A stretch of DNA of 36,768 bases, from positions 1 to 36,768 of the IMG/VR virus record IMGVR_UViG_3300050132_000219, one strand, 5' to 3'. The notes under the pieces were generated by a model that was not told the origin of the DNA, ran no database searches, and was given only the letters and a program-made list of their open reading frames with translations. The position numbers and the translations under genes were made by a program. Positions 1-36,768 of this stretch are shown piece after piece (the stretch's first letter is position 1; every line of letters begins with the position of its first letter). Origin of the DNA: a virus. Lineage: Duplodnaviria > Caudoviricetes.

Positions 1-71
1 AAGGCCGCATCCTGACGCTCAGCATACTGAGGGACCAACGTCATCAAGTTTGTGTACGTAAAGTCTTGCAC
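1..71 (-). CDS. 5' part of a virion structural protein (head-tail connector-like), runs off the window
   Basis: Not in ORF track. GTG at 71 preceded by SD GGGGAG reads MQDFTYTNLMTLVPQYAERQDAA. Resembles the 'TY..L...I..Y.ER.D' N-terminus I recall from structural proteins of related phages. Confidence 0.6.
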   Translation of the reverse strand, partial: MQDFTYTNLMTLVPQYAERQDAA

Positions 72-100
72 GGATCTCCCCAATAAAGAACAGGTTAATT

Positions 101-631
101 TTAGTTTATAAACAGTGATTCAGGGTCACTTAATTTTTGGAGAGATTGCCGACAGGAGATATAGGCAAGGTTAATCCTATCGGCTTGGAAGGCTTGAGCC
201 CGAAGAAAGTCAGAAGCTCGCTCTGAAAGTAACCCACTGTCTTGGGCTCCGTCTGCTGCACTACTGCTGGCATTGGCGGTATTTGGACCTTGGGCGGGGT
301 TACTACTACACCGGGTTGCACCGGGGTCGCGCAGGCGAGTAGCATGTAGCTTGTCAGCAAGTATAGAGATAGCTTGGTCATTAATCGCATCGGTTTTCTC
401 CTGGGCTATGTGAAAGTCTTTAAGCGCTTGCGTTGCAGCATTGGCTTCGTCGGTTTTTACTTTTAGCAGCTTGGCGGCTTCTTCATTCTGCTTTTTGATA
501 GCCTCGATGTAAGGCGCGGCCCCTATGCCTCGCTCATGTGAGCGCCAACTGAAGTAACCTGCAGGTAGCAAGACAATCAGGGCTAAAATTATCCAGCGCT
601 CGGGGTTGAACCAGGCCAAGATAGTAGTCAT
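101..631 (-). CDS. Rz-like inner-membrane spanin
   Basis: ATG at 631 overlaps the endolysin stop (ATGA). N-terminal TM (WIILALIVLLPAGYF), then coiled coil, 'RLR' and Cys residues. Confidence 0.85.
   Translation of the reverse strand: MTTILAWFNPERWIILALIVLLPAGYFSWRSHERGIGAAPYIEAIKKQNEEAAKLLKVKTDEANAATQALKDFHIAQEKTDAINDQAISILADKLHATRLRDPGATRCSSNPAQGPNTANASSSAADGAQDSGLLSERASDFLRAQAFQADRINLAYISCRQSLQKLSDPESLFIN
130..381 (-). CDS. Rz1-like outer-membrane lipoprotein spanin embedded in Rz
   Basis: Alternate frame inside Rz. MTKLSLYLLTSYMLLAC gives lipobox LLAC, followed by a Pro-rich mature region. Confidence 0.8.
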   Translation of the reverse strand: MTKLSLYLLTSYMLLACATPVQPGVVVTPPKVQIPPMPAVVQQTEPKTVGYFQSELLTFFGLKPSKPIGLTLPISPVGNLSKN

Positions 632-1155
632 GTCAGCGCTCCCTTGGCAGCGTCCCATAGGGCACAGCGCAGGTCGTAGCCATTCAAACCACCGTTAATG
701 CGCCTGGTCAGCTTCTCGAACTCGCCAGAATCCGCCAGCGCATTGAGTCGGTGCGACTGCCAGTACCAACCAGCGCTTCTAGCAGCCAACTCAGGCTGAG
801 CCAGTTTTGACGGGTCTGTTATCAAGTCAACTCCCAGCGCAATGCCAGCACTGGCGTAATTGGCTCTGCCTGTTATCTGAATAAGCCCGCGACCCCTGAA
901 CCTGGAACCATCCCCTGGCTCCACATTGCCCAAGTCAACTCGGCCCTCATAGCGTTCTTGCGTAGAAGTTGGCCCCCAGATTTCGCTTGACCAGTGCAGC
1001 CCGCCAGACTCGCAACCGATTTGAGCCAGGAACGCGGCTTGGCGCTCAGGGGTGTCAATGCCGAATTCGGTCATAGCTGCCTCAATATAAGGCAACCATT
1101 CCTCAGCACGATCACTGCGGGCACCAGTGCAGATGGCTAGTTCTTGTGGGGTCAT
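628..1155 (-). CDS. Endolysin, glycoside hydrolase family 19
   Basis: Motifs AAFLAQIGCESGG, FRGRGLIQITGRANY and TRRINGGLNG. Start MTPQEL overlaps the upstream stop (TAATG). Confidence 0.93.
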   Translation of the reverse strand: MTPQELAICTGARSDRAEEWLPYIEAAMTEFGIDTPERQAAFLAQIGCESGGLHWSSEIWGPTSTQERYEGRVDLGNVEPGDGSRFRGRGLIQITGRANYASAGIALGVDLITDPSKLAQPELAARSAGWYWQSHRLNALADSGEFEKLTRRINGGLNGYDLRCALWDAAKGALT

Positions 1156-1466
1156 TACTTCTCTGCCCACTCGGTTGAAATCCAGTCGTTCATCCTGCGG
1201 CCACGCCCGCCATCGTGTGTGCGCCATTTATAGCCGCCGATGCAGACTGCCATGCCGGTGTAGATCAGGCAGTGGACAACTTCCAACGCGTCTGAGTTTT
1301 TGTAGCCGGATTGTAAAGTAATCATCCATGCGGCCAGGAACCCAATGGACAGGCATATGAGACCGATCTTGACAATGACACCATCCTTGACATGCTTGCT
1401 CATCACAGTCCAACCAATTACAAGCGAGAGTACCAGGGATATACTTGAGTTAAATAAATCAATCAC
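1155..1466 (-). CDS. Holin/antiholin-like membrane protein
   Basis: About three hydrophobic segments and a charged C-terminal tail, directly upstream of the endolysin. Confidence 0.7.
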   Translation of the reverse strand: MIDLFNSSISLVLSLVIGWTVMSKHVKDGVIVKIGLICLSIGFLAAWMITLQSGYKNSDALEVVHCLIYTGMAVCIGGYKWRTHDGGRGRRMNDWISTEWAEK

Positions 1467-1782
1467 GACGACCTCTTTTGGAGAGCCAAGATTGAATAAT
1501 GTCTGCTATTTTCACGTCGCGCAGTCCGACCATCATTGCCGCCGCAAGACTCATTCCAAACATCCCCAAGAAAAATGATAAGCAAGACAGCATGGAGGGT
1601 GACGTCAGCCGGAACGCCTCCCCCGCTGCTGGAGCCACAAACCCGGCACAGGCCGAGCCAGTGGCAACGTTGACCAGGCGCTCGGTCCAGTTGATACCTG
1701 GAGCAAACTTTAGGCCGACAAAAGCCCCAGCCACCCCCGCCGCGAGCGGAGCGCCTATGATTTTAGTAGGGTCAATATCCAC
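1459..1782 (-). CDS. Putative holin
   Basis: Hydrophobic Gly/Ala-rich helices and basic C-terminus (SKRGRRD), in the lysis cassette. Confidence 0.7.
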   Translation of the reverse strand: MDIDPTKIIGAPLAAGVAGAFVGLKFAPGINWTERLVNVATGSACAGFVAPAAGEAFRLTSPSMLSCLSFFLGMFGMSLAAAMMVGLRDVKIADIIQSWLSKRGRRD

Positions 1783-1791
1783 ACTGGCCCC

Positions 1792-2196
1792 TTAGAGTAA
1801 TTTTAACGCCTGCTCTGCCATGATATTCAGCCCGTACTTATTGGCTATGAAGCCAGCAAATAACAGCCTACGATCATCCGGGTAGTACTTGATCTGCTCC
1901 CGGTAAGCCCGTACTTCTTCAGCCAACCTGATTGATGGCACGTAGTACAGACCACCCAGAAGAAATAGTCCAGCAATTGCCGGTGCGTAGAAGTAGGGCA
2001 AACCAAGATAGAGCATTACCGCCGAGACAATCAGCCCCGGCAAGAGGCTCCAGTACCAGTCCCGTACATGCACCAGTTCGTGCTCCAGCAAGCCACGGTC
2101 GTCCTTGTACTTTGGGCGCATCAGGATCAGCGGCCCAAAGGTCTGAGCGCCGTAATTGGCGGCTACGCGCTCGGTCAGGATGCGAAGGTAGATCAT
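1792..2196 (-). CDS. Membrane protein with HExxH zinc-peptidase-like motif
   Basis: LLEHELVHVR, then two hydrophobic stretches, then LAEEVRAY. Confidence 0.6.
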   Translation of the reverse strand: MIYLRILTERVAANYGAQTFGPLILMRPKYKDDRGLLEHELVHVRDWYWSLLPGLIVSAVMLYLGLPYFYAPAIAGLFLLGGLYYVPSIRLAEEVRAYREQIKYYPDDRRLLFAGFIANKYGLNIMAEQALKLL

Positions 2197-2651
2197 GCTG
2201 CCACCTGCGCAGCTACAGCCGCCGCCACTGCTGCATCAAACGCTGCCTTGTCCGCTGCGGCTTTCTCTGCGGCTGCTTGGGCTTCTTGTGCGGCTTTGAG
2301 GCGTGTGGTCTCGGCTTCACAGGCATCGACGGCGAGCTTGGCTGCGGCTTGGGCGGCTTCGCTGGCTAGCTTGGCGGCTTCTGCGTCGGCTTTCTTGGTA
2401 TCTGCTGTTGCCATGTCGGTTAGAGCCTGTTGCCCTGTGCTAATCGCGCTGGCTGTAATAGCTGCCCAAATGTCAGCAATGGGGTATCCAACCTCGCCCG
2501 CCATGCTTACGGGTTGCGCTAAACCTTCTTCGACATTAAGCACCGTCCCATCTTCAATTACCGAGTCGAGAAACTTGATGTGTGCGCCGCTGATTTTGCC
2601 ATCAGTCCAGCGGACCAGGAATTCATAAGGGGATCGTGTTTTGGTGATCAT
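2193..2651 (-). CDS. Tail-fibre-associated protein with Ala-rich coiled-coil C-terminus
   Basis: SD AAAGGA before ATG 2651 (MITKTRSPYEFLVRW). Lies immediately after the tail fibre gene. Confidence 0.6.
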   Translation of the reverse strand: MITKTRSPYEFLVRWTDGKISGAHIKFLDSVIEDGTVLNVEEGLAQPVSMAGEVGYPIADIWAAITASAISTGQQALTDMATADTKKADAEAAKLASEAAQAAAKLAVDACEAETTRLKAAQEAQAAAEKAAADKAAFDAAVAAAVAAQVAA

Positions 2652-2670
2652 GTTTTGTCCTTTGTGAAAA

Positions 2671-5499
2671 TTAACCAACAATCCAATTTGTGCCATCTGA
2701 ATAGACGGGTACTTTATTGCTGCCACCGCCTATAACAGTGAGGCCAAGTCCGAGAATTACTGTGGTGTTTGCATCGGTAACGAAAACTCTGGAACCAACA
2801 CCAACGGCTGAAGCAGAGGGCAATGTACCTGCGGTGAAGACGCCTGTTTTTATGACGCCAACATTGGATAAATTCCCGTTAGCATCCAGCTTCATCGCCT
2901 GAGTGAACGTGATCGCTGTGCCTGCGGTGCCGGGTGGGGAGGTGTACCAAGCGTGACCCATTGCATCTTGCTGATACCTAGAGGCTAGTCCAGGAGCTTT
3001 ATAGATATAGTTTGCGCCGTTGAAGTAGCTGTTCGCAAGTATGTGAATATTATCCGCCCCGTTTGACGCCAGCGCTCCACCTACTAGTTCAATAGCTCGC
3101 ATTGTCCAAGCACTAGGCACAACCCCAAGGCCGAGGTTGCCGTGGGAGTCTAGAACGGCAACAGCAGTACCATCCGTCTTTTTAATATTCAGTGTCTGAT
3201 AATACTCAAGCAGGTTCTGAAAGGCACCACCATCCCAATAATGCCCAATACCACTCATCTTGATGGCACCATAGTAACTGTTAAAAGCTGCTCCGCTATT
3301 TGTTCCCGAGTTCGGATTCGATGTACTGATCTCAAGTAGTCCTGTCTTATTTAAACTTGTGCTTATATTCTCGGATGCACTCAGCGCCCCTGTGACTGCT
3401 AGGTCGGCCAATACGTTTGTTTTGCCTGTGGTGGCATCAAAACTTACCGAATCAATAACACCATCTTGTCCGATCCACCCAGAACCGTTACGAGCAAAAA
3501 AGTGCCAGATATTTGGGGATATTGCGGTCTGCACTTGATAACCAGCGCGTGAACTGGCACCTGTATCTACATTGGTTACTAGTGCTCTAGCTTCCCCCGC
3601 TGCCGCAATTTTTGTGATGGCGACTTCCGCAAAAGTTCCGGTACCCCCCGTAATAGCTCCACTCGCACTCAGCGTAGTAACCGACGCCGGTAGCGTCCCG
3701 CCAGCCAAACTTGCCGCTGTTACGGGTTTGTTCGTTGCGGTGTCGATGGTGACGCCTGCGATGGAGCCTGGTGCTGCAAATGTTGCCCCGCCTAGGGTTG
3801 CGGCGTTGACGTTGGTGATGTTGGAGCCGTTGCCACTGCTTGGGGTGCCGAGAGCACCGCCTTTGATTACTGGTGCGCCATCAGTGCCAGTATTAATTGC
3901 TAGGACTGTGGCTATGCCTGTGCCGGGGGTTATGGCTGCCCATGTGGTGAGATCAGGGTCGTAGGCTTGGACGTCGGTGCCGATGACTAGGCCAAGCGTC
4001 GTCGGCGTGGCTGTTGCAGTATACGCAGACGTGCCCAAAGTTCCGCCAGTTCCAATGGCAAGCGTGCTGCCGTCGGTTGCGCTCAGCGTCAATGTGTTGG
4101 ATGCGGTCAGGGTTTTGCCATCTGCAACGGTTATCGTCGAGCCTGTTGCTGGTGCGGTCAGGGTGATTTTGTTGATGCAGGTGGCTGTAGCTACTCCCAA
4201 GGTCGGGGTGACTAGCGTTGGGGATGTGTCTAGCACATTTTTGCCAGAGCCTGTGTTCGTCACAGATATAAGCGTCTTGCTCGCATCAGTAGCCAGGGCA
4301 CTCGATGCGGTCAATCCGTCGAGTGTCAACCCGCCAACTGCAAACTTACCAAGATAAGTGCCGTTGATTGTGATCCCAATCTCGTCCGTTCCAGAAGAGT
4401 AAAACCCAGTAGCCGTTGAGCCAACCCCTAAAGAAGGCGCTGCAGCAGTTCCGGCATTGAGCAACAGAGTCAGCGGCCCGCCCGCAATCTGCGTGTCAGC
4501 GTTGATGACATTGGTGCCGTCGCAGAACAAAATGGCTGCTTGTGCGGCATTCACTGACACTGACGTGCCACCGCCAACACAACCAAAGGTCAGTGTATAT
4601 GCGCCAGAAGTGTCATTGGAGACGTAATAAACCTGCACGATTGCGGGCAGGTTGACTGTCTGATTGCTGACCAGCGTACCGTTGTAAGTCTGCACAACAT
4701 TAGACGCTTCTGTCAGGCTCAGCGCCAACGTGCCGCCAGTAACGGCCCTGACCAGCTGCGTGAAGTTGAAGGCTGAATTCTTGCCTAGCCCCACCGTATA
4801 CCAGTCACTCGTGCCCATGTGCACAAAGCACGCTTCATTCACGGATAGCGCTATGTTGCCCGAGCCGTCAATCAAGGCTCCACCCACGGGCGCAACGGTC
4901 AGCATACCGGAGCCTTGATTACGCACTTCGATGTTGAAGTCGCTTGTGGACGCCGAAGTCGTGGGCAGGGTGACGGTACCGCTGCCGCCGTTCCACACAA
5001 ACACCTTGGCCCGGTCGGTCAGAGTCACCGTTGTGTCACCTGAAATTTGGCTCACTGCGGGGGCAAAGTTCAGCGTATTTGAAAGCGCCTTCAGCCCATA
5101 GCCCTTCAACTGTGAGGCGTCCAGAGTGCTTGACGAAGCGCCAAACAGCGTCACTCGCCATGTGCCCGCTGAGGTAGAGTTGTCACTGAGGTAAAGGTAC
5201 TTGATTTGTCCCGCAGTCAGCGTAGCAATAGAGTTGCCCGCGCTGTCCAGCACGGTGAAGGTGTTGGCCCCTGCGTTGTCAAACAATATGTCTTGGCCTA
5301 AGCTAGTCAGTGTCGCATCGGGCAGGGTGATGGTAAGTGAGCCAGCGCTAGCTGACACTTTCATTATGCGAGCCACCTGATTTCCAGACGTCGCAAAGGG
5401 CGGCCACACGGTTATGATGCTGGCGGACAGCGCCACCGCCCGGAAACCTACATCAGAGGGCTGGACTGTGGAACCTCCAAATACATCTATATAGCTCAT
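2671..5499 (-). CDS. Tail fibre / receptor-binding protein (942 aa)
   Basis: Thr/Gly/Ser/Ala-rich, with fibre-type segments (TSPTLVTPTLG, LGTPSSG, DSHGNLGLG) and C-terminal VPVYSDGTNWIVG. Confidence 0.8.
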   Translation of the reverse strand: MSYIDVFGGSTVQPSDVGFRAVALSASIITVWPPFATSGNQVARIMKVSASAGSLTITLPDATLTSLGQDILFDNAGANTFTVLDSAGNSIATLTAGQIKYLYLSDNSTSAGTWRVTLFGASSSTLDASQLKGYGLKALSNTLNFAPAVSQISGDTTVTLTDRAKVFVWNGGSGTVTLPTTSASTSDFNIEVRNQGSGMLTVAPVGGALIDGSGNIALSVNEACFVHMGTSDWYTVGLGKNSAFNFTQLVRAVTGGTLALSLTEASNVVQTYNGTLVSNQTVNLPAIVQVYYVSNDTSGAYTLTFGCVGGGTSVSVNAAQAAILFCDGTNVINADTQIAGGPLTLLLNAGTAAAPSLGVGSTATGFYSSGTDEIGITINGTYLGKFAVGGLTLDGLTASSALATDASKTLISVTNTGSGKNVLDTSPTLVTPTLGVATATCINKITLTAPATGSTITVADGKTLTASNTLTLSATDGSTLAIGTGGTLGTSAYTATATPTTLGLVIGTDVQAYDPDLTTWAAITPGTGIATVLAINTGTDGAPVIKGGALGTPSSGNGSNITNVNAATLGGATFAAPGSIAGVTIDTATNKPVTAASLAGGTLPASVTTLSASGAITGGTGTFAEVAITKIAAAGEARALVTNVDTGASSRAGYQVQTAISPNIWHFFARNGSGWIGQDGVIDSVSFDATTGKTNVLADLAVTGALSASENISTSLNKTGLLEISTSNPNSGTNSGAAFNSYYGAIKMSGIGHYWDGGAFQNLLEYYQTLNIKKTDGTAVAVLDSHGNLGLGVVPSAWTMRAIELVGGALASNGADNIHILANSYFNGANYIYKAPGLASRYQQDAMGHAWYTSPPGTAGTAITFTQAMKLDANGNLSNVGVIKTGVFTAGTLPSASAVGVGSRVFVTDANTTVILGLGLTVIGGGSNKVPVYSDGTNWIVG

Positions 5500-5509
5500 T
5501 TTCTGTCCT

Positions 5510-5737
5510 TCAAGCGTCTAACGGCTCATCTGGCCGTGGGAATCGTAGGGTAATGTCTTCGGGCATGTGGGGGCTGAGCCGCCATGGATCCAAGTCATCT
5601 GCACACTCAGGACACACACGCAGACCGGGTGCGTTCTTGTCAGACACAAGAGTGCTGTATGGGCGCTTGGCATGACATCTGTCGCACACGGAAATTGCGC
5701 AAGAGGAGTACCCAGAAGTGTCAAGGTACAAAGGCAT
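5510..5737 (-). CDS. Small CxxC...CxxC zinc-binding protein
   Basis: CDRC and CPEC motifs. SD AAGGAG upstream. Confidence 0.75.
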   Translation of the reverse strand: MPLYLDTSGYSSCAISVCDRCHAKRPYSTLVSDKNAPGLRVCPECADDLDPWRLSPHMPEDITLRFPRPDEPLDA

Positions 5738-6545
5738 AATGGCTCTCCTTTTGTAGCGCTAAGCAAGCCCAAGATACCGTTTTTCCAACTTCTAAAGCAA
5801 CTTCTTTTAACTTAGCTCCGTTCTTGTGCATATGTTGGGCTATAGCATTGTCAAACCAATTCCATTTGTTCTTAACAAGGCCGCTTGCAATATTCGCTCG
5901 TTGCCTGTTATTTGAAATCCGTTCTCTGTAGCTCGCGTCTGTTAAAAATCTACGCGTGAACTCAATGCCAACTAGGGTTTGATACCCCTCTACTCTGTGC
6001 TGAGTAGCTTTCGATCTTAGTGACTTTATCTTTTCATCAAACACAGGATCAATAACCCGATGCACGGCTATATTTTTTTCTCGAGTCTTTGATGCGTTAG
6101 ACTTTACTTCAAGATATAGCTTTTCGTATTCTGGGTTAGCTCTTAACTCAGTCACTTTATCATGACCTAATTTTCCGGCTACTAAATACATTTTTTTCCA
6201 TTTCAAACGCAACACCTCAGGCATGGTTGCTATTTCACTTTTTGATGGAAAACCGCTTTTAGTCCCACCTAAGTTGTAGCCCTTTTTCCTATCGTATGCC
6301 TGAAACTTAAGAATATACTCAAGTTCTAAAGCTGGCAGGTTTATAGCACAGTCACGATCTAATATTGAAAAGACAAAGGCATCAACTCCGTGCTTTCGTA
6401 AACTGCAATGAATAGGAAAAGGAGAACCTTTTTTCGCATCAATCTTATGTTGTGCCCATCTAAGTTCTATATTTACAGATCGTCCAATATAAGACTTACC
6501 TGTTACAGTATTAAGTATCCTGTAGACTCCAGAAATAGGACTCAT
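5721..6545 (-). CDS. Freestanding GIY-YIG homing endonuclease
   Basis: SGVYRI...SYIG.S.NIELRW..H...ELEYI...GYN. AT-rich relative to neighbours and overlaps both flanking genes. Confidence 0.88.
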   Translation of the reverse strand: MSPISGVYRILNTVTGKSYIGRSVNIELRWAQHKIDAKKGSPFPIHCSLRKHGVDAFVFSILDRDCAINLPALELEYILKFQAYDRKKGYNLGGTKSGFPSKSEIATMPEVLRLKWKKMYLVAGKLGHDKVTELRANPEYEKLYLEVKSNASKTREKNIAVHRVIDPVFDEKIKSLRSKATQHRVEGYQTLVGIEFTRRFLTDASYRERISNNRQRANIASGLVKNKWNWFDNAIAQHMHKNGAKLKEVALEVGKTVSWACLALQKESHYAFVP

Positions 6546-7546
6546 GCCGAGTACCCGCGAATGTTGGGCGCAATGCGTATCGGAGATCCATCATTCTCGC
6601 TGTCTTCCGCTTGCAGGAGGTGCTTCTCAGCTTCTGCACTTAGCAACTCATAGCGTCCCGGAGGCAATTCACCAGCGGGCAACTCTAACGCACACCGGCA
6701 AGCCAACGTCAGGATGATTGACTCAAGCCAGCGCTGTGGTATGTCTAGCGTGTTTGTCAGTGCCCCTACGTCTTGAATGTGACGCTGTGACCACAGCACG
6801 ATCTGATCTACGTTGCCCTGCGATGCGGGCCAGATGACAATACGCGGAGTGATCTGTTTGTCAAACCAGTATTGCAGGCTCTTGCTGCCCGCAGGTGCGG
6901 AAAGCGTCTTGTTAGGCAGGGATTGATAATCATCACCCGAAAGCTTGGCCATCGGCACTTCATACGGGTCTTTGCTGAACACAAGTATAGAAACAGCAGG
7001 GAGCGTGCCAGAAGTGTCCCGGACGCGCCAGTAGCGCGCTGTTACCGCGCTGTCAGGGTCAACGGCCAGCCATTCACCTGCCAACACCGTTTGGGCCACC
7101 GGAAACGCCACTGAGGTTACCCAGGTAGCATTGTCTGCCGAGTACTCAAGAACCAGAGTGACTGTAGCATTAGAGACAAAGCTGACAGAGGCCGTGTGAA
7201 CCAACTGAGCGGTGGTCAGGTCTTGGCCCTGCCACCCTGCGCCACTGATCGTGCTGCCCGTCAGGTCGGTCTTGGTACGATAAAGCGTGTTCATCACGTC
7301 CACAACGCCCACAGGCAGCGTGTACGAGGTCTTGTAGGGGCTAACCCCTAGAACGTACTTCTGAATGCACCACAGGCTCAGCCCCCGATTGGCGAGGTCA
7401 CTGAGCAGGAAGTAAAGGTTTTCCCGTGCGGAGAGTTGCAGCTCCGACGAGATTGTAGAGGCCAGTTTGCCGCAGCGACGGAAAGCGTGCTCAACGAGAG
7501 CAGTTACATCGACGACGGTCTGGCTGACGGTTCCAGAGGTTGCCAT
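6542..7546 (-). CDS. Virion structural protein (head-tail adaptor / tail tubular-like) with internal discoidin-like segment
   Basis: Position downstream of capsid genes. Central LEYSADNATW...ARYWRVR resembles an F5/8-type beta-sandwich. Confidence 0.65.
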   Translation of the reverse strand: MATSGTVSQTVVDVTALVEHAFRRCGKLASTISSELQLSARENLYFLLSDLANRGLSLWCIQKYVLGVSPYKTSYTLPVGVVDVMNTLYRTKTDLTGSTISGAGWQGQDLTTAQLVHTASVSFVSNATVTLVLEYSADNATWVTSVAFPVAQTVLAGEWLAVDPDSAVTARYWRVRDTSGTLPAVSILVFSKDPYEVPMAKLSGDDYQSLPNKTLSAPAGSKSLQYWFDKQITPRIVIWPASQGNVDQIVLWSQRHIQDVGALTNTLDIPQRWLESIILTLACRCALELPAGELPPGRYELLSAEAEKHLLQAEDSENDGSPIRIAPNIRGYSA

Positions 7547-7552
7547 AATTGA

Positions 7553-8194
7553 TCAGAGCGCATAGCCCGCAGCTTGCGTGATATACCACGTCAGCGTGGC
7601 CCCATTAGTGACTGAGTTGATCTTAAGTCTCACCGCCTGGTCACCGATGGTCACAGTGCTTGAAGTGGTAGCGGTCTTGGACGCCAACGCGGTGACTGAC
7701 ACCCAAGGGCACGCTTCCATAGCATTGTTGAACGGATTGGCGTAGGTTTCTTCAACCGTGAAGTTCACGGTGCCCGTCACCTTGACCGTCATGGCTGCTG
7801 CCGCAACGCTGCGCCACTCTAGGGCAATCATCGGGGGCACTGACTCAGCAGCAATGCCGACAGACACAACCAACGCCCCCATCGTGGCCGACGGAGTGAT
7901 TGTGGAAATGGTCTTGAAGTGCTTGGTGCTGGTGACTGTAGCTCCACTGGCTGGGCCAGTGATTCCAGTTGAAGTCAAAGGCAAGTCATTGGCGTCGGTA
8001 CCGACGATAGTGAACGTCACCCCTGCAAGGGTGGCTTGCACCGGAGACGTTAGGGTCACCAGGTGCGCAAGGCCATCGGTCGTTGCCGGGGTGGTTACAG
8101 CGGTTGCTGCCCCCGTGCTGTTGAAGGTCTGCGCGTTGAAAGCGGTAGTGTTTGCCGTTACAGGCGAGAAGGGGCCGAGTTGCATGGGACGCAT
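7553..8194 (-). CDS. Virion structural protein (Thr-rich)
   Basis: SD AAGGAG; beta-rich composition; lies in the structural operon. Confidence 0.7.
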   Translation of the reverse strand: MRPMQLGPFSPVTANTTAFNAQTFNSTGAATAVTTPATTDGLAHLVTLTSPVQATLAGVTFTIVGTDANDLPLTSTGITGPASGATVTSTKHFKTISTITPSATMGALVVSVGIAAESVPPMIALEWRSVAAAAMTVKVTGTVNFTVEETYANPFNNAMEACPWVSVTALASKTATTSSTVTIGDQAVRLKINSVTNGATLTWYITQAAGYAL

Positions 8195-8216
8195 GTCTGT
8201 TCTCCTTGATGAGTAA

Positions 8217-8245
8217 CTTGAGTGCTCTTTGTCAGAGGACTCAAG
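8217..8245. other. Intergenic hairpin
   Basis: CTTGAGTgCTCT-ttgtc-AGAGgACTCAAG. Confidence 0.55.
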
Positions 8246-8260
8246 CGCTAATGACCTAAA

Positions 8261-8455
8261 CTAACGACGCCGCGCCTTCTTAGGTGTGGCAAGAGCCTTT
8301 GGCGCCTCTTCTTTGGGTTGCTCTTGAAGCTTTGCAATCATCACCTGATAAGCCCTGATGGTGGCATCAGCTTGAATCAGGAAGACCCGTGCCTTCTCTG
8401 ATTCGCGCTTAAGGTCCTCAATCTCAGAATTGAGGAAGTCTTCAGTGATTACCAC
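8261..8455 (-). CDS. Small coiled-coil hypothetical protein
   Basis: Tightly packed in the operon; basic C-terminus. Confidence 0.7.
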   Translation of the reverse strand: MVITEDFLNSEIEDLKRESEKARVFLIQADATIRAYQVMIAKLQEQPKEEAPKALATPKKARRR

Positions 8456-8457
8456 GA

Positions 8458-9027
8458 TTAGGACGCTGCCGAGTTAGCCAGGATCCAGTAAGGCGTACCG
8501 TCATCGGCCACAATCTTGATGACGTGAGACGAAGCCGCCAACACTCCCGCAGCAACCATCGCCTTAGGAACATTGAACAGGTTAGCAACCGTGCCCGTAC
8601 CTGAGTTGGTGAAACGGATGAAGGCCGCATTGGTCCAAGTGCCGCCAGTGGCAAAGTTGGAGTCCGCCTGAATCGCAGCCAACGTGCCGCCTGGGTTGGT
8701 CGAAGTGCCGCCCAAAGTCGCTCTAAAAGCATTGCCTGCGCCGGATACTGTGGCCGTGCCATTAATATCTAACGAGACGTGAGCCCCGTTCACTGTGCCG
8801 CCTGGAGCAACTGCTCCTGCACCCGTTGCTAGGATTGTGTAAGCCCGAAGAGTTTCACCAGAACCGGCTGCAGTAAATGTCGTCTTGAGGTATGTATTTC
8901 GAGTGTCGCCATTGGTGGCTGAACTCGTCACATAACTTTGGTTGACACTAGCCGCGCTGGTCAGGGAAATGGGGTCAGTGGACAAACCATTGACCGTGCC
9001 CGTGAACATTGTTTGACCGAATTGCAT
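8458..9027 (-). CDS. Virion structural protein (possible head decoration/fibre)
   Basis: SD AAGGAG; Gly/Thr/Ala-rich; follows the capsid gene. Confidence 0.7.
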   Translation of the reverse strand: MQFGQTMFTGTVNGLSTDPISLTSAASVNQSYVTSSATNGDTRNTYLKTTFTAAGSGETLRAYTILATGAGAVAPGGTVNGAHVSLDINGTATVSGAGNAFRATLGGTSTNPGGTLAAIQADSNFATGGTWTNAAFIRFTNSGTGTVANLFNVPKAMVAAGVLAASSHVIKIVADDGTPYWILANSAAS

Positions 9028-9049
9028 AAATTTCTCCTTGAAAGTGAGC

Positions 9050-9067
9050 GGGGGACCGGAGTCCCCC
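9050..9067 (-). terminator. GC-rich hairpin after the capsid gene (weak terminator or mRNA stabiliser)
   Basis: GGGGGAC-CGGA-GTCCCCC, about 10 nt past the capsid stop. No long U tract. Confidence 0.55.
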
Positions 9068-9076
9068 TAAGGTCGT

Positions 9077-10096
9077 TTATGCGCCTGCGGTGCTGTAGAA
9101 AGCCCGAGGGTCGGTCCATCCTTCGATGTAACGCTCGGTGGCTTTGTAGCGAACGCTGTCGGTCTCGAAGTCGCCTTCCATGCTCTTGGCCAACTTAGTG
9201 CGCACAATGAGCTTGAGCCCTTCAGGCGCATCGGTCTTGATACCCCACTGGGTGGCAGAAGTCATCCGGGACAACACAGCGGCCTCAGCGTCCAGCGAGC
9301 CCATGCTCTTCACCGGGTTGATGTCGTTGTTGGCCGTGCCCGAGCGCAGTACCGATTTCAGCAGCACCTCAGCCTGGAACGTGTTGTCCGGGCTGATGAC
9401 CAGCTTCTGCGGGGTCAGGCGAATCTTCTTGCCGTTGTTGTCCACGGCCTTGCGGACCTGGATCAACATCTGCTCGAGGGACGTCTGGCTCAGCGCAGCG
9501 GCTGTGGACAGAATGTTGCTGAACGTGCCGTTGATGATCGGGTGGCTCGCGCTGCCCAAGCACACACCGTCACCACCCAGGTACGAGCTGTTATACGCAC
9601 GGTTGATCACGTTGGCGGTGCGGGTTTCCTTGGTCTCAATCAGCGACTGGGCCAGGTGCTTGCTGAACGTGGAGCCGATGCTGATGTGGTCACCATCGTC
9701 AACCAAGATCTTGGTCAGTGCAAACGCAAGGCCGAAGACCTTGTAGTTGTAACGCTTGGTGAAGAGAATACCACCTTGCTGGTACGTGACGGGCATGCCA
9801 TCAGGCAACTCAGGGGCGGCACCAAAGCCATAACCCACGGGTTCCTCAAAGTAGGCACGCTGAATTGTGGCAAACGACTCAGTAAAGACCTGCTTCCACT
9901 CGTCCTTGCGGAGGTCATAGATGCCGTCAAAGTACTGATTCAGGATTGGCTCAACGATGGGCCGGAAGTCTGTGCTGCGCATTGGTGCAGCACAGGCAAC
10001 CATGCCCATGTTTGTCATGTACCCAAAGAGGGCACTGTTGAGCTTTTGACCGAGTCCAACGACCAGGCCGATGATGAAGGAGAATAGTGTTTTCAT
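9077..10096 (-). CDS. Major capsid protein (HK97 fold, Mu gpT-like family)
   Basis: Motifs GFGAAPE..DG.PV.Y, LAQS..ETKE...ANV.N, GGDGV.L.S..HP, P.KLVI.P and DFETD...YKA.ERY..GW.DPR. Strong SD AAAGGAG before ATG 10096. Confidence 0.9.
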   Translation of the reverse strand: MKTLFSFIIGLVVGLGQKLNSALFGYMTNMGMVACAAPMRSTDFRPIVEPILNQYFDGIYDLRKDEWKQVFTESFATIQRAYFEEPVGYGFGAAPELPDGMPVTYQQGGILFTKRYNYKVFGLAFALTKILVDDGDHISIGSTFSKHLAQSLIETKETRTANVINRAYNSSYLGGDGVCLGSASHPIINGTFSNILSTAAALSQTSLEQMLIQVRKAVDNNGKKIRLTPQKLVISPDNTFQAEVLLKSVLRSGTANNDINPVKSMGSLDAEAAVLSRMTSATQWGIKTDAPEGLKLIVRTKLAKSMEGDFETDSVRYKATERYIEGWTDPRAFYSTAGA

Positions 10097-10109
10097 GAGA
10101 GTTTCTCCT

Positions 10110-10697
10110 TTACACTGCGGTTGTTGCGGCACGGAGCTGCGTATTGGCCAGCGTCACGCGGAGGATGGGATACAAGTCCGTAATGGCATTGTCAGGCGCG
10201 AGGCCGACGCCAATGATGCGGAATTGCTTTTGAGACCCGGCACCAGCCATTGCGGCAGTGTTCAGGTTGCAAGCTGACAAGCCCGTGGAGGTCGAACCCG
10301 CCACATAGGTGATGTCAGCTTCGTCTCCGATGAAGGCCATCGCGGTCGCCAGTGTGGCGCTGAGTTGGCCCACGGCCTGAATCTCGTACACGATGTTGGG
10401 GTCGTCGTACACATAGCAACGAATCTCAGAACCCGACTGCACCGACTGCGAAGCCGGATAGAAGTTGCTCAAGGTTGGCTTGCCTGTGGAATCAACGTAC
10501 TCGCATCCAGCAAACACGCCCATAAGGGCTGACGCGGCGGCGCCAACAGTAACAGTACCGTTGGAGTTGAGGATGACGGGGTCGCCTTTGAAAATGGCGG
10601 TGTTGTAAGTGGGGTTGATCGTGTACATGTTTGCACGATCCAGCCCACTGGGGTGATAGACAGGTACAAGACCCATCGCTGCTGCGGTTGCGCCCAT
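10110..10697 (-). CDS. Capsid-associated (decoration/cement-like) protein
   Basis: IFKGDPV...GVFAGC.Y...VYDDP...YEIQ pattern, immediately upstream of the capsid gene. Confidence 0.7.
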   Translation of the reverse strand: MGATAAAMGLVPVYHPSGLDRANMYTINPTYNTAIFKGDPVILNSNGTVTVGAAASALMGVFAGCEYVDSTGKPTLSNFYPASQSVQSGSEIRCYVYDDPNIVYEIQAVGQLSATLATAMAFIGDEADITYVAGSTSTGLSACNLNTAAMAGAGSQKQFRIIGVGLAPDNAITDLYPILRVTLANTQLRAATTAV

Positions 10698-10819
10698 AGT
10701 GAGTGCTCCTTATAAAGATGATGAACTACAAACAAGGTGTTTCCACCAAACTTGCGGGCCAACAAATCGACACAAGGAGCCTACAGGCTCAACTTAGCAA
10801 TTTTCAGACTCGATTTTCT

Positions 10820-10884
10820 AGCACTTTAACCCTGCTATTACAGCGGGTATTAAAGTGCTTTTTGAAAGTGAATAAATTATAACC
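10820..10884 (-). promoter_or_regulatory. Putative late promoter (-10 TATAAT at 10876-10881) followed by an inverted repeat
   Basis: Minus strand GGTTATAAT. Arms AGCACTTTAA (10820-10829) and TTAAAGTGCT (10850-10859). Confidence 0.5.
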
Positions 10885-10889
10885 CTGAG

Positions 10890-11450
10890 CTAACTGAAGT
10901 GGGGCACTTTATTTTTAAGCGCCGCAATTTCGCGTTCCATGGCCGCTGCGCCGTCGTCTGCGTCGGTCAGGCGTTCACCCTGCTGGTTGAACTTGCCCAC
11001 CACCCCTTCTTCTTCCTGCATGGGCTTGGTGTGGTGGAAGAACTTCATAATGGCCTGATAGCGCGAGTCAGCAATCTTGCCCAGCACCATCTCATTACAG
11101 GTGATTAGGCCGTCATAGCCAGTGAGCGACTGCCCATTGCTGGCGTCGAAGCCGGGCAACTCCGACTGGCGCACCAGGACATAACCCAGCCGCTGGCGCT
11201 TCTGGATGCTGTCATAGGAGGATGCGGTCGTGAGCCAGCACACGTGGAAGCCTGGGATCAGGGGCGCGGTGGGTAGTGCCGACTGATCAAACTCGTCTTG
11301 CAGGTACTTTTCAAAGTCCGCGTCGGACTCCAGCCCTGAACCGTCGCGCCCGGAGTCTTGCTCAGCGCCCCGGTCGCCGCGTACTTCGGGAGCGCCACCA
11401 ATCTTGGTGCGCTCGTCTTCTTGAATCACTGGTTTTGCTGCTGTTGCCAT
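10890..11450 (-). CDS. Head morphogenesis region protein
   Basis: SD AAAGGGG before ATG 11450. PGFH.CWL...RLGY pattern; lies between scaffold and capsid genes. Confidence 0.7.
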   Translation of the reverse strand: MATAAKPVIQEDERTKIGGAPEVRGDRGAEQDSGRDGSGLESDADFEKYLQDEFDQSALPTAPLIPGFHVCWLTTASSYDSIQKRQRLGYVLVRQSELPGFDASNGQSLTGYDGLITCNEMVLGKIADSRYQAIMKFFHHTKPMQEEEGVVGKFNQQGERLTDADDGAAAMEREIAALKNKVPHFS

Positions 11451-11457
11451 GGTGTGT

Positions 11458-12387
11458 TTACCCCTTTGCATTTTGTTTGTCGAAATTGCGATAAGACTTG
11501 ATCATCTTGGTGCGGGTCACGGGGTCATCCCACATGCCAGCAGACTTGATAGCGGCTACGCGCTCGGGCGAGAGCTGGAACACGCCGCCTTGGTCAGATG
11601 ACCCAGAAGAACGGTTGCTGCCTGAGACCGGATTGCCGGACCGTGACGGAGGAGCTTTGTTGAGCCTGTGTGGAAGGTACTTCTCGGCACGCTTGTTCAG
11701 CTCAACCCAGTAACTGTCGTCGGTTGGATCCCAGCCTTCAGCGGTCAGTGAGTTGTCAAGAGCGGTCAGCACCTTTGAGTCTGGATCAGCGCTGGTAGGT
11801 CCACCATACCAGGTGTTCTTGCTCATGAACGCTTGTGACTTACTGACCAACGACGGGTTCAGCGGCTTGGGTGCATTCAGTGCTCGGGTGGCGTTAACTT
11901 TGAAGTCTGAAAGCTCCTTTGCACGGGTGCGGGAAGCGATCATGTATTCAGTGGCTTCCGCCAGCGTCTTGCCATCATTGCGACTAGCGGCCTGGGCGAT
12001 GACGTTCTTGAAGTGCTCTGCTGCCTGGTTCGCCTGATTGATGGCGGCATCCACCTGAGCCAACTGACTGCCCGCGCTTGTGCTCTGAATTGTAGACATC
12101 TGCTGTTGCAGTGTCTGGTTCTGAGCAGTGAGCGCTTGCAGGTTGCGTTCCAGGGTTTCCACACGCTCACGGTTGCGCTGGCTGCGGGACTTGCGCTCGT
12201 TCTTACGCCGGGCACGAATCTCCTCACGCTCGGTGTCGTTCTCGGCGGCTTCCAGCTCTTCGTCAACCTTGGCAGTGGCCTCGTCGTCGCCTTCTGGCGA
12301 GTCCGTTACGACGGTCTCGTCTACTCCGTCTAGCGGGTCATCGTGTTCGAGTTCGGCTTCGTTCTCTTTGTCTTTTGGGTCTGTCAT
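11458..12387 (-). CDS. Capsid scaffolding protein
   Basis: Acidic N-terminus, long coiled coil, Ser/Gly linker and C-terminal LSPERVAAIK.AG helix. Confidence 0.75.
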   Translation of the reverse strand: MTDPKDKENEAELEHDDPLDGVDETVVTDSPEGDDEATAKVDEELEAAENDTEREEIRARRKNERKSRSQRNRERVETLERNLQALTAQNQTLQQQMSTIQSTSAGSQLAQVDAAINQANQAAEHFKNVIAQAASRNDGKTLAEATEYMIASRTRAKELSDFKVNATRALNAPKPLNPSLVSKSQAFMSKNTWYGGPTSADPDSKVLTALDNSLTAEGWDPTDDSYWVELNKRAEKYLPHRLNKAPPSRSGNPVSGSNRSSGSSDQGGVFQLSPERVAAIKSAGMWDDPVTRTKMIKSYRNFDKQNAKG

Positions 12388-12398
12388 GTTGAGGCTCC

Positions 12399-12842
12399 TT
12401 AAACCATGTGGGCGCGTACCTTGCGGACGTCGCCAGTGTATTTGCCGATCAGGTCACCGTCGCTCATGATGGCAAGCATGATTGGTTCGAGGCCGTCGGC
12501 CATATCAACCGTCCACCTCTCGCCTCCCCACCGGCTGACCTTTACATAATCCCCAACGCCCGCCCAGATCCCCTCTGGCCACGGTTCGCCGGTGGCGCGG
12601 TTCTTGAAGGCTAAGGGGCCAACCGCGACCACAAGGGCGATGGTTGAGTTGTAGGCTTCGGTTTCCTTGACTTCTTTGGGCAAATAGATGCCACCAGAAG
12701 TCTTGCTGACCACGCGCCGTAATTGGACCACTACGCGGTGTCCGAAGGGCACGAATTCAGGGTCAATGGGAGGAAACATTTCTTCAAGTGACTTGTCAGC
12801 CACTGAGAGACCTTGGCCGTAGGGATTGATAACTTCTGGCAT
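12399..12842 (-). CDS. GroES-like co-chaperonin
   Basis: PFGHRVVV...KTSGGIYLP...VVAVGP...VGDYV...DLIG matches the Cpn10 pattern. Confidence 0.88.
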   Translation of the reverse strand: MPEVINPYGQGLSVADKSLEEMFPPIDPEFVPFGHRVVVQLRRVVSKTSGGIYLPKEVKETEAYNSTIALVVAVGPLAFKNRATGEPWPEGIWAGVGDYVKVSRWGGERWTVDMADGLEPIMLAIMSDGDLIGKYTGDVRKVRAHMV

Positions 12843-13138
12843 TATTTAACTCCTTTAGGGTTACGTTTCTTGGGCCACGCTTTGAGCTGCACGCGCTTGA
12901 CTGGAAATGGCTCCTTAGCCTTCTTGCATAGGGCCACAAACTTTGTTTCAATGTAGTTAGGTCGACCGACCTTCACAACGAAGTCACCCCACAGATTGCG
13001 CTTGCTGAATTTGTGGCGTCTGCAAATCGAGATCACCAACTTTGGGTCTGCATAGTAAGTGGCCCGACGCATATCAGTGTTGTCAAGCAGCGATCGCATA
13101 ACTTGTGCGACAAGCATGGGGATAGATAGGTCTTTCAT
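12842..13138 (-). CDS. Basic hypothetical protein
   Basis: Start and stop overlap both neighbours. Confidence 0.7.
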   Translation of the reverse strand: MKDLSIPMLVAQVMRSLLDNTDMRRATYYADPKLVISICRRHKFSKRNLWGDFVVKVGRPNYIETKFVALCKKAKEPFPVKRVQLKAWPKKRNPKGVK

Positions 13139-13368
13139 ACCAATTCCCAGTCATCGGCCAGCATGTCTGTCTGACTAGCAAGCCAAGGCACGCGAGCACC
13201 AGGAGTGTTCTGCGCATTGTCCGGGTAACTCATGAAGATGTAGGGCATGGTCATCTTGCTATTGGCGTCGGGCACTTGTAGCTCAAGCCACAACCCTTTA
13301 CCATTCCACCCACTGCGAGACACTTTCATGCCCGCTTTTAGCGCGTTGAGCGCGGAACCGAAGTCCAT
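13135..13368 (-). CDS. DUF2829 / Tad2-like anti-defence sponge protein
   Basis: SD GGAG before ATG 13368. MDFGSALNALKAG.KV.R.GWNGKG...PWLASQTDMLADDW. Confidence 0.82.
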   Translation of the reverse strand: MDFGSALNALKAGMKVSRSGWNGKGLWLELQVPDANSKMTMPYIFMSYPDNAQNTPGARVPWLASQTDMLADDWELV

Positions 13369-13428
13369 AAATCGTTCTCCAAACAGAACCGCCCAGATAT
13401 GGCCGCTGGGCACTCGGCATGCGACGAA

Positions 13429-13608
13429 CTACTCGTCGTGTTCAAGCCCTGCCATCGCCGTCTTGACGATGTTTATCAGGGCGTCCAATTCTATGTACGC
13501 ACCAAGTCTCTGTTTAAAGCTCGGCCAGTCAGAAGGAGGGCTATCGAAGACACTTAACGCCATTTCGGCGCGTCGTTCGATAAGCTGCTTGTAGATCTTT
13601 TCCAGCAT
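13429..13608 (-). CDS. 59-aa hypothetical protein (not in ORF track)
   Basis: MLEKIYKQLIERRAEMALSVFDSPPSDWPSFKQRLGAYIELDALINIVKTAMAGLEHDE*. Confidence 0.7.
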   Translation of the reverse strand: MLEKIYKQLIERRAEMALSVFDSPPSDWPSFKQRLGAYIELDALINIVKTAMAGLEHDE

Positions 13609-13614
13609 TGTCAG

Positions 13615-13725
13615 TTACTGCGGGCTAAGTACCCGGCGCAGATTCTGAACCCACTGAGGCTTGGCATTGTACTGAATCTCCAGTATCAACTCCAGGATTG
13701 CAAGTTGAATAGCGTGTGGCCGCAT
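13615..13725 (-). CDS. 36-aa hypothetical peptide (not in ORF track)
   Basis: TGATG overlap with the upstream stop. MRPHAIQLAILELILEIQYNAKPQWVQNLRRVLSPQ*. Confidence 0.5.
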   Translation of the reverse strand: MRPHAIQLAILELILEIQYNAKPQWVQNLRRVLSPQ

Positions 13726-13967
13726 CAGCACTTCCCGCCCTTCTTGAACCCGGGCACGCCGTTGCTGCGTTTGGCCATCTCCAGCGGGGTATCCTTCTTG
13801 CCCGACTTCAGGAAAGGCACTCGCCCGCCGAAGGCCATTTCCTTCTTGTCGTGGGCTTCTTCCTTCTTGGAGCCTTCCTTGCCGTACTTGCCGGCACTGC
13901 CGCCGGACTTGAACGCAGGTTTCAGGCCCATGGCCATTTGCTTGTGCTGATTGATTGCTTGTGTCAT
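13725..13967 (-). CDS. Small Lys/Gly-rich protein with xxGG repeats (putative internal head protein)
   Basis: SD CAGGAG. Contains FKSGGSA, MAFGGRV and FKKGGKC. Confidence 0.75.
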   Translation of the reverse strand: MTQAINQHKQMAMGLKPAFKSGGSAGKYGKEGSKKEEAHDKKEMAFGGRVPFLKSGKKDTPLEMAKRSNGVPGFKKGGKC

Positions 13968-13987
13968 GAAAATACTCCTGTAAAATT

Positions 13988-16798
13988 TTACTCGGTACCT
14001 ACAGATTCAACGGCCACGGTGTCACCATTGCTGTTCTTGACTGGTCGCGCTATGCGAGGGGCCTTGATCGTCTTATGCAAAGCCACAATCTCACCCTGCA
14101 GTTGCTGCAGCATGGCCTGAGTGTTCACTTGCATCTCATCAATTATAGGTTTCAGCACGGTGGCGGGGTCCATCGGCGGTTGCTGCATCGAGGCGGCTTG
14201 TGCCTTAAGAGTTTCCCCTAGCACCAGCAGCTGCGCGTCAATGTCCGCCTTCTGTTGCAGTAACGAAGCTTCAGTTTGAGCGGCCACTGCCTCGGAATAC
14301 TTCTTGTTGTCCGCTGCAAACTGCGCCATGGCTGTTTGAGTATCCAACGATTGCTTCTCAACCGCTGTGGCCATGACCGTGGCGCGATCGTTCTGGTCTT
14401 GCTCAGCTTGGAACTGCTCGCGCTCCAATGCCTGTTCAGCTTGCTTTATAGCGGTATCAAACTGACGCTTCTTCTCGTCTTCAGTCGCTTGAGCAGCAAA
14501 CTTCTGTGCGTCGGCCTTCAAGCGCAACTGTTCAAGTTGCTGCTGAGCTGCGAGTTGGGCTTGCGCAATGGCTTGTTGTCCAGCGAGCTGCGCCTGAATG
14601 GCAGGGTCAAGCGGGGGTTTGGGCGCGAACTTGCTGACGAGCTTCTGGGCTTGTTCAAGCGCGGGCATGATCATCGGCCCCAGCAACTGTGCCATCATCT
14701 TGTCGGCAAACGCCGAGCCCGTGGCCTCGGCCTGCGCACGGGTAATGGTGTTTCCCATAGCGGGGGCCATCAGTTCCATGGCGTCTGCTGCGCCGGAAGT
14801 GTGCTTCTTGTAGAAGCTCATCAGGTGGTCCTTCAGGTGCGTCATCATCGAAGGCCCATAGGCCAGCGTGCCTATCAGCGGGTTGGCCCCGAAGATGGGG
14901 CTGATCAGGAAGTGCAGGTGCGTCTCCAGGTGCGCAACATCATCCTGCTCAGCATACACCTTCAAAGGCGCAGGTTCTTCGCTGCAGATCATGTAGTTCT
15001 CATCCAACGCGCCCAGCCGCTTGGCGTCCTTGGGCAGGTTGGCCATGTCTTCAGCCGAACTGATCTGCAACAGGCGCAAAGCCCGTTGCAGCAGTCTATC
15101 GGGCCTGAAGAACGTGGCAAAGCGGGGGTTGTCGCTGAGCTGCATGACCGCTTGCAGCTGTGCGTAACGCTGTGCTTCGGAGAAGATGTTGGGGTCGGAC
15201 ACGGGAATGATGTCCATCGGCCCTTGGAAGTCCTGCCGCGACACAACCAGCGTGCCCAGCTCCTCAACGGTCTCCTGGTCGGTGATGTTCTCTGCGTCCA
15301 AGCGATGAAGTATCTCGAGTTCGCGTTTGAGAGATGCATGACAGCGCGCATGGATTGCAGAGAAGTTGACCGAACCGTGCTCGATGAGCGCCAGCGCAGT
15401 GCCCACAGGCATGTCAGCCCCTGCGTCCGCAATCTTCTCCGATGCGGTGGCGATGACGCCTTCGGCTTGTTGGGTGAGCCACTCCAGCAGGTTGAACAGC
15501 ACTGGCGACGGCCCGTTGAACGGGAACGGCATCACCAACTTGCGGATGTCGTCTACTCCTGCGGGCGCGTCAATCTCTGCAAGCTCAGTGGCGTTGACCT
15601 GTATCGATTGACCTGCTGTTCGTCCACCTTTAAGTTTGAGGCCTCCTGGAAAGTTAGATATATGCGCCGAGTCCATGAGCGCTCTGAGTGCGCCCGTTCC
15701 GCCTCCGGCGAGAGAGCCAATGAGGTGGAACAACCCGACTCCATAGGCTCCCCGCCAAGGTATGAAGTTATACTCGACCATCCAGTGCTTCTTGGCATAA
15801 GTGTCGTCTCCCTCGGCCCAATTGCGGTAGAGTCCCAGCACCCGCTGAGTATTAGTCTCTATGTGCAAAATGTAGGGGGCGGTGCGACCTGCGAAGGAGT
15901 CATCGTCTTCGAGGTCAAGGTCAACGTAGATTTGGTATATCTCGCGCTGGCCTTCGTCGTTGTAGGCGGCGGAGTCCTCCTCATTGCCTTCAACCTTGTC
16001 AGAGGCGACCTTGGACTTGCTGAGGTCAGAAAAGCCCTGCGTCGGTGCGGACAGGCTCAGGTCACGGTACAAACCCGAGTCGATGCGAGCTTCATACTCA
16101 CTGACTGAAACCCACTGGCGGTGCGTTACGCGGTAGCTGGTGTAGAAGTCAGACTGAGAGTAAGGCAAGAAGACGTCATCCACGTACACTGTCTCGGTGC
16201 GGGGACGTTCCAGCAGGTCATCCCACCACCAGCGTTTGTACTGCGAGCCTCCTAAGGGCAACTGAGAGAGTAGCCTTTCAAACTCGGCACGTTGTTCAGC
16301 CACCCGCGTGGTCAGCTGCCAGTTCATGTAGGTCTTCTTGCGCTCGGCCTTGTCTAGTTTGACGTCGTCCGCCTCACCGATGATCTGCGTCTTGCAGGGG
16401 CCGGTGGCCGGGAACAGCTCCTTGATGGCACGTGAGGCAAAGTCCACACAGCCTTTGGCCAGCATGGGGTGAACCGCGCGGCTGGCACCGTCAAACTGCG
16501 CTCCTCCGGGTGAGTCGTTGCCTAACCCGGTGCGCTTGATGCCTTCGGCGTACTGCTTGTCACGGGCTTCACGACTCTTGCGATCAGACTCTACGAGTTC
16601 AGCAACGTCTAAGCCTAGCCTGCCGAGCACGAATTCAGGCAGCGTTTCCGCCATGTTCTCACTGAATTCGGGCGTCTCCTGCGCTTCGTTGTCTTTAGTG
16701 CCTAAGTCCACCAATGCCGAGCCATCGTCCTGCTCAGTGACGGCATAGTCCTGCTCATCAGGAGCATATAACTCAGGTACAGTAGTGGTTTCAGGCAT
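13988..16798 (-). CDS. Portal protein with long C-terminal coiled coil
   Basis: Position after the terminase; HPML...F..RA..ELFP..GP and IIPVSDPNIFS..QR; Gln/Ala-rich C-terminal helix as in P22-type portals. Confidence 0.85.
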   Translation of the reverse strand: MPETTTVPELYAPDEQDYAVTEQDDGSALVDLGTKDNEAQETPEFSENMAETLPEFVLGRLGLDVAELVESDRKSREARDKQYAEGIKRTGLGNDSPGGAQFDGASRAVHPMLAKGCVDFASRAIKELFPATGPCKTQIIGEADDVKLDKAERKKTYMNWQLTTRVAEQRAEFERLLSQLPLGGSQYKRWWWDDLLERPRTETVYVDDVFLPYSQSDFYTSYRVTHRQWVSVSEYEARIDSGLYRDLSLSAPTQGFSDLSKSKVASDKVEGNEEDSAAYNDEGQREIYQIYVDLDLEDDDSFAGRTAPYILHIETNTQRVLGLYRNWAEGDDTYAKKHWMVEYNFIPWRGAYGVGLFHLIGSLAGGGTGALRALMDSAHISNFPGGLKLKGGRTAGQSIQVNATELAEIDAPAGVDDIRKLVMPFPFNGPSPVLFNLLEWLTQQAEGVIATASEKIADAGADMPVGTALALIEHGSVNFSAIHARCHASLKRELEILHRLDAENITDQETVEELGTLVVSRQDFQGPMDIIPVSDPNIFSEAQRYAQLQAVMQLSDNPRFATFFRPDRLLQRALRLLQISSAEDMANLPKDAKRLGALDENYMICSEEPAPLKVYAEQDDVAHLETHLHFLISPIFGANPLIGTLAYGPSMMTHLKDHLMSFYKKHTSGAADAMELMAPAMGNTITRAQAEATGSAFADKMMAQLLGPMIMPALEQAQKLVSKFAPKPPLDPAIQAQLAGQQAIAQAQLAAQQQLEQLRLKADAQKFAAQATEDEKKRQFDTAIKQAEQALEREQFQAEQDQNDRATVMATAVEKQSLDTQTAMAQFAADNKKYSEAVAAQTEASLLQQKADIDAQLLVLGETLKAQAASMQQPPMDPATVLKPIIDEMQVNTQAMLQQLQGEIVALHKTIKAPRIARPVKNSNGDTVAVESVGTE

Positions 16799-16819
16799 TG
16801 CGGTATCCTTTGGTTGGCA

Positions 16820-18853
16820 TTATAACCTTGAACCGTATTGCAGCGGGTACTTATTTGCCTGCGGGCTATACTTCTGGGCAATGCTTAGGGCTGCTTGCCA
16901 GGTGGGTGCGGGCTTGGGGAGGACTGGACCACCGTGGGCGAAGCCTGTTGGTTTCAACAAGCTGTCTGTTCCTTGCAACGACTCTGCCAAGGCATTCAGT
17001 TCATCCATGGAAGCGTACCCGCCAAACTTAGCCTTTGCAGCCTTCATAAATTCAGGAGAGGTTGATCCGGTGAGACGTGATAAATCTTCCAACCCACTAT
17101 TCTGCAAATCTCCCACATCACTCCACTGGCCCGACTTGACAAAGTCCTGAACGAAGGGCAGGTACTCGTCGTTGGGCTTCTGGTTGGCTTTACCTTTGAT
17201 TTGGATGATGGAATTGACCGGATTGTCGTTGGCCAATCTGGTCATGTTTTGATTTACAGCTGTCAAAAAAGCTGCAGAGGGGTCATTGGGTGTTCCTGGA
17301 TTTACCTCATTGGCGAGTGCTTCATTTTGAGCTTGCTCTCTGAACTTCTCTAAGTGGTCTGTGCCATAACTTTGTTGAGGCCTCGTCTCCACAGTCACAT
17401 GTGGCACCCCTTTGGCATCGCGCAGGCTGAAGATGTTGCTCTTGCCCGACAGCACGTCGTCAGCATAGCCGCCCACACAGTGGCCCATGGTGTCGCCTTC
17501 GTACTTGAGGGCGTCTTGTAGAGACTCAGCTCGTTCCTTACGTTGATACAGACCTAGCGCTTCTTGGGGTGTCGCGCCTACTGACACGCTCTGCCCTGTA
17601 GATTGATCAATGATGCCATACTGGTCTGGAAAACCGCTGACAGGCCCAGGTACAGGTCCTTCTGCGAGTGTGGGTTCCGGAGCCGTCAACTGCACCCACC
17701 GCAGACCCTTCGGGTTGGGCGTTGCGTCGCTATGAGGATACTCTTTGTGCAGGACGGTCGCTGCGTTGTTGGCGATTGCCTCATTAGCCGCAACCGTCTG
17801 GTCCTCACGCCATGCGTTGATCTTGCTGACCCGTTCCACAGCATCAGGCACGCTCAGCCGGGCCAGACTCTCGGGCTTGAGTTGCAGGTTGGCAGGCAGG
17901 CCCGACGCGGGGTCTGTGGCGTTGCGTAGCTCGTCGATGAGATGGTCGAAGCCGAGGTCTGCCACGCTAGAGTTAGAAGAAGCATTGTAAACAGGCGTTT
18001 TTGGGGGCACCTTGCGTAGCCATGAATTAGCCATCTCGGTCATTGAAGGCGTAGGCTGCGGCCCAGGAAAAGGTGTAAGCCACTGTTCTGCAATGTTAGG
18101 ATCTATCGCGTTATCTGACAAGACTTCCCACTGTTTAGCAAGCTGTGTTTGCCCCGCACCGAGCCTAGGAAAGCCACTGTTTTCTCGATTTAAAGCTGTG
18201 GTAAAGGTGGGTGGGTTGATAGGCACCATCTCGGGTTGCATATGCAACACCCCACGCTCAGCCAGCGCCCGGATAGGATCCTCCGGCGTGGCCATGTCGT
18301 TCTTGACATAACGGGTGAGCTGTTTGTCAATGAAGTTGTTGACCGCCGCGTCTCTAACTTCTACTGGAAAAGGTGCTTTTAACCCAACAGGTATATCACT
18401 CTTCAACCCACCCAACGCTCCCTCCACACTCCCATTCAGCCAATTGCCGCCCGGCCCTTTGATGACGCCCTGCTGAGCCAACAACCCACCCGTCATCGGC
18501 CCTGGAGCCAGACTCAGAGCACGCTTGGCTATGCCTGAGGCCACAGGCAGCACCTGCATCGCAGTGCCAATGGGGAAGCCCACCTCCGCTCCACGCCGAA
18601 CGCTGGCGTTCCGGCTGCTAGCGTCTGGGTCTAGTACGCTGCCCTGAGACAGCTCGTCAGGAGCGCTACCCATTAGCCCCGCTAGTGCTCCGTACAGCGT
18701 CGGGTATTGTGAGCGCAGTTCGCTTTCGGTTTGGGGCTGGATGATGTTGGCGTCGAGGACGCTGCCACCTTGAGCGTAAGGCATTGGAGCACCCACCACG
18801 CTCGACAGTTGTTTCAGTGTGCGACCTTTGGAGGCAGTTAGATTGACGGGCAT
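16820..18853 (-). CDS. 677-aa protein with a PcfJ-like domain (putative virion-packaged protein)
   Basis: LKYEGDTMGHCVGGY...IFSLRD...PHVTVE...IIQIKGKAN. Confidence 0.65.
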   Translation of the reverse strand: MPVNLTASKGRTLKQLSSVVGAPMPYAQGGSVLDANIIQPQTESELRSQYPTLYGALAGLMGSAPDELSQGSVLDPDASSRNASVRRGAEVGFPIGTAMQVLPVASGIAKRALSLAPGPMTGGLLAQQGVIKGPGGNWLNGSVEGALGGLKSDIPVGLKAPFPVEVRDAAVNNFIDKQLTRYVKNDMATPEDPIRALAERGVLHMQPEMVPINPPTFTTALNRENSGFPRLGAGQTQLAKQWEVLSDNAIDPNIAEQWLTPFPGPQPTPSMTEMANSWLRKVPPKTPVYNASSNSSVADLGFDHLIDELRNATDPASGLPANLQLKPESLARLSVPDAVERVSKINAWREDQTVAANEAIANNAATVLHKEYPHSDATPNPKGLRWVQLTAPEPTLAEGPVPGPVSGFPDQYGIIDQSTGQSVSVGATPQEALGLYQRKERAESLQDALKYEGDTMGHCVGGYADDVLSGKSNIFSLRDAKGVPHVTVETRPQQSYGTDHLEKFREQAQNEALANEVNPGTPNDPSAAFLTAVNQNMTRLANDNPVNSIIQIKGKANQKPNDEYLPFVQDFVKSGQWSDVGDLQNSGLEDLSRLTGSTSPEFMKAAKAKFGGYASMDELNALAESLQGTDSLLKPTGFAHGGPVLPKPAPTWQAALSIAQKYSPQANKYPLQYGSRL

Positions 18854-18908
18854 TAGACCGGGCCTCCAGGGTTAAATAGTGAGTATTCGCGCAATTTTAG
18901 CCGACAAT

Positions 18909-20477
18909 TTAGCCATACGGGTTTACTTTCGCTTGTCTGCGGGCGACGTAGTCCACATCTTGCGCTTCTTCTTCAGCAACTTGAACCTCTAGCTGACCTG
19001 TGTCTCGTAAGTACAAGGCTATCTGCGTCATGCAGTCCACCATTTCATCGTGCTCTCCCGCTGGGAACTGCTCCAGCTGTTCCAGCATCTGATTACACCA
19101 CGTGCGTGACTTGCCGCGTGTCTTCGCGCTCTCCAACAGCCACCAGTTGTCATTCTCGAGCAATGGCGCTGTCATGTGGGCACGAGAAATCTTATCCGCT
19201 CTGCCCGGGTTGTACGGCACAGCAGGTATGTTAGACAGATGCAAGTCCTGCAGCAACGATTGACCTGAACCTTTGTTCTCAACCAGGATGATGTCCGCAC
19301 GGCGCGAGGGCTTCATAATCTTCTTCTTGTCGCCCCCGTAGCGAGCGCCCCAATCATCTATGACACGCTTCTTCAGCTTAGGATAAGACAGATGCTCGTT
19401 CCAGCAATCTAGTAACAGCACGTTGATTCGCTTCTCGTATTCAAACAGACCCCAGACCTGACAGCCCGTAGGGTCTCCCGAAGTCTTCTCCGTGAATGCG
19501 GTGTCTATTGACTGCCCTACCCATATCAAGTCCGGCATCTCCTTGTCACAAGGCCAGAGCCTGAACTTGTCGGTCTTGAGTATGCCGCCACCGGCAGGCG
19601 AAGGTCGTTGTTGGAGTTGGCCAGCCGTGCCGTAGGTGCCCAGAGATACTTTAAGACTGTCAATCTCAGTTCGGCCAAAGCGTTCAGGGCATATCAACTC
19701 TCCTTCCTTGGTGCGAGGATCATATGGCCCTAGAATAGTTTTACGCTTAGTAAGTTCGTACTCGGCTGGAATGCACACATGCTCCCATACTCCTACTTGA
19801 TTCTGTATAACCCCGCTGATGTCTTTGTGGTGAAGACGCTGCATGACCACAACCATTGCATCTTCTTTTGGGTTGTTAAGGCGGGTACTCCATACCATAT
19901 TGAACCATTCAATAGCACTTTCTCGCATAGCGTCAGACTGGGCATCCTGCGCGCCATGAGGGTCGTCCAGGATCAATCTACTGCCCCCTTCACCTGTTGC
20001 AGTACCACCTACTGAAGTTGCAATGCGATAGCCCGTGCGATCGTTTTCAAATCGCTGCTTAGCCGACTGATCTCCAGATAAAGAGAACCGGTCTCCCCAT
20101 CGCTCTTGGTACCAGGGAGACTGCACAAGACGCCGAGCCTTCAGGTTGTCACGTATGGATAGCACAGAAGAGTAGGACGCAGAAAGGTACTTCTCATCTG
20201 GTCTAGACAGCCACTCCCAGCACCCCCACATCACGCTTACGATGATGGACTTGCTGTGACGAGGAGGGATGTTTATGAGCAACCGTGTTATGTGCCCCTC
20301 GGTTATGGCCTGGAGATGATCGCAAATCACTTGAATGTGCCAGGACTCAATGAATGGCACTCCGGGCTCCACCACATGCCATGCCTGCTTAACAAACTCG
20401 TACAATGACTTTTCAGCTACTCTTTTACTTTGCTCTTTAGCAATAGCTTCGAGTATGATTTGAGGAGAAAGACTCAT
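18909..20477 (-). CDS. terL: Terminase large subunit
   Basis: INIPPRHSKS Walker A, LILDDPH Walker B, VMQRLH motif and nuclease motifs SIDTA, VENKGSG, HDEMVD. Confidence 0.95.
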   Translation of the reverse strand: MSLSPQIILEAIAKEQSKRVAEKSLYEFVKQAWHVVEPGVPFIESWHIQVICDHLQAITEGHITRLLINIPPRHSKSIIVSVMWGCWEWLSRPDEKYLSASYSSVLSIRDNLKARRLVQSPWYQERWGDRFSLSGDQSAKQRFENDRTGYRIATSVGGTATGEGGSRLILDDPHGAQDAQSDAMRESAIEWFNMVWSTRLNNPKEDAMVVVMQRLHHKDISGVIQNQVGVWEHVCIPAEYELTKRKTILGPYDPRTKEGELICPERFGRTEIDSLKVSLGTYGTAGQLQQRPSPAGGGILKTDKFRLWPCDKEMPDLIWVGQSIDTAFTEKTSGDPTGCQVWGLFEYEKRINVLLLDCWNEHLSYPKLKKRVIDDWGARYGGDKKKIMKPSRRADIILVENKGSGQSLLQDLHLSNIPAVPYNPGRADKISRAHMTAPLLENDNWWLLESAKTRGKSRTWCNQMLEQLEQFPAGEHDEMVDCMTQIALYLRDTGQLEVQVAEEEAQDVDYVARRQAKVNPYG

Positions 20478-21205
20478 AGTACCCTAGTCTTACCTGTATG
20501 CTTTGATCTACTTTGATGCTTACCTAATGGCCCAGGTAAAGTAGTCATACCACAAACGTTGCAAGACCAAGATTGGCTATTTGTTACTTTGCAGCCCTTC
20601 GGCCCCCCAATCTTTCCACCGAGTTTGCCCATCATAGACATATGCTCTGGGTGTTCAATAGCATGCTTTTTAGCGGCAATACCAATTTTATAGTTACTGT
20701 CTATCGTTTTGCCATCCCTCATATGTTGAGCTAATACTTGGCGCTCAAATGCTGACATACTGGCAAAACGGGCTTTAAGTATTTTTGATCTTTTTTCTGG
20801 ACTATTCTTTGCGCGCATCTTTTTAACTATCAACGCGTACAACTCAGGAGATCGTTTAGCGTGCTCTTTTAACGCCCCGGCTCTAATATCGTCTGGATGA
20901 AATGCTTTTCCACACCCACGATTGTAAAAAGAGTCAGATAGTACAGCGTCATGTAATGTGATTAAACTTACCTCGACATTCAGTACATAGTCCACGTCAC
21001 CTTGAACTACTATTTGCTTTTTAAATCTAACTGGATCCGCTCTAAACAAAAGGGCTATTATTTTGCTATTAGTAAAATAAGTAATACCTAGGTCTTCAGG
21101 TGCACATCCTCTTGCATATCGAACGCCAATGTACTGTCTATCTGTTTCTAAGTCAGTAAGTTTGTAAACATATGGCTGAGACTCAGTTCCAACTTTGTAT
21201 CGCAT
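20474..21205 (-). CDS. Freestanding GIY-YIG-like homing endonuclease
   Basis: YVYKL...YIGVR...YFT.S...E...FYN. AT-rich, with a C-terminal CxxC...H motif; sits between terS and terL. Confidence 0.75.
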   Translation of the reverse strand: MRYKVGTESQPYVYKLTDLETDRQYIGVRYARGCAPEDLGITYFTNSKIIALLFRADPVRFKKQIVVQGDVDYVLNVEVSLITLHDAVLSDSFYNRGCGKAFHPDDIRAGALKEHAKRSPELYALIVKKMRAKNSPEKRSKILKARFASMSAFERQVLAQHMRDGKTIDSNYKIGIAAKKHAIEHPEHMSMMGKLGGKIGGPKGCKVTNSQSWSCNVCGMTTLPGPLGKHQSRSKHTGKTRVL

Positions 21206-21207
21206 AG

Positions 21208-21837
21208 TTAGACCTCAATCACGTCCACAGTTTTAGACATTAACTGTTGCATTTGAGTTAACTCCACATCGCTTAGCCCGCGGAGGTTTAATGCTGCGAT
21301 AGTTATTGGCCCACCATTAACTCCGCTAATTTCAGTCACTGTCTTATCTCCATACATCTTCGGCAGCATCTTCGAGAGCTGCCACTTCAAGGTCTCAACC
21401 TGGAGCCGCTTGCTGGCGATAACGTCAGGACTCAAAGGCGCGAGCTCTGTAGTCAACTTCGGAGTGCCGTCTTTCTCGTACAGCAAGAGCCCGTCTTTGT
21501 CTCTTGCATGGACCTGGATAAACGAATGTGTTTCGGCCGCAAGGCTTTGGATTTTGTCAGCCAGGTGGAGGTAACCGTCTTCCCGGGCACTCGCATACTG
21601 TGCGGCAACTATTTCACTCTCTCTACCCCAGTGCAGTACCGTTGAGGGTTTAGCCCCTTGCACCTTTGTGCATGCTTCCTGCAAACTAACCCCGTCTTTT
21701 AGCAACTCGCAAACGGCATCCATTATTTTTTGTTGCGGCGTCTTTACGGCATTAGCTACTGCATTAGTTACTGCATTAGTTACTGCATTTACAACTCGTG
21801 AACGCGCCGGACGTAAAGGGGTTAATGTTCGTGCCAT
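21208..21837 (-). CDS. terS: Terminase small subunit (Sf6/P22-like)
   Basis: HTH (GVSLQEAC...STVLHW), QYASAR, RLQVETLKWQLSKMLPKMYGDK and EISGVNGGPI. Confidence 0.88.
   Translation of the reverse strand: MARTLTPLRPARSRVVNAVTNAVTNAVANAVKTPQQKIMDAVCELLKDGVSLQEACTKVQGAKPSTVLHWGRESEIVAAQYASAREDGYLHLADKIQSLAAETHSFIQVHARDKDGLLLYEKDGTPKLTTELAPLSPDVIASKRLQVETLKWQLSKMLPKMYGDKTVTEISGVNGGPITIAALNLRGLSDVELTQMQQLMSKTVDVIEV
21749..21789. repeat. 12-bp tandem repeat, 3 copies, in the terS 5' end
   Basis: GCATTAG(C/T)TACT x3, encoding NAVT-NAVT-NAVA. Confidence 0.9.
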
Positions 21838-21933
21838 AGTGACTCCAAATCCAAGATAACCAATTCAGGCGCAACTAACTGCGCACTTCAGTTTTTGGTG
21901 TTGATATTTATTTTAACACTGCACCTCGTTGAA

Positions 21934-22050
21934 GGCTTTACTTTTTATTCCCACCCGGATAACCGCAAATACTGCAGCACCGTGTCTTTGGCTTTACTTT
22001 TTATTCACACCCGGATAACCGCAAATACTGCAGCACCATGTCTTTGGCTT
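21934..22050. repeat. 56-bp tandem duplication of the VRR-NUC 3' end
   Basis: 21934-21989 versus 21990-22045 differ at 2 positions. Confidence 0.95.
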
Positions 22051-22432
22051 CAGCGTACCCTTTACATACCCGGACTTGGTACCCTTTTAACAGTAACTGC
22101 TTATGCACCAATTTCTGCACTTCCGAAGTTACCGCCGTTTTTGCTTCGGACTTCATCTCCACAAAGAGCCCATGGAAGGCCCTACGTGGCTCCAGGATCA
22201 TCAAATCCGGAAAACCTGATAGGAGGCCCTCTGCAACCAGCCGGACTCGATGTAGGCCCGATACCGCGGCTCCATTGGGCACTGCCACTATCAACACGTC
22301 AGGATAAAACGTCCGGACATGCATGACTAGCCTTACCTGAGCACTATGCTCGGTCTTTACTTTCGGCATTGTCGAGGACTTTGCCTTACTAGTGGTTTTT
22401 AGTTTTCGCATTTGATGAGTCAGTTGTAACAA
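22001..22432 (-). CDS. VRR-NUC domain nuclease (start codon uncertain)
   Basis: TEH..Q, VPNG, GLLSGFPDL and FVEMKS...S..Q. Confidence 0.88.
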   Translation of the reverse strand: MLQLTHQMRKLKTTSKAKSSTMPKVKTEHSAQVRLVMHVRTFYPDVLIVAVPNGAAVSGLHRVRLVAEGLLSGFPDLMILEPRRAFHGLFVEMKSEAKTAVTSEVQKLVHKQLLLKGYQVRVCKGYAEAKDMVLQYLRLSGCE

Positions 22433-22439
22433 ATGTAAC

Positions 22440-22790
22440 AGAGGCCTCTTTTTTCAAGTCCTCGCAGTTAACCTAGTTTACGTTAGGCCTAACGTAAATA
22501 CACACACACACACAAAAATTCTCACGTGCGGGCCCAAAAAATTGGTCTTTAAACTGTGGGCTAATGTAATCTACGATTATATATATTCTTATTATTATAT
22601 ATATAAAATATCCTTTAAAATCATAGACCTTAGTTCACATGGTTTTTTTTCCAAAAAGGTAAGTTTACGTACTTCAAAACAAGAGAACAAAGATTTCGAT
22701 CTTTTTCAAAAAGTAGACCTTTTCTAAAAGTCGGCACGTAAACTTAAGACTTCATGTCTAAACTCATGTGGACTTGACATGAGGCCTTTG
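22440..22790. other. AT-rich non-coding region, putative replication origin
   Basis: 22-bp perfect palindrome at 22477-22498, recurring AGTTTACGT, (CA)n tract and TA-rich stretch, just downstream of the primase gene. Confidence 0.55.
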
Positions 22791-22794
22791 AGAG

Positions 22795-25284
22795 TTAATG
22801 CCTTAAAAACTTGAGCTGTACAGATGGTGTGGTCTTGGTTTTTACCACTCGTTGGACTAGTTGCCGGTTGGCAATTAAGGTCTCAATTGCAGGCAAGGCC
22901 CGTTTTTTAGACCAGTTCATAGTGTAAGTTACAGCTGATTGTTTGACCCATCCGTCATCGCTTTCGCCCTCGTCGGTCATCTTCTTCACACGGTAAAGAA
23001 GCTTTATTGCGTCTCTCATCTCCTCGGAGACGCCGCCCATATCGTTATGCAGGAAGTCCAGTAATACGTCATTGGAGGCATCGATAAATTCCTTGGCCCA
23101 GTGCAGCATGGCTTTAGTAATCACCGGATTTTCGGGGCAATCCCACACAGCCAAAACTCCCGCGATGCGCTCCAGCTTCTCGATTGCCCTGGTGCCGTAA
23201 GCACCGAAGAACTGGACATTCTCGTCCTTTTGGTAGCGGTCTGTCCAGGTTTGCATGGCCTTTTCGATACCTAGAAAGTGAGAGATTGGCCTGTCGGCCG
23301 ACGGCGCCCAAGCCAGTTTAAGGCCTGCTGTTTCTACAGAAGCGGGCACTTTGAAAGGTTGGACTTGCCACCGTTTCTCTACACCTTCACGCCCTTTGGC
23401 GATGAGTAACCGGCCCATCAGGCCATCAGACACATTGTCTTCAGACACCGAAGTTGCCAGTTTTTCTATCGTGGTCACCCCAAAAAAAGACACTGACGGA
23501 TGAGCAATCACACGCTGAACCGTGTTGACAGCGGTCCTGGCTTTTACCCGGCAATGGTATGCAGGATCGCGCCCAGCGGAGAACAGTTCTAACAAAGTGC
23601 TGGTCAGCATGATCATGTGCGCCGGTGCGTTTTTGTCATTCATACTGGACAAAAGATGCCCGGCTTCATCGACCAGGACCAGACTGCCGGAACCGTCAGG
23701 GATAGCATCCTGAAGACCTTGACCCGACGCCGGATTGCCGATGTGGCAGCCACCGCCGGCACTGAGGATCCTCCCCGCGGCATGGCGTACTATGTCTTTA
23801 CCAGTCCCGGTCTTGGCGATACCGAGGCCATAAAGATTGAGCCGCATGCCCGATGGCAAGTAATAATGGCCACCGCAAGCGCCGGCCATACCGATGAGGA
23901 CACCCAGCAGCGTAAGTTCAGGCTGTGGCACATGGGCAGAAAGCAAGACCGCGGAAACCAGGTCTTGCATGACACCAGGGAAAGGCTCTGGAAACGTTTT
24001 TAACGCCCTGGCCTTGCGTACGCTTACCGACGGCGTTTCAGACTGTCCTATGGCTTCCTGGTGGGTTGTAGGTTGGGCGGTAGGCTCAGTGACAACCTCT
24101 GTGTCTACTGAAACTAGACTTGACTGGGTATAAACTTGCGCTAATTCGGCCATTGCCTTATGGGACGGCAAAGTAGTGACGTCTAACTGTAAGAAAGGGT
24201 CAATAGGGTCAAGACGGCCGAACTTATAAACTCGTACCAAATCGAACGCATTCAAGGCCTTGCCTTGCGAGTTGTAGGGCGCATGATTCTGCATATTGAT
24301 CAAGTGCAGTTGGTCAGAATGAATGTAGGCCCCGCCTTCACCGCCGCTGCCATGGAGAAAATTCAATCTTCTCCCGTCCCACTGACCATCACTGTTTTCT
24401 ATAAAAGTGAACTGATCCGGGATAATACTTGTAAGCGCTTCGATGATAGAGACCTTGGTATTAAACTCGCCGACAAGGCCATAAGCCTGCCGTGGGTCTT
24501 TAAGAACCTGGTCACCGTTATCAAGCAATGTCGGATTGAGATCAGGACTTGCCGCCTCATTGAACTTACACAAGGCTGTGCAAAGCTCATTTGCACCAGG
24601 CAATAAACCACTACGTTGGATGAAAGGGTCCACTCCTTTTTCAATGACCGGATTTGCCGTGTAATGTAACTGCACTGGAGATAGAACAGACTTGTCAATA
24701 CTGAGATTATTATGCTCGGCCCAGCGTTTCCATTGCCGGCCGGAAACCGGTTTGTCAAGCCAAAACCAGACATGGGCGCGCAGAGAGTTAGGATCTCTGG
24801 AAGTATGCCCCGCGGAAGAGGATAACTGCCAATAAGCAGCAAGATCATGGAATGGTAAAGGCAAGGTCTCTGTGACCCATTGCCGGACACATTCTGCAGG
24901 ATTTACCGTTGGTGAGACCGTTGGGGTAAATGAGTCAATATCGAACATGACCCAATGCTTCGGAGTGTCACTGAAGTTAGTAAGTGTCCGCGTTATTTTC
25001 GATGCGCTCTCAGGACCTATTTCCAAGTCTTTATTTGGAGTGCCACGAATAGCTGCAAATTGGGGGTGAGCAGCCGCCTCATCAAGAATGGTTGCTAAGT
25101 GTTTCAAACTCTTGACGGGCTTGACAACAACGCGGAAATACTTCGCAGTGTCATAGTCCTTGATATGGCCATTCTGCCAAACTTTGGTAAGCACCAAAGG
25201 ACTGCGGCATTTAAGAAACGTAATAGTATCTTTATTTGTACGTGTGTTTACACTTACATTGTCTGTAATGAGATTTGTCGACAT
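22795..25284 (-). CDS. Primase-helicase (primase-like N-terminus plus DUF3987-like NTPase)
   Basis: MFDID, SSSAG and RAHVWFWL in the N-terminus. Walker A AKTGTGKD, Walker B LVDE and DGLMGR in the C-terminus. Confidence 0.8.
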   Translation of the reverse strand: MSTNLITDNVSVNTRTNKDTITFLKCRSPLVLTKVWQNGHIKDYDTAKYFRVVVKPVKSLKHLATILDEAAAHPQFAAIRGTPNKDLEIGPESASKITRTLTNFSDTPKHWVMFDIDSFTPTVSPTVNPAECVRQWVTETLPLPFHDLAAYWQLSSSAGHTSRDPNSLRAHVWFWLDKPVSGRQWKRWAEHNNLSIDKSVLSPVQLHYTANPVIEKGVDPFIQRSGLLPGANELCTALCKFNEAASPDLNPTLLDNGDQVLKDPRQAYGLVGEFNTKVSIIEALTSIIPDQFTFIENSDGQWDGRRLNFLHGSGGEGGAYIHSDQLHLINMQNHAPYNSQGKALNAFDLVRVYKFGRLDPIDPFLQLDVTTLPSHKAMAELAQVYTQSSLVSVDTEVVTEPTAQPTTHQEAIGQSETPSVSVRKARALKTFPEPFPGVMQDLVSAVLLSAHVPQPELTLLGVLIGMAGACGGHYYLPSGMRLNLYGLGIAKTGTGKDIVRHAAGRILSAGGGCHIGNPASGQGLQDAIPDGSGSLVLVDEAGHLLSSMNDKNAPAHMIMLTSTLLELFSAGRDPAYHCRVKARTAVNTVQRVIAHPSVSFFGVTTIEKLATSVSEDNVSDGLMGRLLIAKGREGVEKRWQVQPFKVPASVETAGLKLAWAPSADRPISHFLGIEKAMQTWTDRYQKDENVQFFGAYGTRAIEKLERIAGVLAVWDCPENPVITKAMLHWAKEFIDASNDVLLDFLHNDMGGVSEEMRDAIKLLYRVKKMTDEGESDDGWVKQSAVTYTMNWSKKRALPAIETLIANRQLVQRVVKTKTTPSVQLKFLRH

Positions 25285-25344
25285 AATCTTATTTATGGTT
25301 TTTTATGTGTAAAGTTGATGGCCTTAACTGAAACTAAGGTTGTC

Positions 25345-25380
25345 TTAAAGCCCTATCAAAGTAATTTGACGGGGCTTTAA
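25345..25380. other. Intergenic hairpin
   Basis: TTAAAGCCCtaTCAAA-GTAA-TTTGAcgGGGCTTTAA. Confidence 0.55.
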
Positions 25381-25383
25381 ATT

Positions 25384-26628
25384 TTAAGACTCCGGCGTTT
25401 CCGCTTTGACTTTTATTAAGCTGGGGGCCGCGTTAGACTTGTCGATCGCTTTTTCTATATACTGTTTGAGTTGTACCAGGATTTGTTGATCCTCTTCTGT
25501 AACGGCAAAAAGCTCGGCGTCTTCAAATACGGCCGCCACATCTGCGGGAGTTTCCAATGTCGGGGCCTTGAATACTTGTGTTTGCAGTTTGACGGCCAAA
25601 CCCGGAGACAAGGAACTGATCGCTGCCGCAATGAATTCCTGCGCAGCGTCAAGGGCTTTCCATTTCTGCATCAGCCGCCCGGGTTTCAGGTCATACCCCG
25701 GCAAGACTTTAGGATTCGCAATGAGTGCTTCTTTGGCTTGGAGAATCACCGCGTCGCACCAAGGCAATAACTGCTGGGCCAATTGCAGGGATGACAATAG
25801 GTTTTCAGGTTTGACCTTTGCGGTGGTTTTAGCTTTTGGCGCGGGGCCGGCAAATTCTTTGACTGCCGCCGCTTTTGCCACTTTGGCATATTCAGGGCAA
25901 ATCGGTTTGGCCCGACACCAGAAACAGCCCTTGTCCGACATGACGATTGGCGCGAACATGTCGTCAGTAAGGTTTGCCGCCTGGACCAGCCGCTCTTCAA
26001 AGGCGTCAAGGTACTCTGCCGTGCAAGTCCAGGTTGAGTCTTTGCCCCTGGGCTGATAGATCTTCAACTCAATGGCCTTCGGATTGACCTGGAACGTTCT
26101 GCGCGCGCCTACGGCATACCCAAGGAGTTGTGTATTCTCTGTCGCGCTGACAGGTACCCGGCCGAATTTCAAATCACCGACGTGAAGAACTTGCGCCTTT
26201 TTGGCCCCGCGTATATTGACCAGATCGCTGGTGCCTCCGAGATTGGGATGCAAGTCTTTAAAATCAAGGTCGACTTCGATATGGAGGTCCCCATCTAAGG
26301 CAAGAACCTCTTGCGCATACTTTTTACAGTGTTCAACAATGTAAGGGTCGTAACTCTCGGGGATTTGAGGTAGGGTTACTGGTTTGCCAAGCGCTTGCCT
26401 GAACAAGAGTTCTGAAATCGTATGGGCCAAAGTTCCTTCTTTGGCCGCTTCAGACGAAGTCTGTATTGATGTAATACTGCGAGACAGCGCGATAGATGCC
26501 GGACAGGTCATAAAACGCTCGGCTTGGCTCATTGACAGGATGGCGTGCGGCCGGTCCTCATGCACTTGCATTGGCGGGAGGTGCAAACGCTCTTGTAACG
26601 GTATGGGTTGGGTGCTGCTTTTTTTCAT
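25384..26628 (-). CDS. DUF2800 Cas4-like PD-(D/E)XK exonuclease
   Basis: HA.LS.S...R...CPAS, EGTLAH, GTSD, DLKFG, NTQL..YA.G, IYQPR and CFWC....IC. Confidence 0.88.
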   Translation of the reverse strand: MKKSSTQPIPLQERLHLPPMQVHEDRPHAILSMSQAERFMTCPASIALSRSITSIQTSSEAAKEGTLAHTISELLFRQALGKPVTLPQIPESYDPYIVEHCKKYAQEVLALDGDLHIEVDLDFKDLHPNLGGTSDLVNIRGAKKAQVLHVGDLKFGRVPVSATENTQLLGYAVGARRTFQVNPKAIELKIYQPRGKDSTWTCTAEYLDAFEERLVQAANLTDDMFAPIVMSDKGCFWCRAKPICPEYAKVAKAAAVKEFAGPAPKAKTTAKVKPENLLSSLQLAQQLLPWCDAVILQAKEALIANPKVLPGYDLKPGRLMQKWKALDAAQEFIAAAISSLSPGLAVKLQTQVFKAPTLETPADVAAVFEDAELFAVTEEDQQILVQLKQYIEKAIDKSNAAPSLIKVKAETPES

Positions 26629-27977
26629 GATTGACTTTCAGTTAAAGTTTGGATAGTTGCTAAGGTAAAAAACTTGGTCGGTAATGCGGTTACTGATGGT
26701 GGCGCGGTTGAAGACGGGATGACCTGGGAGATGACGGACATCTTTTTAAGGATTGTCTGCAAAATGTAATGGTCAAGCGAGGTCTCAATGGTTAACAGGT
26801 AAGCAAGGGCCGCAGAGTTGACCTTGTTAAGATTTTCGACCCGCGCTGTGGCCTGCTCTAATAATGATGGACTCCAAGTGGTTTCTACAAAAGCCACGGT
26901 ATCTGCAATGCTGAGGTCAATGCCTTCGGAACAAGCAATGATATTGCCGATAAACACCCGACACTCCGGGCGGGTCATGAAGATAGTTCGCCGCGCTTCC
27001 CGCCGGGCCATCGGGGTATCGCCTTTGACCGTTACCGGGCGGAAAGTTTTCAACCCTGCGGCCAACCCGTCTATCACGTCGATATGATAGCCGAAAACTA
27101 CGATTTTCATCTCAGGTTCTTCATTGAGCAGCCCGGTGATGAAGTCAATGCAGTCCGGTAGTTTTTTTATAGCGGCTTCATGCAGGATCTCGGAGAGGCC
27201 CTCGATAGATAGAATAGGATTTTGTAAAGTCGTAAGCTCATCCTTGTTGAACTGGGACTCCTGCTTAGATACAGGACGGTCAAAAGTGATAAGCCTGTAC
27301 TCCGGAGGTGTGTACCCTTTGAACACCTGGTCTTTGCTGCGACGGAGGATATGCGGCTTGATGAGGGCTTTCAGCTCCGGTAGGTTGGCTGCGCCAGAAA
27401 CGTCCAAACCCCACGGCGCGACCCAGGCCTTGCAAAAGTGATGGGCGTAATCGTACCAGGCCATCTTCGTAATCTTCAAGCCACTGAGTACAGACCAGAG
27501 ATTGATCGGGCGGTTGAGCATGAGAGTGCCAGAGAGCGCATAGACTATGCTCGCCTTATCCATCAGCTTTAATGCGGCCTTGGTACGTTGGGCAGTCTTA
27601 CTCTGCATCCGATGTACTTCATCAAGAATAAGGATCTGGGGCTTGTATTTTGCAGGCAGAAACTTTATAAGACCCCAAGGTACGATGACTGCGCCATAGA
27701 AGGTTGCTGGCGGGCCTTTGGTTGCAGAAACTTGGCCATCGACCATATAGATATGCGTCGTCCCTTTTATAGACAAGTCGTTGATGGCGTCACGCCATAC
27801 ATACTTCACCCCTGATGGCACGACAATCAGGATTGTCTGCTTTGACTGTAGCCGTTCTAAAGCTACAACTACTGTGGGGAAAGTTTTTCCAAGTCTCGGA
27901 GAATCTGCGAGTATCGCATAGTTACGTTGTCGCAGGAAGTCAGCGGCTTCTTCCTGATGCGGTTTGAGTACGATCAT
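26625..27977 (-). CDS. SNF2-like superfamily 2 helicase
   Basis: LKPHQ Q-motif, LGKT, DEVH, LSGT, EGIDL and QA.AR. SD GGAG before ATG 27977. Confidence 0.9.
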   Translation of the reverse strand: MIVLKPHQEEAADFLRQRNYAILADSPRLGKTFPTVVVALERLQSKQTILIVVPSGVKYVWRDAINDLSIKGTTHIYMVDGQVSATKGPPATFYGAVIVPWGLIKFLPAKYKPQILILDEVHRMQSKTAQRTKAALKLMDKASIVYALSGTLMLNRPINLWSVLSGLKITKMAWYDYAHHFCKAWVAPWGLDVSGAANLPELKALIKPHILRRSKDQVFKGYTPPEYRLITFDRPVSKQESQFNKDELTTLQNPILSIEGLSEILHEAAIKKLPDCIDFITGLLNEEPEMKIVVFGYHIDVIDGLAAGLKTFRPVTVKGDTPMARREARRTIFMTRPECRVFIGNIIACSEGIDLSIADTVAFVETTWSPSLLEQATARVENLNKVNSAALAYLLTIETSLDHYILQTILKKMSVISQVIPSSTAPPSVTALPTKFFTLATIQTLTESQS

Positions 27978-28056
27978 AACAGTAAGGCTCCAGTGTAAGT
28001 GGTAAGACACACATCATAGGGCCAAAAGTTTAAAAACCTACAGTGTGTCAAAAATA

Positions 28057-28104
28057 AAAATATTTTTTAAATTTCTTAAAAGTCTGGTTCTTTTGTGGTA
28101 TCAT
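28057..28104 (+). promoter_or_regulatory. Putative sigma70-type promoter with AT-rich upstream element
   Basis: AAAATATTTTTTAAATTTCTTAAA, then extended -10 TGgTATCAT. Lies in the divergent intergenic region. Confidence 0.55.
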
Positions 28105-28173
28105 TTCTTCACTTGGTCAATTCCGACCAGGTAAACTGTCAAAAAACTTAACTGTTCTAAAGGAACTGAAATC

Positions 28174-28815
28174 ATGAGTAAAAAAGTAGTTACCGGTCGT
28201 GTTCGCTTCAGCTATTTCAACGCATTCAAACCGCGGTTGAATACCCTGAGTAACAAGTCTGAATTCTCGACCCAAATCCTGGTACCTAAGTCTGACGTCA
28301 CAACCATTGCTGCTATCAAGGCCGCCATCTCTGAAGCCGTGACCGACAAGTTCGGTGGCAAGCGCCCGGTGGGCCTGCGCAACCCGCTGAAAAACGGCGA
28401 TGCCATTGTTGACGAGGGAGCAACGGCTTTGGGCAAAGAGTATGCGGGGCATTACTACTTCAGCGCGAAAGCATCTGAAGACAAACCACCACAGATCGTA
28501 GATGCTGAAGGCCAGTCCATTCTGTCGGCGCAAGAGTTCGGCAGCGGCGATTATGGCCGGGTGAGCGTGACCTTCTATGGGTACGATCAAAAGGTCAACA
28601 AGGGGGTGTCCGCGTGGTTGAATAATATCCAGTTCCTTGAAAAAGGAGAAGCCCTTGACGGCCGGTCTACTGCTGAAGAAGACTTCGCGCAGCCTATCAA
28701 AAAAGCGGCCCCAAAGGCTGCGGCACCAGTAGTTAAGACAGCGGCGCCGAAAAAACCTGCGGTTGAAGAGCCTGAAACCGATGAGGCCGACAGCGCCGAG
28801 GAGGACTGGGCCTAA
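28174..28815 (+). CDS. DUF2815 ssDNA-binding protein
   Basis: RFSY, FS...L.PK.D, NPLKNGD, SG.YGR.S and NKGV...LNNIQ....GE, with acidic tail ending DWA. Confidence 0.9.
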   Translation: MSKKVVTGRVRFSYFNAFKPRLNTLSNKSEFSTQILVPKSDVTTIAAIKAAISEAVTDKFGGKRPVGLRNPLKNGDAIVDEGATALGKEYAGHYYFSAKASEDKPPQIVDAEGQSILSAQEFGSGDYGRVSVTFYGYDQKVNKGVSAWLNNIQFLEKGEALDGRSTAEEDFAQPIKKAAPKAAAPVVKTAAPKKPAVEEPETDEADSAEEDWA

Positions 28816-28823
28816 CAATTTAC

Positions 28824-28890
28824 GAGGGGAAAGCAGATAGCGCAGGCCCGGGAGTTATGCCTCGGTATCCACGCCGCAGCGAGTACCCTC
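28824..28890 (+). ncRNA. Candidate structured RNA with bulged-G (loop E) motif
   Basis: Closing stem GAGGG/CCCTC, GAA opposite AGTA, inner GCG/CGC and CCGGG/CTCGG stems. Confidence 0.5.
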
Positions 28891-28895
28891 ACCCT

Positions 28896-28976
28896 GGACG
28901 TTTGACCGAGTGGCCGAAGGTGTCGGACTGTAAATCCGATCGTAATTGCACGTTGGTTCGAATCCAACAGCGTCCA
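28896..28976 (+). tRNA. tRNA-Tyr (GTA)
   Basis: Acceptor GGACGTT/AGCGTCC, D-arm with TGG, anticodon arm TCGGA-CTGTAAA-TCCGA, T-arm GTTGG-TTCGAAT-CCAAC, discriminator A. CCA is not encoded (CCG). Confidence 0.92.
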
Positions 28977-28996
28977 CCGTACTTATTGGACTTTTT

Positions 28997-29374
28997 ATGA
29001 CTGAAACTGTTAACACTGTAGCGGCCATGGCCCGCAAATTTGGCCTTGAGTACCTTGGGACTCCACGCCATTTGTCTCCTGAAGAAAAGATTTTCCGAGT
29101 CACTTGCTTGGCCGAAGAAGTCGACGAGTACATTGACGCGAAGACCAAGGCCGATGAGTTCGACGCCTTGCTTGACTTGCTGGTATTTACTATTGGCACG
29201 ATGCTCCGTCAAGGCTTTCCGATTCTGCCAGGCTTCCAGCGAGTGATGGCTGCAAACATGATGAAGCGGCCAGCCCTAGTACGGGCGGCCAGCAAACGAA
29301 ATTTTGAACTGGATTTGGTCAAACCTGTTGGCTGGGTACCCCCGATTCTCTCGGATCTTGTAGGAGAGCTTTGA
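28997..29374 (+). CDS. MazG-like (PRA-PH family) nucleotide pyrophosphohydrolase
   Basis: LAEEVDEY...DALLDL...V..ANM.K...KP.GW.PP. ATG 28997 chosen because the longer ORF overlaps the tRNA. Confidence 0.82.
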   Translation: MTETVNTVAAMARKFGLEYLGTPRHLSPEEKIFRVTCLAEEVDEYIDAKTKADEFDALLDLLVFTIGTMLRQGFPILPGFQRVMAANMMKRPALVRAASKRNFELDLVKPVGWVPPILSDLVGEL

Positions 29375-29376
29375 AA

Positions 29377-29571
29377 ATGAAACAGGAATTTACACAAGAG
29401 CAGATGTCCTGGTATCAAGTCTATGAGGCAGTACGCAGCGGCGGGGCCTACAACATGTTTGACCCCCGTGCCCTGGAATCGACAGGCCTTGCAAAGAATG
29501 AGTACTTGTTCGTGTTGAATAACTTCAGTGCGATGACGACAGCGATGGAGGTCTCTCATGAGCAACCATGA
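29377..29571 (+). CDS. Small protein, DUF5049-like
   Basis: VRSGGAYNMFD motif; SD GGAGAG. Confidence 0.65.
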   Translation: MKQEFTQEQMSWYQVYEAVRSGGAYNMFDPRALESTGLAKNEYLFVLNNFSAMTTAMEVSHEQP

Positions 29572-29761
29572 CTACGTAGAAATCGATTGTGAAGTCAAAG
29601 TCGAGACCGATCATGCCTATTTGATATTTGATGGCAAAACCGAAGCTTGGGTACCTAAATCCCAGGTCTCTGATTTCAGCGATGAAGCACGCAATGGCCG
29701 TACTGTCATTACCAGTGTCTTCATCCCAGAATGGCTTGCAAATAAAAAAGGATTGATATGA
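29558..29761 (+). CDS. Small phage hypothetical protein
   Basis: ETDHAYL...WVPKSQV...IPEWLA; SD GGAGG. Confidence 0.75.
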   Translation: MSNHDYVEIDCEVKVETDHAYLIFDGKTEAWVPKSQVSDFSDEARNGRTVITSVFIPEWLANKKGLI

Positions 29762-30147
29762 TTACCTTAGCTGTTGGCCTGGTTGAGCCTACCAATACAA
29801 AGCCTACCAATACAAAGCCTACCAATACAAAGCCCACTGGCTCCGACCTTGAGAGCCAAGAACCGGTAGACTCCATTTCTGCGGTCCTCGCCGAGCGCGG
29901 GACTAAGTATGGGGCTTTCATTAACCATGCCGAGATCTGCCAAGATCTGAAACTGGCGATCAAATTGCATCTTGATAATCGGCAAAAAAGTTTGCACTAC
30001 GACCAACAAGAAGCCCTGGATATGATCTGCCACAAGATTGCCCGTATTATCAATGGCGATGCAGACTACGCCGACTCCTGGGTCGACATTGCCGGCTATG
30101 CCAAACTGGTGGCCGACCGCCTGGAGAAGATGCATGCAGAGCTATAA
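29758..30147 (+). CDS. DUF6378-like protein
   Basis: ERG.KYG.F...KIAR...G......DSWVDIAGY. Confidence 0.78.
   Translation: MITLAVGLVEPTNTKPTNTKPTNTKPTGSDLESQEPVDSISAVLAERGTKYGAFINHAEICQDLKLAIKLHLDNRQKSLHYDQQEALDMICHKIARIINGDADYADSWVDIAGYAKLVADRLEKMHAEL
29786..29834. repeat. 15-bp perfect tandem repeat, 3 copies
   Basis: AGCCTACCAATACAA x3, encoding PTNTK repeats. Confidence 0.95.
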
Positions 30148-30973
30148 AAATTTACTGACCAAAGTGCTGGCAATGGGAGAGCCGAAACCGTCACGCGCCG
30201 GAATGACTATCTTCTTGCCGCACCAGCAATTGTCTCATGACTGTCGTAATGGGTTCCCGGCTTTGACCGGCCGAAAACTGCACTTCAAAAGTGTTGCTGC
30301 AGAATTGGATTGCTTTATCCACGGTATTTCTGACATCCGGGCCTTTCATGACCGCGGTTGCCACATCTGGGATGCCAACCTTGCGGACTACAACAAACGA
30401 CTCGGTAGACTAAGTAAGTTAGGTGGTGTGGACAATACTGACCTTGGCTTTATCTATGGCCGGGTCTGGCGGGGTCCTTATGATGACAGTGCTGACCAGC
30501 TGGCTTGGGTCCTTGCCGAAGCAAAGCGTGACCCCTCATCGCGCCGGCTATTCGTGACGGCCTGGGTTCATGAACTGGCGGTAGACCCAATGACCTGTGC
30601 CTTGCCGCCTTGTCATTTAAGCTTCCAGCTTACCATCAATAACGGTATGCTGGACCTTTGCTTTTACATGCGCTCTGTAGATCTTGCTCTGGGCCTGCCA
30701 TTCGACATGGCGTCCTACGCTTTACTTCAAGCGTTAATTGCCAATGACTTGGGACTGCGACCACGGTACCTCACCGGGTTTCTCGCCGATGCGCACATTT
30801 ACGAGCAGAACAGAGACGCCGTGACCGAGTACCTGGGCCGGGAGTTATTCGCCTTGCCAACCTTGGTACTGGACCTGCCGCCGGGAAGGGCTATCGAAGC
30901 TTTTGATTACTCCCAGGCCTCACTTGATCATTATCAGCATGGAGCGGCGATTAAGACGTCGATGGCCGTATGA
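30134..30973 (+). CDS. Thymidylate synthase-fold enzyme with dCMP-type specificity residue
   Basis: SRR, LPPCH, YMRSVDLALGLPFD and AHIY. Likely start MQSYKNLL at 30134. Confidence 0.9.
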   Translation: MQSYKNLLTKVLAMGEPKPSRAGMTIFLPHQQLSHDCRNGFPALTGRKLHFKSVAAELDCFIHGISDIRAFHDRGCHIWDANLADYNKRLGRLSKLGGVDNTDLGFIYGRVWRGPYDDSADQLAWVLAEAKRDPSSRRLFVTAWVHELAVDPMTCALPPCHLSFQLTINNGMLDLCFYMRSVDLALGLPFDMASYALLQALIANDLGLRPRYLTGFLADAHIYEQNRDAVTEYLGRELFALPTLVLDLPPGRAIEAFDYSQASLDHYQHGAAIKTSMAV

Positions 30974-31425
30974 CCCTCCGTGCTACTTTTGAAGGGTACC
31001 TTCTTGCTTTAGCGGTTGTCGCGGCGCGCCAAGGAACTTGTAGTAAACGGCAAGTCGGTTGCGTCATAGCCAATACTAATAACCGAGTCATTAGTATTGG
31101 GTACAACGGTGTTGCTGCAGGGCGAGCTCATTGTATTGATTCCCCATGTAAAGCTGTTACTGAGAGGGCCCCCGTTTCACATATCAAGTGCATGAGTCAA
31201 CACGCCGAAATCTCAGCCCTAATACAAGCCGGTGCGGCTACTTACGGTGGGACAATGGCGATAACGACATCACCTTGTGCCTCTTGCACAATCGCGCTTA
31301 TTACTGCTGGAGTAAAACGGTTAGTTTTTAGTGAAGTAAATAGACTTTGGGACAATGAGATAGACTATGAGGTTTCTCCATATCAATTAGTAACTGAGGC
31401 TAAAATATCATGGGCCCTAGTATAA
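30970..31425 (+). CDS. dCMP deaminase
   Basis: C.KRQVG...IGYNG...HAE.SA...SPCASC. Confidence 0.9.
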   Translation: MTLRATFEGYLLALAVVAARQGTCSKRQVGCVIANTNNRVISIGYNGVAAGRAHCIDSPCKAVTERAPVSHIKCMSQHAEISALIQAGAATYGGTMAITTSPCASCTIALITAGVKRLVFSEVNRLWDNEIDYEVSPYQLVTEAKISWALV

Positions 31426-32114
31426 AGCAATGCGCTTGTTGTAAAGAGACAAAGCATAAAAGTGACTTTGGCTTTGCCTCTAGATACTCAGATAAGCTAT
31501 ACGTGTACTGTAGGGCCTGTGTTGCACAGAAAGGTCAAATTCTCAAACAAAATAGAGAGGTAACCCCCGCACTTAAAGCTAAATGGAAAGCGCGTACAGA
31601 CTTACGAAGAAGCACCCCAGAAGGACGTGAAGAGATTAGAGCGGCAAATAGAAAGTACCTCGCTAATAAACGACAGGACCCTATTTATCGTGCAGCGGAT
31701 AGACTTAGGAGTTTAATTTATCATAAGACGCATCCTAATGGGCTATACGCAAAAATAAGAAAAGACCCAATCTTTGCTCTAAGTGTGCGTGTTAGAGGCC
31801 TAATAAAAATGGCACTTAAAAATAAGCAAGTAGCTAAGGCCTCAAAAACAGAGGTTTTTTTAGGTTGCGACTACGAATTTTTTAGCTTATACCTTGAACT
31901 TCAATTTACCGAAGGTATGTCATGGGAAAACTTAGGTCAATGGCATCTAGATCATAAAACCCCAATTAGTTGGGCCACAACGACAGAAGAAGTGATTAAA
32001 CTAAATCATTTTTCAAACTTTCAACCCTTATGGGCTAAAGACAATTTAGCAAAAGGTAACAAGTTTAGCTCTTCTCGCATACCTATTATTGAAAGGCCAC
32101 CACATGACAACTAA
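31410..32114 (+). CDS. HNH-type homing endonuclease
   Basis: N-terminal CxxC...CxxC and GMSWEN.G.WHLDH..P...NH..N.QPLW..DN..KG; AT-rich. Confidence 0.85.
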   Translation: MGPSIKQCACCKETKHKSDFGFASRYSDKLYVYCRACVAQKGQILKQNREVTPALKAKWKARTDLRRSTPEGREEIRAANRKYLANKRQDPIYRAADRLRSLIYHKTHPNGLYAKIRKDPIFALSVRVRGLIKMALKNKQVAKASKTEVFLGCDYEFFSLYLELQFTEGMSWENLGQWHLDHKTPISWATTTEEVIKLNHFSNFQPLWAKDNLAKGNKFSSSRIPIIERPPHDN

Positions 32115-32325
32115 ACCCGCAGCAATGACTTCAAAAAACAAGCACGAGCACTTCGTCGGTGTCTACGTGTCAAAAAGTATTCTCCGAGCACTTGACAAAG
32201 CGGCCAACGCCGAAAGCACGTCCCGGAGTTTTATCATTCGCAAATTGTTAACTGAAAAACTGAAACAAAATGAAGCTATCACGCTCAGGTACTCAGCCCC
32301 CCACACAGGCAAGTCTTTCGATTGA
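32104..32325 (+). CDS. Ribbon-helix-helix (CopG-like) DNA-binding protein
   Basis: FVGVYV...LRALDKAA....TSRSFIIRKLL. Confidence 0.7.
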   Translation: MTTKPAAMTSKNKHEHFVGVYVSKSILRALDKAANAESTSRSFIIRKLLTEKLKQNEAITLRYSAPHTGKSFD

Positions 32326-34252
32326 CCTGGAGACGTGTAGCCCATTAGCTTTGCCTAAGGTTGGGGCGCATAAATACTCCGAGTGCCCAGACACAGTTAT
32401 TGTCTGCATGGCCTATAAGTTTGATGACGAGCCAATTGAGCTTTGGTCTTCTTTAGACTCTGATAGGCTACCTGATAGGGTCATTAAACACGCGGCTAAT
32501 GGCGGAAAACTTTGTGCCTTCAATGCTGGTTTTGAAATGCTCATGCTTTCAGGACATTGTGGCAAAAAGATTGGATGGCCAAAAACTAAGATTTCGCAGT
32601 GGCATGACTCCGCGGCTAAGGTTGCCGCTCATGGGCTACCACGCTCTCTAGGCAATGCCGCCTTAACCTTACCAGGGATTCCACACAAAGATGAGACGGG
32701 CAAGCGTGAGATGCTTAAACTTGCCAAACCCGCGTGGCTAGCTAAAGCGACTCCTGAGCAACTTGCTGCTCTTTATAGCTACTGTAAGCAAGATGTGTTA
32801 GTTGAGCACTCTATTGACCAGGTACTGCCTGACCTCAGTCCTTACGAGCAGGTCCTTTGGGAGGTCGACTACCAAATCAATAAACGCGGGTTCTTGGTTG
32901 ACCTGGACTTGGTAGGTAAGATTCAAAAGCTCATTGCCACCTATGTTGATGTAAAAGTAGCGCGATGCCTAGAACTCACTGGCGCTAGGCCCTCACAACG
33001 CGCAGTCATCATGGCTTGGTGCTGTGGACAAGGTTATATAGTCGACAGCTACACGGCGGATGACATTAAAGAGTATCTAAGAGATAAAGAGATACCCCCG
33101 CAAGTCCGTGAGGCTTTGGAGATACGGCAAGCGACTGCTTTTGCTGCAGTCAAAAAATACGCAGCCTTTGAACTCACTACCTGTGCAGACAGCCGTCTCA
33201 GAGGCATGTTCCTTTACCATGGCGCGGGTACTTCGAGATGGACCGGGAGAGGCGCCCAGCTTCACAATCTTTCACGCCCTGTCCTGTTAAAGACTCCAGA
33301 AGCCATCGCGGGGGCCATTAAACGGGTCCAGGCTGGTGTAAACCCGGTAGACCTGGACAAACAGGTATTGCCCGCCTTTAAAGACCTTGTGCGCTCCGTA
33401 TTGACCTCTCCGATAGGTCATACTTTAGAGGTCTCTGACTTCAGTTCTGTCGAAGCTCGCGTTCTTGGTTGGATGGCAAATGACCCTATCTACCAAAAGG
33501 CCTTTGCCGAAGACCTGGACCTTTACATAGTCACAGCATCGATGATTTATGGAGTGCCATATGCAGAAGTGACAGACGACCAGCGTTTCCTTGGCAAAGC
33601 CGCAGTACTGGGTCTTGGCTATTCTATGGGCAGTAAAAAGTTTATCGAGACGGTAGCCAAGACCGGCCGGATTGTGCCGGATGACCTTATCATCCGAGCG
33701 CATGCTGCCTATCGTGAGACATATAAGGCGATTGTAAAAATGTGGTCTGCCTTTGGTGACGCGTCTTTAAAGGTGGTGTCTACAGGCGTTACTCAACGAG
33801 TAGGCAAGTGCGTACTAGGGCTAAAAACACATTGCAAGGGGACTCCACAAGAGATCACTTTCATGTATGTCCAAAAACCCGGTGGCGGCAGACTGGCGTA
33901 CTACAGTCCTAAGATTGAGATGGTCGCCACACCCTGGGGCGAGAAACGCGCGGCCTTTACGGCTTTAGTGTTGAATGAGAAAACCAGGCAGCTAGAACGC
34001 AACCCAGTGCACGGTGGCTTGCTGGCGCAGCATGCCACGCAAGGCATTGCCCGTGACCTGCTGGCTAATGGGTTGATAAAAGCCCAAGAACATGGGGTAC
34101 CTGTAGTAGGTCATGTGCATGATGAAATAATTGCCGAGATGCCTAAGGATGGAACTCCACAACTTCCTGACCTCATGACTGACCTTCCTGACTGGGCGCA
34201 AGGGTTAAATGTCAAAGCCCATGGCTTTGTGGACAAACGGTACAGGAAATAA
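32270..34252 (+). CDS. Family A DNA polymerase (APSE/BPP-1 type)
   Basis: Exonuclease DLET, FNAGFE and YCKQD; motif A DFSSVEAR; motif B RFLGKAAVLGLGY; motif C VHDE. Confidence 0.95.
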   Translation: MKLSRSGTQPPTQASLSIDLETCSPLALPKVGAHKYSECPDTVIVCMAYKFDDEPIELWSSLDSDRLPDRVIKHAANGGKLCAFNAGFEMLMLSGHCGKKIGWPKTKISQWHDSAAKVAAHGLPRSLGNAALTLPGIPHKDETGKREMLKLAKPAWLAKATPEQLAALYSYCKQDVLVEHSIDQVLPDLSPYEQVLWEVDYQINKRGFLVDLDLVGKIQKLIATYVDVKVARCLELTGARPSQRAVIMAWCCGQGYIVDSYTADDIKEYLRDKEIPPQVREALEIRQATAFAAVKKYAAFELTTCADSRLRGMFLYHGAGTSRWTGRGAQLHNLSRPVLLKTPEAIAGAIKRVQAGVNPVDLDKQVLPAFKDLVRSVLTSPIGHTLEVSDFSSVEARVLGWMANDPIYQKAFAEDLDLYIVTASMIYGVPYAEVTDDQRFLGKAAVLGLGYSMGSKKFIETVAKTGRIVPDDLIIRAHAAYRETYKAIVKMWSAFGDASLKVVSTGVTQRVGKCVLGLKTHCKGTPQEITFMYVQKPGGGRLAYYSPKIEMVATPWGEKRAAFTALVLNEKTRQLERNPVHGGLLAQHATQGIARDLLANGLIKAQEHGVPVVGHVHDEIIAEMPKDGTPQLPDLMTDLPDWAQGLNVKAHGFVDKRYRK

Positions 34253-34284
34253 AGCAGCGCTCCTTCAAGAGTAGGACTGAGGCT

Positions 34285-34300
34285 AGCAGTTACTGCTTTT
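34285..34300 (+). terminator. Possible weak terminator after the polymerase
   Basis: AGCAG-TTA-CTGCT followed by a short T run. Confidence 0.35.
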
Positions 34301-34321
34301 GTATCTTTTTAGCAACACTTT

Positions 34322-34368
34322 AAAATATTTTTAAAATTTTTTAAACTTTGCTAAAAAAGGAGCATAAT
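34322..34368 (+). promoter_or_regulatory. Putative early promoter
   Basis: TTTAAA, 17-nt spacer, CATAAT, with an upstream AT element matching 28057-28080 at 22 of 24 positions. Confidence 0.6.
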
Positions 34369-34437
34369 TCTCTCAACGCAACGAAATTCTTCGCTGCGTA
34401 CAAACTGAAAACTGAAAACTCTTAAAGGAAATAAATC

Positions 34438-35421
34438 ATGGTCGCTGCAGTAACAACTCGTGAAGATGGCTTTGCTGAAATGGCTTATATCGGTGAAAAA
34501 CCTTGGCATGGCCTTGGGCAAGAATTGACCGCTAATGCACCTATTGAAACCTGGGTGCAGCAAGCCGGTATGGAGTGGAAAATTAAACGCGGTGTTGTTC
34601 GCTATGCCACCGAGCGCGGCGATGACATGGGTCTCAAAGACATGCCGGATCAACACGTGCTCTTCCGTTCTGACACAAAGCAATCACTAGGCATTGTGTC
34701 TTCCAAATATCAAGTAGTCCAGCCTTCTGAAGTCTTGGAGTTTTTCCGTGACCTTACCGACGCCAATGGCTATACCCTCAACACGGCTGGCACTCTGTTT
34801 GACGGCCGTAAGTTTTGGGCCCTTGCCGCAATCGGAGAATCCGCTTGCGTCGTGGGTGATGACAAGGTTGAAGGCTTCTTGCTACTCAGCAGTAGCTGTG
34901 ACGGCACTCTTGCCACGACTGCCAGGTTTACAACGGTTCGGGTAGTCTGCAATAACACCCTTGGCATGGCTTTAAAGGGTACGGCGAAACATGAAATTAT
35001 TGTTCGCCACTCCACAAAGTTTGATGCTGAAGAGGCAAAACGGAACCTTGGGTTAGCCCGTGACGGCTTCAGTGAATTCCTCAAAGCCTCGCGCCAACTT
35101 GCTGCCAAGTCGGTTTCTAAGCAAACAGCTGCAGATTTTGTCGAGAAACTGCTCCGTGACACCAAGATGATCACGGCGCAAGACGTTACCAAGTCCACGC
35201 CGTATACCCGGATTCTTGAACTGTTTAACACCTCGGCGATGGGCGGCACTTTAATTAGCGCCGAAGGCACAGCCTGGGGCATGGTCAATGCGGTTACCGA
35301 GTATGTTGACCACCATGCCAAAGCGGCCAATGACAGCAATCGTATTGCCTCGGCCTGGTTCGGGCGTGGCGATGCCTTGAAGACTCAAGCCTTTGAACAA
35401 GCCCTGGTTTTGGCCGCGTAA
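34438..35421 (+). CDS. DUF932 / TIGR03299-family phage-plasmid protein
   Basis: PWHGLG, Y.VVQ, TAG.L..GR, DG...T....T.VRVVCNNTL and GTAWG..NAVTEYVDH. Confidence 0.9.
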   Translation: MVAAVTTREDGFAEMAYIGEKPWHGLGQELTANAPIETWVQQAGMEWKIKRGVVRYATERGDDMGLKDMPDQHVLFRSDTKQSLGIVSSKYQVVQPSEVLEFFRDLTDANGYTLNTAGTLFDGRKFWALAAIGESACVVGDDKVEGFLLLSSSCDGTLATTARFTTVRVVCNNTLGMALKGTAKHEIIVRHSTKFDAEEAKRNLGLARDGFSEFLKASRQLAAKSVSKQTAADFVEKLLRDTKMITAQDVTKSTPYTRILELFNTSAMGGTLISAEGTAWGMVNAVTEYVDHHAKAANDSNRIASAWFGRGDALKTQAFEQALVLAA

Positions 35422-35518
35422 CCTGATGACCTAGATAGCCTTATTAGCTCGTCGCAGCGAGCTAATGGATGCCACCTGGTGTCTTTTACTTACCACTTTT
35501 AAACTGGAGTTACAAATC

Positions 35519-36016
35519 ATGACTGATGCCATAAACGTTAAGACCGCAACTACCGCGGCGCTACTTGCTTTTTTCAATGCCAATACTGGTGGCGCGCAAG
35601 TCACCAAATTCAAAGACCATGCGACCGCAGAGACACGGGTCTCAAAACTGTTGGCCGAGATGGTTGCCGATGGCGACCTTGAGGCTTCCGAAGTTCTGGC
35701 TGTCAAAGCTCCCAAGGTACCAAAAGAGCCCAAGGTGCCCAAAGTTCCTAAAGAGCCCAAAGCTCCAAAGGTTGCCAAAGAGCCCAAGGTCAAGGCCGTC
35801 AAGGAGCCTAAGGCGCCTAAGATGCTCTTCATCACCAAACTCGGCCTGGGCGATTGTGGTGTCAAGATGAGTACCTTTCGCGGCCAGATCCTGCAAACCA
35901 TTCGCGATGCTGGAACTGCTGGCGCCAATAAGGCCCAAGTTGTTGCCAAGCATGCCTTGTACACGGCCGACGTGGTTTGCAAGTTCAAACGCCTGGGTTT
36001 CATCACTGAGGCCTAG
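35519..36016 (+). CDS. Early protein with Lys/Pro-rich repeat linker
   Basis: SD GGAG before ATG 35519. APKVPKEPKVPKVPKEPKAPKVAKEPK. Confidence 0.75.
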   Translation: MTDAINVKTATTAALLAFFNANTGGAQVTKFKDHATAETRVSKLLAEMVADGDLEASEVLAVKAPKVPKEPKVPKVPKEPKAPKVAKEPKVKAVKEPKAPKMLFITKLGLGDCGVKMSTFRGQILQTIRDAGTAGANKAQVVAKHALYTADVVCKFKRLGFITEA

Positions 36017-36075
36017 CCATTAAGGACACAATCTTTGAAGCCCTTGCGGTAAAACCTATCATTACTGAGACCATT

Positions 36076-36165
36076 ATGAAATCAGAAAAAATAGCGGATA
36101 TAGCTTTAGCCGTGCTAATCGGCGTGTCTTTAGCTTATCTGCTCTTTTTGGAGTTAAGTAAATGA
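36076..36165 (+). CDS. 29-aa single-TM peptide (not in ORF track)
   Basis: MKSEKIADIALAVLIGVSLAYLLFLELSK*. Its stop overlaps the next ATG (ATGA). Confidence 0.55.
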   Translation: MKSEKIADIALAVLIGVSLAYLLFLELSK

Positions 36166-36374
36166 CTAAATACCTTGAAAGCGATGACATTGAACTCGAG
36201 GGGGCCCCACGATATGTCGGGGCCATTGTGAAGTCTCGCACCGCAAATGTGTGGGCCTTACCTACCTACGTCCCTCCAAAGCACGAGTCTGTTCGCGATG
36301 GCGCGGATGACCACTTGCAGTGCAAGTCCTTGCCGCCAGAAGGTCAAGCAACTTACCCACGGGGTCACAAATGA
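36162..36374 (+). CDS. Hypothetical protein
   Basis: SD GGAG; ATGA overlaps on both sides. Confidence 0.7.
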   Translation: MTKYLESDDIELEGAPRYVGAIVKSRTANVWALPTYVPPKHESVRDGADDHLQCKSLPPEGQATYPRGHK

Positions 36375-36768
36375 CCAACAAATATGAATTCGTCCCAGGC
36401 GATGAAATCACTATCGCCCCAGGCCGCACAGTAAAGCGCATTCGTGCGCTTGTTGCGATTGCTGCTTTTGGCGTAATGCCAGGACAACTTGGCGGCTATG
36501 TCGAGTCAGACAAAAACTTAGCGCAGGTGTCCGGCAATGCGCAGGTGTCCGGCAATGCGTGGGTGTCCGGCGATGCACGGGTGTCCGGCAATGCGCAGGT
36601 GTCCGGCAATGCGCAGGTGTACGGCGATGCACGGGTGTACGGCAATGCGTGGGTGTACAGCAATGCGCGGGTGTCCGGCAATGCGCAGGTGTCCGGCGAT
36701 GCACGGGTGTACGGCAAGGCGTGGGTGTACAGCAATGCGCGGGTGTCCGGCAATGCACGGGTGTCCGG
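36371..36768 (+). CDS. Hexapeptide-repeat (left-handed beta-helix-like) protein, truncated by the window end
   Basis: MTNKYEF...RIRAL...GQLGGYVESDKNL, then (A[QWR]V[SY][GS][NDK])n. Not in ORF track because no stop is reached. Confidence 0.85.
   Translation, partial: MTNKYEFVPGDEITIAPGRTVKRIRALVAIAAFGVMPGQLGGYVESDKNLAQVSGNAQVSGNAWVSGDARVSGNAQVSGNAQVYGDARVYGNAWVYSNARVSGNAQVSGDARVYGKAWVYSNARVSGNARVS
36521..36768 (+). repeat. 18-bp coding tandem repeat, 13 full copies and 1 partial
   Basis: Unit GC(G/A)-(CAG/TGG/CGG)-GTG-T(C/A)C-(G/A)GC-(AAT/GAT/AAG). Confidence 0.95.

What the first reader, a model, noticed from the sequence alone, without database searches (positions are those of the whole stretch)
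28997..31425. Thymidylate-synthase homolog with dCMP-specifying Asp beside a dCMP deaminase and a MazG-like enzyme: 5-methyl-dCMP pathway
Seen: the TS-fold gene reads YMRSVDLALGLPF-D-MASY, with codon GAC at 30704-30706. E. coli ThyA has YQRSCDVFLGLPF-N177-IASY here. Established: Asn177 selects dUMP. Asp at this position occurs in T4 dCMP hydroxymethylase (Asp179, also preceded by MRS), and the N177D change shifts ThyA towards dCMP methylation. Seen: ThyA-like PCH and IW (Trp80-equivalent) are retained, the stop overlaps a dCMP deaminase start, and a MazG-like pyrophosphohydrolase and a DUF6378 gene lie upstream in the same operon as the phage polymerase. Inference: the enzyme makes 5-methyl-dCMP (or hydroxymethyl-dCMP). 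That product is either put into DNA as an anti-restriction base, or deaminated to dTMP, giving a dUMP-free route dCTP->dCMP->5mdCMP->dTMP. No nucleotide kinase or glycosyltransferase is visible here, which mildly favours the second option.
Basis: partly seen in the sequence, partly recalled or inferred. Interest (0 to 1): 0.82.

Follow-up and report, generated by a model that had tools for sequence, protein, structure and literature searches.

The report
Phage dCMP methylase cassette, histidine-retaining clade
An uncultured peat phage has a thymidylate-synthase gene whose base-reading asparagine is replaced by aspartate, between a nucleotide pyrophosphatase gene and a cytidylate deaminase gene, so it likely methylates cytosine nucleotides for its DNA and likely makes thymidine from the same product, a recipe already described for phage Xp12.

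Summary
The ThyA-fold gene (30134-30973) has Asp191 (GAC, 30704-30706) at E. coli Asn177. An 812x contig from a second study shows the same codon, and all 27 closest relatives have Asp. Leu143 and Asp169 are kept, which points to a methylase, not a hydroxymethylase. The gene set (PRA-PH pyrophosphatase, Asp-type TS, PF00383 deaminase, PolA) is the one published by Yang et al. (bioRxiv 2024.12.05.627091) for cytosine-modified phages and Xp12, including dTTP made from 5mdCTP; this scan has also noted it on at least 10 other genomes. PRA-PH tracks Asp (22 of 41 loci) rather than Asn (1 of 54), which fits dCTP removal and 5mC in DNA. Differences from Xp12: 31% identity, His147 kept (Xp12 has Pro), and another deaminase subtype. 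One 58%-identical relative also carries a T4-gp42-like enzyme, which keeps a dTMP-only role open. No activity was tested. Verdict: real, a new member of a known kind.

The parts
28997..29374 (+). PRA-PH / MazG-like dNTP pyrophosphohydrolase, 125 aa; inferred dCTPase
   Evidence: PF01503 E 1e-5; phrog_671; weak PDB hits 3NL9 and DR2231; tracks Asp-type TS, 22 of 41 versus 1 of 54
29377..29571 (+). 64-aa ORF, no family
29558..29761 (+). 67-aa ORF, phrog_8389, function unknown
29758..30147 (+). DUF6378 protein, small four-helix domain behind a 15-bp tandem repeat; sits in the slot that Nmad1 (DUF1599-like) or DUF5664 domains fill in other Asp-TS cassettes
   Evidence: PF19905; repeat 29786-29834; slot; model pLDDT 94; profile match to Nmad1-like set only 14% probability
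30134..30973 (+). ThyA-fold enzyme, 279 aa, Asp191 at Asn177; Cys160, His161, Leu157, Met179, Asp183; predicted dCMP 5-methyltransferase
   Evidence: model pLDDT 94, TM about 0.9 to ThyA structures
30704..30706 (+). GAC codon of the specificity residue Asp191
   Evidence: unchanged in run X2
30970..31425 (+). PF00383 deoxycytidylate deaminase, 151 aa, HAE and PCxxC intact; TCxxR/HC subtype, unlike the SKD subtype of Xp12
31410..32114 (+). Endonuclease-VII/HNH-like gene; not found between deaminase and RHH in the syntenic relative L239, so probably an inserted element
   Evidence: phrog_1035
32104..32325 (+). Ribbon-helix-helix protein
   Evidence: PF01402; same place in L239
32270..34252 (+). 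Family A DNA polymerase; would incorporate 5mdCTP
   Evidence: PF00476, phrog_17
28174..28815 (+). Enc34-type ssDNA-binding protein heading the block
   Evidence: PF10991; same place in L239
28896..28978 (+). tRNA-Tyr(GTA) directly upstream of the pyrophosphatase

Best explanation
The gene encodes a ThyA-fold enzyme with aspartate at the base-reading position, which likely methylates dCMP to 5-methyl-dCMP, and the phage likely both builds its DNA with 5-methylcytosine and deaminates part of the methylated pool to thymine nucleotides, as described for Xp12. Steps: (1) the PRA-PH enzyme would hydrolyse host dCTP to dCMP (inferred from co-occurrence); (2) Cys160 would attack C6 of dCMP, with Asp191 reading N3 and the 4-amino group, and methylene-tetrahydrofolate giving the methyl group (residues shown, activity inferred); (3) an unrecognised phage or host kinase would make 5mdCTP (no gene found); (4) PolA would incorporate it, protecting the DNA from C-containing type II restriction sites (inferred); (5) the overlapping deaminase would turn 5mdCMP or 5mdCTP into dTMP or dTTP (inferred; the phosphate level is open). 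Folate recycling would rely on the host, as no DHFR was found in the window.
For: Asp at Asn177, with Glu58, Trp80, Tyr94, Arg126/127, Cys146, Arg166, Ser167, Asp169, His207 and Tyr209 all kept. Asp in 27 of 27 closest relatives. Yang et al. 2024 (sections 5, 6, 20 and passages read): TS within 3 kb of a deaminase in 104 of 149 modified contigs versus 17 of 277 unmodified; PRA-PH and PolA among the top five neighbours; 5 of 7 Asp-type TS made 5mdC in E. coli; mSCD-B5 deaminates 5mdCTP. Xp12 and PaMx74 have the same order, PRA-PH, TS, overlapping deaminase. In my loci, PRA-PH lies within 3 kb of 22 of 41 Asp-type versus 1 of 54 Asn-type TS, and a deaminase of 16 of 41 versus 4 of 54. L239 (56% identical) repeats the whole order SSB, PRA-PH, DUF6378, TS, deaminase, RHH, PolA. 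A marine Asp/His clade has PRA-PH but no PF00383 gene in 5 of 5 records, 4 of them at least 90% complete, so there the product seems to stay cytosine. The window avoids no 4-base palindrome (lowest observed/expected 0.82), and Asp loci avoid C-containing palindromes less than Asn loci (median minimum 0.66 versus 0.40, n = 26 and 44).
Against: No activity or DNA composition was measured. His147 is kept, whereas Xp12 and PaMx74 have Pro and the eLife MetaGPA paper ranks position 147 among the two positions that best separate modified from unmodified contigs. 2 of the 7 Asp-type TS tested by Yang et al. gave no 5mdC. No dNMP kinase, DHFR or HhH-GPD glycosylase was found among the 40 window ORFs scanned or the extra ORFs; the record may be incomplete. 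L003 (58% identical TS) also encodes a T4-gp42-like enzyme beside its deaminase, so there the Asp/His ThyA sits where other phages keep an ordinary Asn ThyA (L004, L048, Triscuit). A PRA-PH-like MazG enzyme of Deinococcus cleaves dUTP (passage in PMC5122711). The co-occurrence and site-avoidance counts are not corrected for kinship, the PRA-PH profile was seeded mostly from Asp loci, and at GC >= 0.47 the Asp and Asn ranges overlap.
Confidence: 0.57

Rival explanations
1. Cytosine-first thymidylate supply only: the enzyme methylates dCMP, the deaminase converts nearly all 5mdCMP to dTMP, and the phage DNA keeps plain cytosine.
For: L003/L084 carry a gp42-like enzyme (DFMCT motif as in T4) plus this Asp/His ThyA, the slot held by Asn-type ThyA in L004, L048 and Triscuit. 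The deaminase is closest to dCMP-level enzymes (2HVV, E 3e-15; T4 1VQ2) and not of the Xp12 subtype. No kinase found in the window. Three small cellular genomes have an Asp/Pro ThyA as the only TS found.
Against: Xp12 and PaMx74 also give no PF21448 match. PRA-PH tracks Asp; a dCTPase would harm a phage that needs dCTP. The marine Asp/His clade lacks a PF00383 deaminase. No restriction-site avoidance in the window.
Confidence: 0.23
2. Ordinary thymidylate module: the deaminase and a MazG-type dUTPase supply dUMP, and the enzyme still methylates dUMP in spite of the Asp.
For: About 40% identity to ordinary phage ThyA against 28-31% to Xp12/PaMx74; His147 and Leu143 kept; Asp arises at many places among Asn-type viral ThyA in the trees, as a tolerated change might; DR2231-like enzymes cleave dUTP.
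Against: Asn-to-Asp switches the substrate in engineered enzymes (as cited in PMC8670742). Asp is fixed across the clade and goes with loss of Gln165 (Met in 78 of 143 Asp rows versus 10 of 146 Asn rows). A dUTPase would be expected beside Asn-type TS too, yet PRA-PH is beside 1 of 54.
Confidence: 0.13
3. The enzyme is a dCMP hydroxymethylase or hydroxylase feeding a hypermodified cytosine.
For: Met before RS, as in T4 gp42.
Against: Leu at 143 (acidic in T4-type enzymes) and Asp at 169 (Asn in 5-hydroxy-dCMP synthases), by the rules in PMC13326640; full ThyA fold with the C-terminal tail and Trp80; no glycosyl- or carbamoyltransferase among the ORFs scanned.
Confidence: 0.05

Closest known systems
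Xanthomonas phage Xp12 (MT664984) and Pseudomonas phage PaMx74 (JQ067093) 5-methyl-dCMP module
   Same: Asp at 177; order PRA-PH, TS, overlapping PF00383 deaminase; PolA phage; no PF21448 kinase match.
   Different: Only 31% and 28% identical; His147 and Leu143 here, Pro and Asn there; deaminase of the TCxxR/HC subtype, not SKD; no DHFR or HhH-GPD gene found here; DUF6378 stands alone where Xp12 fuses an Nmad1-like domain to PRA-PH.
MetaGPA deaminase-linked Asp177 TS and mSCD deaminases (Yang et al., bioRxiv 10.1101/2024.12.05.627091; eLife PMC8670742)
   Same: Same neighbour set (TS, PF00383/PF14437 deaminase, PRA-PH, PolA) and the same proposed route to dTTP.
   Different: Whether His147-retaining enzymes were among those tested could not be seen (preprint supplements are closed; 'H147' does not occur in the main text). 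mSCD-B5 acts on triphosphates; this deaminase looks closer to dCMP-level enzymes.
Engineered L. casei TS N229D (PDB 1NJC) / E. coli ThyA N177D
   Same: Same residue pair, Asp with the His kept; best PDB sequence hit.
   Different: Natural and clade-wide here, with Gln165 changed to Met.
T4 gp42 dCMP hydroxymethylase
   Same: Asp at 177, Met before RS.
   Different: T4 has Asp at 143 and Thr at 147; this enzyme has Leu and His and the ThyA tail.

Membership tests
Phage dCMP 5-methyltransferase module (Xp12 / MetaGPA kind) | TS fold with catalytic Cys and Asp at Asn177 | tested here: met
Phage dCMP 5-methyltransferase module (Xp12 / MetaGPA kind) | PF00383 deaminase within 3 kb, with PRA-PH and PolA nearby | tested here: met
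   conserved in L239, L086, L237
Phage dCMP 5-methyltransferase module (Xp12 / MetaGPA kind) | Makes 5mdCMP from dCMP | not testable with these tools
   needs an assay
Phage dCMP 5-methyltransferase module (Xp12 / MetaGPA kind) | 5mC replaces C in virion DNA | tested here: inconclusive
   only indirect: no palindrome avoidance; runs held as contigs only
Xp12/PaMx74 enzyme subfamily (narrow) | Pro at 147 (VPCP), DHFR in the cassette, SKD-type deaminase | tested here: not met
   PPCH; 28-31% identity; no DHFR found; TCxxR deaminase
mSCD (5mC-selective deaminases) | Prefers 5mC over C | not testable with these tools
   the paper calls the trait polyphyletic and gives no sequence rule in the sections read
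T4-type dCMP hydroxymethylase | Acidic residue at Leu143 | tested here: not met
   Leu157, invariant in alignment A1
5-hydroxy-dCMP synthase | Asn at Asp169 | tested here: not met
   Asp183
Canonical dUMP-specific ThyA | Asn177 | tested here: not met
   Asp191

The most novel reading that the evidence does not exclude
The His147-retaining Asp177 clade is a dedicated cytosine-first thymidylate synthase: it methylates dCMP only so that a dCMP-level deaminase can make dTMP without ever passing through dUMP or dUTP, in phages whose DNA has plain or differently modified cytosine, as the relative L003 with a second, gp42-like enzyme suggests. That would separate the dUMP-free route from 5mC DNA, match the Asp/Pro ThyA seen as sole TS in some Patescibacteria, and break the rule that Asp177 marks a modified genome.
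Probability: 0.22. Interest if true: 0.6.

Novelty: new member of a known kind. Interest (0 to 1): 0.28.

Why it matters
As the best reading stands, it adds one more lineage of 5-methylcytosine phages and one more candidate 5mC-acting deaminase, a class with use in methylome sequencing. The clade is a natural copy of the engineered N177D/N229D enzyme with the histidine kept, so it tests whether Asp177 alone predicts substrate and modified DNA. If the dTMP-only reading held, it would show a dUMP-free thymidylate route that is separate from DNA modification.

Tried and rejected
No cultured member of the clade: the best phage records are at most 40% identical; three other Asp/His queries gave best hits of 45-56%, and the four such records I opened (E2, EH1, MW202475, Triscuit gene 67) have Asn, so no known DNA composition could be borrowed. 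eLife supplements searched for TS motifs and DUF6378: 0 hits, the large file is cut. Preprint supplements are closed and may show which TS types were tested. No RNA holder listed. Promoter and terminator scans were at chance level (5 versus 6.8; 8 versus 7.1). GATATC is absent from the window (0 versus 5.4 expected), which would fit selection against a site that C-methylation may not block, but it is one of 64 palindromes tested and L083 holds one copy: rejected. DUF6378: no PDB sequence or fold match above background; link to Nmad1 rests on a 14% profile match and one automatic name: a lead only. Independent origin from Xp12: not shown; the clade falls between Xp12 and ordinary ThyA with a long-branch warning. 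A deaminase-alignment scan could not run for lack of a conserved stretch. A trimeric dCTP deaminase was not searched for in the marine clade. The missing-kinase argument was rejected.

Full report
Observation. The window is a 36.8-kb phage record with terminase, portal, lysis and replication genes; the two runs that hold it are peat metagenomes. The TS gene starts at ATG 30134 and encodes 279 aa. Asp191 (GAC 30704-30706) aligns with L. casei Asn229 and E. coli Asn177; the top PDB sequence hit is the N229D mutant 1NJC. An AlphaFold model (pLDDT 94) matches ThyA structures at TM about 0.9. A contig from a second study covers the codon at depth 812 without change. Of 120 listed homologues, the 27 non-self hits above the score gap (45-72% identity) all have Asp, 26 have Met for Gln165 and 26 keep the His after the catalytic Cys. 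The Asp is real and clade-wide.

Product. PMC13326640 (passages and section 28 read) gives two rules: an acidic residue at Leu143 marks hydroxymethylases and Asn at Asp169 marks 5-hydroxy-dCMP synthases. This enzyme has Leu and Asp, so a methyl product is predicted. Xp12 has Asn at the 143 position in my alignment, so the rule is not strict. All other catalytic and phosphate-binding residues checked are canonical.

Neighbours. Upstream lie an ssDNA-binding protein, tRNA-Tyr, a PRA-PH pyrophosphatase, two short ORFs and DUF6378; downstream the overlapping deaminase, an endonuclease-VII-like gene, an RHH gene and PolA. L239 (TS 56% identical) repeats the order without the endonuclease. A motif scan of viral contigs gave 13 matches; of the 12 with a whole TS, 11 have a deaminase within about 2.2 kb and 8 a PRA-PH gene; four of these are contigs seen in earlier calls. 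Over loci with at least 1.7 kb on each side, after removing 11 near-duplicates by hand, PRA-PH lies within 3 kb of 22 of 41 Asp-type and 1 of 54 Asn-type TS genes, and a deaminase of 16 of 41 and 4 of 54. These counts are not corrected for kinship, my search patterns favoured Asp types, and the PRA-PH profile was seeded mostly from Asp loci.

Literature. Yang et al. (bioRxiv 10.1101/2024.12.05.627091; abstract, sections 5, 6, 20 and passages of the discussion and methods read) report TS beside a PF00383 deaminase in 104 of 149 modified and 17 of 277 unmodified contigs, with PRA-PH and PolA among the top neighbours; 5 of 7 Asp177 enzymes made 5mdC in E. coli with T4 gp1; mSCD-B5 turns 5mdCTP into dTTP and is inactive on monophosphates; they propose that Xp12-like phages make both 5mC DNA and dTTP this way. 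The eLife MetaGPA paper (section 11 and passages) ranks positions 177 and 147 as most different between modified and unmodified contigs. This scan's own notes hold 10 similar findings on other genomes; I saw them after reaching this reading.

5mC DNA or dTMP only? Xp12 and PaMx74, described as fully 5mC, give no PF21448 match and Xp12's annotation names no dNMP kinase; that Xp12 infection induces a 5mdCMP kinase activity is recalled, not checked. The argument therefore does not discriminate. For 5mC DNA: PRA-PH follows Asp; a marine Asp/His clade has PRA-PH but no PF00383 gene in 5 of 5 records; the window avoids no 4-base palindrome (lowest ratios 0.82-0.84); Asp loci avoid C-containing palindromes less than Asn loci (median minimum 0.66 versus 0.40, n = 26 and 44, p = 0.0008; GC-adjusted permutation p = 0.0016 on 63 rows after dropping Xp12, PaMx74, L004 and four near-duplicates). 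This is weak: at GC of 0.47 or more the ranges overlap. For dTMP only: L003/L084, with a 58%-identical TS, also encode a gp42-like enzyme next to their deaminase, the arrangement that L004, L048 and Triscuit have with an ordinary Asn ThyA; the window's deaminase resembles dCMP-level enzymes (2HVV, 1VQ2) and not the Xp12 subtype. I put 5mC DNA plus deamination at 0.57, dTMP only at 0.23, ordinary dUMP use at 0.13, hydroxymethyl at 0.05.

Differences from Xp12. Identity is 31% (PaMx74 28%), against about 40% to ordinary phage ThyA. His147 is kept. No DHFR or HhH-GPD gene was found. In trees, Asp types are scattered among Asn types, which points to several origins; the window's clade lies between Xp12 and ordinary ThyA with a long-branch warning, so a separate origin is not shown. 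No cultured member was found. DUF6378 fills the slot that an Nmad1-like or DUF5664 domain fills elsewhere, and Xp12's hydrolase is a PRA-PH plus Nmad1-like fusion; a family link is only a lead. Three papers in the library hold the term DUF6378 (listing only).

Cells. A strict Asp-type motif matched 10 places among 185,579 species genomes. Three of them are small cellular genomes where an Asp/Pro ThyA is the only TS found, in an operon with deaminase, kinase, DHFR, dUTPase and tmk (completeness unknown). Among 30 loci fetched from 61 related genomes, 4 have Pro and Asp together and 26 have His and Asn; a deaminase is adjacent in 3 of 4 and 19 of 26. Earlier agents noted this lineage trait. It shows that Asp-type enzymes can apparently serve dTMP supply, and is a separate finding.

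Verdict. Real, conserved, most likely a dCMP methylase cassette of the Xp12/MetaGPA kind in an uncultured, His147-retaining clade. New member of a known kind; interest 0.28.

Noticed in passing
L165:4070-4978, L166:5392-6300, L169:5749-6660, L184: Small cellular genomes (L166 titled Parcubacteria) whose only TS found has Pro147 and Asp177, the Xp12 pair, in a housekeeping operon with deaminase, kinase, DHFR, dUTPase and tmk; 4 of 30 related loci have the pair, 26 have His/Asn.
   Followed up: partly
L003:5505-10822 (also L001, L084, L230): A phage with two Asp-type TS genes: a T4-gp42-like enzyme beside PRA-PH/DUF5664 and the deaminase, and an Asp/His ThyA 58% identical to the window's.
   Followed up: partly
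L046, L047, L072, L078, L033 and 16 more loci: A marine phage clade (47-65 kb records) with Gln/His/Asp ThyA and PRA-PH but no PF00383 deaminase in 5 of 5 records searched: candidate 5mC phages without the deaminase.
   Followed up: partly
L172:5506-6300: Nonomuraea genome has ThyX plus a Pro/Asp ThyA homologue; possibly a cytosine-nucleotide methylase with another role.
   Followed up: no
P0005: Clade member with an insertion of about 180 aa in frame within the TS; no Pfam family for the insert; looks like a homing-endonuclease or intron ORF.
   Followed up: no
window 28896-28978: tRNA-Tyr(GTA) between the ssDNA-binding gene and the cassette.
   Followed up: no
window 13135-13413 and 12399-12842 (minus strand): A Tad2-like anti-defence domain gene (PF11195, E 1.5e-24) and a GroES-like gene (PF00166) among the structural genes.
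   Followed up: no
window 16820-18853 (minus strand): 677-aa ORF between the terminase large subunit and the portal, with only a short PcfJ-like match.
   Followed up: no
window 5721-6545, 20474-21205 (minus), 31410-32114 (plus): Three homing-endonuclease-like genes in 37 kb.
   Followed up: no
window 29786-29834, 35711-35790, 36521-36768: Short coding tandem repeats: 15-bp unit in DUF6378, Lys-Pro-rich unit, and an 18-bp beta-solenoid unit.
   Followed up: no
L004:5979-10861: Carbamoyltransferase, PRA-PH, Thr/Asp TS, deaminase and Asn ThyA in one block, like the carbamoyl-hmC system of the eLife paper.
   Followed up: no
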